Of a stretch of 57,650 nucleotides of DNA, positions 1 through 57,650 are shown piece after piece. The first letter of the stretch is position 1; every line of letters starts with the position of its first letter. Both the position numbers and the translations under genes were made by a program. The stretch is taken from assembly GCA_964464735.1 (NCBI GenBank), contig CAYXKF010000005.1, forward strand, positions 1 to 57,650. The letters run 5' to 3'. The stretch comes from an uncultured Candidatus Saccharibacteria bacterium. GTDB taxonomy: Bacteria; Patescibacteriota; Minisyncoccia; Phycocordibacterales; UBA1006. The notes beneath the pieces are model-generated. The model was given only the letters and a program-made list of their open reading frames with translations, searched no databases and had not been told where the DNA came from.

Positions 1-323
1 GATCCGCACAGTCCGCAGGTCATGATCTTAGTGAATGCGAACTCCTTTTGCGATGATCTCGGCTCTAGTGTCTGACTCTTTATCTTTTCTTGAACGAGAT
101 CAAAAAGCTCTTTGGTAATGATTGGTTTATGCGATCCGTTGTACCAGTTTCCTGACTCTTTTGGGAACTCGAATCTGCCGTAGTAGAAGTGGTTTTGAAA
201 TATGCGATAAAGATTTCCTAAACTCAGATGGATATTGTTCTCAGTTTTGAAATTGATATCGTTTTTGAGCCATTGGTGTACCTTTCTTCCACTCCAACCA
301 TCGTATGCAATCTTCTCGAACAT
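1..323 (-). pseudogene. 5'-truncated large serine recombinase fragment (recombinase domain plus start of zinc-ribbon domain), runs off the window
   Basis: My own minus-strand translation from ATG 323 gives MFEKIAYDGWSGRKVHQWLKNDINF...YYGRFEFPKESGNWYNGSHKPIITKELFDLVQEKI...TCGLCGS, which fits the recombinase/Zn-ribbon region of large serine recombinases. An in-frame TAG at 351-353 and the + strand gene at 419 leave no room for the N-terminal resolvase catalytic domain. It is absent from the ORF track, probably because no stop lies inside the window. Confidence 0.55.
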
Positions 324-418
324 CTGCTTTAGGCTCACACCATAAAAAACCTATTTAAAGTGACTGGTTTCAAATTATCCACGGGTGTCTTAGGCTGTTA
401 TAATAAATAGGCAATACC

Positions 419-874
419 ATGAAATCACAAAAATCCACATTACTTAGAATGGATAACATTGGCATCGTTGTAGAATCCCTTGATGATGTTATTCCTTTTT
501 TTCTTGAATTGGGGCTTACTCTTGAAGGACGAGCAATGGTAGAAGGAGAGTGGGCTGGGCGTGTTACCGGATTAGGTGACCAGCAGGTTGAAATTGCCAT
601 GATGGTTACACCCGATGGCCACAGCCGGCTTGAACTCTCAAGATTCATTTCTCCAGCAATAATTGCTGATCACCGCAATGCGCCCGTAAACGCTTTGGGC
701 TATCTGCGCGCCATGTTTGCGATAAGCGATATCGACGAGACAATTGAGCGTTTACAAAAGCACGGCGCAACACTTGTTGGCGAAGTGGTTCAGTATAAAA
801 ATTTATACCGGCTTTGTTATATCCGTGGCCCCGAAGGCATTCTTATTGGGCTTGCCGAGGAGATCGGCAAATAA
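419..874 (+). CDS. VOC / glyoxalase-bleomycin resistance family protein
   Basis: 151-aa ORF. MDNIGIVVESLDDVIPFF..LGL...HSRLEL...GYLRAMFAISDIDETIERLQKHGATLVGE fits the paired beta-alpha-beta-beta-beta VOC fold pattern. Confidence 0.75.
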   Translation: MKSQKSTLLRMDNIGIVVESLDDVIPFFLELGLTLEGRAMVEGEWAGRVTGLGDQQVEIAMMVTPDGHSRLELSRFISPAIIADHRNAPVNALGYLRAMFAISDIDETIERLQKHGATLVGEVVQYKNLYRLCYIRGPEGILIGLAEEIGK

Positions 875-877
875 AAA

Positions 878-1366
878 ATGTGTTATACTGCTACGGATAT
901 GCAGTGGCCTAAAAAAATCTATTCGTTTTTCGACAAGCTTGAAGACCGCACCCGCGGACACCTTTCACGCCATCCAATAACGTATTCGATACTAGGAAGT
1001 ATCTTTTTAGTGCTGTTATGGCGCGGTATTTGGCACACAGCAGATATTCTTGAACATTCAGGTGGAAAAGTAGGCGCATTTTTGTTCCATCCGTTTATTT
1101 CGGCAACGTGGTCAACGTGGGGCCTTATGCTTATTGGATTATTTGTCTCGATGTTCGTAGGAGACATGATCATTATGTCAGGCCTAAAAAGACAAAAAAA
1201 GGTTACCGAACAGACCGAGGAAGAACTGATCAAAGAAGAAGCTGCCGAAGAAGACATGCTTGAGCATATCGAAGAGCACCTAACGCGCATTGAAGCGCGA
1301 CTAAGCCAGACCGAAAAAGTTGTAAAACAGATCGAGAAAGAAGAGGAACAGCAAAATAAAAATTAA
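878..1366 (+). CDS. hypothetical membrane protein with acidic coiled-coil C-terminus
   Basis: 162-aa ORF with two hydrophobic segments (ILGSIFLVLLW, GLMLIGLFVSMFV) followed by an E/K-rich tail. No family recognised. An alternative start lies at M8 (899). Confidence 0.5.
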   Translation: MCYTATDMQWPKKIYSFFDKLEDRTRGHLSRHPITYSILGSIFLVLLWRGIWHTADILEHSGGKVGAFLFHPFISATWSTWGLMLIGLFVSMFVGDMIIMSGLKRQKKVTEQTEEELIKEEAAEEDMLEHIEEHLTRIEARLSQTEKVVKQIEKEEEQQNKN

Positions 1367-1571
1367 CTTAATCTTCCGAAAAATATCCCCGCCTTTGCCC
1401 TTTTAAAGACTCGCACAGACAAAGCTTTAGCTTTATCGAGCGTAGAGCCTTTCCCGTGATTCGCTTAAGCGAATAATGAATAGTGAGGACTTGTGTCTTT
1501 AAAAGTGGCAAGGCAAAAGTTGGGACGAGTTCCCAAAACCCTAAAGAGGCGACTAAGAATATTAAAACCAA

Positions 1572-2495
1572 CTACGCATTCAGCGTAACGTAAATATCCT
1601 CAAGCGCCCGAACTGCATCACCAGCCGCAATGTTATTTTGGTGATACTTAATATTAGTACAATCACCGGCAGCCCAAATGCCCAAAGTGGTGGTTTTTTG
1701 TGTCCACGGGTCAATCACTACGCGTCCCATGGCGTCAATCTCGACAACATCTTTTAAAAAGTTTGTGTTTGGAATTTGGCCAATCTCGATAAAAATTCCC
1801 GTAACAGCCAAGGTGTGCAATTCACCAGTGGTACTATCCTTATATGTCAGGGCGGTAGGAAACTGATCGCCCGTAATTTCGACAGGTTCGGCATTTGCAA
1901 TTGCCTTCATGTGCGCATTTTTAGTAACCTTATCAATGGTAATTTGGTCGGCACGAAATTCACCGCGCGATAGCAAGGTAACGCTTTTACAGTACGCCAA
2001 AAGCTGCGCAGCTGATTCAAAGCCTGCATTACCACCACCAATTACCGCAACATCCTGTCCTTCAAAAATTGGCCCATCACAGCTAGCACAATAGGTAACC
2101 CCTTTATGTTCGTATTTGTCAGCGCCCGGAATGGTAAGCTTACGGCGCCCACTGCCAGCACACATAAGCACCGCTTTGGTTTCGATCTCGCTTTTATCCG
2201 AACAAGTAACGACAAAATGAAATTCGTCTTTTTTGGTTACACCAACAACGCGCACACGCTCTTTTAGCTCAAGTGCATTTTGCTTCACGTAATCATCAAG
2301 GTGCGAGCGAAAACTTTTGACCAGATCCATGCCCGAAATAGCCGGAGTACCGATCCAGTTATAAATAGTTTCAGAAACTTGCGATTGGCCGCCAATTTCC
2401 TCGGCAACGATAATTGCCTTCATTTTTTTTCGGGCAGCATAGACCGCAGCCGAAACGCCGGCTGGACCGCCACCGATGATCACTAAGTCATACAT
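1572..2495 (-). CDS. trxB: thioredoxin reductase-like FAD/NAD(P)-dependent disulfide oxidoreductase
   Basis: YDLVIIGGGPAGVSAAVYAAR (FAD GxGxxG), the redox CASCDG motif, VAVIGGGNAGFESA (NAD GxGxxG) and a GDC..IKY.Q tail. Start set at the internal M (2495), which removes the overlap with ftsZ and sits 6 nt after a TACAAT box. Confidence 0.85.
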   Translation of the reverse strand: MYDLVIIGGGPAGVSAAVYAARKKMKAIIVAEEIGGQSQVSETIYNWIGTPAISGMDLVKSFRSHLDDYVKQNALELKERVRVVGVTKKDEFHFVVTCSDKSEIETKAVLMCAGSGRRKLTIPGADKYEHKGVTYCASCDGPIFEGQDVAVIGGGNAGFESAAQLLAYCKSVTLLSRGEFRADQITIDKVTKNAHMKAIANAEPVEITGDQFPTALTYKDSTTGELHTLAVTGIFIEIGQIPNTNFLKDVVEIDAMGRVVIDPWTQKTTTLGIWAAGDCTNIKYHQNNIAAGDAVRALEDIYVTLNA

Positions 2496-2509
2496 AAAAA
2501 GATTGTAAG

Positions 2510-3685
2510 TTATTTTTTGCCGCGGCGCAAAAATGCAGGAACCGCCGACCAATCATCTTCGTCGCTGATTTCTTCGATATGCTTAAGTTCAGTCGAATCA
2601 AGGGTATTCACTACAGGTGTCGAAGGTGCCTGGATTTCAGGTTCAGGCTTTTCAATACGAGTTGTTGCTGGCGCTACCGGTTGTGCATTACGGGTACTAT
2701 TTGCAAACAAACTGCGGCGATTTTCAGATACTCCGGTGAATCCCGTTGCAATAACGGTAACTTTGATTGATCCCTTAGGAAGCGCTTCATCATGAATAGT
2801 TCCAAAAATAACGCGCGCTTGTGGGTCGATCGATTCGGTAATGATTTTTGCGGCATCCTGGACTTCGTGCATCTTAAGGTCGTCAGAACCCGAAATCGAG
2901 AACAAGACGCCCTTGGCGCCACTGATAGCCATATCCAACAATGGGGAATTAATAGCCTTATGCGCCGCATCTTGTGCGCGAGTTTCACCTGAAGCCGTAC
3001 CAATACCCATAAAGGCAGTACCAGCGTTGGTAAGAATAGTGCGAATATCTGCAAAGTCGATATTAATCGTACCAGGGGTAGTGATAAGTTCAGAAATGCT
3101 TTCGACGGCTTGGCGCAATACTTCGTCGGCAGTTGCAAAGGCATCCTTAAAGCTTGTTTCGCGATCAGTAATATCAAGTAGGCGATCATTCGAAATAACA
3201 ATAATCGCATCGACTTCTTTTTTCAATTCTTCGATGCCTTGTTCAGCGATCTTCATGCGCTGCTGACCTTCAAACGAAAACGGCTTGGTAACAACGGCAA
3301 TAGTCAAAATGTCTTGCTCTTTGGCAATCGATGCAACGATTGGTGCTGCTCCGGTACCAGTTCCGCCACCCATACCGCATGCAATAAAGACCATGTCGGC
3401 ACCCTTAAGCGCTTCTTGGATTTCTGCCTTGGTTTCATTTGCTGATTGTTTTCCAACATCTGGATTCATGCCCGAACCAAGACCCTTGGTCAGGTTGCGG
3501 CCAATGTGGATCTTTTTTTCCGCCAACGAATGGTGCAAGTCCTGCGTGTCAGTGTTCATGCAGATGAACTCGACGCCTTTAACCTTCGAGCTGATCATGT
3601 GGTTTAGGGCGTTTTTTCCTGAACCGCCGACACCGACGACTTTCAGGCGAGCAAAACTTTCAACACTGGGATTAACTTTAGGCAT
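2510..3685 (-). CDS. ftsZ: cell division GTPase FtsZ
   Basis: 391 aa. Contains VVGVGGSGKNALNHM, the tubulin signature GMGGGTGTGAAPIVA, NTDTQDL, and a C-terminal DDWSAVPAFLRR peptide. Confidence 0.97.
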   Translation of the reverse strand: MPKVNPSVESFARLKVVGVGGSGKNALNHMISSKVKGVEFICMNTDTQDLHHSLAEKKIHIGRNLTKGLGSGMNPDVGKQSANETKAEIQEALKGADMVFIACGMGGGTGTGAAPIVASIAKEQDILTIAVVTKPFSFEGQQRMKIAEQGIEELKKEVDAIIVISNDRLLDITDRETSFKDAFATADEVLRQAVESISELITTPGTINIDFADIRTILTNAGTAFMGIGTASGETRAQDAAHKAINSPLLDMAISGAKGVLFSISGSDDLKMHEVQDAAKIITESIDPQARVIFGTIHDEALPKGSIKVTVIATGFTGVSENRRSLFANSTRNAQPVAPATTRIEKPEPEIQAPSTPVVNTLDSTELKHIEEISDEDDWSAVPAFLRRGKK

Positions 3686-3733
3686 ACAAAAATAAGAGCG
3701 GATAAATGATTAATTAATGGTTAAGATAAGACG

Positions 3734-3761
3734 AGTATACCGCCTTACAATTAATAGTCAA
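3734..3761 (-). promoter_or_regulatory. sigma70-like promoter upstream of ftsZ (TTGACT-16 nt-TATACT)
   Basis: The minus strand reads TTGACT (3761-3756), a 16-nt spacer, then TATACT (3739-3734), in the ftsA-ftsZ spacer. Confidence 0.5.
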
Positions 3762-3779
3762 TTGGGTAAAAACCCTTGA

Positions 3780-4955
3780 TTACGGGATCAAGTTGTCGCC
3801 TAATTTGCGACCCAAAGATTTAAAAAATGACGTAACACTTTGCAGTAAATCGCCTGACGCATCGCCATAATTACCTTCGCGCAAGCACAATCCGTATGCC
3901 GCAAACCACGAAGCATCCATCTTAATTTTCTGCTGAGACATCAACTGTACGTATTCGCTTTTAATTACTTGTGCAGGAAGGCGTAAATGGTCGCGTGTCA
4001 GTTCATCAATGCGCGACAGCTGCGAACCGCCACCGCAAATGATGACACCGGCGGGAAGCAAACCATTGCGATTAATTTTTTTCAAGTGCTGTTCGATCAG
4101 CTCAAAGATATCTTCCATGCGTGCAGCAATAATATTGTCGATTTTCTTTTTTGAAAAGCTCACATCCGGCTTGCCGATTTTTAGATTCTCGGCTTTCTCG
4201 ATTGGAATCTGAAAACCAAGCGCGATGTCATTAGTAATATCGGTCGACCCGATTGGCAGCACTTCCAATGATACCGGCACATCGTGTTCAAACACAACCA
4301 GCGATACTGTTTCGGCGCCAATGTCGGCAACTAAACAACCGGCTGTACGCTGACGAGGTGACAACAGCGCGTCAGCTAAGGCAATAGGAGATGCAACAAT
4401 ATCTTTTACAGCAATATTTGCACCCGCAATGACATTTAAAAGGTCTTCAATGTGGTGCGCAAAAGCTGAAACGCACAGCGCCTTCATGAATAGTTTTCTT
4501 CCAGTCAAACCAAATGGCGCACCGGGAATCGCAACACCATCAAGCTCGTAAGCAATAGGAATCATATGCAGCGGGCGGCGATTTTGATACTGCTGTGAAA
4601 ACAGCCGCTCCATGGTCGAAAGCGCCATATCAATGTCTTGCTGGGATACTTCTTGTCCGGCGTTTTTGATATCAAACGTATGCGATACGACATGTGACGC
4701 CAAACTGACGCCACCCATCGCAACGTATGCATTTGTTACTGGAACGTGCGAATGTTTTTCGGCTTCGGCGATCGCATTGGTAAGCGACTGCGCCGCGTCG
4801 TAACGACTGACGACATATCCATGACGCAATCCGCGCGTTGGGCTTGAGCCCATGCCCAAGATTCGTGGCTTGCCGCCGTCTTCGCGCACTTCACAAACAA
4901 CCACACGTGTCGTGTAAGTTCCCATGTCGATCCCGGCAATCACCTTATTGCGCAT
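3780..4955 (-). CDS. ftsA: cell division protein FtsA (actin-like ATPase)
   Basis: 391 aa. IAGIDMGTYTTRVVV phosphate-1 motif, VADIGAETVSLVVF, GGGSQL adenosine motif, and a position immediately upstream of ftsZ. Confidence 0.92.
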   Translation of the reverse strand: MRNKVIAGIDMGTYTTRVVVCEVREDGGKPRILGMGSSPTRGLRHGYVVSRYDAAQSLTNAIAEAEKHSHVPVTNAYVAMGGVSLASHVVSHTFDIKNAGQEVSQQDIDMALSTMERLFSQQYQNRRPLHMIPIAYELDGVAIPGAPFGLTGRKLFMKALCVSAFAHHIEDLLNVIAGANIAVKDIVASPIALADALLSPRQRTAGCLVADIGAETVSLVVFEHDVPVSLEVLPIGSTDITNDIALGFQIPIEKAENLKIGKPDVSFSKKKIDNIIAARMEDIFELIEQHLKKINRNGLLPAGVIICGGGSQLSRIDELTRDHLRLPAQVIKSEYVQLMSQQKIKMDASWFAAYGLCLREGNYGDASGDLLQSVTSFFKSLGRKLGDNLIP

Positions 4956-4961
4956 GCCGCC

Positions 4962-4967
4962 ATTATA
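4962..4967 (-). promoter_or_regulatory. -10 box (TGaTATAAT) 6 nt before the ftsA ATG; candidate leaderless promoter
   Basis: The minus strand reads GTGATATAAT-GGCGGC-ATG CGC AAT AAG, which encodes MRNK of FtsA. Confidence 0.5.
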
Positions 4968-4999
4968 TCACAGCGGTTTTCATCATGCATCACTTTTTT

Positions 5000-5422
5000 C
5001 TACGAAAGGTACGGATCAGGAATCTTAAAGCGCTTCAAAAATTTGGATTCGATTTTTTCCATGGCATCTCCGTGGTCATGCCCAAGTAAGTGAACGCATC
5101 CGTGCACAAACAAAAACGCCACGTGATCAGTATAGGTATGTCCAAAATTTTTTGCCTCGCTTCGCGCAGCTGAAAGGTTCATCGCAATCTCACCCTCGGT
5201 ATCAGAATAGGGAAATGAAAAAATATTTAACGGGTCGGATGTTTTTTTAAACTTTTTATGCAAGTCCTTGCCGCGCTTGGGCGACACGAACGCAACCGAC
5301 AAGTCATATTTTTTTCCCAAGATCGCAATTTTTATTTTGTATAGCAAAACAGCGTCCACATGTGAACGCGTTTCGCAGGTAATCGCAAACGAAGGCTTTG
5401 AAAAGACAAGCGCCATGCGCAA
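5000..5422 (-). CDS. ybeY: rRNA maturation endoribonuclease YbeY
   Basis: 140 aa with the metal-binding motif HGCVHLLGHDH. Confidence 0.9.
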   Translation of the reverse strand: MRMALVFSKPSFAITCETRSHVDAVLLYKIKIAILGKKYDLSVAFVSPKRGKDLHKKFKKTSDPLNIFSFPYSDTEGEIAMNLSAARSEAKNFGHTYTDHVAFLFVHGCVHLLGHDHGDAMEKIESKFLKRFKIPDPYLS

Positions 5423-5426
5423 AGGT

Positions 5427-5657
5427 TTATCGAACCGCTACTTTGCCAAGCTTCTGAAGGCGCTGGTATTCCTTTCGCTTTTTAAGCTTTTGCAACGCGC
5501 TATTATGTGTGCGCAATTTTGAAGGCTTTCGAGAGTAATAACGTCGGTCTTTCAGTTCTGGCACGAATCCCGCGGCCTTTACCTTACGGGTAAAACGGCG
5601 CAATACATTGCCGCTTTGTTCATTATCAGTTTTTGTAATTTTGACATTGGTTGCCAT
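5427..5657 (-). CDS. rpsU: 30S ribosomal protein bS21
   Basis: MATNVKITKTDNEQSGNVLRRFTRKVKAAGFVPELKDRRYYSRKPSKLR. The ORF-track entry 5427..5789 is an upstream extension; ATG 5657 gives the normal ~76 aa. Confidence 0.9.
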   Translation of the reverse strand: MATNVKITKTDNEQSGNVLRRFTRKVKAAGFVPELKDRRYYSRKPSKLRTHNSALQKLKKRKEYQRLQKLGKVAVR

Positions 5658-5709
5658 AACGCGGCCATAGTAGCACAACCTTGATATTTTGCAAGGGGAA
5701 AAGGCCAAA

Positions 5710-7689
5710 TTACACAAAGCCTCCCAGTCGATAGCGGTTTTGGGTCGCATAGGGCACAAAAGCTGCCCGCATATAAGGAATACGGGCAAACAAAGCGCCT
5801 ACCATTGATACATATTCAACAATGGATTGGTGGCCATTAAACCCAGACACGCTATAGGTAACAACCTGCATTGGTATTTTTTTTGAACCAATAACACCAT
5901 ACGAAGCTGACTGCATTACCGTAGCAGCGTAAGCTTTGGCATTTTCGAAAAGAATTAACTGTGCTTTTTCATGAATCGCAGCCGTTCCCGAAACAACAAC
6001 CGCAAGGGTTGGCGCAGGTAACATATGAAATCGGTACGCTGACGATACATATGCATGCAGTCGATCTGAGTAGTCATTTCCGGTATACATGCGAATGTCG
6101 GATCGTTCGTCAGTTGTCTGTATGTGCACATGCGCCTGCGCGTGATCACGGATTACGCGGGCGACAAACTCGCCATGGTCAAACATGTTTGCAACGGGTG
6201 CTGCAACAATACCTTCATGCGAAACAATAACAATGTGGTCAAACTTTTTTGATGACCGGTCAAGATCAAAAATAGTACCAATGCAAATTGCATTACCTTC
6301 GACTGAATCCTTAAAGACCGATCCGTCAGCAATATTTTTAAGAGAGCCACTTTTTTCATTGCGTACAAACAGAACTTCAGGATCTATTAATTTTAAGGCA
6401 GATTCGGCTATGCGTTCGATTCCAAGCCCAAGTGAAATTAATGTATAGCCATCACAATTAGGGCACTTATCAAATGGAGGGTAATCAGCTTTACAATCAA
6501 CACAGACTAATGACCGCCGTGCATCTGTTTTTGTTGAAATGACATTTTTTAAAACCAACATCCCGTCACACACTTTGCACCGCATAATAGTGCTGCAATC
6601 TTTACAGGTAACCGAAGGTGCATATCCATGGCGTGACGCGACAATAAAAACGCTTTGTTTTTTATCTGCCGCACCTAAAAGCACTTCTTCTGCTTTTTTA
6701 CCAAATACTTTATATTCAGGATTTTTTTGGTCAACGTGCTTATTGCCAACAAGTTCGGTCTCGACAAGGCCGTTGCGCGCATATGCATGAAATTGCAACC
6801 CAGGCGTATCAACATGTACAGGGGACGGCAACAATGCAGCATCTGCCTGTTCACCGTAAGACGTATATGCCTGGGTCGAAAGGGGAAAGTCGGCAAAGGT
6901 TATAGGTACATCAAATGTGCGCGCGACAAAATCGCACAACAATCGGTAGTCAATAAATGGTTGTTTCATTGCATGGTACTGCGGATGGTTTTCGAACTCA
7001 CATATCATAAACGCAGGAGCGCGCATAAACGCTGCACTAATAGTATGTGCAGTCACACAATAAATAATCACACGCTTTTTTGAAACAGCCGATGCATTTT
7101 TTTTAGAATGAGCCTTGGTAACCGAAACACATATAATAGCATCGTCGGCAAGCAAAGTATTTATATCACGCGCAATACGGTCGGAAAGTTCCTGCGTAGG
7201 ACAAATAATAACAATCGGTGTTTCTGTTTGGCCCATATTTTGCACAAGCTTTGCATAATGACTGATACGTTCAGCATAAGAGGTCGAGAATAAAGTTTTA
7301 TTATACCCAGATGCACTAAATGGCATTTTGTCGCCAATCGACTGCGGAATTTTGGCACTACGCACGTGCGTAAGCGATGTAACGCTTGCAAGGATTTTTG
7401 CATCTGATACTTGGTACAGTATTCCAAACTCGGCGCACGCCTGTAAAAAACGAGGTTCGATAAAGCGTTCATAAATAGTATCAATTACTTCATGTACCGC
7501 AAAGCCCGCGCTGCGTACCATTGTACGCGCCTGCGCTAGTGTTTGGCACGAAAGCACAATTGCCGACTGCGTTTGCTTGCGAAACGAAACACGCACTAAC
7601 GCGCCAACCTTGATCGGTTGTTTTGACCGATATGCAAGCGATTCACCAAAAGCTCCCATTTTGCAGACAGTAACCGTAATAATATACAT
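5710..7689 (-). CDS. priA: primosomal protein N' (PriA)-like protein with degenerate helicase motifs
   Basis: N-terminal VRVSFRKQTQSAIVLS, the Cys-rich zinc region CKDC..CKVC...CVDC...CPNC, and GLGIERI are collinear with PriA. Start set at ATG 7689 (MYIITV), 6 nt after TACTAT, which avoids overlap with gltX. Confidence 0.8.
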   Translation of the reverse strand: MYIITVTVCKMGAFGESLAYRSKQPIKVGALVRVSFRKQTQSAIVLSCQTLAQARTMVRSAGFAVHEVIDTIYERFIEPRFLQACAEFGILYQVSDAKILASVTSLTHVRSAKIPQSIGDKMPFSASGYNKTLFSTSYAERISHYAKLVQNMGQTETPIVIICPTQELSDRIARDINTLLADDAIICVSVTKAHSKKNASAVSKKRVIIYCVTAHTISAAFMRAPAFMICEFENHPQYHAMKQPFIDYRLLCDFVARTFDVPITFADFPLSTQAYTSYGEQADAALLPSPVHVDTPGLQFHAYARNGLVETELVGNKHVDQKNPEYKVFGKKAEEVLLGAADKKQSVFIVASRHGYAPSVTCKDCSTIMRCKVCDGMLVLKNVISTKTDARRSLVCVDCKADYPPFDKCPNCDGYTLISLGLGIERIAESALKLIDPEVLFVRNEKSGSLKNIADGSVFKDSVEGNAICIGTIFDLDRSSKKFDHIVIVSHEGIVAAPVANMFDHGEFVARVIRDHAQAHVHIQTTDERSDIRMYTGNDYSDRLHAYVSSAYRFHMLPAPTLAVVVSGTAAIHEKAQLILFENAKAYAATVMQSASYGVIGSKKIPMQVVTYSVSGFNGHQSIVEYVSMVGALFARIPYMRAAFVPYATQNRYRLGGFV

Positions 7690-7695
7690 AGGGTA

Positions 7696-7701
7696 ATAGT
7701 A
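7696..7701 (-). promoter_or_regulatory. -10-like box (TACTAT) 6 nt before the priA ATG
   Basis: The minus strand reads TACTAT-TACCCT-ATG. Confidence 0.4.
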
Positions 7702-7748
7702 GCACTCGCATTCGTATTTTAAAAATCCTATGTTAGAATGATTTTTGT

Positions 7749-9113
7749 ATGTCAGAAGCACCAAAAAAGGTCATAACACGTATGGCGCCAAGCCCGACCG
7801 GCAAATTCCATGTTGGCGGCGTACGCACAGCTTTGTACAACTACTTATTCGCCCGCAAGCATGGCGGTACGTTTATTTTACGCATCGAAGACACGGACAA
7901 GGAGCGCAGTAAAAAAGAATACGAAGACGACATTTTGGACGCTTTTTCTTGGCTTGGAATGGAATACGATACCATCTACCGCCAATCTGAACGAACTGCG
8001 ATCTATCAGTCGTACATTAAAAAAATGCTTGATAACGGTCATGCGTACGAAGGCGAACCATCCGAAGGTTCAGGCAAGCCTGTCATCCGCCTAAAAAACC
8101 CAAACAAGGAAGTCGTTATTGACGACCAAATGCTAGGCGAGGTTAAAATCGACACGACCGATTTGGGCGACTTTGTGATTGCGCGTGATATCGATTCGCC
8201 GCTGTACCACTTAACCGTCGTTGTTGATGACTGCGAAATGGGGATTACGCATGTGATCCGCGCGCAAGAACATCTTGCTAACACGCCGCGCCAAATTTTG
8301 ATTCAAGAAGCGATTGGCTGCACACGGCCGACCTATGCGCATATTCCATTGGTACTTGCACCTGACAAATCAAAATTGTCTAAGCGTCATGGTGCAACGG
8401 CCGCAACCGACTACCGCGCTTTGGGATACCTTCCCGAAGCAATGATTAACTTTTTGGCATTTATCGGATGGAACCCGGGCGGCGAACAAGAATTATTTAC
8501 CAAAGAAAAACTGATAACGCTCTTTGACTTGCACCAGGTACAAAAAGGCGGGGGAGTTTTTAATATCGACAAACTTAAATGGTTTAACAAAGAATATTTG
8601 CACAAAAAATCGTTCGACGAACAAAAGGCTTACCTTGCCGATGTCCGAAGTTTTTTTGAAAACCTGTGCGAGTGCGCATTTAGCGACGAACACTGGGACA
8701 AATGCGTACCACTTATTATCGAACGCATCTCGGTTAAAAGTGATGTTGAAGAACTGTTTCGCACCAAGGGCGAATTTGTATATTTATTTAAGCGTCCCGA
8801 CGAATATTCACGCGATGATATTTTTTGGAAAAAAGATACACCTGAACGTTCACGCGATGTTTTGATCGAACTGCATAAAAAAATCACCGCCTACGAAGGG
8901 GATTGGACAAAAGAATCATTGCAAAACTTTTTTATGCCGTATGCCGAAGAACAAGGTAAAGGTTCGGTCTTATGGCCACTGCGGTATGCACTTTCGGGTA
9001 AACGCGAATCGGTAGACCCATTTACACTATTGTACGTGCTTGAAAAAACCGAATCATTGGCACGTATCGCTTCTGCAGTGCAATACGCTTATGATATCGA
9101 AATCGCTGCATAA
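7749..9113 (+). CDS. gltX: glutamyl-tRNA synthetase
   Basis: 454 aa. RMAPSPTGKFHVGGVRTALYNY (HIGH-type motif), KLSKRHG (KMSKS) and a class I Glx catalytic-core pattern. Confidence 0.93.
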   Translation: MSEAPKKVITRMAPSPTGKFHVGGVRTALYNYLFARKHGGTFILRIEDTDKERSKKEYEDDILDAFSWLGMEYDTIYRQSERTAIYQSYIKKMLDNGHAYEGEPSEGSGKPVIRLKNPNKEVVIDDQMLGEVKIDTTDLGDFVIARDIDSPLYHLTVVVDDCEMGITHVIRAQEHLANTPRQILIQEAIGCTRPTYAHIPLVLAPDKSKLSKRHGATAATDYRALGYLPEAMINFLAFIGWNPGGEQELFTKEKLITLFDLHQVQKGGGVFNIDKLKWFNKEYLHKKSFDEQKAYLADVRSFFENLCECAFSDEHWDKCVPLIIERISVKSDVEELFRTKGEFVYLFKRPDEYSRDDIFWKKDTPERSRDVLIELHKKITAYEGDWTKESLQNFFMPYAEEQGKGSVLWPLRYALSGKRESVDPFTLLYVLEKTESLARIASAVQYAYDIEIAA

Positions 9114-10410
9114 TATTCTATGCGTCTTTGCTTGCGCTACTGTTATTACAGGGCTATTTGTGGCAGCAATTCCGGCGTATGGGCAAACTGTCTCAAAGGA
9201 CGAACTGCAACAAAAGATTGCCGACCTTGAACGCCAGATGGCCGCGATCGACAAAGAACTTGCTGGCATTGCAAATACCAAGCAAACGCTTTCGTCGCAT
9301 ATTTCAGAACTGCAATTAAGCCGCAAAAAGTTAGCATCACAAATTAGTGCTGCTGAGCTTCAGCTAAAAAAAGAAAAATCAAAGGTTGCTGATTTACAAA
9401 GTTCGATCGACGAACATACTCAAACCCAAGCAATCAACCGCGCAACGCTGGGGCGGCTGCTTCGCGAAGTGCGTGCAGCCGATGATGAAAATGGTATCGT
9501 ACTGTTATTGTCGGCAACCGATGCGCGTGACTTTATGCAAGGCTATAGCGAACTGCCGCTTATTTTTACCGCCCTTGGAAGCGCAACGCGCAATTTGGCT
9601 TTAGTAAATCAAGCTCTTGCAAGCGAGAAAAGCGAAACCGAAGCAACTATAAAAAAAACAACTGAACTTACATCTCAAATCAAAGGACAAAAATCTGTAT
9701 ACGATTCGCTACACAAAGAAGCATCAACCAAACTTGCAACAACTGCCCAACAAGAAAAAGAATACCAAGCACAGCGCGAAGCACTAGCAAAACTTAAGGC
9801 AGCCTTCGAGCAAGAATTGTATACATACGAAGCAGGACTTGGATTTGCGGGCTTTAGTAAAAATACGCCAAAGCGGGGAACAGTTGCCCTTGCTTGGCCG
9901 CTTGATAGCGTATTTGTAACGCAATTATTTGGTAAAACCAGCGCATCGGCACGGTTATACCTTTCGGGATCACATAGCGGTGTCGACTTTCGCGCATCGA
10001 TTGGCACGCCAGTTCGCGCTATGGCAAGCGGAACAGTAATTGGCACGGGTGATACCGATTTGGCTTGCCGCGGCGCATCGTTTGGAAAATGGATCTACAT
10101 TGCATTTGATAACGGTCTTGGTGCAACCTACGGACACCTTTCAAGCGTCAGTGCACAAAAAGGGCAAAAGGTTTCGGCAGGCGACCTTATTGGTTATAGT
10201 GGCCAAACGGGCCACGCAACGGGTCCGCACCTGCATGTCAGCTTGTATGCACTTAAGGACACCAACGAAAACGATTTAGTACAAATTGCCGGAAAAGAAA
10301 GCAACGCCTGCAAAGGAAAAATTTTAGTGCAGCCACGAGCGCCGGTCGAGGCATATTTAAACCTTTTAGATTTTTCGCCATCGCTTGATGCAAATAGTAT
10401 AAAATATTAA
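9091..10410 (+). CDS. secreted M23 (LytM-type) peptidase with N-terminal coiled coil (EnvC-like architecture)
   Basis: Signal/anchor CVFACATVITGLFVAAIPAYG, a long Q/E/K/L coiled coil, then HSGVDFRA..GTPV.A...G and GHATGPHLHVSLY. Start placed at the in-frame ATG 9091, giving a 23-nt overlap with gltX. Confidence 0.85.
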   Translation: MISKSLHNILCVFACATVITGLFVAAIPAYGQTVSKDELQQKIADLERQMAAIDKELAGIANTKQTLSSHISELQLSRKKLASQISAAELQLKKEKSKVADLQSSIDEHTQTQAINRATLGRLLREVRAADDENGIVLLLSATDARDFMQGYSELPLIFTALGSATRNLALVNQALASEKSETEATIKKTTELTSQIKGQKSVYDSLHKEASTKLATTAQQEKEYQAQREALAKLKAAFEQELYTYEAGLGFAGFSKNTPKRGTVALAWPLDSVFVTQLFGKTSASARLYLSGSHSGVDFRASIGTPVRAMASGTVIGTGDTDLACRGASFGKWIYIAFDNGLGATYGHLSSVSAQKGQKVSAGDLIGYSGQTGHATGPHLHVSLYALKDTNENDLVQIAGKESNACKGKILVQPRAPVEAYLNLLDFSPSLDANSIKY

Positions 10411-10462
10411 TGGTCGTTTCTACCTTTTCTTTAATAGAGCTTTTGCAGACAATTAGTCAAAC

Positions 10463-10492
10463 AAAAAATCCCTGGTTAACCAGGGATTTTTT
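10463..10492. terminator. bidirectional rho-independent terminator
   Basis: AAAAAATCCCTGG-TTAA-CCAGGGATTTTTT lies between convergent genes. Confidence 0.8.
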
Positions 10493-10512
10493 ACCATGCA
10501 TGAGACAGTCTT

Positions 10513-11142
10513 TTAAAGCGCATCCAAATCCTTTTGTAGTTTTTTGTTTTTCAACTTGATGGGAATACGTAAAAGTCGGGCAAATATAATGATATATTGC
10601 ATGCCAGGCGACAAGCTATCTCCGTAAATCCAGATTTCGTGATACACCTTCAAAAGAATCATCCGCATGATCGCCTTAAAGCCGCGATTAAGCTGTATCT
10701 TTTTTTGGCTAGGATCCGACACCATATCAAGCATCATTGAATTCACCACATATGCCGGATAGACAATGACACGATCCGACGATTCCTCTAATGATATTTT
10801 CATGATTTTTTCGCATTGCTTGGCGAAATTGCCAGTAAGCGGATGCAGGGCCAAAATAAGTTTATACTCATTCTTTTTGGACGTGGGAAACTGCCAAGGG
10901 ATTATTTCACCTCCGTCTTTTTGTAGGCGAATCTCAAAATCAAGATCCTTGTAATTTTTACCCGACATAAGGCGAGCAATTTCTTCAAGAGTCACCCTCC
11001 AAAGCCGTTTGGTTGGGAAGTAGTCTTCGTCGTGTTTTCCGCAAGAACGCTTCATCTCGGCAATTACCGTATCGGTAAATGCATGCTCAGTATAAATGTA
11101 CCACGCATTTTTTTCTTTTCTTTTTTTATTTTCAGTAGCCAT
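10513..11142 (-). CDS. hypothetical protein; C-terminal half resembles the nucleoside 2-deoxyribosyltransferase-like / DUF4406 fold (tentative)
   Basis: 209 aa. The pattern KLILALHPLTGN...RVIVYPAY...EIWIYGDSLSPGMQYIIIFARLLRIPI supports the tentative call. This is the only gene in the window with a canonical AAGGAG 5 nt before its ATG. Confidence 0.55.
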   Translation of the reverse strand: MATENKKRKEKNAWYIYTEHAFTDTVIAEMKRSCGKHDEDYFPTKRLWRVTLEEIARLMSGKNYKDLDFEIRLQKDGGEIIPWQFPTSKKNEYKLILALHPLTGNFAKQCEKIMKISLEESSDRVIVYPAYVVNSMMLDMVSDPSQKKIQLNRGFKAIMRMILLKVYHEIWIYGDSLSPGMQYIIIFARLLRIPIKLKNKKLQKDLDAL

Positions 11143-11265
11143 ATCAACTCCTTTTTTATTTTGTTATGTATTTATTTTTCTTTTCATAATAGGGGCTATT
11201 GCGGCCGAGTCAAGAATAACCACTGATATTGACGGTTATTTTATTATGTAGTAGTATAATATGAA

Positions 11266-11739
11266 ATGTTTTTGGTGATTTCAGGACATAATATTTTTTA
11301 TTTCTTGCAATCACCAAAAACAATAACATTGAGTACAGGACAATTTACCGTAAACAGCGGCAACGAACGTTTGACCTTTAGGCCGCTCGCCAAGGGCTGG
11401 TTCAGATGTAACCAGACAGGCCAAAAAACTAAAAGACCGGAAAGATACTCCAATATGGTAACAAAAGCAGCGCAGAATGCGCTGCTGCAGGAACAGCAAA
11501 AAGAGCAGCAAAAAAATGCCGAGGCTTACAAAAACTCGCTTGAAAAAGTTGAAGTGAGTTTCGGACAATGGGATTGTCCGAAATGCACAAAATTAAATTA
11601 CTACGGAAAAATCGATTCTGTTGTAAAGTGTATGAAGTGCCATGAGGCATTTCATACAATAAGGCGCTTAGTTATTTCTAAACCCGAAGAAGAGCAGCTG
11701 CAATTTCGTAGCTCAAATCTAACAAGGGGATGGTTTTAG
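11266..11739 (+). CDS. hypothetical protein with C-terminal zinc ribbon
   Basis: 157 aa with CPKC-x17-CMKC. A TATAAT box at 11255-11260 lies 5 nt before ATG 11266. Confidence 0.45.
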   Translation: MFLVISGHNIFYFLQSPKTITLSTGQFTVNSGNERLTFRPLAKGWFRCNQTGQKTKRPERYSNMVTKAAQNALLQEQQKEQQKNAEAYKNSLEKVEVSFGQWDCPKCTKLNYYGKIDSVVKCMKCHEAFHTIRRLVISKPEEEQLQFRSSNLTRGWF

Positions 11740-11763
11740 TTTAAAATGAAGTTAAAGCACTAC

Positions 11764-11790
11764 AAAGCCCGATGATAAATATCGGGCTTT
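11764..11790. terminator. rho-independent terminator between convergent genes
   Basis: AAAGCCCGAT-GATAAAT-ATCGGGCTTT. Confidence 0.7.
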
Positions 11791-11881
11791 GCTATATTAT
11801 ATATGGTATTTTTATAAATGAATGTCGTAAAAGATATATTGTGCGACGTTGCTAGTATTTTTCCCTATATAGCAAATAAGC

Positions 11882-12349
11882 TTAATCACACGACTTTGAT
11901 AACGTATACCCTAGCTCTTCAGCCTCGGCCGACGATGTAAAGTAAACTCGGTTCTCAATGTGGACTCGAGACAGTGCTTTGCAATTAGCAGGATAGTAAA
12001 CGGTGCCACTTTTTGAAGCGGCAAACGATCCGGCGGTTTGAGTAAGCTCTGAGGCTAAAACTGTCTCTTCCCCGCTATTTTCGCTACTTTGGGCTAGTGC
12101 GACCAATTGGCCTTGAACAATGGCATTTTTGGGCTTATACGGCCCGTTTTTGGTTAAATCGGTAACATAGGGCGGATATTCGATCGTCAGGCCAACGGTA
12201 TTGCCATAGGCGGCCTTTTGGCTATAACTGCGATACAAGTAACCTAAACAGAATGAACAAATGCAAAAAAGTGCTATTGTCGAGCCTATTAAGACGTGGC
12301 TTTGAAAGGGCTTGATTTTTTGGGCACTTTTATGTAGTATGTTCTGCAT
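11882..12349 (-). CDS. membrane-anchored hypothetical protein with a C-terminal Ada-type metal-binding-like motif
   Basis: 155 aa. TM segment VLIGSTIALFCICSFCLGYL; the C-terminus YYPANCKALSRVHIENRVYFTSSAEAEELGYTLSKSC follows the C..(x)..I...N...F.S..eA...Gy...k.C pattern. Confidence 0.55.
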   Translation of the reverse strand: MQNILHKSAQKIKPFQSHVLIGSTIALFCICSFCLGYLYRSYSQKAAYGNTVGLTIEYPPYVTDLTKNGPYKPKNAIVQGQLVALAQSSENSGEETVLASELTQTAGSFAASKSGTVYYPANCKALSRVHIENRVYFTSSAEAEELGYTLSKSCD

Positions 12350-12356
12350 TGGCGAA

Positions 12357-12362
12357 ATTATA
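12357..12362 (-). promoter_or_regulatory. -10 box (TATAAT) 7 nt before ATG 12349
   Basis: The minus strand reads GATATAAT-TTCGCCA-ATG CAG AAC. Confidence 0.45.
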
Positions 12363-12386
12363 TCGTTAACTAAGCATTAAAACAAT

Positions 12387-12665
12387 ATGGCACATAAGAA
12401 GGCTGGAGGAACAGCCAAAAACTTACGGGATTCAAATCCAAAGTACCTCGGTACGAAACTTTATGCTGGCCAGACTGCTAAGGCAGGTTCGGTAATCGTC
12501 CGCCAGCGCGGCACGAAGATCTTGGCCGGAACAAACGTCCGCACCGGAAAAGACCACACCCTATACGCTGTTGCTGAAGGTAAAGTCCAGTTTGGAACTA
12601 AGCGCAAGACCAATTTTGACGGATCACGTTCGATCAAAAAAATTGTAAACGTTGTTACCAAGTAA
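12387..12665 (+). CDS. rpmA: 50S ribosomal protein bL27
   Basis: [29 protein letters not shown]...[20 protein letters not shown]...G.V.F. Confidence 0.96.
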
Positions 12666-12681
12666 TTTGATTCCCCATTGC

Positions 12682-12712
12682 AAAAGCCCTGCTGATACAG
12701 CGGGGCTTTTGT
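12682..12712 (+). terminator. rho-independent terminator after rpmA
   Basis: AAAAGCCCTGCTG-ATA-CAGCGGGGCTTTTG followed by TTTT. Confidence 0.75.
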
Positions 12713-12725
12713 TTTATGTAGTTAG

Positions 12726-13397
12726 TTATTTTGTTTGTTTAATTCCTAAGAGTGTGGGAATTTCTTGAAGCGACTTTACCTCTTTCCAGGCATGTTCCAG
12801 CAACAACGGATCAGTCGTATGAATAGCGATCGAATACCTGGCCAGCTTAAATATTTCAATATCATTTTCCCCATCACCCACTACTACAACTTCATCAACC
12901 GAAACGCCATACCGATTACAAATATCGGTAAATTTTTGTGCTTTCCATTGACGGTCGCTTTCGTGGCCTAAAATATTCTCGAATCTACCGGCATCGTCAA
13001 ATGCAATATCGCGGGATGCATCATATCCATCAGCTTTAAGTAACCATGCAGCTGCAGAAACGTGTGTTTCAAATCCTCCTGAAAGAATGTGGTTTTTAAT
13101 TCCATAGGAATTTAATAACGCAAAAAGTTCGGCTGCATACGGGCGCAAGGCCACTTCGCCTAACAGCAGATCTAAAAATTGCTTGTTCGCATTGGGTGAT
13201 TTTTTATACTCGCTTACTACCCTGGCATGAGTTTCGGCATAAGTAATGTTACCCGCAAGGCGGCTTTCATACAAAGACCTATGGACTTCCCATGACCAAC
13301 CCATAGCCTCGGTCAGTTTTTTCCAAATCTTTCCTTCGGCAAGAGTGTCATCGAGGTCCCAAATGACCAGTTTGATCGGTTTTATAAAAGTATCCAT
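12726..13397 (-). CDS. HAD-superfamily hydrolase
   Basis: 223 aa. Motif I is VIWDLDDTL, and a later VVVGDGENDIEIF supplies the motif IV acidic residues. Confidence 0.8.
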   Translation of the reverse strand: MDTFIKPIKLVIWDLDDTLAEGKIWKKLTEAMGWSWEVHRSLYESRLAGNITYAETHARVVSEYKKSPNANKQFLDLLLGEVALRPYAAELFALLNSYGIKNHILSGGFETHVSAAAWLLKADGYDASRDIAFDDAGRFENILGHESDRQWKAQKFTDICNRYGVSVDEVVVVGDGENDIEIFKLARYSIAIHTTDPLLLEHAWKEVKSLQEIPTLLGIKQTK

Positions 13398-13471
13398 AGT
13401 AGTAATTTAGTTTCAAAATAGAGATTTAAGCAAACTGTATATTTCTAAGGCAATTACGTCAACCTGATTTA

Positions 13472-15121
13472 TTATGCCACTTCGCGCTGATAACAATCGA
13501 TGCATAAGATATGTTTATATCCAAGCTCGGGCGGATAGTAGGCCTCGATCCCCTTTTTACACTGGTCGCATTCGTAATAATGTTTTGTTATCGAAATCAT
13601 TGGCTGATATTGCTTAATGGTGCGGTAATCAGGGTGGAATTTTGGAAGTGCAATACCAAAGCGTTTATAAAACCTTAGTTCATGCCCGGCAATATTAAAC
13701 TTAAAATGCGTCATTGGACAGATAAGCGGTATTTTGGTTATTTCGTCGGTCGCATCTACAATATTATCGGGCAACGTTTCAGGAGCTTGCCCATCAACTT
13801 GCGACAAATTTGTTTCGTCCCAATAGCCACCTTGCGAAAGGACAAATTCTTTTGTTACCGACGGCATATACACCGCGCCCATCGTGCGGTTATACGGCGC
13901 CAGCCCCATACTGTACGGAGCAAACTTCCCGTATTCACCGCGCGCCTTCATGTTTGCAATAATTGTTGCTTTTAACGCTTCGTATTCTTCTTTAGTGTAT
14001 TGCGTATTCAAGATACAATATTTTTTATTGCGCAGTCCAACACAGCCAAAACAATGTGCGCACTGCGAACATAAATCAAGGTATTCACAGTCGACACCAT
14101 CAGACCACGACGAATATTTTAAATTATTACCACCGGTGCAGCATGAATTATTGCCGCAAAATTCTTGCAGCCAAGTACCCAGCATATCAATGCACGATTT
14201 GCACTTAAGGCCTCGCAGACAGTTAAAAATATCTTCGGATTCTTGCCAATGAAAACTGTTTTGTGCACGATTGCAATTAAGTAGGTATTCCCCTTCTGAA
14301 TCCTGCGTCCTTAAATTAAAGTTTTGTCGGTGGCGCACATCATTTTTAATGTGCAACTCAAATTCAGCATCAAGCAAAGTGCGAGATGCGCGCGACCCAG
14401 GATTCATTTTTTGTAGTTCAGCGTGATAGGTCTCTTTAGTATATTGCACGTTGCGGATCATGTAAGATGCATTGCGCAAGTTCCAGCACATAAAACAATT
14501 GCTGCAGTTGCGGCAATCAAAACAATATGCCGAATCGATCATATTTTGGCTGTTGCGCGACGACTGTAAGTTTTGCGAATTAAGACAATTAACACAGTCG
14601 TAAGAATTTTCAAGGTCAAAACAAAATGTGCAATGGGTCGAATTGTTTAGGCGCACACAACGGTTGCAATACGATACGTCTTCGCAATGCGTGATCGACC
14701 TGCACAAGTAGCAATTTTTAGAATCCCACACATCATCGCACCAATCACAACCCACACTACGTTCGCCGACCTGATGCGGTCGCGGCACTTTTTCTTGCAG
14801 CTCTTTCCATTGGTCAAAAAATGAACGCGCTGGGTCATAGGTTTGTCCAAATAACATAGGGTCCCATGCGTCCGAATACCATTCGTGGTATGCATAAATG
14901 GGATAACGCGCCGGCTCGGGCAATATGGTAATAAACGATTCACCCGACAAATCCGACTTTCCTTTTCTAAATTTTCCCAAAGGCCAAAAAGCAAACTTTT
15001 GGGCCACGCTACAACTAAAACAGGTAGGAGGAATTTCAAGATTTATTTTTTCGTACATCGCAAGTTCGCCATCTGTAATCGTAAAATCTTTATTGCAATG
15101 TTCGCACATTCTAGTTTGCAT
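13472..15121 (-). CDS. Cys-rich multi-zinc-ribbon repeat protein, paralogue C (unknown family)
   Basis: Shares CEHC..F.I.....YEKI...PPTCF.C at the N-terminus and two modules ending C..C.NCF.C..LRN..Y.I.N.QYTKE.Y with the 15435 and 17153 ORFs. Start placed at ATG 15121 (MQTRMCEHC), 2 nt after the cutA stop. Confidence 0.75.
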   Translation of the reverse strand: MQTRMCEHCNKDFTITDGELAMYEKINLEIPPTCFSCSVAQKFAFWPLGKFRKGKSDLSGESFITILPEPARYPIYAYHEWYSDAWDPMLFGQTYDPARSFFDQWKELQEKVPRPHQVGERSVGCDWCDDVWDSKNCYLCRSITHCEDVSYCNRCVRLNNSTHCTFCFDLENSYDCVNCLNSQNLQSSRNSQNMIDSAYCFDCRNCSNCFMCWNLRNASYMIRNVQYTKETYHAELQKMNPGSRASRTLLDAEFELHIKNDVRHRQNFNLRTQDSEGEYLLNCNRAQNSFHWQESEDIFNCLRGLKCKSCIDMLGTWLQEFCGNNSCCTGGNNLKYSSWSDGVDCEYLDLCSQCAHCFGCVGLRNKKYCILNTQYTKEEYEALKATIIANMKARGEYGKFAPYSMGLAPYNRTMGAVYMPSVTKEFVLSQGGYWDETNLSQVDGQAPETLPDNIVDATDEITKIPLICPMTHFKFNIAGHELRFYKRFGIALPKFHPDYRTIKQYQPMISITKHYYECDQCKKGIEAYYPPELGYKHILCIDCYQREVA

Positions 15122-15123
15122 AG

Positions 15124-15432
15124 TTACGCTTTGGTTGTATTGTTTGCCCACTCTTGATATGTATTATTAATGATATCAATTTGCGTACGCGCAATCAGCG
15201 GAACAGCATAACTATGCTTTGCTTCGATACGCGCTTCAAGGTCGGCGGCATACTCGCTATGCGTAATAAATGTCATCAAGTATTGTTCGACAGTTTCAAC
15301 CTTTCCCTCCCATAAATAAGTCGATTTGACCGGAAAATAGTCAACGCACGCCGCAAGTTTTGCGCTTATCACTTCGGTTGCCAATGCTTGCGCGTCTTCG
15401 ATGTTCTTAATAGTAGTATGAATATAAATCAT
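15124..15432 (-). CDS. cutA: divalent-cation tolerance protein CutA
   Basis: 102 aa. A..LA..VI..KLAACV...PV.S.Y.WEGKVE...E..M..KT fits the CutA1 pattern. Confidence 0.85.
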   Translation of the reverse strand: MIYIHTTIKNIEDAQALATEVISAKLAACVDYFPVKSTYLWEGKVETVEQYLMTFITHSEYAADLEARIEAKHSYAVPLIARTQIDIINNTYQEWANNTTKA

Positions 15433-15434
15433 GA

Positions 15435-17156
15435 TTATAAAATAGTTTTCTGATAACAGCTTTCACAGTAAATAATTTCGCTTCGATTTGGCGCATACGG
15501 CGTATCAAATTCGTTTCCACAGTTGTTCATACAACTGCGATGGTACAATTTAAACGGTAACAACTCCCCTACCCGTTCTTTAATGCGCTGTAATGGAGCA
15601 ACATCGGGTACTGGTAGCCCTAAAGTGCGATAAAACTGCAGCTCGGAAGCGGTAATACGGTAGGCTTTTCCCGAATGGGCACATTGCAAGACCGCCTGCA
15701 AAACATCGTCGCCTACATCCTTGATATTATCTGGAAGTTCATAATCTGTAAATGTATATTCGCTTGCCGGCTCTTCGCGCCAAGTAAATCCATCTTGAAT
15801 TGCCGCTTCTTTTGATAAAGGATAAAAGTCATTTGATACACATTCGTTATAAGCAAACAGCGAATGTTCGGCAGGATAAAAGTCCCCATACGCATGCATA
15901 TATCCCACCGACGAAATAAACGGCATTTCTTTCATGTGGGCAATAACTTTGGGAAGCAGCGCCTCGTATTCTTCTTTAGTGTATTGCTTGTTCAAAATGC
16001 AGTATTGTTTTTTACGCGTCCCCACACAACCAAAGCAGTTTGAACATTCGATTATAGTATGACTGTATTCACAATTAAGAGCATGCTTTCGGTTTTGATA
16101 ATCACCCCCAAGCGCATACAAAATAAATTTACAGTTATACAGCCCGCCACCATTGCCGTTCATATACCCTAATTCGTTACCGGCGCAAGAAGTTTCGTCA
16201 TGAGAATCTTTTGACCATGCGGCTATATACTGGTTTTTTACGTTTTCAACCCCGTCAACCTGCCATACGTTATGCGCGTTTTTAGAATTCACCATGTCGT
16301 TTCCCGAACAATCGATAACATTGTTTGCCACACGGTAACACCGCGGCGTCATACTCCATACGGCGTGTGATTTCTGGCGCAACTCGGCAATTGACCTTCG
16401 TGATCCAAGGTCGTATTTTGCTTTTTCCTTCAGGTATTCTTCTTTGGTGTATTGCTTATTAAATATTTGGTACGACGCATGACGCAGCCCGGCGCAGCCA
16501 ATTATATTATTACAATTGCGGCAGTCATACGAAAAAATAGTGTCCATGCAATCGTAGCATTCGCGCGAATAAAAGGTACGGTAACAGCGCTCGATAACAA
16601 TGTCCTCCAGGCACTTTTCTGACTGAAATGCCCAGTACGAATCATAGACTTCTTTTCCATACAAGGCGTATTCACAGAAGGCACTATATTCGTTTCCAAT
16701 TCCTCCAAATGTCAGGTAACAACCTTTGCTGTCGTTTTCCATATTCGAATAGTCACTATCGACCATGTTCGTTGTAAGCGTTGCAGCGTGCGGGACGGCA
16801 AGCAAGAGTTCATAAAATTGCTGGAAAAACGGTTTCGTAAAATCATAGTCACGGCCATAATCTGTCGAACTCCAATCATCTGACCACCAACACTCGCGAC
16901 AATACATTCTTGCCGGATTATGCGGCGAGATGCGCGAAATGACCATTTTGTTGCATTTATCACAAGGGCGCTTATACAACGACTTAACGTTACGGGCAGC
17001 CAGCCGCTGCTGGTTTCGGCAGTCGACACAAAACGTCGGTGGGGGTACTTTTATTTTTTCATAAAAATCAAAATCATCCGAAGCAATTTCGAATTGCAAT
17101 TTGCAGTTTTGGCAAGCTCGCACAGAGGTTGCCGAATCTGTTTTATTTTCATTCAT
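15435..17156 (-). CDS. Cys-rich multi-zinc-ribbon repeat protein, paralogue B (unknown family)
   Basis: CQNC..FEI...DFDFYEKIKVPPPTFCVDC, CDKC-x17-CREC, two C..C.NC..C.GLR..Y.I.NKQYTKEEY modules and C-terminal CMNC-x17-CESC. I count about 32 Cys by hand. ATG 17156 overlaps the upstream stop as ATGA. Confidence 0.8.
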   Translation of the reverse strand: MNENKTDSATSVRACQNCKLQFEIASDDFDFYEKIKVPPPTFCVDCRNQQRLAARNVKSLYKRPCDKCNKMVISRISPHNPARMYCRECWWSDDWSSTDYGRDYDFTKPFFQQFYELLLAVPHAATLTTNMVDSDYSNMENDSKGCYLTFGGIGNEYSAFCEYALYGKEVYDSYWAFQSEKCLEDIVIERCYRTFYSRECYDCMDTIFSYDCRNCNNIIGCAGLRHASYQIFNKQYTKEEYLKEKAKYDLGSRRSIAELRQKSHAVWSMTPRCYRVANNVIDCSGNDMVNSKNAHNVWQVDGVENVKNQYIAAWSKDSHDETSCAGNELGYMNGNGGGLYNCKFILYALGGDYQNRKHALNCEYSHTIIECSNCFGCVGTRKKQYCILNKQYTKEEYEALLPKVIAHMKEMPFISSVGYMHAYGDFYPAEHSLFAYNECVSNDFYPLSKEAAIQDGFTWREEPASEYTFTDYELPDNIKDVGDDVLQAVLQCAHSGKAYRITASELQFYRTLGLPVPDVAPLQRIKERVGELLPFKLYHRSCMNNCGNEFDTPYAPNRSEIIYCESCYQKTIL

Positions 17157-18889
17157 AAAACTTCTTTTTGATAACATTGTTCACAGTAAATCTTCTCGCA
17201 TCGACCAGGCGCATACGCTGTTTCAAAGGTATTTGAGCATTTTTCGCCATGGTCGTGCACTCCATTATCGCACATACACTGCCGGTTCCATAATTCTAGC
17301 GGCGTACGCTTTTCGAATCGATGCGAATGACGGCATCCGTAGCACAACCGCGGAAGCGGTATATTAAGCCGTCGGTAAAAAGTAAGCTCATTTGCAAGAA
17401 TCTTGTAGGCAGACGCACAACGGTGACTGCAGGTCCCAGCGTGTTCACATTCGATTATTTCATCAACGATAGTGTCTTCTATCTCGCTGATATTATCTGG
17501 AAGTTCCGTACTTTTTATAGTTGGATGATATTGACGCCCTTCTTTTTCTCTCCACCTAAAACCAGATTCTATTGCTTCAGTTTGTGAAAGCGGATAAAAG
17601 TCATTGGCGATTGTCTCGTTATAGGCAAAGGGAGAAAGTTCGATGGGAAAAAATTCACCATATCGGTAAGTATTTCCTTTCGCATCGATATATGGCATAT
17701 CCATCATATGTTGTTTAATTTTCGCCACAAGTTCAAAATACTCTTCTTTGGTATATTGGCGATTCAAAATGCAGTACGACTTATTTCTTAACCCAATGCA
17801 ACCAAATAAGTCGTGGCAACTATAGCAGTTAAACGAGTACTCGACATTGTTAGAATAATAAACCACATTGCAGAAATTACACGATACCCCTCCCGCTCCG
17901 GTATCATACGACTCAAAACTATTTTCAAGCATTGCGATTGCATTGCAATAATAACAACTGAACACATTTTCGGCTGCCCAAAAAAGGTATTTAGTATCCT
18001 TAACATTACCCGAAACATCAAAAACCGATTTGCTGTCGATCACGCCACTGATGTCATTACCTGTCGTATTGTGGCAGTTAATCATCGTTGCATATTTATG
18101 AATTGCATTACTTTTAAGCATTTCGAATTGGTTTTTCAGTTTTTTAATTGCCAGGAAACTTCCTAAATTATATTGGCCGACTTTTTGAAAATATTCATCC
18201 TTAGAATATTGAACATTTTCAAAACAATAACTTTTGTTTCGCAAATTCGAACACATAAAACAATTCACGCACCCTTTGCAATCATACAAAAAATAACTAT
18301 CGGTTGATGAAGTTGTTTTTTCACTATAAAAAAGCCTGCTTGAGTCTGCGCAGTAAATATCTTCGTAGCAAAACTCACTGCGAAAAACCACATATAAATC
18401 AAGAGAGTCCTTAATATTTGTAATAGAGTCGGCATACATGACTCTTTCGTTTTTCCATGCCGCAGAAACTAAATAGCAATCATAACTCTCTTCTGCCACA
18501 TTACAGTATTCGCTGTTTACCGCCTTTGAATTTGATAATGACTGAAATGGCACCTGATCGCGAAGATCCCTCCATTGTTTAAAGAAGGGTTCAGTAAAAT
18601 CGTATTCGAAACCATAATCAAGCGGATCCCATTGATCTCCCCACCAATACGATTGATCAACGATATTCATCTTCGTGTCAGGATGATAAATCGAAATCAT
18701 GCTTTTTCCGGTAACGGGATCTGGTCGCCGATATAACGCCAGAGTATTACGCCATGCAAAACGGCGCTGATGTGAGCAGCGGGGGCAAAACGTCGGTGGG
18801 GGCACTTTTATTTTTTCATAAAACGCGAAATCCTCGGGTTCGATGACAAATTGCTTTTTACAGTTCTGGCAATTTCGCATTTCATTCAT
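17153..18889 (-). CDS. Cys-rich multi-zinc-ribbon repeat protein, paralogue A (unknown family)
   Basis: 578 aa. CQNCKKQFVIEPEDFAFYEKIKVPPPTFCPRC and the same two QY(S/T)K(D/E)EY modules and C-terminal zinc ribbon as paralogue B. It begins 7 nt after the rplI stop. Confidence 0.8.
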   Translation of the reverse strand: MNEMRNCQNCKKQFVIEPEDFAFYEKIKVPPPTFCPRCSHQRRFAWRNTLALYRRPDPVTGKSMISIYHPDTKMNIVDQSYWWGDQWDPLDYGFEYDFTEPFFKQWRDLRDQVPFQSLSNSKAVNSEYCNVAEESYDCYLVSAAWKNERVMYADSITNIKDSLDLYVVFRSEFCYEDIYCADSSRLFYSEKTTSSTDSYFLYDCKGCVNCFMCSNLRNKSYCFENVQYSKDEYFQKVGQYNLGSFLAIKKLKNQFEMLKSNAIHKYATMINCHNTTGNDISGVIDSKSVFDVSGNVKDTKYLFWAAENVFSCYYCNAIAMLENSFESYDTGAGGVSCNFCNVVYYSNNVEYSFNCYSCHDLFGCIGLRNKSYCILNRQYTKEEYFELVAKIKQHMMDMPYIDAKGNTYRYGEFFPIELSPFAYNETIANDFYPLSQTEAIESGFRWREKEGRQYHPTIKSTELPDNISEIEDTIVDEIIECEHAGTCSHRCASAYKILANELTFYRRLNIPLPRLCYGCRHSHRFEKRTPLELWNRQCMCDNGVHDHGEKCSNTFETAYAPGRCEKIYCEQCYQKEVL

Positions 18890-18895
18890 AGGTTG

Positions 18896-19336
18896 TTATT
18901 CGCCCTTTACCGTAACCGTAAGTGAATACTGCGTACTACCAATTTTAACCATACACAAATGATCGCCAGTTTCTTTAAATGCACAATCTTTTACATAACT
19001 ATCAATTGATGGCAAATTTTGATACAGCTGCGCAAACGCTGCTGCAATTTCTTTAGCGCCCACAGCTTTATACAAATGCCCTTTTTCATTTCCTTTTGCC
19101 ACAATAGTAAGTGCAACGGGTTCGCCCGAAAGTATTTTAATAATTGCCTTTTCGTCGGCAGTTACCTTATCGCTTTGACTTTTTAATGATTCTAAAAACT
19201 TTTTAGCTTCGGCCGTGTCAGCCCGAAATGCCTTTTTTTGAGGTATTAAAAAGTTGTGTGCGTATCCGTCAGCTACGTCTTTAGTTTCGCCCCGGCGGCC
19301 GATCTTTTTAACATCCGTTATCATGACTACCTTCAT
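18896..19336 (-). CDS. rplI: 50S ribosomal protein bL9
   Basis: MKVVMITDVKKIGRRGETKDVADGYAHNFLIPQKKA. Start set at the second M (19336). Confidence 0.92.
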   Translation of the reverse strand: MKVVMITDVKKIGRRGETKDVADGYAHNFLIPQKKAFRADTAEAKKFLESLKSQSDKVTADEKAIIKILSGEPVALTIVAKGNEKGHLYKAVGAKEIAAAFAQLYQNLPSIDSYVKDCAFKETGDHLCMVKIGSTQYSLTVTVKGE

Positions 19337-19347
19337 ATATACCAAGT

Positions 19348-20577
19348 CTACTGATTTTTAAGGATGATTTCAATAGCCCTTTCAAGTTGGTTGTCGCGCT
19401 TGTTTTTTTGGAACTCTTCAACATTAAAGTGCTCTTCAATGTCGGGTTTTAAGCCCTCTTTCGAAATAGAGACACCATTTGGCGTGTACCACTGCGCAAC
19501 GGTTACCTTAATTGATGTTCCTAAAGGCAATTCTTGGTATTCTTGAACCGACCCTTTGCCGTAGGTCTGGGTTCCAACTAATGTTGCAATATCGTGCTCG
19601 CGAAGCGCTCCGGCTAAAATTTCTGATGCCGAAGCCGAACCACCATCAACGAGTATCACGATAGGGATTTTTTTATCCTGAAATGGACTTTTGGTTCCCT
19701 TACTGCGATGAACAACTTCGGTTTCATCGCGAGATTTTTCGCGCACGATCACTTTTCCAGCCGGCACAAACAAACTGGCAATGTCAGTCGATGCATCCAG
19801 GTATCCCCCCGGATTCGTACGCAAATCGATGATCAGGCCTTTTTCGACAGTTGCATCAAAGTCGGCAATCGCGTTTTTAAAATCGTTATACGAATTCTCG
19901 GTAAAGGTATACAGCGACACAATACGGACGCCATCTTTTTTCACCACATCAATCGATGGCACAGTGATTGTATCGCGTTCGATGGTAATGTCTTGCGGTT
20001 CGGCCTGGTTTTCACGCAAAATAGTCACGGTGACTTTGGTTCCTTTTTTGCCGCGCATTTTTTGAATTGCCTCTTCAAGCGACATGCTGGTTGTCGGTTC
20101 ACTATCAATTTTAATAATTACATCGCCGGCCTTGATTCCCGCCTTGTACGCTGGCATGTCCTTCAGGGGCGCAATGACAACAATTAGTCCATCTTTTTTA
20201 TCAACTTCCATGCCAACGCCCTCAAAGGCGCCTCCAACTTCTTCAGAAAATTGCTTTGCCTCTTTAGGGTCAAAAAACTCGGTGTATGGGTCACCGTACG
20301 ATGCGACAAGCCCCTTGATCATGCCATAAAGCTTTTCGTCGGCCGTTGGGCGTTCGGCAATGAACGAGCTATCTAAAATATTCCACACGTGGGTCAACAG
20401 CGGAAACTGGGCGCTGTTCTTAATGACCGAATCAACCGACTCTGCATCAGTGATCGATCGCGACAATACATACGTTTTGATTTTTGGCCCCACAATAATA
20501 CCCGCCACAAAAGCAACGATGATTGCCGTCACCAAAACACTTTTGCTGAACATTTTTTTAGACGTTTCGTTTTCCAT
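19348..20577 (-). CDS. ctpA: carboxy-terminal processing (S41) protease with PDZ domain
   Basis: 409 aa. N-terminal TM, PDZ segment AGIKAGDVIIKID, DLR.NPGG and the GGSASASEILAGAL catalytic region. Confidence 0.9.
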   Translation of the reverse strand: MENETSKKMFSKSVLVTAIIVAFVAGIIVGPKIKTYVLSRSITDAESVDSVIKNSAQFPLLTHVWNILDSSFIAERPTADEKLYGMIKGLVASYGDPYTEFFDPKEAKQFSEEVGGAFEGVGMEVDKKDGLIVVIAPLKDMPAYKAGIKAGDVIIKIDSEPTTSMSLEEAIQKMRGKKGTKVTVTILRENQAEPQDITIERDTITVPSIDVVKKDGVRIVSLYTFTENSYNDFKNAIADFDATVEKGLIIDLRTNPGGYLDASTDIASLFVPAGKVIVREKSRDETEVVHRSKGTKSPFQDKKIPIVILVDGGSASASEILAGALREHDIATLVGTQTYGKGSVQEYQELPLGTSIKVTVAQWYTPNGVSISKEGLKPDIEEHFNVEEFQKNKRDNQLERAIEIILKNQ

Positions 20578-20579
20578 GA

Positions 20580-21866
20580 TTACATTTTGAACTGAATACC
20601 ATTAAGGACAGTGTAGGCTTCGGGGGTAAATTTATTGTTTGGATCCCAAACCATAAACCCCTGGATGCCGTGCTTGATAAATGCCTTAAACTGCGCCTGT
20701 ACTTCTACGGTGCCATACTGCGCTCCGTAATCAAAATCTTGCACCCACGGGCGAAGCTTTGCTACATCGCGCGCCACTGCTTCTTGGTCAACATGCGTCA
20801 CCGCAGGCTTAGCTGCAACTGCTTGCCCGTTTTCGTCAACGGTTGCAGGCTGCGCCGGTGAATCAACGATAGTGTGCATTTGGGTAATCTTTTTTACCGC
20901 ATCACCCATTGCAATGTCTATAATTTCGTACGGAACAGTTGCAGGCTTAGCATATCCATGGAATTGAGGCGGATAGTGCGACGGATATACCATTGGCGCA
21001 ATGTAATCAAACAACGGCAGTAATCGTTCAAACTTTTGCCCAATACCCAAATCGTCTTGGGCTGATACAACCATCCCAAACAAGTCGGCCGAACGAACGA
21101 TTTTAGGATCAAGGGTGTTTTTCATATGTTGGGCAAACAATGCAACTTGGTCGGCGCGTGTGCTGCCTACTGGCACGTTATAGTTAATATCCTTAATATT
21201 TCCATCGGTTGGATAGCGAATATAATCGAAGTTAATTTCGTCAAATCCCATATCGCGATACGACACGTCGGCAATTAGTGCAATATATTTCCAAAACGGT
21301 TGTGCATCAACGCGTACAAACGCAAGCCCTTTACGATCTACCCAAGTCGATGACGGGTCTGAAACTTTTTTATAGGCATCTTCGGGGTAAAGCTTTGCGT
21401 AAGTCGGATCCTGAAAAATACTTACGCGCCCAATGACATATACTCCTTTTTCATGCAATTGCTTGATAAAATCCTTTAGGTCAGGGATGCGGTTTTCATA
21501 CGTCTTATATGCTTCAAGTTCTGCACGTGGCGGAATATACGAAAGCTTTCCAGTGTCATCCTTAATGTCTATCACCACGGCATTAATAAGATCAGACTGG
21601 TCAATCAGCCCCATAACGTGTGCTCGTAATGTTTTTGAGCCTGCTCCCCAGCTGCTTAAGTATAACGATCGTACATACTTCGGCGTTGCTACGTGAGACA
21701 CATCATTTTCTAGAATTTCTGGCTCGTCTTTTTTTGCTTCTTTTTTATCTTGCACCTTTACTTCTTCGGCATTACCCTGCTGCACAACATAGCGCATTGG
21801 TGCAACAAAAAAGATAACCAAAAAAATGGCGGTGATTCCAGCTATAGCAATTGCAAGGTGCTTCAT
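20580..21866 (-). CDS. putative secreted glycoside hydrolase-like protein (DUF4015-type TIM barrel)
   Basis: 428 aa. Signal anchor, INAVVIDIKDDTG, YVIGRVSIFQD, GFDEINFDYIRYP. Family assignment is by pattern only. Confidence 0.6.
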   Translation of the reverse strand: MKHLAIAIAGITAIFLVIFFVAPMRYVVQQGNAEEVKVQDKKEAKKDEPEILENDVSHVATPKYVRSLYLSSWGAGSKTLRAHVMGLIDQSDLINAVVIDIKDDTGKLSYIPPRAELEAYKTYENRIPDLKDFIKQLHEKGVYVIGRVSIFQDPTYAKLYPEDAYKKVSDPSSTWVDRKGLAFVRVDAQPFWKYIALIADVSYRDMGFDEINFDYIRYPTDGNIKDINYNVPVGSTRADQVALFAQHMKNTLDPKIVRSADLFGMVVSAQDDLGIGQKFERLLPLFDYIAPMVYPSHYPPQFHGYAKPATVPYEIIDIAMGDAVKKITQMHTIVDSPAQPATVDENGQAVAAKPAVTHVDQEAVARDVAKLRPWVQDFDYGAQYGTVEVQAQFKAFIKHGIQGFMVWDPNNKFTPEAYTVLNGIQFKM

Positions 21867-21869
21867 AAA

Positions 21870-22139
21870 TTACAGCGCGTTATTGTTTTCAAAAGTCGAA
21901 GCTGCTTCTGCGGTTGGCATAGTGGTAAAGGTCGTTTCTTCGATAATCACTTCGGTCGGACGCTGCGTGCCTTTACGGTAGCTATGCCAAAAGTATGCCA
22001 AAAAAACCACGCTGCCGATCAGGACAATAAAGCGGCGAAAATCAAACGGGATACCCAAAAACGGGATAATGATCATCGCAACGATGTAAACAATGGTATA
22101 CGTGTATAATTTTTTGCTCATAGGAGCTTCAGTATACAC
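21870..22139 (-). CDS. small two-TM membrane protein, hypothetical
   Basis: 89 aa with YTIVYIVAMIIIPFLGIPF and FIVLIGSVVFLAYFW. It is packed between neighbouring genes with gaps of 4 nt or less. Confidence 0.5.
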   Translation of the reverse strand: MYTEAPMSKKLYTYTIVYIVAMIIIPFLGIPFDFRRFIVLIGSVVFLAYFWHSYRKGTQRPTEVIIEETTFTTMPTAEAASTFENNNAL

Positions 22140-22837
22140 TATTGCCTGACAAAGTTCACGCCACTAATCACAAGTACGCACTCGCCTTTTACTTTATCGG
22201 TATTTTTTTCGTAGTAGTCAAGGACTTCTTTGGGCGTACCACGCACAATTTCCTCGTGTGCCTTGGTCATTTCGCGGCAAACACAAACAAGCCGGTCTTC
22301 GGCAAGCACTGCCCGAAGCTCGGTAAGGATTTTTTGCAAACGATGGGTCGATTCAAAGCAAACCGTTGCAGATTCTGATGCCGCTATCCCCTTAAGCGCT
22401 GTTTGACGGCCTTTCTTTTGAGGTAAAAATCCAATAAATGTCCATGGTGCTGGAATACCACACGCCGACAAAGCCGCCGTTACAGCCGATGCTCCTGGAA
22501 TAGCAATAACTTCAAAGTTTGCATCATGCGCCGCAGCAACTAAGCGCGTACCTGGGTCTGATATTGCTGGAGTACCCGCATCTGTTACCAAGGCAATCAA
22601 TTCCCCGCCCTCAAGGCGCTTTAAAATTTGGTCGACGCTTTTTCGTTCGTCGTGTGCGTTAAACGAAAATATGGCTGTTTTAATTTCGTAATGATTAAGA
22701 AGCTTTTTAGTGACACGCGTATCTTCGGCATAGATTGCATTTACATTTTGAAGTGTTTGGACCGCGCGAAATGTCATATCGGCCAAGTTGCCGATTGGCG
22801 TTGCAACAATATAGAGCTTTCCGTTTTCGTTTTTCAT
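22139..22837 (-). CDS. rsmI: 16S rRNA (cytidine1402-2'-O)-methyltransferase
   Basis: GKLYIVATPIGNLADMTFRAV..L.....IYAEDTR.T..LL, TDAGTP.ISDPG. Start at ATG 22837 forms an ATGA overlap with the upstream transporter stop. Confidence 0.9.
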   Translation of the reverse strand: MKNENGKLYIVATPIGNLADMTFRAVQTLQNVNAIYAEDTRVTKKLLNHYEIKTAIFSFNAHDERKSVDQILKRLEGGELIALVTDAGTPAISDPGTRLVAAAHDANFEVIAIPGASAVTAALSACGIPAPWTFIGFLPQKKGRQTALKGIAASESATVCFESTHRLQKILTELRAVLAEDRLVCVCREMTKAHEEIVRGTPKEVLDYYEKNTDKVKGECVLVISGVNFVRQ

Positions 22838-23706
22838 ATCGATGAAATAGCTGAAAGTATGAATACCGAAACCAGCGCTAGGATTATGCATAGCCATTGA
22901 TGTTGCATCAGACGCTCTTTATTAATAAGCACACCTAATATGATCGTCAAAATGATGTATGTTTCAGAAATCGTGACGGCAAGTGAAATCGGAATAAGTA
23001 CGGTTGCACTGGCATAAAATATCCACGCGGCATTATCCAAAATGGCAACCGCAACACTTTCGTATGGATGCTGACGCACATGTTTTACCAGTCCATGCCA
23101 CGTTTGCGTAACAGTAAAATAAATTACGCAAACAAGTGCAACGAACGTATGCACAAACCAAATCGTCATGACCGGGCCAATCTCTTGGCTAAACAAACCG
23201 GTACCAAAGTTCACAAACGCCTGCAGCAGCGCAGCAAGCAGTGCTATGAGCGCCCCTTTTTCAAACAAGTGGCGCGTTTTCATGCCGCCGGTATACCCCA
23301 CCAATAAAATACCACCAAACACAAACGCAACCAAGAGCATCTGCAGGCTGGTCATGCTTTCTTTAAGCACCAGTACGACCAATAAGACCGTCAACGGAAG
23401 TTCAAACGACATGATCGGCTCGACAACGGCGATCTTTCCTGTTTTTAAAGCATCAAATGTAACGAGCCCCACCGTAAGCGTTCCAATACCAAGCAACAAC
23501 AAATGCCATAGGTTTGCTGACGCAAAAAGCGCAGGCAGATTTTTGGCGATGAATGGAAACAAAATGATCGCACCCGCGGCAGTTACGCAAAACGTACTTG
23601 GCCAGATGCCAAAATCACGCGATGTTTTTTGAATAAAAAAGTCCCCAAACCCCCAGCACAGCAGTGCTAACAGAGCGAAGCTTATTCCCAGAATAGACAT
23701 GGGCAT
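22834..23706 (-). CDS. EamA/DMT-family transporter
   Basis: 290 aa with about ten hydrophobic helices in two EamA-like halves. The alternative start at M3 (23700) lies 6 nt after a TACTAT box. Confidence 0.75.
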   Translation of the reverse strand: MPMSILGISFALLALLCWGFGDFFIQKTSRDFGIWPSTFCVTAAGAIILFPFIAKNLPALFASANLWHLLLLGIGTLTVGLVTFDALKTGKIAVVEPIMSFELPLTVLLVVLVLKESMTSLQMLLVAFVFGGILLVGYTGGMKTRHLFEKGALIALLAALLQAFVNFGTGLFSQEIGPVMTIWFVHTFVALVCVIYFTVTQTWHGLVKHVRQHPYESVAVAILDNAAWIFYASATVLIPISLAVTISETYIILTIILGVLINKERLMQHQWLCIILALVSVFILSAISSI

Positions 23707-23738
23707 ATAGTAACCGACTGACCCAAAAGTGGCAATGG

Positions 23739-24362
23739 TTATTTTTTTAAAACAATTTGCAGTGGATCTTCATCGGGTTTATACTGCTGCGCGCGCCCTT
23801 CTTTACGTCCATATTCTTTAATAGCATATCCGGCACGTTTCCAGTCTTTTTTTGGAATAATTTTTAGCAGATCTTGTTCTATTTTGCTTGGGTCGGAATG
23901 TTTCGAAAGGTTAAAGCGCTTGGCAAAGCGAATGACATGCGTATCAACCGGAATACCAATATTTTTATTGTACGCATTGCTAATAATTGCAACGGCTGAC
24001 TTTCGCCCAACGCCCGGAATCTCTTGTATTGCTTTTTCGTCATCAGGAACAACTCCTTTAAATTTTTTATCTACCATTTCGGCAGCAAGCTTAAGATGCC
24101 GCGCCTTTGCATTAAAGTAACTAACTGTTTTGATGTGGTGCGTTATGTCGGCAACCGATGCCTTGGCCATCGCCTTTGCGGTTGGGTATTTTTTAAACAA
24201 CGCCGGAGTAATTTTGTTTACATGGTTATCAGTTGTCTGCGCCGAAAGCACCACCGCAACTAACAATTGCCATGGCGTTGCGTAATCTAAAAACGTTTTG
24301 CTTCGTTTATAGTGCTTTAGTAAGACAGGACCGATTTTTTGCCATGTCTCTTTAGGTGTCAT
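23739..24362 (-). CDS. nth: endonuclease III-like HhH-GPD DNA glycosylase lacking the C-terminal Fe-S cysteine cluster
   Basis: LLVAVVLSAQTTD..VN, HhH motif EIPGVGRKSAVAI (Lys present), VDTHVIR (Asp present). No C-x6-C-x2-C-x5-C is found at the C-terminus. Start at ATG 24362, 6 nt after TGTTATAGT. Confidence 0.8.
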   Translation of the reverse strand: MTPKETWQKIGPVLLKHYKRSKTFLDYATPWQLLVAVVLSAQTTDNHVNKITPALFKKYPTAKAMAKASVADITHHIKTVSYFNAKARHLKLAAEMVDKKFKGVVPDDEKAIQEIPGVGRKSAVAIISNAYNKNIGIPVDTHVIRFAKRFNLSKHSDPSKIEQDLLKIIPKKDWKRAGYAIKEYGRKEGRAQQYKPDEDPLQIVLKK

Positions 24363-24368
24363 GCAAAA

Positions 24369-24374
24369 ACTATA
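24369..24374 (-). promoter_or_regulatory. extended -10 box (TGtTATAGT) 6 nt before the nth-like ATG
   Basis: The minus strand reads CTGTTATAGT-TTTTGC-ATG ACA CCT. Confidence 0.45.
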
Positions 24375-24478
24375 ACAGAATTTCGCCTTACAGATTATTG
24401 ACATGTCCATTTTCTATGATATTGTGATCACAAGCTGTAACTCAGTGACATTAATTTTTAAAAATAAAAACAACCCAG

Positions 24479-24922
24479 ATGAGCTTTAATCCAGTTATAC
24501 GACCTTCAATTACTGTTACCCTTGCCCAATTTAACATGGCAATACTTGAATTAGGATCCCTTGGCGGACACCCAGTAAATGAAATTTACATGTATAGATT
24601 TACCGGCCCCGACGAAGTGATAATTCAACTCATGAATGACGAGGACAAGGCTAAGATTAAACAAAAGTGGAGTATCGAACGCTCGATTTTTGTCGAACCG
24701 TTACCTTATAAAATAAACAAGGAAGGTACCGGCTATGATTCTTACAATATAAAGAGCCAGTACCGTACCAAATTGCGTAATGCAGAACTTATTACCATTT
24801 CCAACCTATTAGCGGCCTCTGAAAAAAGTATCGGCAAATTGCCAGTTTCTAACGAAACCAAAGAGAAGCTTTTGGCCATAAGAAACTTATTCAAAGAAAG
24901 GATCGAATTTTATGGATTATAA
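24479..24922 (+). CDS. hypothetical protein
   Basis: 147-aa ORF ending just before a strong terminator. No family recognised. Confidence 0.5.
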   Translation: MSFNPVIRPSITVTLAQFNMAILELGSLGGHPVNEIYMYRFTGPDEVIIQLMNDEDKAKIKQKWSIERSIFVEPLPYKINKEGTGYDSYNIKSQYRTKLRNAELITISNLLAASEKSIGKLPVSNETKEKLLAIRNLFKERIEFYGL

Positions 24923-24942
24923 ACTCGCAACCAATTAGCAGA

Positions 24943-24970
24943 AAGCGCCCAGATAGTACTGGGCGCTTTT
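24943..24970. terminator. bidirectional rho-independent terminator
   Basis: AAAGCGCCCA-GATAGTAC-TGGGCGCTTTTTT lies between convergent genes. Confidence 0.8.
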
Positions 24971-25939
24971 TTAGGCAAAACTTTTTTGTGAAGGCTTATT
25001 TACAGCAAATGCGCGTTTTATTTTTTGCCAAAGCGACAAGTGGTTTTCGTGATCGCACAAAATGCGCTTTGCTTTTCGATGACATCCCGCGCAAATGACG
25101 TACTGCCCCGTACATTCGGTGTCAGAACAATCGCCCATGCATTCGCCAATCGCATTGCAGATATAACAATTGCCAATCGCGCTTGATTCGCCATTTGCAA
25201 AATCCATCGTCGTGCGCCGGTCAAACGTATACAACGGCCCCTTCCAAAAACCTTTGGGGAATTTTTCCATATACGTATGAATGCCCCCATCAAGCTGGTA
25301 TACGTTTTCAAACCCTTCCTCGCGCAACACTGCCGTACCCTTTTCGCAGCGAACGCCACCGGTACACACCGCAACGACGGTTTTCTTTTTTAGGTCTTCA
25401 AACTGCGGCAACAACCCGCGCATTTCCTTAAAAGCCCGCATGGGGATTTTTCGCGCACCTTCAAAGTGTCCCAGGTCATATTCGTAGCCGTTACGCATGT
25501 CCATAACGACGAAATCCTTTCCCTCTTCAAACCATTGATGCAATTCTTCAGCGGGGATATGTTTACCACCATGCCCTTCGTGCGGCTTTAAATGCGGCGC
25601 CTGCAACGTGACGATTTCGGGGCGAACCTTGACCGATAATTTTGGAAACGCGTCACCATAACCCTGGCTAGTTTTGATATGCATGTCGGCAAACAATGGA
25701 TTTTGCTTGATCCACACGGCAAATAAAACAGCATTTTCGTTGGCGCCTTCAAGGGTGCCGTTTAAGCCTTCGGTTGCAATAATGACACGCCCCTTAAGGT
25801 TTAGTTCGGTTGCCTTAGCGCGGATATCATCCATAAGCTGTTTAGGATCGGCAACATCAACGTACTTGTAAAACAACAGCACGGTAAAATCGCCCGAAAG
25901 TTCGGCATGGGTCGAGTGAGTTTTGGCTACATTTAACAT
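24971..25939 (-). CDS. trhO: rhodanese-domain tRNA U34 hydroxylase (TrhO/YceA, UPF0176)
   Basis: LLFYKY..V.DP......I......L.LKGRVIIA.EG.NGTL.G, active-site CTGGVRCEK, and a Cys-rich C-terminal tail. Start at ATG 25939, 6 nt after TATAGT, which removes the overlap with the PAP2 gene. Confidence 0.85.
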   Translation of the reverse strand: MLNVAKTHSTHAELSGDFTVLLFYKYVDVADPKQLMDDIRAKATELNLKGRVIIATEGLNGTLEGANENAVLFAVWIKQNPLFADMHIKTSQGYGDAFPKLSVKVRPEIVTLQAPHLKPHEGHGGKHIPAEELHQWFEEGKDFVVMDMRNGYEYDLGHFEGARKIPMRAFKEMRGLLPQFEDLKKKTVVAVCTGGVRCEKGTAVLREEGFENVYQLDGGIHTYMEKFPKGFWKGPLYTFDRRTTMDFANGESSAIGNCYICNAIGECMGDCSDTECTGQYVICAGCHRKAKRILCDHENHLSLWQKIKRAFAVNKPSQKSFA

Positions 25940-25945
25940 GGCCTC

Positions 25946-25951
25946 ACTATA
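25946..25951 (-). promoter_or_regulatory. -10 box (TATAGT) 6 nt before the trhO ATG
   Basis: The minus strand reads TTGACTATAGT-GAGGCC-ATG TTA AAT. Confidence 0.4.
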
Positions 25952-25991
25952 GTCAAAAACACCTCTTTCTGCAACATCACGGCTATTGCGC

Positions 25992-26645
25992 TTAGTTATC
26001 AAGTTGTAAAAAGGCTTTTCCAACGGCAATACCCACAATGATTCCTAAAATAAGCCCTGCCACAACGTCCGAAAACCAATGAAAACTTGCCGATGCGCCA
26101 ATAGCGATATACACTGCGTACCCTAAAGCTGGCACGGTTACCCATTTGTTACCGCGGAAAAATACGATTAAAACAAAGGCGATCGCAAACGATACGGTCG
26201 TATGCGATGACGGCCATCCCCAAAAAATGCCCCCTTCCCAAACGCCAAAATGAAACTCGCGGCTAATTTGCATAAGCAAGTCAGTAATTTGATGTGGTGG
26301 ATGCGCGCGACCAGTAAATACCTTGTACATTGATGACACCAGCCATCCTAAAAATGCGGCTTGCAGCACAGCCCACGACGCAATGTTTAAACGCTTACTA
26401 TCACGCATTGCACCTAAAATCCAAAGGCCAATAAAAATAAGAAATGGCCCCACAAAACCCAATATGCCGGCAAAACGAAACACATGCGAAAACGGCGTGT
26501 CCGAAACTTTTGCAAAATATTGCCAATCAAAACCCATAGCAACCAACAGTCCCGTCAATGCGATCATCAGTGCGTGCCACCACAAATTCTTGAGGCTAAA
26601 AATAGCAAGAAGGCTTGTAGGAATAAGCGTAAAGAATTTTCGCAT
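25992..26645 (-). CDS. PAP2-family membrane phosphatase
   Basis: 217 aa with KVFTGRAHP, PSSHT and SFHWFSDVVAG, which are the three PAP2 motifs. Confidence 0.85.
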   Translation of the reverse strand: MRKFFTLIPTSLLAIFSLKNLWWHALMIALTGLLVAMGFDWQYFAKVSDTPFSHVFRFAGILGFVGPFLIFIGLWILGAMRDSKRLNIASWAVLQAAFLGWLVSSMYKVFTGRAHPPHQITDLLMQISREFHFGVWEGGIFWGWPSSHTTVSFAIAFVLIVFFRGNKWVTVPALGYAVYIAIGASASFHWFSDVVAGLILGIIVGIAVGKAFLQLDN

Positions 26646-26647
26646 AA

Positions 26648-27019
26648 CTATTGCAATTCGCCCTCAAGTTTTCTAATTACTGTTTTGTCTTTTTTCATAT
26701 CGGTACGGATCATACCAAAAAGGCTCATGTATACATTAGCAACCCACACCAATGAAAAACCTGCAATCAGAATTCCTCGCCAATCAGAATAGACAAGATG
26801 AAAATTAGTAATGGCAAGAATCGCAATAGTTACATAATGGCTAAAGCAGTATTCGCAGGTAAAAAGGTAAAAGAATTTGCGCACGGCAATTGACTTTGCG
26901 TGTTTGCTTTTATCGACACAAAATTCACGCGGTTCTCGAAAGACTTCTTCGTGCGTAACGGTCCATGCGATGCACGCAATGGGTATTGCCAGTATGAATA
27001 ATTGCAATACAGGATGCAT
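26648..27019 (-). CDS. hypothetical membrane protein (DUF1360-like pattern, tentative)
   Basis: 123 aa with 3-4 TM segments. It lies 2 nt upstream of the PAP2 gene. Confidence 0.55.
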   Translation of the reverse strand: MHPVLQLFILAIPIACIAWTVTHEEVFREPREFCVDKSKHAKSIAVRKFFYLFTCEYCFSHYVTIAILAITNFHLVYSDWRGILIAGFSLVWVANVYMSLFGMIRTDMKKDKTVIRKLEGELQ

Positions 27020-27025
27020 ACACTA

Positions 27026-27031
27026 ACTGTA
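27026..27031 (-). promoter_or_regulatory. extended -10 box (TGgTACAGT) 6 nt before ATG 27019
   Basis: The minus strand reads TGGTACAGT-TAGTGT-ATG CAT CCT. Confidence 0.4.
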
Positions 27032-27058
27032 CCATTTTTTATTACGCCCGAAAATACG

Positions 27059-27559
27059 CTAGGTTGTTGGACACAATATAGGCGTATATACAATGTCGCG
27101 CTTTGGCTGTGTTTTATCAGGAACCAATTTTCCGTTTTGTTCAACTAACGGATAGCGGTGTTTTATTAAACCATCTTGAGTAACCACATACTCTTCGGAT
27201 TCAATATTTTGCGATCCTTCAACGATATAAGCAAAATCAACCAGGATAGTGTTGCCATCTTTTTTAATCCCCGTAAGCGTTCCTTCGTACCCGTTGGCCA
27301 TGTCAGGTCCGGCTTGAGTACCCTTTTTAATACCTGTGACAGTATCTTGCAAGTAGGTCAAAGACACTTGTTCGTCAACCGCGTACGGTGCATCAGTAGT
27401 CGCAACCTGATGATACACAAAACAATACGTACCGTCTTGCATATTTGCAAAATCGGGCGTGACCATTGTTGGATCAATCAAGGTACCATTACTTGGCCTA
27501 AATATATACACCAGCATGGCTACGGCAATGATGCCTAAAATGATCAGTATCTTTTTCAT
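27059..27559 (-). CDS. secreted/anchored hypothetical protein
   Basis: 166 aa with N-terminal signal anchor MKKILIILGIIAVAMLVYIF. No family recognised. Confidence 0.55.
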   Translation of the reverse strand: MKKILIILGIIAVAMLVYIFRPSNGTLIDPTMVTPDFANMQDGTYCFVYHQVATTDAPYAVDEQVSLTYLQDTVTGIKKGTQAGPDMANGYEGTLTGIKKDGNTILVDFAYIVEGSQNIESEEYVVTQDGLIKHRYPLVEQNGKLVPDKTQPKRDIVYTPILCPTT

Positions 27560-28146
27560 AAATCAATTTCTTCGTTTACTTCGCGGCCAAACATATCAAC
27601 TAACGCCTTGTATTCATCGGGAGCCATCATGGGCAGGCCTAATTTTTTAACCTCGTCTTCAAGGTTCTTTTTTATTTCTTCGATATGCAAACTATCGGTG
27701 GTAGCGATTTCGGCTTCGTAATAATAAAATACCTTTGATCCGTCGCGGCTGATAGCCTTGGCAAGCGACCACTCGACGTTGTTCATCATAAATACCTCTT
27801 TTTCGCGGCGCATCCATAAGCCCTTGGTAATACCAAACGCCTTTACCATTTCGATCAGTTTTTGCCAGTCATTATCTGCCGACGGTATCGAAATTTCTTT
27901 GCGTGCGGTATTGAATTCGGATTCACCTTGCTTGACCATGACTTCGCACTTTCCGTTGGTATTACGAAGACGAATGTCCACCTTGCGCTTTAAAGGGTTA
28001 ATATCAAAGCCCGGATATCCATACAGCAAAATCATCTCGCGCTTTTGGTCTTCGACATGCGTACCAAATTGCACCAGCACATCTTTAAGCGCTGTATACC
28101 CTGCTTCGTCTAATTGTCCGCGAATTTCTACTTCGATCATGGACAT
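27556..28146 (-). CDS. CYTH-like domain protein (tentative)
   Basis: 196 aa. The N-terminal IEVEIRG resembles the CYTH ExExK start, with alternating charged beta-strand pattern (DIRLRN, CEVMVKQGES). There is a 4-nt overlap with the downstream gene. Confidence 0.45.
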   Translation of the reverse strand: MSMIEVEIRGQLDEAGYTALKDVLVQFGTHVEDQKREMILLYGYPGFDINPLKRKVDIRLRNTNGKCEVMVKQGESEFNTARKEISIPSADNDWQKLIEMVKAFGITKGLWMRREKEVFMMNNVEWSLAKAISRDGSKVFYYYEAEIATTDSLHIEEIKKNLEDEVKKLGLPMMAPDEYKALVDMFGREVNEEIDL

Positions 28147-28147
28147 T

Positions 28148-31100
28148 TTACATTGCCGCTAATGCTGCTATCGTCTTTGGTCCCACAATACCATCTACCA
28201 CCAAAGCGCGAGCATGCTGAAATTTCTTTATTGCCGCAAGTGTCTTTTGACCAAAATAGACTGTTTCGTTTCCTTGCGACCCCGGACCAGTGGCAGCCAC
28301 TGCGAACCCGGCCTTATTCAAGGCTGCCTGAAGCGCACGAACATCTTCCCCCGTCATGGTAAATTTTAATGTGCGATGAATGTCCAATACAGCAGGCACA
28401 GGAGTTGTTGGCTGGGTAACAGTAACTACTGGCGGAGCAATTATAGGATGCTTTTCGCGCCATTTTTTTGATCGGCCCCCCGATGACCCACTATCGGATA
28501 TCACGGTAAATGGCCCTATGGTTAATGTATTTGATTGGACAGTATGATAATCATCATCAAAACATCCTATGTCAACGGAATATGTTCCTCCAACCTTGAT
28601 GCCACTAATATAGGCAATCGCATCTTCACCCGCAGCATCTGTGCCTTCAATATGCACTTCGTAGCTACCAGGAATACTTGCTGATATAACTTCTGCAAAT
28701 GGTTCACATGCCTCTGAAGTTTGGAATATATATATCGCATCATCTTTTGTTACCAATGAAGGAATCTCATCAACGGTTGTGAGTACCGGCTCATCTACAA
28801 ATCGTACTTCGGTTATCGTATCACTTGCTGCCGGATTACCTTCGACATCCTGATAGACCATTGCAATATTGTATACTCCTTCACTCAGTGCTTCTACACT
28901 TGTTGATATCACCTCAGGGGCCAAACTTATATGCTCAGGATCAAGATGAAATGTTTGCGGAGTGCCGGCAGGTGCATCCATTAGATAGACTTCCACTTCA
29001 TCGCCAAAAAAATGCGGGACAAAATACATCGCTAGACTTTCATGTTCCATATCTTCTTCAATAGTAAATGTTATTTCAAGCGACTGATGCAACGCCTGCA
29101 AGCTCTCTGTCTCGGGAGCATGAATGATTATTGGCAATGTTTCATTATAGAAAAATTGCAGATATGGATATCCATCATTTTGCGCATCTTTTCGATACCA
29201 AATGTCATCAAAATCCCACGATGCATCAAGGAATGTCTGCGAATTGTTCATTTCGTCAGTTGTTTTTCCAGTAACACCGTACGCAGCAGGTGCTCCTGCA
29301 GTATCTGTGTCAACAAATGAACTAGTGATTGTCGGAGGACCCTCGAAGACTTCGCCGATAAAAGCGTTAAAATTTGTACCCGCTGTTACCAGTCCTTTTG
29401 AATATGCATTGGTAATCACTCCTCCGTTGGCTATACCAATAAAACCACCCGCACGCATACCCGCGTCCACATCGCCCATCGCAAAAGCATCAGTGATCGT
29501 AGTTAATGAAGCAGTGCCAAAAAATCCCCCCGCGTCGCTGTCGTCGGCATGCACATTGCCAGTTGCCAATACTTTGGTATAAGTACCACCTGCACCAAGG
29601 CAGCTATCATTGCCTGCAAATCCTCCAACAAACACGTTCCCAGACACATCTCCCGTTGCATATGACTGGTCATACGTCGATGTACAAAGTGCCTGTCCAA
29701 CAAATCCGCCCGTGTTTTCTCCGGTACCTGTAACGGTCGCATCAGTACCCGAATTAGTTATCGTTGACGTCATAATTGAACCACCAAAACCACCAACATG
29801 ATCAACTCCAGTGATTTCCCCTCCTTCGATGTATACACGATCGAATATCGCATCTTGCGCATAGCCCGCCACCGCACCAGTATAGACGTCACCAGTTACC
29901 GTAATATCCTCAAGCGTAAAATCCTCGATCGTTGCATTATCCAGATACCCGAACAGGCCATTAATATCGTCTCCCGTATCGATTGTTAGATCCGAAATAC
30001 TATATCCATTACCATTTAATGAGCCTGAAAAATGCCCTCCACTTTGCGCAACCGGCTCGAAGCCTTCACCCGCATTCCAATCAGCTGATTCAATGCAGTT
30101 TACATTACCGGTAAGTTCATAGTGTGCAGCTCGTTCATCCTGCATTGCCTGCAGTCCTTCACAGGTACGTATTTGATATGGATTCTCGGCAGTACCATCG
30201 CCACCAGCAAATAGCGCCTGTTCGCTGGTATATATATGGGCAGTATTACCCTTTGCTGCAACCAGTATTGAACCATCAGAAGATTGCGCTGATGCGAACC
30301 ATTGTCCGGTTCCTGCGTCAAATTGTTCTTTCCAGGTAGCACCATCATCGTTTGATACGTACATACTGCCATGTTCGTTCCATCCGACACCAGCAAGAAT
30401 TGCCGAACCTGTTGGCGCATAACTAACGGTCGCCCATGCTTTTGTCCCCAAGGCGGTGATTTGCGTCCATGTGTCACCAGTATCAGTCGATACATTTACG
30501 TATGTATCTTCTCCTAAGGCCGCAATTTTTGCCCCATCACTGCTCATACTTATGGTATTCCACGAAGTCGAAGGCGAAGTCGTCTCGGTCCAACTTGTAG
30601 CTGAATCAGTCGATACGTATATCTTTCCATTGTAAGGCGCAGCAGCCAAAACGCTTCCGTCGCCTGATGAAGCAACTGCAACCCACCGCCGAACCGGCAG
30701 TGTCGCATCTTGCGTCCATGTGGCACCAGTATCAGTAGAAATATATACTCGGCTAGTACTGAAATAGCCGGCTCCTGCGATCATCTTAGTGCCATCTTCG
30801 CTCATCGCAATCGAATTCCATTCTTGAGTTCCAGGACCAGTTCGTTCAGTCCATGTGGCACCCGAGTCAGTTGATGTATAGATGTATCCGTTGTATACAG
30901 TCGCAGCAAGAATACTGCCATCTTCTGACGATGCGATCGATGTCCACGACCGTGAGCCCGACGTTGTCCGTTCGGTCCAGGTTATGCCGCCGTCGGTTGA
31001 TGTATAGACATATCCATTATTTGGAACTGCCGCAATTTTTGCTCCGTTAGACGATACAGAGACTCCCATCCAAATGCGTGACCCTGCGCTGGCATGATCA

Positions 31101-31210
31101 TCCCAAATATACGAAGCATTAACTGACACCGCAAAGCCTGCTAATAAAATAAAAATTGCCCCAGCCACGACGATTCGCGACAGAACATAAAAAAATAAAG
31201 TGCGATACAT
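28148..31210 (-). CDS. large surface protein: signal anchor, 7 BNR/Asp-box beta-propeller repeats, GLUG-motif repeat region, unknown middle, Pro-rich linker, C-terminal peptidoglycan-binding domain
   Basis: 1020 aa. Seven ~42-aa repeats W.sia.S.DG..i.A....g.iY.StD.G.tWt; repeated GGF(G/V/A/F/I)G motifs; the C-terminus MTGEDVRALQAALNKAGF.....G.FG..T..AIKKFQ.......DGIVGPKT matches PG_binding_1. Confidence 0.8.
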   Translation of the reverse strand: MYRTLFFYVLSRIVVAGAIFILLAGFAVSVNASYIWDDHASAGSRIWMGVSVSSNGAKIAAVPNNGYVYTSTDGGITWTERTTSGSRSWTSIASSEDGSILAATVYNGYIYTSTDSGATWTERTGPGTQEWNSIAMSEDGTKMIAGAGYFSTSRVYISTDTGATWTQDATLPVRRWVAVASSGDGSVLAAAPYNGKIYVSTDSATSWTETTSPSTSWNTISMSSDGAKIAALGEDTYVNVSTDTGDTWTQITALGTKAWATVSYAPTGSAILAGVGWNEHGSMYVSNDDGATWKEQFDAGTGQWFASAQSSDGSILVAAKGNTAHIYTSEQALFAGGDGTAENPYQIRTCEGLQAMQDERAAHYELTGNVNCIESADWNAGEGFEPVAQSGGHFSGSLNGNGYSISDLTIDTGDDINGLFGYLDNATIEDFTLEDITVTGDVYTGAVAGYAQDAIFDRVYIEGGEITGVDHVGGFGGSIMTSTITNSGTDATVTGTGENTGGFVGQALCTSTYDQSYATGDVSGNVFVGGFAGNDSCLGAGGTYTKVLATGNVHADDSDAGGFFGTASLTTITDAFAMGDVDAGMRAGGFIGIANGGVITNAYSKGLVTAGTNFNAFIGEVFEGPPTITSSFVDTDTAGAPAAYGVTGKTTDEMNNSQTFLDASWDFDDIWYRKDAQNDGYPYLQFFYNETLPIIIHAPETESLQALHQSLEITFTIEEDMEHESLAMYFVPHFFGDEVEVYLMDAPAGTPQTFHLDPEHISLAPEVISTSVEALSEGVYNIAMVYQDVEGNPAASDTITEVRFVDEPVLTTVDEIPSLVTKDDAIYIFQTSEACEPFAEVISASIPGSYEVHIEGTDAAGEDAIAYISGIKVGGTYSVDIGCFDDDYHTVQSNTLTIGPFTVISDSGSSGGRSKKWREKHPIIAPPVVTVTQPTTPVPAVLDIHRTLKFTMTGEDVRALQAALNKAGFAVAATGPGSQGNETVYFGQKTLAAIKKFQHARALVVDGIVGPKTIAALAAM

Positions 31211-31342
31211 ACCGGCAAATTATACAGCATGCGCGCACAGTAATAAAGGAGATTGCGTTCAATATCGTCATTTGTTTGATTGCCACTTAAAAGCAATCTG
31301 TCTGCCAATAACCCCGGGTTTACCTGTGGTAAGATATGGGTA

Positions 31343-31567
31343 ATGAAAGTATATAAAGTACAGGTTCATCCAGATTCAAAAAGAATGCACATCATAGAGA
31401 CATCGCCAAATCATCTTAATATCTACGTTCGAGAAAGCGCGCTTGAAAATCGCGCAAACAAAGCCGCTCGTAGTGCATTAGCAGGCTGGCTGGCAATCGA
31501 CGAATCGAATATCCGTCTTATTGCTGGCCATCGTAAGCCTAATAAGATCTTTGAAGTACGGCTGTAA
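31343..31567 (+). CDS. DUF167 (YggU-like) family protein
   Basis: MKVYKVQVHPDSKR..I.......L.IYVRE.A.ENRANKAA...LA.WL......I.LI.GH..P.K.F.V. The track ORF from 31280 begins at a TTG extension. Confidence 0.6.
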   Translation: MKVYKVQVHPDSKRMHIIETSPNHLNIYVRESALENRANKAARSALAGWLAIDESNIRLIAGHRKPNKIFEVRL

Positions 31568-31574
31568 CCGAGGG

Positions 31575-31970
31575 TTATCCGTTTAAGACAGTAATATAAA
31601 TTTGCAACACACTTGCAAATGAAACCCATGCCAGATATGGGATATTGATATACGTTACCCATCGAGCATATGGATACACAGCAATCATTGCCCACACAAG
31701 TGTTATCCATACCAAGATAACATCAATGCTTGCAAGTACTAGATTCTGTAACCCAAACTGCAATGGAGTAAATACAACATTGAAAACCAGGTTTAATATA
31801 AATGGCAATACAATTATCCATCCGATTTTACCCTTGTACCACATATAACCAACATACCCGAAACTTGTAGCGATTAGTATATATAAAAATGTCCACACTG
31901 GACCAAACACGGTAGCTGGTGGTGCCCATGCGGGTTTAATTAGTTGTGCGTACCATTGATAATTTTGCAT
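31575..31970 (-). CDS. tspO: TspO/MBR family protein (short form, apparently lacking the usual first TM helix)
   Basis: WYAQLIKPAWAPPATVFGPVWTFLYILIA plus W/Y-rich helices. Only 131 aa. The start is supported by a TATAAT box 6 nt upstream. Confidence 0.8.
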   Translation of the reverse strand: MQNYQWYAQLIKPAWAPPATVFGPVWTFLYILIATSFGYVGYMWYKGKIGWIIVLPFILNLVFNVVFTPLQFGLQNLVLASIDVILVWITLVWAMIAVYPYARWVTYINIPYLAWVSFASVLQIYITVLNG

Positions 31971-31976
31971 AAATGA

Positions 31977-31982
31977 ATTATA
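31977..31982 (-). promoter_or_regulatory. -10 box (TATAAT) 6 nt before the tspO ATG
   Basis: The minus strand reads GGTATAAT-TCATTT-ATG CAA AAT. It is preceded by an AT-rich hairpin, TTTAGATA-N8-TATCTAAA, after the AKR gene. Confidence 0.45.
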
Positions 31983-32022
31983 CCAATAAAATTTTAGATA
32001 AGTTTTTGATATCTAAATATAC

Positions 32023-32877
32023 CTATTTAAGCAATTCTGGATTCGGCGAAAGCCTGATATTTTGATTAAGCGATTGAATGGCCTGCATGTCTTCGCTTGA
32101 TAATTCAAAATCAAAGACGTTGATATTTTCTTCGATGCGTTCTTTGTGCGTTGATTTAGGAAGCGGCACCACACCCACCTGCAGACTCCAGCGAATCAAC
32201 ACTTGCGCGTTTGTCTTTCCATGCTTTTGCGCAATTGTTTTAATGACATCATTTTCGATCATCTGCCCTGCAGTCAGCGGCCGGTATGCCTGTAGTATGA
32301 TGTTATTTTGCTTGCAGTAATCAAGCAGTTCTTTTTGATACAGATATGGATGAAACTCTACTTGATTCACCATTGGCATTACCGTTGCATAGGTTTTCAT
32401 TTCTTCAAGGTGCGTAATAGTGTAGTTTGAAACACCAATTGCTTTTGCTTTGCCGCTTTTGTAAATTTCCTCCATCGCTTTCCATGTTTCTTCGCGCTTG
32501 TTGATGCTTTCTACTGCCTCGGGATCGGCCGTGGGCCAATGCACTAAGTACAGATCAACATATTGAAGTCCCAGTGCCAGAAGCGATGTATCAATAGCCT
32601 TAAGGCCACTTTCGTACCCCTGATCCAAGTTCCACAGTTTTGTCGTAACAAAAATCTCTTCGCGCGGCATGCCTGATTCTTTGATCGCTTTTCCGACAGC
32701 TTCTTCATTGTAATAGCGCATCGCCGTATCAATATGGCGATAGGCGGCGGCCAGTGCCCACAGCACCTCGTTTCGCGCTTCTTCGGGGTCTTTTACCTTA
32801 TAGGTACCCAAACCAATAACCGGCATCTGTACACCATTTGCTAAAGTAACTTTTGAATTGATCGTTAGTTTTTCCAT
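32023..32877 (-). CDS. aldo/keto reductase (2,5-diketo-D-gluconate reductase-like)
   Basis: 284 aa with GLGTYK, IDTA..Y.NE..VG, DLYLVHWP and IGVSN. Confidence 0.9.
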   Translation of the reverse strand: MEKLTINSKVTLANGVQMPVIGLGTYKVKDPEEARNEVLWALAAAYRHIDTAMRYYNEEAVGKAIKESGMPREEIFVTTKLWNLDQGYESGLKAIDTSLLALGLQYVDLYLVHWPTADPEAVESINKREETWKAMEEIYKSGKAKAIGVSNYTITHLEEMKTYATVMPMVNQVEFHPYLYQKELLDYCKQNNIILQAYRPLTAGQMIENDVIKTIAQKHGKTNAQVLIRWSLQVGVVPLPKSTHKERIEENINVFDFELSSEDMQAIQSLNQNIRLSPNPELLK

Positions 32878-32883
32878 ATCTTA

Positions 32884-33300
32884 TTAAAGTCCAAAGAACC
32901 CGATTAAAATTGAGGTAATCCATCCGACGGCCGATATAACTCCTGACACAATAAGAAACCTTTTTTCATCTTTTGAAAGATTTGCAAACGCTGTCAGTGA
33001 TGCTTTTTTCATTAACCTTCCTATAAATATTCCGTTTAGTGCCAGTGTGGCTACACTTGCAAGCTTTGTATAAAATAACGGATTTTGCAGCATTTCGGTC
33101 CACAGCGGAATAGTCACTAACACTCCGGTAACAATCAAAAGCGCAAGTCCCACCATAACCAGCCGATGTACAAATGTTACTTTTTTTGCAGAAACAACCT
33201 CAATTCGACCAGTCATATACTGAAATCCGATATGATCAGCATACAGTATCGCAGGAGCGGTAATAATAAGTGAAATTAAATGCAATGTAATAAGATCCAT
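32884..33300 (-). CDS. hypothetical 4-TM membrane protein
   Basis: 138 aa with four hydrophobic helices. It is tightly packed, with a 1-nt gap to the cytochrome b5-like gene. Confidence 0.55.
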   Translation of the reverse strand: MDLITLHLISLIITAPAILYADHIGFQYMTGRIEVVSAKKVTFVHRLVMVGLALLIVTGVLVTIPLWTEMLQNPLFYTKLASVATLALNGIFIGRLMKKASLTAFANLSKDEKRFLIVSGVISAVGWITSILIGFFGL

Positions 33301-33301
33301 A

Positions 33302-33817
33302 TTATTTAAGTGGTCCGATTTTATATCCTGCTAATATATTTTCTGGTTTCGATTCACCTTGATGTTGTCCTTCAAACAATGCCGTGCCATCCTTTCCGCA
33401 TATTTTTAAAATCCTGCTTGATCCACCTGGGTGCTTTGAAACGTACGAAGTTAGGTCATATACTTCGTTATTAATAATTGTCCAGCACGAGCTTGCTGAT
33501 GAGTGCAAAGCAACTTCGCTGGTGGTATATCCAGGCGTCGAAGGAGCAGGTGTCGGAGTTGGTACTGGTGCCAAAGCGGGAGCAGGTGGCTGATTAGAAT
33601 GAGTGGATGGTTGGCTTTGCACAGGTGGCACATTTTGCACTGAAGGTTCTGGCGCATGACTAGCTGGTTCGGTGCTTATGGTATCAGGTAGCAAAGTTTG
33701 CATATTTTCATATTCTGCTAATTCGGCACGCTTTGCTAGTGGAGAAAAAATTGCATACGCAGCGGCGGCAATAATACATATTCCCAAAATCGAAAGCACA
33801 AGTGTTTTTAGTTTCAT
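33302..33817 (-). CDS. membrane-anchored cytochrome b5-like heme/steroid-binding domain protein
   Basis: TM anchor, Pro-rich linker, then CWTIINNEVYDLTSYVSKHPGG...I...CGKDGT..F. Start set at MKLKTLV (33817), which removes the overlap with the cupin gene. Confidence 0.75.
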   Translation of the reverse strand: MKLKTLVLSILGICIIAAAAYAIFSPLAKRAELAEYENMQTLLPDTISTEPASHAPEPSVQNVPPVQSQPSTHSNQPPAPALAPVPTPTPAPSTPGYTTSEVALHSSASSCWTIINNEVYDLTSYVSKHPGGSSRILKICGKDGTALFEGQHQGESKPENILAGYKIGPLK

Positions 33818-33821
33818 AAAA

Positions 33822-34220
33822 TTACTCGGTTGTTTTCCCATCAAATTCCTCGTCGTCGGCTTCGGCGATCTTTTTTGTGGCGTGCACTATGCCGTCTTGA
33901 TGGTGAGCTGGTGAATAAACAGTGTAAAGTTTCAAATCATCGGTCGAAGAGGTATTTATAACATTATGCTGTGCGCCGGCAGGAACAATAATCGCACTGC
34001 CGTCAGAAAGCTCGTATTCGTTTCCATCAATCACGCACTTCCCGTTTCCTTGTTCGACACGAAAAAATTGATCATTATCTGGATGGGTTTCCATCCCAAT
34101 CTCTTCGTTAGGCTTAAGGCTCATTAGTACCAACTGGCTATGCTGTGCAGTATACAAAACCTTTCTAAAGTTGTTATTATGAACCGTTTCCTGTTCAATA
34201 TTTCCATTAAATCCTTTCAT
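33822..34220 (-). CDS. cupin-domain protein
   Basis: G.ETHP..DQFF.V..G.G...IDG.E..L.DG.AI.VPAG..HNV.N. Start at MKGFNG (34220). Confidence 0.75.
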   Translation of the reverse strand: MKGFNGNIEQETVHNNNFRKVLYTAQHSQLVLMSLKPNEEIGMETHPDNDQFFRVEQGNGKCVIDGNEYELSDGSAIIVPAGAQHNVINTSSTDDLKLYTVYSPAHHQDGIVHATKKIAEADDEEFDGKTTE

Positions 34221-34240
34221 ACATTTATTATACTCCCAAT

Positions 34241-34705
34241 TTACAAAAGTGGCATATTTTGTTTGCGTACAATGGTGCTGCTTATTGCAAAGATCGAAAT
34301 AATAATAATGGTGCAAATAAAACATAATAGGCAAAATGCATGAATAAGTGCAATTTCGCGGTACATGATGAAAAAGTTAAAGAGCATGCCCGCACCCGAA
34401 AGACCCATTATTAGTTTTGCCGGCGTGCGCGCCATCTGATGCGTTACGCCCCAAATGGCAATCACTAAGATAATGGGATATACCACAAGCGCAATCCACG
34501 GAAAAGGGATTCCAAACACTTTTGAATACGAACTTTGCAGCACCAATGAACATGACGCAACGTTGCTTAAGTCGCAAAACGATGATCCGGCGATGGCTGC
34601 GGCAACCTTATAATGATACGCTTTAACGCTTAGGTATAAGGCATTTATTATTGCCACACCCGCAAGCGCAATGATGACACTAAACCTCGTTTTAATAGTT
34701 TTCAT
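34241..34705 (-). CDS. vitamin K epoxide reductase (VKOR) family protein
   Basis: 154 aa with 4 TM segments. Loop cysteines are FCDLSNVASC, followed by Y.KVFGIP, and the redox motif is CLLC in the last helix. Confidence 0.8.
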   Translation of the reverse strand: MKTIKTRFSVIIALAGVAIINALYLSVKAYHYKVAAAIAGSSFCDLSNVASCSLVLQSSYSKVFGIPFPWIALVVYPIILVIAIWGVTHQMARTPAKLIMGLSGAGMLFNFFIMYREIALIHAFCLLCFICTIIIISIFAISSTIVRKQNMPLL

Positions 34706-34711
34706 ATATTA

Positions 34712-34717
34712 ATTATA
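34712..34717 (-). promoter_or_regulatory. -10 box (TATAAT) 6 nt before the VKOR ATG
   Basis: The minus strand reads GCGTATAAT-TAATAT-ATG AAA ACT. Confidence 0.45.
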
Positions 34718-34848
34718 CGCCCGAAATTGTTGACCAACAACCACAATTATTGCTGACTCCTAAAACTTCCTTGCAAGCAATTTACGAAGCTTAAATTGTC
34801 GGTCATGAATCCTATGAGGCATAAATAAAAAAACATACAACTGAGCAT

Positions 34849-34876
34849 TTGACAAATAGTCAGATTCTGCTTTAAT
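34849..34876 (+). promoter_or_regulatory. sigma70-like promoter (TTGACA-16 nt-TTTAAT) upstream of the 34912 ORF
   Basis: TTGACA at 34849-34854 and TTTAAT at 34871-34876. Confidence 0.4.
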
Positions 34877-34911
34877 GAATTAAAGAATTTCTATGACCTA
34901 AAACAATAACC

Positions 34912-35166
34912 ATGAACAGAAAGGCTCCTATTAAAGGGGATACTCAATTATTTATTGAGTTATACCAGGGATATTTTTCTCGCCAAATACGCTTCAAGAT
35001 TCAACAAATGGGCAAGCGTGAAAGTGACCATCAATACATGGCCTCGGTGCATATCCCTCACGGCAAAGGCCATACCTACAGCGGCAAAGGCCGCAGCAAA
35101 AAAAAGGCCCGCAGCAATGCAGCAAAAAGTGCGCTGAATTTTCAAAAAAGGTGGTTACCAAAGTAA
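34912..35166 (+). CDS. stand-alone double-stranded RNA-binding motif (DSRM) protein
   Basis: 84 aa. L.ELYQ......RF......G..SDHQYMASVHI.....YSGKGRSKKKARSNAAKSAL follows the dsRBD alpha-beta-beta-beta-alpha consensus (G.G.SKK.A...AA..AL). Confidence 0.6.
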   Translation: MNRKAPIKGDTQLFIELYQGYFSRQIRFKIQQMGKRESDHQYMASVHIPHGKGHTYSGKGRSKKKARSNAAKSALNFQKRWLPK

Positions 35167-35170
35167 GAAA

Positions 35171-35197
35171 AAACGCCGACAGTTATTGTCGGCGTTT
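35171..35197 (+). terminator. rho-independent terminator after the DSRM gene
   Basis: AAACGCCGACA-GTTAT-TGTCGGCGTTT. The ORF-track start at 35186 lies inside this hairpin. Confidence 0.6.
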
Positions 35198-35218
35198 AAA
35201 GTATATTTTGCCGAAGTT

Positions 35219-35689
35219 ATGCGAAAGGCAAATAAAGAACTGGTTCGTCGTAGCATTACTAATGCGTTAGAGTTTGCCGATATGGTACAAGAAGTACTTC
35301 TAAGAGTTAATGTAACTGTTAACGATGCAGGACCCGGAGTGCGAATTTACGACCAGATAGCAATTTCCATTCATGGTATATATCTACGACCTGAAAATGA
35401 CAACCCTGAAACAATCAAGGATCAGGTAAAGAACAAAAGATGTTTTACCCTTGTCACAGGTCCGTATTACCCAAAGGAATTCGGCCGCTATAGTGGTAAA
35501 ATCAAAATTGTAGTTACACGCGTTTGTGATTTGGCAAAAGTTTCTGACGAAAAGTACAAAGAAATCCGCCGCGACAACAGCGAGGTATTAAAGCAGCACG
35601 GCTTTTCGATTCCATTCCCCGAAGCGTTTACTACACCTGAAGGAGTTTGGGATCCAAGCTTACCTCCTCAATTGCATTTCCTTGATTAA
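35219..35689 (+). CDS. hypothetical protein
   Basis: In-frame ATG 35219 (MRKANKEL) lies after the terminator hairpin. 156 aa; no family recognised. Confidence 0.5.
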   Translation: MRKANKELVRRSITNALEFADMVQEVLLRVNVTVNDAGPGVRIYDQIAISIHGIYLRPENDNPETIKDQVKNKRCFTLVTGPYYPKEFGRYSGKIKIVVTRVCDLAKVSDEKYKEIRRDNSEVLKQHGFSIPFPEAFTTPEGVWDPSLPPQLHFLD

Positions 35690-35749
35690 TGCTTTCGATA
35701 TTCAAGCTAATGACATAGTACATTTACAAGATTTTTCAACCACACAAAT

Positions 35750-35776
35750 AAAATGCCCCTATAAAAGGAGCATTTT
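35750..35776. terminator. hairpin between convergent genes (one mismatch)
   Basis: AAAATGCCCCT-ATAAA-AGGAGCATTTTT. Confidence 0.5.
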
Positions 35777-35783
35777 TGTTTTG

Positions 35784-36026
35784 TTAAAAATTGTTGTAAT
35801 TGGCACCATGAACGCCATTTGGATCAACAGGTTTATCTACTACAGTTGCGACACTTTGTGGCCACCATACTTTATTTATATCCGCATGATGCCGCTTGCC
35901 GCAGCTGCAATCAACTGACATTACTCTGTCTGAATGCGAATGTGTGTATATTTTAACAACTTCGTGGCCTTTTGGCGCAGTTTCATTAAACTTTTGTGTC
36001 AAAATAAGATGATTAGTCTTGTTCAT
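35784..36026 (-). CDS. hypothetical His/Cys-containing small protein
   Basis: 80 aa with HSHSDRVMSVDCSCGKRHH. No family recognised. Confidence 0.45.
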   Translation of the reverse strand: MNKTNHLILTQKFNETAPKGHEVVKIYTHSHSDRVMSVDCSCGKRHHADINKVWWPQSVATVVDKPVDPNGVHGANYNNF

Positions 36027-36082
36027 AATTTTTGTTTTAAGTTTTAAAAAAGTTTTTTATATAAGCAGTATTTCAAAGAACG

Positions 36083-36117
36083 AAAAAGCCCTTCACTGAC
36101 AAGGTGAAGGGCTTTTT
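36083..36117. terminator. strong rho-independent terminator closing the AT-rich island
   Basis: AAAAAGCCCTTCAC-TGACAAG-GTGAAGGGCTTTTT forms an 11-bp GC-rich stem with A/T runs on both sides. Confidence 0.8.
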
Positions 36118-36137
36118 ACTGGTTCCTTTTTGTAACG

Positions 36138-36239
36138 CTAGAAGTTAGATACAGAAAACAGCCCTCCACCATATGTGAAGGCAAAAAAGAATGCAGCTGC
36201 TGCATGTGAAATCTTTTTTGTTTGGGCGTTCCTATTCAT
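36138..36239 (-). CDS. 33-codon mini-ORF encoding a basic-then-hydrophobic peptide (speculative)
   Basis: My translation is MNRNAQTKKISHAAAAFFFAFTYGGGLFSVSNF*. It lies 63 nt after the 259-aa gene and 20 nt before the terminator, and is too short for the ORF track. Confidence 0.3.
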   Translation of the reverse strand: MNRNAQTKKISHAAAAFFFAFTYGGGLFSVSNF

Positions 36240-36302
36240 ACTTTTTTACTGTAACATTTTAAAAATATAATGCAAAATTGCAATTAATAAGATCTACGTA
36301 CA

Positions 36303-37082
36303 TTAATTAATAGTAGAATCTTCAAATAGATTACCTCCTCTAATAATATATTCCGCGAGTTTATTTCCGAAATCTGTCAACCGCGAGCCATTATATGACT
36401 GAAAATCATTTCCTCTTCCGTCAAGAGCAAATTGATTATGGTTTCTAGGTACAATTAATCGCAAGTCTTCTAAGTTGCTTTGCCTAGATTCAACATATTC
36501 CGGTAAAGAATATCCACAAGCTTTCGCCACCATTCTTGCCCAAACACTGGAGAAATTAGTGTTTAAACTTCCGTTTGCAATACTTTGTATTTCTTGCATT
36601 TTATCTCGAGAATAAAGTCCATTTTTAATCCGATAAGTAGCTAAAAGTATGGCAACTTCCGGTCCATTTAACTTACGTGCAGTTTCAAGCAAAATATAAA
36701 TCTCAGCAACTTCTTCATTTGCAGTGTTCTCTGCAAAAGTAAGAAGATGTAAGTTTCTTAATGCTTCCACAAACTCGTCATCAAGCACTGGTGAATTGTG
36801 TAAAAACTTTAAAGTTTCATAAAGTTTCCTATGGGGCAGGACGCATTCGGATTTTCTCAAAGCATCTTTTGATTTAAGAAATTCCTGTATTTCTAGACCC
36901 ATTTTTGCAATAACTTGAGAAGTAAAAAGTGCCCCCGCGGCAAACAAATGACTGACAGGTTCGTAAGCAAATGGAATAGTAGCCACATATGAACTAAGTA
37001 GTTTTGAAGCAAGCTCAGCAGCATCATTAGTTGAGAAATCCAATTTTACTAAATTTTTATCCTTTTTCATAATTTGCCGCAA
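36303..37082 (-). CDS. unknown 259-aa protein overlapping the upstream DUF4263-type nuclease gene
   Basis: It overlaps the nuclease gene by 26 nt (14 nt from the M5 start) and has the same very low GC. No catalytic motif was recognised. There is only a loose resemblance to Abi-alpha/DUF4393-type helical proteins (DDEFVEALRNLHLLTFAEN...LNGPEVAILLATY). Confidence 0.65.
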   Translation of the reverse strand: MRQIMKKDKNLVKLDFSTNDAAELASKLLSSYVATIPFAYEPVSHLFAAGALFTSQVIAKMGLEIQEFLKSKDALRKSECVLPHRKLYETLKFLHNSPVLDDEFVEALRNLHLLTFAENTANEEVAEIYILLETARKLNGPEVAILLATYRIKNGLYSRDKMQEIQSIANGSLNTNFSSVWARMVAKACGYSLPEYVESRQSNLEDLRLIVPRNHNQFALDGRGNDFQSYNGSRLTDFGNKLAEYIIRGGNLFEDSTIN

Positions 37083-38475
37083 TATTATCCGAATACCTTT
37101 CCGCCATGTTCAGTATTTCATCAAAAGTTAATACTTGTATATTTTGAATACTATTTCTAAGCTTTGTAAAATCTCTTTCAAGCCTGTCTTTATCAATTTC
37201 TCTCCTTCCTTTAAATATTTTTTCTTTTGAAGAAATTACAATAATACCCCGGGGATGATATAAATTTTGCTTTCCGTATGTATTTCTTATAATTTCTTTT
37301 TTATCCTGCACATTTTTAAATCTCTCCCTCGAAATACTCTCCATATAATTAATTATCTGAATAACCGCTTTACTCATTTCTGAGGAAAATGCAAAATTTT
37401 TATGAGAGTTATCCCAAACTAAAATATCTTTTAGGTGAGTTTTTATTTCAATTACATCAACTCCTCCATAATGATTAATCCCGATAAAATCTGGTTTATT
37501 TTCAACATCTTGAAAATCACTTAATTCAACCTTTGGAATGATTTTTCTATAGGAAAAGATCAAATACAAAAGATACTCTTCAAAGTATTTTTGCCACAAT
37601 GTTTCTAATTGAGAAATGGACTCTCCTGGAGCAACTTTTTTTGCTATTTTTTGAGCTTTTGGCGTTTTTATTTCTTCCGATTTTAACAGCAAAATCTGCT
37701 TACCAATTTTTATTATTCTTTCTAAATTTTCCTTAATAAAATATGCATCGAGTTTTCTAAGATATTCTTTTGGAAAAACTTCCTTTTTAATCATTCGATC
37801 AAACATTTCTCCAAGGGCAGCTAGATCCTCAATATTCAAATATTTATTAAAATCACTTTTATCTTTCTTTGTTGATAAATTAAATCGATCCAAAAGAAAT
37901 TTAAAATCACCTGCTGTAGTGGTGGTAGTTGGTTTAATTTTTATATTAAGAAAATCAAAAATTGAGTTATTTATTAGATATCTCTGTAAAGCATCCTTAG
38001 AACTTTTACCTTGTGATTCAATATTTTCTGTTCTTTTTTTTACTTCCAAATATTCATTAAAAGAAATTTGTAATACATTTTTTTGTTTCTTAATACCTTC
38101 ATATGTTTTTGATACTTTAATTTTTTCTATTCTTCTGTCACGAATTTGTAAAATCTTTTGAAATATTGAGTAATTATATGATATGCAGTAACCACCTCCT
38201 GATTGCCCGCCTGACCAAAATTCTAAAAGCTCTTGTGGTTTAATATCATTATCGAATTCTAAGTACTCGACACAAGACCTTGGGACAACATCGCGAGTAT
38301 CTCTATTATATAGAAAAAATTTAATGACGGATGTAGTAGTCTTTTCTTCAAAAACCACTTCGCCATCATATAAAATTATTTTATTCTTTTCATCTACAGC
38401 AAAGGTGCCTGCCCATGAAAGTTCTTTGAAAAACTCATATATGTTTTTCTCACTCGTATTTTCTTGAATTTCCAT
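37057..38475 (-). CDS. Shedu-type (SduA/DUF4263-like) PD-(D/E)xK nuclease with unrecognised N-terminal region
   Basis: The C-terminal ~180 aa read LWQKYFEEYLLYL...KPDFIGINHYGGVDVIEIKTHL...SKAVIQIINYMESI...HPRGIIVISSKE...NIQVLTFDEIL, collinear with the DUF4263 nuclease core (D...E.K). Start placed at ATG 38475 (MEIQEN) because the 38559 start lies inside the atpC terminator. Confidence 0.75.
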   Translation of the reverse strand: MEIQENTSEKNIYEFFKELSWAGTFAVDEKNKIILYDGEVVFEEKTTTSVIKFFLYNRDTRDVVPRSCVEYLEFDNDIKPQELLEFWSGGQSGGGYCISYNYSIFQKILQIRDRRIEKIKVSKTYEGIKKQKNVLQISFNEYLEVKKRTENIESQGKSSKDALQRYLINNSIFDFLNIKIKPTTTTTAGDFKFLLDRFNLSTKKDKSDFNKYLNIEDLAALGEMFDRMIKKEVFPKEYLRKLDAYFIKENLERIIKIGKQILLLKSEEIKTPKAQKIAKKVAPGESISQLETLWQKYFEEYLLYLIFSYRKIIPKVELSDFQDVENKPDFIGINHYGGVDVIEIKTHLKDILVWDNSHKNFAFSSEMSKAVIQIINYMESISRERFKNVQDKKEIIRNTYGKQNLYHPRGIIVISSKEKIFKGRREIDKDRLERDFTKLRNSIQNIQVLTFDEILNMAERYSDNIAANYEKG

Positions 38476-38534
38476 ACAACGTCGATTTAATGAAATATCT
38501 TTTATCAAACAAGACTCGTAAAATATATTATAAA

Positions 38535-38562
38535 GCAAAAAAATGCTATTATCTAGCATCTT
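38535..38562 (-). terminator. rho-independent terminator after atpC
   Basis: The minus strand reads GATGCTA-GATAA-TAGCAT followed by TTTTTTT. A TATAAT box (38532-38527) follows on the same strand. Confidence 0.6.
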
Positions 38563-38589
38563 TCTGCGTATCTTTATAAAGAATTTATC

Positions 38590-39015
38590 TTATGAATTCC
38601 GTCGTTTTCCTTTCCACTTACTATGACTCTTAATACGAGCCAATGATCGTTCTAATTCGGCACGCATGTATGCGTCGTCGGTAATGTTAAGTCTTTGTTC
38701 GGTAATTTCTTTAGCGCGCAATTCGGCAGCAGCAATGACTTCGTCGGTCTGCGAATCAACGTGTTCGGCAAAGTCGGCCAATAACGTTACTTGGTTTGGT
38801 TCTACCGTCAAAAGCCCGCTTACGACTGTAAACGGCTCTTCGGATCCGTCGGTTAGCTTTGCGACAACATCACCCGAAGCAACCACGCTGATAAGCGGGA
38901 TATGGTGCGGCAAGATGGTGATTTCGCCTGATTCGGTCGGAACCGACACCGAAGCTACCTGTGCGTCAAACAGGGCTTTTTCGGGAGTGATGATTCGAAA
39001 TGCGATGGTGTTCAT
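38590..39015 (-). CDS. atpC: F1 ATP synthase epsilon subunit
   Basis: 141 aa. I.TPEK..F...V..V.VP...GE..ILP.H.PL......G then a C-terminal helical hairpin. It is the last gene of the atp operon. Confidence 0.9.
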   Translation of the reverse strand: MNTIAFRIITPEKALFDAQVASVSVPTESGEITILPHHIPLISVVASGDVVAKLTDGSEEPFTVVSGLLTVEPNQVTLLADFAEHVDSQTDEVIAAAELRAKEITEQRLNITDDAYMRAELERSLARIKSHSKWKGKRRNS

Positions 39016-39020
39016 ATAAT

Positions 39021-39674
39021 TTATCCGGCTAGCTTTTCAGGCTCGTATCCGTATTCTACTACTAATCGATCAAAAATATCTTTAAACAAAGGCATGACTT
39101 TTTCCATGTCGGCAGTAGCTTGCTTGTTTAATTCGTCACCCTGCTGGCGAAGATTTTGATCGTTTTTTGAAAGCATTATAAAGTTTGGTCGGTTTTCTAC
39201 CTGAATAGTACGCACAAACCCATACCAGTACAACTGCGCAAGCTGTTCCTCTGAAAGCTTTAACTCTTTAAAATCTTTTGGCAACACCACATCCATCCGG
39301 GAATTATATTCGTGGTTCGTATGAGTAAAAGCAGCACGAAAATTATTGATGTATCCACCGTCAGGCTGCGCTTGTTGCCATTCTTTTAAACGATCAACAA
39401 ATTGTGCCTGGCGCGAAACGGTATCAGCCTTTACGATATTTTCAGAACGCCACACCTTGTCGATAAATACCGTAAGGCGCTTTGCAAGTTCTTTGCGCAA
39501 AAAGCTATTTTGGTCAAACGCTTTTTTATTTTCGTTAATTTGCTTAAGTACACGAAGGTATTGTTCGGGATCAAATTCATAACCGCGGCCAATAACTTCA
39601 TCAACCAAAGCAAGCACTTTTTCTGCTTCAATTTCTTGCGGATTTTTGAATTTTGGACCGCTATCTAATGACAT
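39021..39674 (-). CDS. hypothetical soluble protein embedded between atpD and atpC
   Basis: 217-aa ORF with 6-nt and 5-nt gaps to atpD and atpC and host-like composition. No TM segment and no family recognised. Confidence 0.65.
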   Translation of the reverse strand: MSLDSGPKFKNPQEIEAEKVLALVDEVIGRGYEFDPEQYLRVLKQINENKKAFDQNSFLRKELAKRLTVFIDKVWRSENIVKADTVSRQAQFVDRLKEWQQAQPDGGYINNFRAAFTHTNHEYNSRMDVVLPKDFKELKLSEEQLAQLYWYGFVRTIQVENRPNFIMLSKNDQNLRQQGDELNKQATADMEKVMPLFKDIFDRLVVEYGYEPEKLAG

Positions 39675-39680
39675 AGGTAT

Positions 39681-41087
<1,407 letters not shown>

Positions 41088-41978
41088 TTACGACTGGTTT
41101 GATAATTGTCCTGCTGATATTTCGGCGATTTCGCGGGTAATGCCTGCCTGGCGCGCTTTGTTAAATTCAAGGGTCAGGCCACTAACCATATCATCTGCGG
41201 CATCCTTAGCGTTTCGCATGGCGACCATGCGGGCACTATGTTCGGATGCGCGTGATTCTTGCAGATACTGGTAAACCAAAGCGCTCATGTACCGACGGGT
41301 CAAAATATCTAATACACGCTTTGGATCTGGTTCGATAACGTACTCGATATCTGACGGTACATATTCTTCTGACATTTCAACTTGATCAAACTGTACCGGC
41401 AACAATGTGTGCATGCGCACTTCTTGAAGAAGTGGAGTCTTGAATTCGGTAAAGAACATACGCACTTTGCCGTACTGGCCGCTTTCGAACGATTGTTCGA
41501 TGTATTTGATAAGCGGCTGAAGTGAACGAACCGTAACCGTTTCAGGAAGATCATGAAACGATGCAACGATCTTTCCATTTAATCGTTTTACCAACAGGTC
41601 TGCCTTTTTTCCAACGGTCACAAACGAATGATGGTTGCCAGTGCCGAGGCTTCGCATGTAGCGCCCTAGTTCACGGCCGATTTGAGTATTGTACGAACCG
41701 CATAATCCGCGGTTCGAGGCAACAACCACGATCAATGTCCCCTCGCCTAGAGCATGCTTAGTTAATTAGCCAACAGTATCTTCTTCAACAGGCTGAGTAG
41801 TAGTTTTTGCAATAATCGGCGCAATGGCGCGGAGTGTTTTAGTGTATGGACGCGAAATAACCGCACCATCAATGGCGCGCTTCATTTTTGAAGCCGAAAC
41901 AAGCTCCATAGCACCCGTGATTTTTTTGGTGCTTTTTGTTGATTTTATTCGTCGTTTAATTTCGCGTGTGTTTGCCAT
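41088..41978 (-). CDS. atpG: F1 ATP synthase gamma subunit, interrupted by one in-frame TAA (41766-41768)
   Basis: N-terminal piece [32 protein letters not shown] and C-terminal piece ..[15 protein letters not shown]...[14 protein letters not shown]...[16 protein letters not shown]. My reading shows both pieces are in the same frame: GGC TAA TTA ACT AAG. Confidence 0.85.
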
Positions 41979-42016
41979 AATGACAGAGTAATAGAGTTCG
42001 TAGAGCTCTTAGAGAC

Positions 42017-43522
42017 CTAGCTCGTGAACTGCTTTTCGCACTCTGAAAGAAGTTCGCGCACTTTTGCCTCTGAACCTTCTGACCACATGCCCTTAGCGCG
42101 GATATCTTCGTAAAATTCAGGCGCATTGGTTTCGACATACGACGTAATGTAGCTTTCGTATTCACCCATGCGGTTTACCGGAATAGAATCAGCATATCCT
42201 TGCGCAAGTGCAAACAATGTCAGTGCCTGCTTTTCGGCTGGTACTGGCGCATACTGCTTTTGCTTTAGCAGCTCTACCGCACGGCGTCCTCGTTCAAGTT
42301 GTTTTAGTGTTGCTTCATCCAAGTCTGAACCGAATTGTGAAAACGCTTCGAGTTCACGAAACTGTGCTAGGTCAAGTTTTAGGGTACCGGCTACTTTTTT
42401 CATTGCTTTGATTTGCGCCGATGAACCCACACGTGATACCGAGAATCCGACGTTAATAGCCGGACGCACGCCCTTGTAAAACAAGTCAGTTTCCAAGAAG
42501 ATCTGCCCGTCAGTAATCGAAATAACGTTTGTCGGGATGTATGCCGAAATGTCGCCGGCTTGGGTTTCGATAATCGGAAGTGCCGTGATTGATCCCCCGC
42601 CAAAGTCTTCGTTCAGGCGGCACGCGCGTTCAAGAAGTCGCGAATGCAAATAAAATACGTCACCCGGATACGCTTCACGACCCGGTGGACGGCGAAGAAG
42701 CAATGAAATTTCGCGGTAACTGGTTGCATGCTTTGAAAGGTCATCGTAAATGATCAAGACATCTTTTCCTTGTTCCAAAAAGAATTCGGCAATAGCAACG
42801 CCCGAATATGGCGCAATATAGTTCATCGAAGCCGGGTCTGATGCCGACGCCGACACGATGACGGTGTATTTCATCGCTTCGGCTTCACGCAATCGGGTTT
42901 CAAGCGCGCGCAATTTTGATTCTTTTTGACCGATCGAAACGTACACGCAGATCATGTTCTGCCCTTTTTGATTGATGATGGTGTCGATCGCAATTGCCGT
43001 TTTACCGGTTTGGCGATCCCCAATGATAAGCTCGCGCTGTCCTCGGCCGACTGGTACCAGTGCGTCAATCGCTTTAATACCAGTTTGAAGCGGCTGGCTT
43101 ACTGACTTTCGGGTGATAACACCCGGAGCAACACGTTCGACAAGCATCATCTTTTCTGCGGTAATTGGCGCGCCTCCGTCGATCGGAGTTCCCAATGCGT
43201 CAACGACACGGCCAAGCATCGAATTGCTTGCAGGAACTTCAAGAATGCGGCCGGTAGATTTTACTGTGTCACCTTCTTTGATGTGTGCGGTCGAACCGAA
43301 CACGATGATACCCACGGTTTCGCGCTCAAGGTTTAGCGCAATGCCGCGAGTCCCATCCTGAAATTCCACGATTTCAGAAGACCGTACCTGCGACAGACCC
43401 GACACCTGGACGATACCATCGTACACCTTTTGCACGACACCGACATGCTCGCCCGCGCCATCATAAGCAAAGCGTGCAAGTTCTTTTTCGAATTGTTGAA
43501 AAACTGATTGTGTATTGTCCAT
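42017..43522 (-). CDS. atpA: F1 ATP synthase alpha subunit
   Basis: 501 aa with Walker [18 protein letters not shown] and [20 protein letters not shown]. Confidence 0.97.
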
Positions 43523-43533
43523 AAATTAAGTGA

Positions 43534-43908
43534 TTAACGGGTCTGTTCTAATAATTGTTGCATTTCTGATAATACTGATTCGGCCGAGCGGTCGTACAGC
43601 GTATCGCCAACACGAAGTTTCGCGCCCGCGACCACATGCGAATCCGCATGAACCAGATTCGTTCCGACAAGTTCCTGTACCGGCTTGGTAACATTTTGGG
43701 TTACCCGGTATTCGGCGCGCTGCATATCGTGTTTGACCACTAATGCATGCAGCGCTTTCTCAACCTGATGCGAGTCGCCTTTAATCATATCGGCAATCGC
43801 GCGCGCGGCTGCTTTGGTAAGCAAACGCTCTTCATGAAGCGTCTTTGCCCGCGCAATAAAAGTAAGGGCAAGGTCTAGGTACTGTTCAAGTTTTGCTTGA
43901 TTTCCCAT
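43534..43908 (-). CDS. atpH: F1 ATP synthase delta (OSCP) subunit, short form
   Basis: Position is between atpF and atpA. The C-terminus VVAGAKLRVGDTLYDRS matches the delta C-terminal domain. At only ~125 aa from ATG 43908, the N-terminal domain is reduced. Confidence 0.7.
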   Translation of the reverse strand: MGNQAKLEQYLDLALTFIARAKTLHEERLLTKAAARAIADMIKGDSHQVEKALHALVVKHDMQRAEYRVTQNVTKPVQELVGTNLVHADSHVVAGAKLRVGDTLYDRSAESVLSEMQQLLEQTR

Positions 43909-43912
43909 ATGA

Positions 43913-44416
43913 CTACATGTCCTTCTCGATCTTTTTGATTGCCGACTTTGCAATCTCGGATTGTTCTTCTACTCCCAATTCTTGGAACGTCTTTCGCGCA
44001 AGACTTACCGCAAGGCCGATGATCGTCTTTCGGGAATCGGCAATGACGGCATCTTTTTTCGCCTGTGCTTCGGTTTCAGCCAAAGCGATGATAGCGGCGC
44101 CTTTTTCATCGGCTTCTTTTTTAGCCGATGCGATCTTTTTTGACGCGTCTTCACGGGCCGATGACACAATGTCTTCGGCTTCGGTGCGCGCAAGCTTCAA
44201 AATTTCAGCTTTTTCCTCTTGCGCCTGTTCGCGGATGATCTGCGTCTTTTCGGCGTTTGCCACACCTTCGGCAATCGTCTTTGAGCGTTCGTCCATCAGT
44301 ACGGCAACTTTACGTAAGCCAAACCAATAAAGCACGCCAAACACAATACCGAAGTTCACAAACTGCGCGACGATCAGTTTCCAGTCGATATGGAAGATTT
44401 TGATAATGTCTTCCAT
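43913..44416 (-). CDS. atpF: Fo ATP synthase b subunit
   Basis: 167 aa with a single N-terminal TM (LIVAQFVNFGIVFGVLYWF) and a long A/E/K-rich helix. Confidence 0.88.
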   Translation of the reverse strand: MEDIIKIFHIDWKLIVAQFVNFGIVFGVLYWFGLRKVAVLMDERSKTIAEGVANAEKTQIIREQAQEEKAEILKLARTEAEDIVSSAREDASKKIASAKKEADEKGAAIIALAETEAQAKKDAVIADSRKTIIGLAVSLARKTFQELGVEEQSEIAKSAIKKIEKDM

Positions 44417-44423
44417 ATATCAA

Positions 44424-44648
<225 letters not shown>

Positions 44649-44760
44649 CTAACCAATAATAAGGTAAAGAGTTGACTGCTCTTTGTTGACCTTTCTTTCT
44701 GCTATGAACACTTTTCATTTCATACCAGATTCGACGGGTCAACACGCAAGGTGTAGCCGT

Positions 44761-45696
44761 CTAGTGCGCGTGTGCCTCGTGATGCTCGTCTTCGTGATCG
44801 TGCATCTGCGCTGCAAGCGTAAAGTATACAACCGTTAGGGTCGAGAAAATAAACGCCTGAATGACGCCTACCATTACTTCAAGAAACAAAAACGGGATTG
44901 GAATCGCAAACGCAAGAAGTGCCGCCATCGAAGCAAGTAATACCTCCCCGGCAAAGATGTTTCCAAACAATCGAAATGACAGCGATGCCACTTTTGCTAT
45001 CTCGCCAATGATTTCAAGTACGCCCACAAAAAACGTAATTGGAGCTACGACAATCTGTGCAGGGTCTTTACGGAAGTTTTTTACCATATTTTTCAACGCC
45101 CCTAGGTTTATGTACTTATTAAGTACGTTGAACGTACCGATCATGATCATGCCAAAAATATTTGATGCAACAACGGTAAACAATGCCAATGCAAGCGTAG
45201 TATTAATATCGGCAGTGCCGCCACGAAGATATGGAATAAGCGTTTGGTGACCGTCGTGTATTGCAACCATACCAATTGAGCCGACGCCCGGCAGCAACCC
45301 AAACCAGTTATTGAACATGATAAACAAAAACAATGTGATCGCGATCGGTGCGATTTTTTTCGAAAGGTTGTGGTCGTTGGTGATCTGGTCGCACAAGTTG
45401 CTGATTTGTTCGATGATCACTTCGAAAAAAGTCTGAAGCTTGCCAGGAACTTGCTTTAACGAAGCACGGATTGCAATACCCAATCCCGCCAGGATAAGCA
45501 TCACAATTGCGCTTGCCAACAGCGAGTTCGTAACCGAAAACGATCCAATATGAAAAATGGTATCAGGGGCAACAGTTGGAATGTGCGGCTGTAAATGAAG
45601 CGCTTCACCGTGCGCAACATCAGTCGATGCAACCGCCGCGTGAGGTTCGGCAGTTTCGTGAAGCGTTTGAGTTGTCGTGTGTGTCGATGTTGCCAT
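44761..45696 (-). CDS. atpB: Fo ATP synthase a subunit (N-terminal extension, His/Glu-rich C-terminal tail)
   Basis: 311 aa. The conserved stator Arg region is LSFRLFGNIFAGE. The tail is MHDHEDEHHEAHAH. Confidence 0.92.
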   Translation of the reverse strand: MATSTHTTTQTLHETAEPHAAVASTDVAHGEALHLQPHIPTVAPDTIFHIGSFSVTNSLLASAIVMLILAGLGIAIRASLKQVPGKLQTFFEVIIEQISNLCDQITNDHNLSKKIAPIAITLFLFIMFNNWFGLLPGVGSIGMVAIHDGHQTLIPYLRGGTADINTTLALALFTVVASNIFGMIMIGTFNVLNKYINLGALKNMVKNFRKDPAQIVVAPITFFVGVLEIIGEIAKVASLSFRLFGNIFAGEVLLASMAALLAFAIPIPFLFLEVMVGVIQAFIFSTLTVVYFTLAAQMHDHEDEHHEAHAH

Positions 45697-45709
45697 ATGA
45701 ATTCGTTAA

Positions 45710-45940
45710 TTAGATGTCGTGGTGGTTGATAAGCTCGATTGATTCGCGATAAATCCCGTAAAAAGACACAATCATGGCAACTAAGGCAGCTGCCAATACT
45801 ATATAAATATGCGCCTTCGAATTTTTGCTTAACAGATGGGCGGCTACGATCGCAATCGCAGGAACCGTGATCCATGCAGATGCCTTAGCGAAGAAAACCA
45901 TTGCTATATGAAGCGTTTTTTTCTTTGGACCTTCCTCCAT
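45710..45940 (-). CDS. AtpZ/AtpI-like small membrane protein preceding atpB
   Basis: From ATG 45940: MEEGPKKKTLHIAMVFFAKASAWITVPAIAIVAA... with two TM segments. The longer track ORF would run through the divergent promoter at 46009-46037. Confidence 0.6.
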   Translation of the reverse strand: MEEGPKKKTLHIAMVFFAKASAWITVPAIAIVAAHLLSKNSKAHIYIVLAAALVAMIVSFYGIYRESIELINHHDI

Positions 45941-46008
45941 AAAGGCGCGCAGATTATAGCAGCTTTTATCGTGAATTTCAAATGAAATCTTTACAAAATA
46001 ACCAATGT

Positions 46009-46037
46009 TTGACATTAATTGTCGGATATGCTATTAT
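46009..46037 (+). promoter_or_regulatory. near-consensus sigma70 promoter (TTGACA-17 nt-TATTAT)
   Basis: TTGACA at 46009-46014, a 17-nt spacer and TATTAT at 46032-46037, upstream of the 46104 ORF. Confidence 0.6.
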
Positions 46038-46103
46038 AGTAATAACCGTATGCTCTTTCTACAATGAGATACGGAATATTTTCTAAACTTTTTAATCATT
46101 ACT

Positions 46104-46403
46104 ATGCAGAAAGGATTTGAAAAAGCACTATGGTACAACTCCCTGAAAGAGTTAATTAGCACCTTTACCGGCGCTGATGAGCTGAATGCTTTGGATAGTC
46201 GAATTGGCGAGTTTGTGAAAAAACAGGAAGCATTGAAAAATGTCGACTACTATATCACCAACACCGCCATAGGTATGGGCACGGGGTTAATTCTATACGT
46301 ATGGTTTTCCGAGGGTAACTTAGTTTTAAAAGGTATCCTTGCAAGCAGCAACCGATATGTGTGGAGCTTTGAACCTGCTCAAACCACTGCCGCAGCGATG
46401 TAA
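46104..46403 (+). CDS. hypothetical protein
   Basis: 99-aa ORF with a hydrophobic segment (TAIGMGTGLILYVWF), its own promoter and its own terminator. Confidence 0.5.
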   Translation: MQKGFEKALWYNSLKELISTFTGADELNALDSRIGEFVKKQEALKNVDYYITNTAIGMGTGLILYVWFSEGNLVLKGILASSNRYVWSFEPAQTTAAAM

Positions 46404-46410
46404 TGAAAAC

Positions 46411-46440
46411 GGGTCCGATCTTGTAGGTCGGATCTTTTTT
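46411..46440 (+). terminator. rho-independent terminator
   Basis: GGTCCGATC-TTGTA-GGTCGGATC forms a 9-bp stem with two G-U pairs, followed by TTTTTT. Confidence 0.65.
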
Positions 46441-46531
46441 ATTGCCTGGAATTTTTTATTTGCATATTATGTTCAGTCCTATATAATTTGTTAAAGTTGT
46501 ATCAAACCCCATTGTTAACCAAATTTAGTTT

Positions 46532-47461
46532 ATGAAAGCTAAAAACTGCATAACACGCGGAAGAACTCTTATCTTCGTAAAGAATAAAAAACGCTATCCC
46601 CTGTTTGGCACGATAACCAACGGCGAAATGATCAACCTCAATATCCACTATACATTGGGACCAAAGACCACTTCGATAGTTCACTACTGCGGAAACCGCA
46701 TAGACGGCCACAACTGCAACCTTATTGTCCAAAAAGGTCGGTATGCAAAAGACACTCCAAAACATACTGATAAGGTGCGTTATGTTTTAGAATGCAAACT
46801 TATCGCCCAGCAGGCAGAAACGTTTCAAAACGAAGCGGTTATGGTGATCAACATCAATACTGATAGCACGTTCGAAGCGCTCAAATTAGGAATTTTACTT
46901 AACCCTGAAGACGAACGCTTTACCTTATATGTCATTAGTATGGCAAAAGGTTGTATATCTGAAGACGAGTACGAGCCGGGTAAAATTAACCTGACCACGC
47001 ATCATCCGACTGTATGCGAAAATGAGATACAAAACGCGCTGTCCTTTAGCGAAACACTATTTACCTCAACACGTTTCCCTAAACAGAAACCAAGCAACAA
47101 GAAGTACCTGCGTCAAATTAAAAAGGGCTCTACGGCAATTAATATCAGCTACGACCCTTTTTCAGGTAAAGGCAAGGCATTAACATTTCAGAATGAATAT
47201 ATTGATTACGAATATTCATTTCTAAAAGAAAATGATCTGAAGTTTGACCCTCATGAAGGTAAGAAGTTAAACAACTTGTGCCCCATAGCCTATGGAAAGA
47301 GTATGCTTCCTACTGCCCCTAAACCAAACAAACCTCACCATGACACGCGCTTTCGTACTTTATTTGGACACATTAATAATGTTCCAATCAGAGAATTAGT
47401 AAGAGCTACAGGGAAAAGTGACCATTTTATAGTTAAACAACTACAACAAGTAAGGGCTTAA
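46532..47461 (+). CDS. hypothetical protein
   Basis: 309-aa ORF, soluble and K-rich. No family recognised. Confidence 0.55.
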   Translation: MKAKNCITRGRTLIFVKNKKRYPLFGTITNGEMINLNIHYTLGPKTTSIVHYCGNRIDGHNCNLIVQKGRYAKDTPKHTDKVRYVLECKLIAQQAETFQNEAVMVININTDSTFEALKLGILLNPEDERFTLYVISMAKGCISEDEYEPGKINLTTHHPTVCENEIQNALSFSETLFTSTRFPKQKPSNKKYLRQIKKGSTAINISYDPFSGKGKALTFQNEYIDYEYSFLKENDLKFDPHEGKKLNNLCPIAYGKSMLPTAPKPNKPHHDTRFRTLFGHINNVPIRELVRATGKSDHFIVKQLQQVRA

Positions 47462-47480
47462 ACCCTTTACAGAAAAAAAT

Positions 47481-47511
47481 AAATCGGCAGGATTGCTCCT
47501 GCCGATTTTTT
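47481..47511 (+). terminator. rho-independent terminator
   Basis: AAATCGGCAGG-ATTGCT-CCTGCCGATTTTTT. Confidence 0.8.
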
Positions 47512-47538
47512 ATTACACCGATGCGTGCATTAAAGCGC

Positions 47539-47567
47539 TTGAAAAATAACGGTGCTATTGGTATATT
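47539..47567 (+). promoter_or_regulatory. sigma70-like promoter of tRNA-Glu (TTGAAA-17 nt-TATATT)
   Basis: TTGAAA at 47539-47544 and TATATT at 47562-47567. The tRNA starts 13 nt downstream. Confidence 0.6.
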
Positions 47568-47579
47568 CAAGCAGCCCAA

Positions 47580-47651
47580 GGCTCTATCGTCTAATGGCTA
47601 GGACGCATCCCTCTCACGGATGAAATCGGGGTTCGACTCCCCGTAGAGTCA
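47580..47651 (+). tRNA. tRNA-Glu (anticodon CUC), CCA not encoded
   Basis: Hand-folded cloverleaf: acceptor GGCTCTA/TAGAGTC, D arm GTCT-AATGGCTA-GGAC, anticodon arm CATCC-CTCTCAC-GGATG, T arm CGGGG-TTCGACT-CCCCG, discriminator A. The D-arm sequence TCGTCTAATGGCTAGGAC is typical of tRNA-Glu. Confidence 0.9.
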
Positions 47652-47671
47652 CAACGCCTTTTGTGCAAACA

Positions 47672-47701
47672 AAAATACCGCGATTATCTCGCGGTATTTT
47701 T
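47672..47701. terminator. bidirectional rho-independent terminator
   Basis: AAAATACCGCGA-TTATC-TCGCGGTATTTTT lies between the tRNA and the convergent 47716 gene. Confidence 0.8.
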
Positions 47702-47715
47702 GTTTGGTTAAACAA

Positions 47716-48807
47716 TTACTGTGCTTTAAAAGTCATCTTCTCGCCGCGGACAATTCCATATCCGTTTTGAGCAACAACTCGGTAGTAGTAAGTGGCACCT
47801 GATGTCAGGCTCGTGATAGTAGCTGATACATCCTTAAATGCGTTGCCTTTACCAACCGAAGTCTGAGGGGTTGTCTTAAGCAACGCACTTCCCAATAATG
47901 AATCAGTGCTGTATTCGAACCAGTAGCTTGTCTCCGAGCTCTTTGGATTTACTTCGCCCTGAAGCGTTGCACTGGAGTTTTTAATTTCCTTGGCGCTTTT
48001 AGTCATGACCAATGGTGCTGCTGGTACGGCTGGACCTTCGGTCGAGAAGGTCGAAACCTTACCGTATGTCGTGCCAAATTGGTTTCGCGCAACCAAAGTG
48101 TAATAATACAGCGTCGCAGGATCCAAATCAGCGAGCGATAGCGAGACTGCAACCGCACCAGAGCCGGCACCAATATTTACCGACTTTGAAGTTTCGCCCA
48201 TGTCAGACGTAGTACCGTATTCGAACCAGTACACTGTTTCAGTATTATTTGGCGTTACGCGTCCATTTAATGTGGCAACTGTACGTCCAGTATCGCTTAC
48301 CCCGCTGTAGACTACTGTTGGAACAGCGCCAGCCGGGCCATTAATGGTCTTAAAGTCATACGGAACACCTGGGACTTTTCCATACTTGTTTTCAGCAACA
48401 AGCCGGAAATAGTATTGAGTGTTTTTTGAAAGCCCAGTAATTTTTGTCGTAACTGACAATTTTGAAAATCCTGATGCAAGTTCGACAGTGGCTGTCTTGT
48501 TGCCTAGGCTTGGCGTCGGGCCGTATTCGAACCAATAGCTGGTCATCGCGCCAGTCGGGACAATAGTACCGCTGACAGTCGCCGTGGTATCAGTTGGAAC
48601 AACACTTTCATTCGTGCGCACCATCGGGGCTCCTGGAGTTTCAGCTGATTTTGTTGTCGTGGTTTTTGTCGCTTCGGCAGGGGTTTCTGCAACCGGTTCA
48701 GTAACAATTGGAGCCTCTGCTGGCTTTTTAATAAGCACAATAAGCAATACAACAATTACAACCGCGACCGCCGAGACGATGACCGAGATAGTAGTATTTT
48801 TATTCAT
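47716..48807 (-). CDS. secreted protein with three tandem ~90-aa Ig/Fn3-like repeats (YWFEYG motif)
   Basis: 363 aa. N-terminal TM, a Thr/Pro-rich linker, then repeats each containing (S/V)YWFEY(G/S) and (Y)YY(F/T/R).V(A)..(N)..G. Confidence 0.7.
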   Translation of the reverse strand: MNKNTTISVIVSAVAVVIVVLLIVLIKKPAEAPIVTEPVAETPAEATKTTTTKSAETPGAPMVRTNESVVPTDTTATVSGTIVPTGAMTSYWFEYGPTPSLGNKTATVELASGFSKLSVTTKITGLSKNTQYYFRLVAENKYGKVPGVPYDFKTINGPAGAVPTVVYSGVSDTGRTVATLNGRVTPNNTETVYWFEYGTTSDMGETSKSVNIGAGSGAVAVSLSLADLDPATLYYYTLVARNQFGTTYGKVSTFSTEGPAVPAAPLVMTKSAKEIKNSSATLQGEVNPKSSETSYWFEYSTDSLLGSALLKTTPQTSVGKGNAFKDVSATITSLTSGATYYYRVVAQNGYGIVRGEKMTFKAQ

Positions 48808-48977
48808 AACGTAAACAAGTAATCTAAAGACTTTTAATAACAGACCTTGTACCGGCTATTATGTACCTGTGTCATAAAAATAGCTACAGGAGCCTGTTTT
48901 ACGACACATATTCGGGATTTTTTCCACTTTTAAATACTAAAGTTGACAAAACTTGGCTTTTAGAAAGAAAAAACAAG

Positions 48978-50306
48978 CTATTTGTTTGGCAACCGCTTTT
49001 GCCATTCAAGGTCTTGGCGAGCAAGTGACATTGCATCTGATTCGTCGCGCAGCAGCATTTTTACAATACGTTCCATGCGCATACCCTGTGACCCTTTTAC
49101 CAATACCAGGTCATTGTCACGAATATCATGTTCAACAAAGGCAAATACTTCTTCGGGATGCATGCAGTAACGGATGTCGGTGTTCATTGCATATTCTTTT
49201 GCAAACACTTGCGCGGCGTCAAATGCCGTTTTCATGCGTAGCCCAACCGCAACAAATATGTCAGCTTTTTGCACAGCATCGATTCCTACTTTTTGATGCG
49301 CTTCGTCGGTATATTCGCCCAATTCAAGCATATCACCCAAAATAGCAATGCGACGCTGTGCGTTTGGAATCGCCGCAAGTACTTCAAGCGCCTTATGCGT
49401 TGCAACAGGCGAAGCATTGTACGTATCATCGATCACCACACTGTTATTTTTTGCCGCAAATGCGCGCACGCGCCCGGGCGGCGGGACAAACTGCGCAAGC
49501 GATTCGACGGCTTTAGTAATATCCAGCCCAAGACGCGACGCAATGCAAAATGCCGGCAAAAATGAATCAAACGCATACGGAGCCAGCATGTGTTCATAGG
49601 TTGCCTGATATGGCATTCCACGCACTAAAAAGGTTGCTGATAAACAAGGAAGATTTTGACTATTTACCGTATATTCGTACGACGAAAGTACCACTTCAGA
49701 ATTAGCATCAGAACCAAACCATGCTACTTTTTGTTGCGCTGTTGGCCCCAGCACTTGTGCAATTATTGCCCTACTGTTTGCATCAGACGCATTGCAAATG
49801 CAAAAGCCTTCGGGCTTGGTCGCAACACACAACTTTGCTTCTTCACGCCATAGCTCTTCGCGCGACGAGAAAAATTCGACATGCACCGGCGTATCCGGCA
49901 AATTGGTCAGCACACTAATGTCGGGCTTGATGATCGCTGTAATATGATCCATATCAAAAAGCTTGCCGACGCCGGTTTCTAGTACCAAGTATTTTGGATA
50001 ACTATGATCTTTTATGATTACCAACCACAATCCCCGAGCAATGATGGCCACCCAGCCTGAAACTTTACCCCATGGATTTTCTGCGCCTATTACCGTAAGC
50101 GGTAAGCCAAATTCGCTATTGTAACTTTTTTGACTTTTGCGTACCGGAAAGCCAGCATTGTTAAGCACATGAAAAATCGCATCCTTAGTGCTGGTTTTTC
50201 CAACCGATCCAGCAACCGCAATTATGTACGGCTTATAGCGCCATACAATAAGGCGCGATACGACTGATAATTTCCAAATGATTATTTTTTTTATCCAGGG
50301 TTTCAT
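48978..50306 (-). CDS. murF: UDP-N-acetylmuramoyl-tripeptide--D-alanyl-D-alanine ligase
   Basis: 442 aa. P-loop AVAGSVGKTSTKD, DDTYNASP and the Mur ligase C-terminal domain, in dcw cluster context. Confidence 0.88.
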   Translation of the reverse strand: MKPWIKKIIIWKLSVVSRLIVWRYKPYIIAVAGSVGKTSTKDAIFHVLNNAGFPVRKSQKSYNSEFGLPLTVIGAENPWGKVSGWVAIIARGLWLVIIKDHSYPKYLVLETGVGKLFDMDHITAIIKPDISVLTNLPDTPVHVEFFSSREELWREEAKLCVATKPEGFCICNASDANSRAIIAQVLGPTAQQKVAWFGSDANSEVVLSSYEYTVNSQNLPCLSATFLVRGMPYQATYEHMLAPYAFDSFLPAFCIASRLGLDITKAVESLAQFVPPPGRVRAFAAKNNSVVIDDTYNASPVATHKALEVLAAIPNAQRRIAILGDMLELGEYTDEAHQKVGIDAVQKADIFVAVGLRMKTAFDAAQVFAKEYAMNTDIRYCMHPEEVFAFVEHDIRDNDLVLVKGSQGMRMERIVKMLLRDESDAMSLARQDLEWQKRLPNK

Positions 50307-50436
50307 TTTATAAAAAATTCTAATTTCTAATCTCTAAATCCAAAATAAATTCAAAGCGCTAAATGCAAATCTCAATAAAAGAAATCGGAGCCTGATCATT
50401 TTGAGCTTTGGGCTTAGTGCTTAGTATTTGACGAAA

Positions 50437-52182
50437 TTATCTGTCTGGGGGAATTTCGTAATAATGTATCAGAAAATCAGACAATTGGAAGAAGTCTGGC
50501 GCGATCGACTGCGACGCATATTTTACACCTTTGGGATACACCATGTAAAAGAAAATCAAAAACTGCGGATCGTATGCGGGGAAAAATCCTACAAACGAGT
50601 GCAAATTACGGTCGTCATAATATCCACCACCTGGTGACGGAATCTGTGCGGTACCTGTTTTTGCCGCAAGTGTATAGTGTTCAAATTTCGAACGACCCGA
50701 ATCAATGACGTCGTCGACGACATGCGTCATCATGCGCGCAACATCTTGCGCGGTTTCGCTCGAAATAATTTGCTTCCCTTGTGGATATTCAATCTTTTTC
50801 GTAAAGCCGTAATCGTATTCGATGCGGTCGACCACATGTGGCGTAATTAAATATCCGCCGTTGGCAATGGCCGATAATGCACGCACGATTTCCATAGGGG
50901 TCACCGCGATACCCTGCCCGAACGACATGTTGGCATATTCAATATCGCGGTTCGTATTTAAGTTCGACAACAACCCTTTCGTCTCAAGTGGCAAATCAAC
51001 ACCGGTTTTTTCACCCAACCCAAAATTAAGCAAATAGTTTTTCATGGTCGCCTTTGGTACCAATTGCGATACTTTCACCATACCCGTGTTCAGCGAGTTA
51101 CTTAACACCTCGGTCATCGTAATTTGCCCACGGCCCTTGTTGTCAAAGTTATGGATGGTCGATGGGCCGACTTTTACGAAACCCGGGTCATAAAAAGGCG
51201 TTTGCGGCGTGACTTTATCGGTATCGATACCAACCGCCATGATAACCGGCTTTACGATCGAGCCCATTTCAAAAACATTTTCGACAAACGGGTTACCGTA
51301 CACCGCATTGCTCGAGGCTTCGCGAAAATTATTAACATCGAACGTTGGGCGTACCGATAAAGCCTTAATGGCGCCCGTCTTAGGGTCGATTACCAAGCCG
51401 CCTACTTGGTCAGGGTGCCACTTGTCGACCATCGAATCAAGCGCACTTTCAAGATGTGATTGCACGTTTGGTTCGATCGTCGTTACGACATTGCCGTCCG
51501 GCATGTCATCAGTTTCGGGTTTCGTAAATTCGCGAATCTTAGCAAAGGCTTGTGCAAAAAAATTCACATACAAGTCTTGCGAGCTACGTTTTAACAAGTC
51601 GTCGTACGATCGCTCGATGCCGTAGCGGCCGGCAACTTCGCTTCCGTTTGAACCCACAAAGCCAATTAAATGCGCTGCCAACTTTTGTCCGGGCGCGTAG
51701 CGCCATTCCTCGCGATTAAGCGTAATACCAGGAATTTTTTGCGCCACTATTTTTTGCGCAACTGGTTCTTCAAGGCGGTGCACCAGTTCTTCATAGCGGT
51801 CGGTCTTTTTGTTAAGACGCCCCACGCAATCGTCGATAATGGTGTGCGTAGCAGAAAGCGCCGCAGTAATTGCATCGCAAGCGGCCTTTGCATCAATCAC
51901 CTTATAAGGATCGGCAACAACCTTAAAGCCGCTATATGTTACCGCCGCTGATACTTTGTTACCGTCTTTGGTTTCAAAAAAGATGGTTCCACGGTCAAAG
52001 CGGTTTGGGTCGTCTTGCACATATTGGCGCTCGGCTAAATCTTTAAATTCTTTTGCCTGTACAATTTGCACTAAGCCAAGCTTTAAGATAATGATAATGC
52101 CGACAGCCAAAACCGCACCGGCAAGTAAGCGGGTGCGGCCTCGGGCGCTTGGTGATGAAAAATGCGAGTTATGCGTTGGCAT
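50437..52182 (-). CDS. ftsI: class B penicillin-binding protein (FtsI/PBP2-type transpeptidase)
   Basis: 581 aa with an N-terminal TM and the motifs SIVK (SxxK), SNS (SxN) and KTGTA. Confidence 0.92.
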   Translation of the reverse strand: MPTHNSHFSSPSARGRTRLLAGAVLAVGIIIILKLGLVQIVQAKEFKDLAERQYVQDDPNRFDRGTIFFETKDGNKVSAAVTYSGFKVVADPYKVIDAKAACDAITAALSATHTIIDDCVGRLNKKTDRYEELVHRLEEPVAQKIVAQKIPGITLNREEWRYAPGQKLAAHLIGFVGSNGSEVAGRYGIERSYDDLLKRSSQDLYVNFFAQAFAKIREFTKPETDDMPDGNVVTTIEPNVQSHLESALDSMVDKWHPDQVGGLVIDPKTGAIKALSVRPTFDVNNFREASSNAVYGNPFVENVFEMGSIVKPVIMAVGIDTDKVTPQTPFYDPGFVKVGPSTIHNFDNKGRGQITMTEVLSNSLNTGMVKVSQLVPKATMKNYLLNFGLGEKTGVDLPLETKGLLSNLNTNRDIEYANMSFGQGIAVTPMEIVRALSAIANGGYLITPHVVDRIEYDYGFTKKIEYPQGKQIISSETAQDVARMMTHVVDDVIDSGRSKFEHYTLAAKTGTAQIPSPGGGYYDDRNLHSFVGFFPAYDPQFLIFFYMVYPKGVKYASQSIAPDFFQLSDFLIHYYEIPPDR

Positions 52183-52206
52183 ACGTACGATGCACGCAAT
52201 TATACC

Positions 52207-52533
52207 TTAGCGTGCTTGTGCAAGCGAGCGGTCAGGGTGCAATGCGCCGTAGCGTACCGCGTTTGGCTTTGCATAGCCTTCAAGTTCAGCCGACGCAAGG
52301 GTCATATTTTTTACCGACTGGTAATATTTTTGCTCAAGTTCGGCAACTACGGTCGCTTCGTCGCGCACCGAACGCGCAAGCTGCTTTTTTTGCGCAGTAT
52401 GGGCAATGGTCATAACCAAAGTACAGACATACAAAACGATGCCGACAGACGAAATAACACAGCCGATTTTTTTGAATCGCGTGTATACACTTGATGCTTT
52501 GTTTTTTCGTATAGCGACAGGTGATTTGGTCAT
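52207..52533 (-). CDS. ftsL: FtsL-like small bitopic division protein
   Basis: 108 aa with a single TM (VISSVGIVLYVCTLVMTIA) then a coiled segment. Position is between rsmH and ftsI. Confidence 0.55.
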   Translation of the reverse strand: MTKSPVAIRKNKASSVYTRFKKIGCVISSVGIVLYVCTLVMTIAHTAQKKQLARSVRDEATVVAELEQKYYQSVKNMTLASAELEGYAKPNAVRYGALHPDRSLAQAR

Positions 52534-53411
52534 GATGTTTTTATGACGCCGCGAAGCTTTGCGCTGCGCGAACGTTTATTATCGTGCAATTCCTCGTGCG
52601 ATGCGGTCAGAGGCTTTTTTACCAAAAGCTGGTACTGATCGTTTTCGCATGCATTTCGAAACATGTTTTTCACTATGCGGTCTTCAAGGCTATGAAACGT
52701 GATGACTACGATGCGACCACCCACTGGCAGTGCGTCGATCGCTGCCTTGATGCCAGTTTCAATGGCGCCAAATTCGTCGTTCACCGCAATGCGTAGCGCC
52801 TGAAACGTTTGGGTTGCCGGATGTACCTTGCGATGACGAAACGGTGCCGGTAATGCCATGGTAACCACTTCGGCCAAGTCGTGCGTCGTTTTGATGGGCT
52901 TTTCTTGGCGCGCTGCAATGATCTTTCGTGCAATCAATGGCGCAAAGCGCTCCTCGGCGTAGCCCTTAAGCATATGCACAAGGTCGATGTATTCCCAATT
53001 ATTGACGATGTATTCGGCGGTCAGCGCTTGAGCCGACGGATCATAGCGCATATCAAGCGGCCCATCATGCTGAAACGAAAATCCACGTTCAGGATCATCA
53101 AATTGGTTCATACTCCAGCCAAGGTCAAACAAATACTTTGTTGGCTTTGAATCAAGGGTCGCAAGCGTCGCTGCAAGATCCTTAAAGTTCGCATGCACAA
53201 ACTGTACGTTGTTTTCCCATTTTGCTAATGCCTTGTGTGCCCGCTTTAATGCTTCGGTGTCGGCATCGCAGGCAATGTATTGTCCACTACCAAGTAATGG
53301 AACAATTGCCTGGGCATGCCCCGCACCGTTGACCGTACCATCAAGCACGACATCAGTTGGCACTATTTCCAATAGTGAAATTGTTTCGTTTAAAAGGACA
53401 GGAATGTGCAT
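52530..53411 (-). CDS. rsmH: 16S rRNA (cytosine1402-N4)-methyltransferase
   Basis: HIPVLLNE, DGT.NGAGHA, FHSLEDRIVK and RS..AKLR. ATG 53411 is preferred; the upstream ATG 53429 sits within intergenic hairpins. Confidence 0.92.
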   Translation of the reverse strand: MHIPVLLNETISLLEIVPTDVVLDGTVNGAGHAQAIVPLLGSGQYIACDADTEALKRAHKALAKWENNVQFVHANFKDLAATLATLDSKPTKYLFDLGWSMNQFDDPERGFSFQHDGPLDMRYDPSAQALTAEYIVNNWEYIDLVHMLKGYAEERFAPLIARKIIAARQEKPIKTTHDLAEVVTMALPAPFRHRKVHPATQTFQALRIAVNDEFGAIETGIKAAIDALPVGGRIVVITFHSLEDRIVKNMFRNACENDQYQLLVKKPLTASHEELHDNKRSRSAKLRGVIKTS

Positions 53412-53428
53412 ACGTGTGTGACTACACA

Positions 53429-53479
53429 CGTGGTGTAGGGATAGAGAGGGTATCGCTTACTCTTCTATCCCACACCACG
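53429..53479. repeat. long imperfect inverted repeat (about 17-bp stem) in the mraZ-rsmH spacer
   Basis: CGTGGTGTAGGGATAGAG...CTTCTATCCCACACCACG with one bulged A. It is preceded by a second small hairpin, CGTGTG-TGACTA-CACACG (53413-53430). Confidence 0.7.
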
Positions 53480-53487
53480 AATGTCGT

Positions 53488-53925
53488 CTAAATCATCCCA
53501 ATCGAACCCAGCTTTTCGGCCAAGGTATCGGCATCGCGCTCGACCCGTTCTTTATACGCGTTCCACTGGGTTTCTTGCCATACTTCAATGCGGTTATGAA
53601 CGCCCGCAACAACTACCTTGCCTGTCGGAAGTTTGGCAAAATCTTTTAGTACATCTGGAATTAGTAAACGCCCCGCCGCATCAAATTCAACTTCGTGCGC
53701 ACCGCTAAACAAAAAGCGATGAAACGCACGGGTGTCAGACTGCCCCATGCCTAGTTCGCCAATGCGGTCAGCAATTTTATCCCACTCTTTTTTAGCGTAA
53801 ATGAACAAGCAGTGATCTAACCCACGTGCTACGACGGCAATTTTTCCCAAGTCCTTGCGGAATTTTGTTGGGATCGAGAGCCGCTTTTTATCGTCGATTG
53901 TGTGCGTAAATTCGCCGATGAACAT
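53488..53925 (-). CDS. mraZ: transcriptional regulator MraZ
   Basis: MFIGEFTHTIDDKKRLSIPTKFR and a second DxxxR-type repeat (FDAAGRLLIP). 145 aa. Confidence 0.93.
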   Translation of the reverse strand: MFIGEFTHTIDDKKRLSIPTKFRKDLGKIAVVARGLDHCLFIYAKKEWDKIADRIGELGMGQSDTRAFHRFLFSGAHEVEFDAAGRLLIPDVLKDFAKLPTGKVVVAGVHNRIEVWQETQWNAYKERVERDADTLAEKLGSIGMI

Positions 53926-53959
53926 AGTGCGTGGAACTGGTGGAACCGTTTCTTATGTT

Positions 53960-53996
53960 TCCCACTTTTTCCCACCTGCATTATACTCTCTCCCAC
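53960..53996 (-). promoter_or_regulatory. three direct GTGGGA repeats flanking a TATAAT box upstream of mraZ (putative MraZ operator plus Pmra)
   Basis: The minus strand reads AAGTGGGAGAGAGTATAATGCAGGTGGGAAAAAGTGGGAAAC. Repeats lie at 53991-53996, 53970-53975 and 53960-53965, and the -10 box at 53980-53985. Confidence 0.6.
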
Positions 53997-54109
53997 TTTG
54001 TTTCACAATAGGCCAAAAACATCCAAAGTGTGGATAAGTTCAAGGAAAGCTGAAATTTGACATTAGTATAATTCGTGATATTGCAAACAGCGAACAAACA
54101 TATAAAACT

Positions 54110-54910
54110 ATGACAGAAGAATTAATTAAAAAGCTTATTCGAACGGTAGAAGAAGCCGATGGTAACGAAGATCACGATTTCTCGATCAGACTTTCATTGG
54201 GCCTTCCGGTAGAAACTGATTACCGCGCAAAAAACTTCAAATCTGCTTTTAATGATTATGAAGATACCGACGGATACTCGGTGCAAAAAGACAAAATGGG
54301 CATATTCATGGAAATGATGCGCCTCATGAAAACTACCGATGATAAAATAACTACCTACACCTTCATCCCTTGGGAAATCAATCCCCAATGGAAAGACAAG
54401 ATGGAGAACCTGTTTACCGAGATAGTGGAATCAAAGCTGACCCTTGCACAGGCCAAAGAGCTTCATCAAGAAGCTCACACGCAAGAGCACAGAATCAAAG
54501 CTTTTAAAAAATGGGAAACCATTTTTACTCAACAAACAAGTACCCTTGTTGAGCCAAAATATTTTCATGGTTTTTACGTTGACGCGTCTTTTGCAATTCC
54601 GCTACTTTCTCAAAAAAACGAACTGGTAAACAAGCTTGAGGCCGAGTGGGACACGGCAGTTAAGGATAAACTCAATGAAGTCGGTGACGACTGGGAAGAG
54701 CTAATGATCTTACTGCAATATTCTCGCAACGAGTCTGACACCCAACGCATCGTTGCACAAAAAGCCATCGAAGCGTCAAGGAATCCTAAAGAAGCTGCCG
54801 AAGTGATTATTAACCTTGATTGTTACAGCAGGAATTACCCCTACGCGGTAGTGTTAACTGCACAAAAATTCTACGGGTTAACAGAAGCCGACAAAATGTT
54901 AATCCAATAA
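54110..54910 (+). CDS. hypothetical protein
   Basis: 266-aa acidic, helical ORF with its own terminator. No family recognised. Confidence 0.55.
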   Translation: MTEELIKKLIRTVEEADGNEDHDFSIRLSLGLPVETDYRAKNFKSAFNDYEDTDGYSVQKDKMGIFMEMMRLMKTTDDKITTYTFIPWEINPQWKDKMENLFTEIVESKLTLAQAKELHQEAHTQEHRIKAFKKWETIFTQQTSTLVEPKYFHGFYVDASFAIPLLSQKNELVNKLEAEWDTAVKDKLNEVGDDWEELMILLQYSRNESDTQRIVAQKAIEASRNPKEAAEVIINLDCYSRNYPYAVVLTAQKFYGLTEADKMLIQ

Positions 54911-54966
54911 ACTTAAAACGCATACAAAACATACTTATTGATAGTGAGAGTTTCCACATGCACCAA

Positions 54967-54996
54967 GAAAGCCCCGTTAATATACGGGGCTTTTTC
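54967..54996. terminator. bidirectional rho-independent terminator
   Basis: GAAAGCCCCG-TTAATATA-CGGGGCTTTTTC. Confidence 0.8.
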
Positions 54997-55015
54997 TTAT
55001 GATTGAACAATCTAT

Positions 55016-55597
55016 TTAATTGGTTCCAAATTTGAACTGCGGGAATGTTTTTCCAGATATAAATTCGCCGACACGTTCAGGAAGTTTTGACGCATCTATT
55101 TCACTTAAAAGCTTTATCAGTTGCTTTTTATGAAAATCACGCTCGTCCTTTAACTGGTAAGCAGCTTCGCGGGCTTCGGATTTGGTGTAAAAAGGTTCAT
55201 TTAATATTCCTTTTTTCGTTATAAAGTATCCACCTTTTTCAGGAACAATATCGCATATATGAAATACGGGAACTTTGGTCTTTTTTGCAGCATAGATAAG
55301 CGCGGGCACCTGCAAGATATGTACTGAATAATGAACGTTTTTTTCGAAGTCAAAAATATCACGTTCACTTTTACTGTATTGATACGTCGGTATTTTAAGC
55401 TTAAGCAAGTCTGTAAGCAATTTTGCATAGTTTTCGTATGGTATACGAGGATTTTGAACATCGCCTGCAACCTTACAAACCAACAACATCAACCCATCGT
55501 TTTTGGTTATAAATGGGTCACTAACATTGCCTCCGTCAAACGAACGGAATACGTACGCGCCATCGCAAGGAATAAGGTGGTAAGTTACCTGTTTCAT
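55016..55597 (-). CDS. hypothetical protein with an apparent internal duplication
   Basis: 193 aa. YHLIPCDGAYVFRSFDGGNVSDPFITKND...LLTDLLKLKIP parallels FHICDIVPEKGGYFITKKGILNEPFYTKSE...LIKLLSEIDASKLP. Confidence 0.5.
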   Translation of the reverse strand: MKQVTYHLIPCDGAYVFRSFDGGNVSDPFITKNDGLMLLVCKVAGDVQNPRIPYENYAKLLTDLLKLKIPTYQYSKSERDIFDFEKNVHYSVHILQVPALIYAAKKTKVPVFHICDIVPEKGGYFITKKGILNEPFYTKSEAREAAYQLKDERDFHKKQLIKLLSEIDASKLPERVGEFISGKTFPQFKFGTN

Positions 55598-55717
55598 TTT
55601 TCGTAAAGTTTGGTTCCCCTTTAGCCTACCGCAACCAAAATGTTTGTCAAAATAAAAAAATCCCCAGCATATCGCTTAGGGATTTTTCTTATTTATTTGG
55701 ATCCTTCTATATTTTTA

Positions 55718-56203
55718 TCAAGCCGCCAGTTCTTCTGGTTCAGGGTTCCAGGCAAAATCCTGTTTTTGATTTAGATAATCATCATAGTCAGCAGGGTTAA
55801 GAAGAAGTTGGTAAGAATACCTTTTACCGCCGGTTATGTACAGCCAGCTTTTTGTTAATGGCACTGATATTTCAAGAACTACCTTCGATGGTTCGTCAGA
55901 AGGTAATTGCTGAACTTTGCGTGGGTAAAAGAAAGAGGAAAAATCTTCCAAAGCTTCTTTTTCTTTATAAGCAACATGCACCCTTCCGTGCCGGTTTACT
56001 ATTTCACATTCCTCTATAATACCTTCTTTTTGTATCGTTTCCCTTTTAGTGTATTTTTCTCCTATTCCAAGAGCTACAAGAAACCCCGCGGCAACTCCAG
56101 GTAAGATCGCTACAATTAGGCTATTGTCCGAAGGGGCAAAAAAACTGAATAAGAAGTAAGCAAAGGCAGTGAACACACCGCCGCTAAATATAAAAGTTAC
56201 CAT
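55718..56203 (-). CDS. hypothetical membrane protein
   Basis: From ATG 56203: MVTFIFSGGVFTAFAYFLFSFFAP... with two TM segments then a soluble domain. The track start at 56230 is a TTG. Confidence 0.5.
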   Translation of the reverse strand: MVTFIFSGGVFTAFAYFLFSFFAPSDNSLIVAILPGVAAGFLVALGIGEKYTKRETIQKEGIIEECEIVNRHGRVHVAYKEKEALEDFSSFFYPRKVQQLPSDEPSKVVLEISVPLTKSWLYITGGKRYSYQLLLNPADYDDYLNQKQDFAWNPEPEELAA

Positions 56204-56291
56204 GATTTTCTGATTTAAAGTTACGGACAAATCGTCTTATCGGCAATTATCCTCCCGCCCCGACAAAAGTCAAACTGCAAAAAGGTGCAAC

Positions 56292-56317
56292 AAAAAACCG
56301 CCGATCGGCGGTTTTTT
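56292..56317. terminator. rho-independent terminator downstream of the 16S rRNA gene
   Basis: AAAAAACCGCCGATCGGCGGTTTTTT is a perfect palindromic hairpin about 215 nt after the 16S 3' end. Confidence 0.75.
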
Positions 56318-56532
56318 GTTGTTTGTGATATATCCAATAACTCTCCTTTTCCTTTTGCTTCGCTCTATATACCTTTCGCGCATCAGTACTGAAGTGCACG
56401 AACAGGGTTTGGCATAGTGTATCGCTGATACTATGCACGCGCGTTGACTTTAAAGATCTACAACGATGATCTAATTGTACATAAGGTACAAATATCGCCA
56501 ATCCTTTCTATGCAAAAGCATGAAAGTATATC

Positions 56533-57650
56533 AATTGAATTGATCCACGAACAGCTTCCGCTACCCGTGCCTTGTTACGACTTAGTCCCTGTCACCAATC
56601 TCACCGTGGGCCACGCGAATGCGTAGACTTTGGGTGCTACCGGCTCCCTTGACTTGACGGGCGGTGAGTACAAGACTCGAGAACGTATTCACCGTGACGT
56701 TGCTGATTCACGATTACTAGCGATTCCAGCTTCATGAGGTCGAGTTGCAGACCTCAATCCGAACTAGGGGTGCTTTTGAGGGTTTGCTCAGGCTTGCGCC
56801 GTTGCTTCCCACTGTACCACCCATTGTATCACGTGTGTAGCCCAAGGCATCAAGGGTCATGCTGATTTGGCGTCATCCTCGCCTTCCTCCCGGCCCGATG
56901 GTCACGATTAAATAATCATGCTCATTGGGCCGGGCAGTCTCGTATGACAAATAAAACATACGATGAGGGTTTCGTTCGTTAGCCCACTTAAGGGTACAAT
57001 TCAAACCACGAACTGACGACAACCATGCAACACCTGTCACGCCGTCCTTGCGGACTCTTTCGGTTTCTCGAAAGATTCGTCGTGATTTCTAGCCTTGGTA
57101 AGGTTCTTCGCTTATCGACGAATTAAACCACATGATCCACCGCTTGTGCGAGTCCCCGTCTATTCCTTTGAGTTTTAATCTTGCGATCGTACTACCCAGG
57201 CGGTCCGCTTAATGCGTTAGCTACGCCACAGAGAGGGTCGATACTCCCCATAGCTAGCGGACAGCGTTTAGGGCGTGGACTACTAGGGTATCTAATCCGA
57301 TTCGCTACCCACGCTTTCGTGTCTCAGTGTCAGAAAAGTGCCAGTAAACTGCCTTCGCATTTGGTGTTCCCCATGATATCAACGGATTTCACCCCTACAC
57401 CATGAGTTCCGCACACCTCTCACATACTCAAGCACTACCGTTTCGCTTCTGTTCCCGATGTTGAGCACCGGTCTTTCAAAAGCGACTAATAATGCCACCT
57501 ACTTACCCTTTACGCCCAATAATTCCGGATAACGCTTGGGGCTCTCGTATTACCGCTCCTGCTGGCACGAGATTGGGAGCCCCTTATTCATAGGGTACAC
57601 GTCAGAAATTCCTCCCCTATAAAAGATCTTTACACGCCGAAACGCTTCAT
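56533..57650 (-). rRNA. rrs: 16S rRNA gene, 3' ~1.1 kb (5' part beyond the window)
   Basis: Reverse complement carries GTGCCAGCAGGAGCGGTAATAC (530 loop), GGATTAGATACCCTAGTAGTCC, AAACTCAAAGGAATAGACGGGGACTCGCACAAGCGGTGGATCATGTGG, TGTACTCACCGCCCGTCAAGTC and AAGTCGTAACAAGGCACGGGTAGCGGAAGCTGTTCGTGGATCA. The 3' end is estimated by alignment to the E. coli tail. Confidence 0.95.

Follow-up and report, generated by a model that had tools for sequence, protein, structure and literature searches.

Patescibacteria (CPR) genomes are as a rule well under 1 Mb, yet some of these tiny genomes spend 10–17 kb on tandem copies of one protein family. The window analyzed here (the whole stretch of DNA, 57,650 nucleotides) holds three such genes and raises the question of what these proteins are, how they are built and what they might do in so small a genome. 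All three are cysteine-rich, co-directional on the minus strand and share the common architecture that had been claimed for them in a preliminary description of the sequence. Paralogue A (17153..18889, 578 aa, 33 Cys) falls in the broad 'sub12' subfamily, paralogue B (15435..17156, 573 aa, identical to database protein P0001) has 32 Cys, exactly as had been counted by hand, and paralogue C (13472..15121, 549 aa, 38 Cys) belongs to a tight orthologous subfamily. Alternative upstream starts are available for B (an in-frame ATG at 17177) and for C (a GTG at 15151). By tblastn, A is 39% identical to B (E 5e-128) and 29% to C (E 2e-68), while B and C share 30% identity (E 6e-62).

The genes are tightly packed on the minus strand behind rplI (18896..19345), which lies directly upstream of A with a gap of 6 nt rather than the 7 nt first reported. 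The start of B overlaps the stop of A by 4 nt (ATGA), and a 102-aa cutA gene (15124..15432, minus strand) sits between B and C with 2 nt on either side; these junctions are as first described. The rplI product is a ribosomal protein L9 (TIGR00158, 4.3e-24, 85.7 bits against a cutoff of 58.6; Pfam Ribosomal_L9_N 2.2e-16 and L9_C 2.9e-05). The cutA product belongs to Pfam CutA1 (1.4e-24, 86.2 bits against a cutoff of 22.4, profile positions 2–98 of 99) and scored 74 bits, under the 120-bit cutoff, with the NCBIfam equivalog NF041095. A strong hairpin with a 15-bp stem (12680..12712, not assigned to a strand), located between rpmA (plus strand) and a HAD hydrolase gene (minus strand), probably marks where a long run of minus-strand genes, the three paralogues among them, comes to an end. 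No minus-strand terminator-like site was found within 13472–18889, and scans of the array for promoters and terminators did no better than on shuffled sequence.

The preliminary description did not recognize the family, and neither do the databases: the body of the proteins has no model in Pfam, NCBIfam or PADLOC, scans of the three copies together with 43 relatives returned only sub-threshold matches to the terminal zinc fingers, and PDB sequences searched by profile yielded nothing beyond LIM-domain noise (E 0.2). PADLOC anti-phage defence models matched A, B and C with 0 families, and a literature search found no publication on the family. Relatives are named 'hypothetical protein' throughout, except for one legacy label, 'Caib/baif', on an orthologue (P0157); this name occurs once among the 240 relatives listed, and we rejected it since neither the 43 members nor the three copies matched a CoA-transferase family III model in Pfam or NCBIfam. 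Clustering at 50% identity divides the family into 5,489 clusters, of which nearly all come from Patescibacteria. A mobile-element origin was rejected because no relatives were found in phage and plasmid collections (tblastn) or in IMG/VR (scan). The suggestion of a lineage-specific expansion also has to be abandoned, both for this wide range and because the window copies have their nearest relatives in other genomes (68%, 65% and 53% identity for A, B and C, that of A being the copy in locus L078) and not among their own neighbours (approximately 41%, 30% and 30%). The C subfamily alone spans many lineages at 548–560 aa and 50–55% identity. The three genes are thus old paralogues within a large family that has no name and is essentially confined to Patescibacteria. 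Its members contain 13–15% aromatic residues and conserved non-Cys motifs, fall into old, stable subfamilies and are predicted to be soluble and cytoplasmic, as no signal peptide or TM-like segment was detected among 204 of them.

From the N- to the C-terminus, the proteins consist of a double zinc finger, two homologous Cys-ladder modules, an acidic alpha/beta domain and a second double zinc finger, whose limits are given here for B (minus strand). The N-terminal pair (residues 12–94, 16875..17123) combines a treble-clef-like finger (C15, C18, C43 and C46, 99% conserved in 194 family members) with a ribbon (C65, C68, C86, C89). The N-terminal motif first described, C-x2-C ... FYEKIKVPPPTFC..C, is present and is degenerate in paralogue C, and the CxxC...CxxC ribbon said to follow it retains its four Cys in B only, A and C having none there. 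Module 1 (residues 126–245, 16422..16781) and module 2 with its cap and helix (residues 285–410, 15927..16304) are an internal duplication (P 99.9%, E 3e-37, hhalign). Both contain the proposed ending C..C.NCF.C..LRN..Y.I.N.QYTKEEY, which in module 1 corresponds to a cap coil, C212-x2-C215-x2-(C218)-x2-C221, and the LRN..Y.I.N.QYTKEEY helix. The acidic domain (residues 411–486, 15699..15926) carries the conserved YGEFFP.E.S.F.YNE ... motif and a net charge of −12. In the C-terminal double finger (residues 487–572, 15441..15698), which is homologous to the N-terminal pair (P 99.1%, E 4e-19, and P 97.6%, E 4e-12, hhalign), the third finger of B is degenerate through loss of C520 and C523; the second CxxC of this finger is kept in A only, where both knuckles are present and it is the second ribbon that lacks Cys. 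The last ribbon of B (C542, C546, C564, C567) shows a two-knuckle pattern that is 99–100% conserved in the 194 members, and the protein ends directly after it. The FY(R/K)...P.P segment and the final ribbon attributed to the C-terminus were confirmed, although the exact CxxC-x17-CxxC spacing does not hold for B (CxxxC-x17-CxxC) or C (CxxC-x18-CxxC). By sequence entropy, the coils vary most, and finger 1, the caps and the last ribbon vary least.

The terminal fingers are of the same type as those of zf_Tbcl (PF13451), zf_Tbcl_2 (PF23477) and TIGR04272 proteins. The C-terminal ribbon of B falls below the cutoffs of zf_Tbcl_2 (E 3.5e-4, 20.6 bits vs. 27) and TIGR04272 (E 3e-4, 20.4 bits vs. 36), and A and C matched neither; zf_Tbcl_2 matches 28 of 43 relatives (best E 3.5e-07), and the zf_Tbcl treble-clef matches 10 of 43 (best 8.6e-06) and none of the three window copies. 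While zf_Tbcl-type proteins are single small domains, such fingers make up approximately 170 of the 570 or so residues in this family, where duplicated pairs flank a large body not covered by any profile model.

Cys counts in the family run from 26 to 42 per protein, with a median of 34 among the 194 full-length relatives, whose alignment shows 23 conserved Cys columns. In module 1, Cys–Cys distances that are multiples of 3 occur at 2.4–4.1 times expectation and other distances at about 0.05 times, with a 12-residue super-period in which rows read xxC xxC xxC xxx. AlphaFold models of B (pLDDT 81, pTM 0.82) and C (pLDDT 89.3, pTM 0.87) show beta-rich, solenoid-like modules, module 1 being modelled at only pLDDT 57–79. 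Coil geometry, and any view of handedness, comes from the DSSP strings of the models: in C, the beta structure of module 2 (pLDDT above 92) is interrupted every 12 residues, and the cap coils have a beta bridge at each third residue. A Foldseek search of the PDB with the C model returned beta-helix proteins for all top 50 matches, of the left-handed class (gamma-carbonic anhydrase, LpxA, LpxD, GlmU, PerB), for which reason the modules look like beta-solenoids. These matches, the only fold class matched in the PDB, are weak (best E 3.9e-3, TM 0.1–0.2, rmsd 10–20 Å); the B model gave nothing below E 3 in the PDB, and in BFVD only small zinc-ribbon proteins, the best being phage 'zinc-ribbon domain' proteins (rmsd 0.6–0.9 Å over 42–45 columns), and HNH-type noise. 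The possibility of a beta-helix or zinc-ribbon array, raised when a structural check was first proposed, was thus answered positively in outline and by generic beta-helix matches only, and the fold is close to no solved structure in the PDB.

Two known kinds of beta-helix come nearest. Hexapeptide-repeat proteins have periods of 6 and 18, unlike the 3 and 12 seen here; Pfam Hexapep matched neither the three copies nor the 43 relatives at E up to 1, and we rejected membership on both grounds. The family alignment showed no conserved catalytic His. The antifreeze beta-helix of the Tenebrio type has 12-residue coils with small or Cys residues at each third position, and the family follows a similar sequence logic, with a predicted 12-residue coil in which Cys or Ser at every third residue would face inward. 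Tenebrio-type antifreeze proteins are, however, secreted and disulfide-bonded, with Cys 6 apart and a Thr-x-Thr ice-binding face, whereas the family proteins are predicted to be cytoplasmic, have Cys 3 apart and no Thr-x-Thr face, and exceed them five- to sevenfold in size. No insect antifreeze protein appeared among the Pfam matches, the PDB sequence search or the Foldseek matches listed.

Gene neighbourhoods were compared across 84 family-anchored loci, many of which come from related lineages, so that conserved synteny inflates the neighbour counts given below. Tandem arrays are the rule: at least 2 copies occur in 53 of the 84 loci, arrays range from 2 to 8 or more genes, and adjacent family genes lie on the same strand in 154 of 157 pairs and overlap in 26 of 157. 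One locus (L004) holds 8 family genes within 14 kb, and three others (L043, L044 and L065) hold 8–9 genes or fragments each. The commonest neighbour is a soluble VirD4/TraG-like ATPase, found at 32 of the 84 loci, mostly directly upstream and on the same strand; the other 52 have no such ATPase within 10 kb. The reverse test agrees, as family genes turned up in 32 of 80 metagenome loci anchored on the ATPase (within 1 kb in 30), and L166 is a further example of the pair. No VirD4/TraG-like ATPase gene is present in the window, and the preliminary description was consequently blind to this main partner.

The ATPase passes the gathering thresholds of TrwB_AAD_bind, T4SS-DNA_transf, TraG-D_C and DUF87, and matches PADLOC models only weakly (mad8 and HerA). 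In each of the 17 long-form ATPases there is a CxxC-x15-19-CxxC ribbon of the zf_Tbcl_2 type (E 1e-14), as in the last ribbon of the family. Our own sub-domain HMMs detected no family domain in neighbouring proteins at E 1e-3, and the shared-finger link to the long ATPase is therefore drawn from Pfam only. The family arrays lie directly downstream of an ATPase whose profile is related to that of the VirD4/TraG/TrwB coupling proteins, yet a membrane anchor is missing from 38 of 41 ATPases (none of their 19-mers exceeds 1.6 in hydrophobicity) and no VirB4-like gene was found among the recurrent neighbours, so we rejected the identification as a canonical type IV coupling protein. This agrees with a published survey in which most T4CP homologues of Patescibacteria were orphans of unknown role and only 148 of 5,713 were near virB4 (PMC12102498). 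The ATPase often adjoins DUF8128, whose N-terminus holds a membrane segment, and more distant ATPase homologues occur in a trio of sigma/HARE-HTH, DUF8128 and ATPase without a family gene.

The reading that we favor, with low confidence, has the family proteins serve the VirD4-like ATPase as adaptors or clients in the form of zinc-stapled solenoids. Their modules would be narrow beta-solenoids of about 12 residues per coil, with cores that may be stapled by metal (most likely zinc) on inward-facing Cys. Being conserved, the terminal fingers and caps could serve as common handles, and the variable coil surfaces might give each paralogue a binding specificity of its own. The gene neighbourhood suggests that the proteins could act as alternative adaptors or clients of an orphan soluble VirD4/TraG/HerA-like ATPase, with the tandem, often translationally coupled arrays presumably co-expressed and CutA a possible occasional accessory. 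Metal binding, already suspected in the preliminary description, appears plausible from the conserved Cys columns and from terminal fingers of the CxxC-x17-CxxC type; two small proteins of Methanosarcina (M. mazei) with this domain bind zinc by ICP-MS (PMC12704099). Several of the findings above count against the favored reading: the window and 52 of the 84 loci lack the ATPase, relatedness among loci swells the counts, chaperone and housekeeping genes share these regions, distant ATPase homologues form their trio with no family gene, no family domain was detected in neighbouring proteins, and both the Foldseek matches and the model of module 1 are weak.

Four other roles were weighed against this one. 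The proteins could handle metal directly, as buffers or stores of zinc (or another thiophilic metal) or as redox-sensitive zinc switches working with CutA, and the number of Cys per protein, the conserved Cys ladders, the zinc bound by the related finger domain and the cutA gene wedged between the window copies would all fit. The cutA linkage does recur, since at 8 of the 84 loci cutA adjoins a family gene or the ATPase and 5 ATPase-anchored loci have it too, but some 90% of loci lack cutA and CutA's own function is unsettled. Metallothionein-type buffers are moreover unlike these proteins with their long conserved architecture, aromatic-rich composition, non-Cys motifs and old subfamilies, and many module Cys are replaced in some paralogues by Ser or hydrophobic residues, as is expected of structural core positions; we regard direct metal handling as unlikely. 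Slightly below it we place a role in proteostasis, in which the proteins would be zinc-dependent holdases or co-chaperones (cf. the Cys-rich domain of DnaJ, and Hsp33) acting with Hsp70 and with the ATPase as unfoldase. Family regions also hold dnaK, dnaJ, grpE and housekeeping genes, DnaK being near 14 of the 84 loci and DnaJ near 12, and many loci lie inside a chaperone cluster, in the order dnaK, long ATPase, family gene(s), short ATPase, dnaJ, family gene, or else grpE, three family genes, PaaX-like gene, dnaK. Such arrangements are nevertheless limited to some lineages, the array in others following secDF, sigma/HARE-HTH and DUF8128; no chaperone gene lies near the paralogues in the window, and no sequence similarity to chaperone families was found in Pfam or NCBIfam.

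Copy numbers that vary from 1 to 8 or more per locus, arrays directly behind the ATPase and the membrane segment of the adjoining DUF8128 could also speak for effectors or surface proteins exported through the ATPase by a type IV-like route, by analogy with type VII systems, in which effector arrays follow EssC. Export is improbable, however, in view of the absence of signal peptides and TM segments (0 of 204 members), of the membrane anchor of true coupling proteins in 38 of 41 ATPases and of virB4 near nearly all T4CP homologues (all but the 148 of 5,713 mentioned above; PMC12102498), and the subfamilies are old and conserved instead of fast-diversifying. An RNA- or ribosome-associated factor, which had been proposed from the rplI junction and the zinc ribbons, is the most improbable of the four. 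In its favor are the 6-nt junction in the window, the shared gene order of the species representative L017 (DUF4015, S41 peptidase, L9, family gene), a C-type orthologue that comes after a ribosomal-protein operon and grpE, and the mildly basic charge of the fingers (net +2 to +3). The whole proteins are, by contrast, acidic (pI 5.5–6), and no known RNA-binding family was matched in Pfam, NCBIfam or PDB sequences. Outside the window, rplI is directly linked to the family only in L017 and lies within 10 kb in L054; with L9 near just 3 of the 84 loci, the linkage is lineage-restricted and gives no argument for a ribosomal role, and chance adjacency is common since translation genes are a large share of these small genomes.

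Taken further, the adaptor or client reading would unite the family with the orphan ATPase, DUF8128 and, in some cases, CutA in an undescribed, Patescibacteria-specific, ATPase-driven system with metal-stapled solenoids of 12-residue coils as interchangeable cargo or adaptors, an extension that we consider doubtful. Should the proteins prove to be merely structural zinc proteins with a mundane role, their value would lie in a new domain family for the databases. In structural terms, what is at stake is a very narrow beta-solenoid with a Cys-ladder core, metal-stapled if the inference holds, which would define a new metal-core beta-solenoid fold. Once known, the function of the family would allow thousands of genes to be annotated and would probably explain the orphan VirD4-like ATPases left open by the 2025 survey; if the ATPase-driven system is real, the thousands of 'exapted' coupling-protein homologues in Patescibacteria would gain a function.

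The three tandem Cys-rich paralogues of the window (A, B, and C) lie behind rplI with cutA interleaved, as the preliminary description had it: on the minus strand, rplI (18896–19345) is followed by A (17153–18889, 578 aa), B (15435–17156, 573 aa), cutA (15124–15432), and C (13472–15121, 549 aa), with rplI and cutA being confident members of their families. A mechanical ORF list gave longer versions of both B (7 more codons, from ATG 17177) and C (10 more, from GTG 15151); the shorter starts first proposed are favored by the alignment with relatives and by the database calls (P0001, 573 aa; P0121, 549 aa). The proteins contain 33 (A), 32 (B), and 38 (C) Cys, and their pairwise homology is unmistakable (tblastn E-values 5e−128, 2e−68, and 6e−62; identity 39%, 29%, and 30%). 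The 4-nt ATGA overlap between A and B and the 2-nt gaps B/cutA and cutA/C were recovered, while the rplI/A gap measures 6 nt, one less than originally counted. No terminator-like sites were found on the minus strand inside the array, and upstream of it the same-direction gene run extends through an S41 peptidase and a DUF4015 gene. A strong GC-rich hairpin with a 15-bp stem and T-runs on both sides (12680–12712), likely a bidirectional terminator, comes after the next gene downstream of the array, between the convergent rpmA (+) and HAD hydrolase (−) genes. The tight junctions, the lack of an internal terminator, and the co-directional run make a single rplI-A-B-cutA-C transcript plausible, and we put this earlier proposal no higher than that.

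Relatives of these proteins were numerous. The word-indexed search with B, in which 8,000 candidates were scored, returned at least 7,976 relatives at E ≤ 1e−3, and the search with C returned 4,839. Exhaustive HMMER screening of 1.84 billion representatives gave 5,489 clusters at 50% identity (E ≤ 1e−3), 2,292 of them at E ≤ 1e−30, and the best 150 matches were all 528–602 aa long. At least 583 relatives were present among GTDB species representatives, and none were found in the phage, plasmid, and IMG/VR collections. Source names were "hypothetical protein" from Paceibacterota/Parcubacteria lineages (Nomura-, Staskawicz-, Lipton-, Jorgensen-, Wolfe-, Giovannoni-, Sungii-, and Gribaldobacteria), with the exception of the orthologue P0157, whose legacy name "Caib/baif family protein" found no support in Pfam and NCBIfam searches. 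On one relative-bearing contig labelled as a Burkholderiales bacterium (L068, JAMPXW010000002.1), the genes follow the arrangement usual for Nomurabacteria-like loci (ATPase, dnaJ, family genes, arginase-family gene, cysS, AI-2E transporter, L21, recR, dnaB); the contig probably belongs to Patescibacteria and was mis-binned into a Burkholderiales MAG.

The lineage-specific expansion initially suspected was not borne out, as all three window copies have their closest kin in other genomes (A 68% to L078; B 65% to L003; C 53% to L050 and L079), ahead of their own neighbors (about 41%, 30%, and 30%). The C subfamily is moreover a tight orthologous group, its best 120 matches all being 548–560 aa long with 50–55% identity, and the paralogues must therefore be ancient genes that have been maintained, not products of a recent local expansion.

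Tandem arrangement was common across the 84 loci in which copies of 400 aa or more were counted within 10 kb on either side: at least two copies occurred in 53, the distribution being 31 loci with one copy, 23 with two, 13 with three, 5 with four, 6 with five, 1 with six, 2 with seven, and 3 with eight. Adjacent family genes (157 pairs) were co-directional in 154 cases, spaced by 100 nt or less in 83, and overlapping in 26. Unrelated small genes break arrays elsewhere, such as a DUF1653 gene in L003 (14887–15198) and a cytidylyltransferase-like gene in L041 and L052; since different small genes interrupt arrays in different genomes, the cutA insertion of the window is one case of a general pattern. 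At another locus (L167, 7415–13139), a C-type orthologue overlaps the end of grpE by 23 nt, directly behind a ribosomal-protein/rpoA operon, and is followed by two further family genes, an opposite-strand gene with a PaaX_M domain, and dnaK.

Three other features of the window were recorded. A low-GC stretch (36303–38559, minus; 31% vs. about 44% elsewhere) adjoining F-type ATP synthase genes (39681–41051 and 42017–43522) contains two ORFs, one of 500 aa with a Shedu SduA_C nuclease domain (E 5e−19) and one of 259 aa without Pfam match, and resembles a small defence islet gained by acquisition. A 157-aa ORF (11266–11739, +) carries a zinc-ribbon-like CPKC ... CMKC with a weak RanBP-type match (E 0.002), and a 684-aa ORF without Pfam match (5710–7764, −) has a similar ORF in L038.

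In the alignment of 194 full-length relatives drawn from the 84 loci, the proteins had a median of 34 Cys (range 26–42), and in 23 columns Cys was conserved in at least 50%. Profile-profile comparisons revealed internal duplication at two levels: module 1 (B residues about 126–245) matched module 2 (about 285–410) with P 99.9% and E 3e−37, while the N-terminal treble-clef-like finger matched the third finger (P 99.1%, E 4e−19) and ribbon 2 matched the last ribbon (P 97.6%, E 4e−12). From the N-terminus, a finger pair is therefore followed by the two modules, an acidic alpha/beta domain, and a second finger pair. Finger 1, both module caps, and the last ribbon are the most conserved regions, the module coils and the linker between modules the least. 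Finger degeneracy differs by paralogue: among the window copies, ribbon 2 has all four Cys only in B, and the second knuckle of finger 3, present in 85% of the family, only in A.

Nearly all Cys-Cys distances in module 1 are multiples of three (distances 3, 6, 9 ... 39 at 2.4–4.1 times expectation, all others at ~0.05 times), and a weak 12-residue super-period is also seen in residue identity. Arranged in 12-residue rows, the sequence has the pattern xxC xxC xxC xxx. The final coil of both modules reads C-x2-C-x2-C-x2-C, followed by LRN..Y.I.N.QY(T/S)KEEY. AlphaFold models reached pLDDT 81 and pTM 0.82 for B (43 sequences) and pLDDT 89 and pTM 0.87 for C (94 sequences). In the C model, module 2 (pLDDT above 92) is beta-rich with interruptions at 12-residue intervals, and in the cap coils the opening residue of every triplet forms a bridge; module 1 was modelled at pLDDT 57–79. 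Foldseek found no PDB match for the B model, and the top 50 matches of the C model were all left-handed beta-helix proteins, each weak (best E 3.9e−3, TM 0.1–0.2, rmsd 10–20 Å), which we read as pointing to a predicted beta-solenoid of a type absent from the PDB, not to homology. We hold with moderate confidence that each module is a narrow beta-solenoid built around a ladder of Cys, and predict at the same level that zinc is bound at the terminal fingers. TM-like segments were present in 0/204 family members, hence a cytoplasmic location; together with the Cys register and zinc binding by a related CxxC-x17-CxxC domain (PMC12704099), this suggests a metal-stapled module core.

When all neighboring ORFs of family loci were clustered, the commonest neighbor (32/84 loci) was a VirD4/TraG/HerA-like ATPase of about 490–830 aa, mostly directly upstream on the same strand and above the Pfam thresholds of TrwB_AAD_bind, T4SS-DNA_transf, TraG-D_C, and DUF87. 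Conversely, family genes were present in 32 of 80 metagenome loci anchored on the ATPase (in 30 at a distance of no more than 1 kb), and in one locus (L166) a short ATPase is followed by a C-type copy, another family copy, and a long ATPase. The membrane anchor is missing in 38/41 ATPases, and a CxxC-x15-19-CxxC ribbon occurs in all 17 long forms and none of the 24 short ones, that of L013 being a confident zf_Tbcl_2 domain (E 1e−14). No ATPase of this type was found in the 57-kb window, and at the system level the link between family and ATPase is a correlation. In a 2025 survey (PMC12102498), 2,918 Patescibacteria genomes contained 5,713 VirD4-like genes, of which only 148 lay close to virB4; the survey did not settle what these genes do. 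In one lineage group, long and short ATPases lie between dnaK and dnaJ (ATPase-anchored L094, L095, L097, L098, L100, L101, L103, and L112; also L015, L027, L064, L068, and L072), even without a family gene (L100), and are thus part of a chaperone gene cluster in those lineages. A further conserved trio, comprising a sigma-70 region 4 + HARE-HTH protein, DUF8128, and the ATPase, is widespread also without the Cys-rich family and often follows secD/secF (L132, L135, L138–L140, L143, L144, L147, L151, L153, L154, L156, L157, L162, and others).

We tentatively propose, from gene neighborhood, that the family proteins are alternative adaptors or clients acting with the orphan ATPase; the conserved terminal fingers and caps would serve as handles, and the solenoid surfaces would be specific to each paralogue. 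Four rival readings were weighed. Metal buffering with CutA would fit the 8/84 loci in which CutA occurs, typically placed after the ATPase and before a family gene, and an Hsp70-linked holdase would fit DnaK in 14/84 and DnaJ in 12/84. An exported effector is a further rival, to be set beside the predicted cytoplasmic location. The sigma-region-4 + HARE-HTH protein (12/84) and DUF8128 (11/84), the latter with an N-terminal membrane segment, are also recurrent neighbors. An RNA or ribosome factor, as the rplI junction had suggested, draws the weakest support from the comparative data, L9 being near the family in only 3/84 loci (the window, L017, and L054), of which L017 shares the order DUF4015, S41, L9, family gene exactly.

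No membership test placed the protein body in a family, and no paper on these proteins was found in the literature searched. We hold with high confidence that these soluble multi-Cys proteins, with their two-fold duplicated architecture, make up an uncharacterised family spread across Patescibacteria, and we regard it as a new protein family and, compared with PDB entries, a new fold variant. For a bacterial radiation of this importance, such a family is a sizeable gap in knowledge, and it offers both an unusual structural signature that can be put to the test and a specific candidate for its partner.
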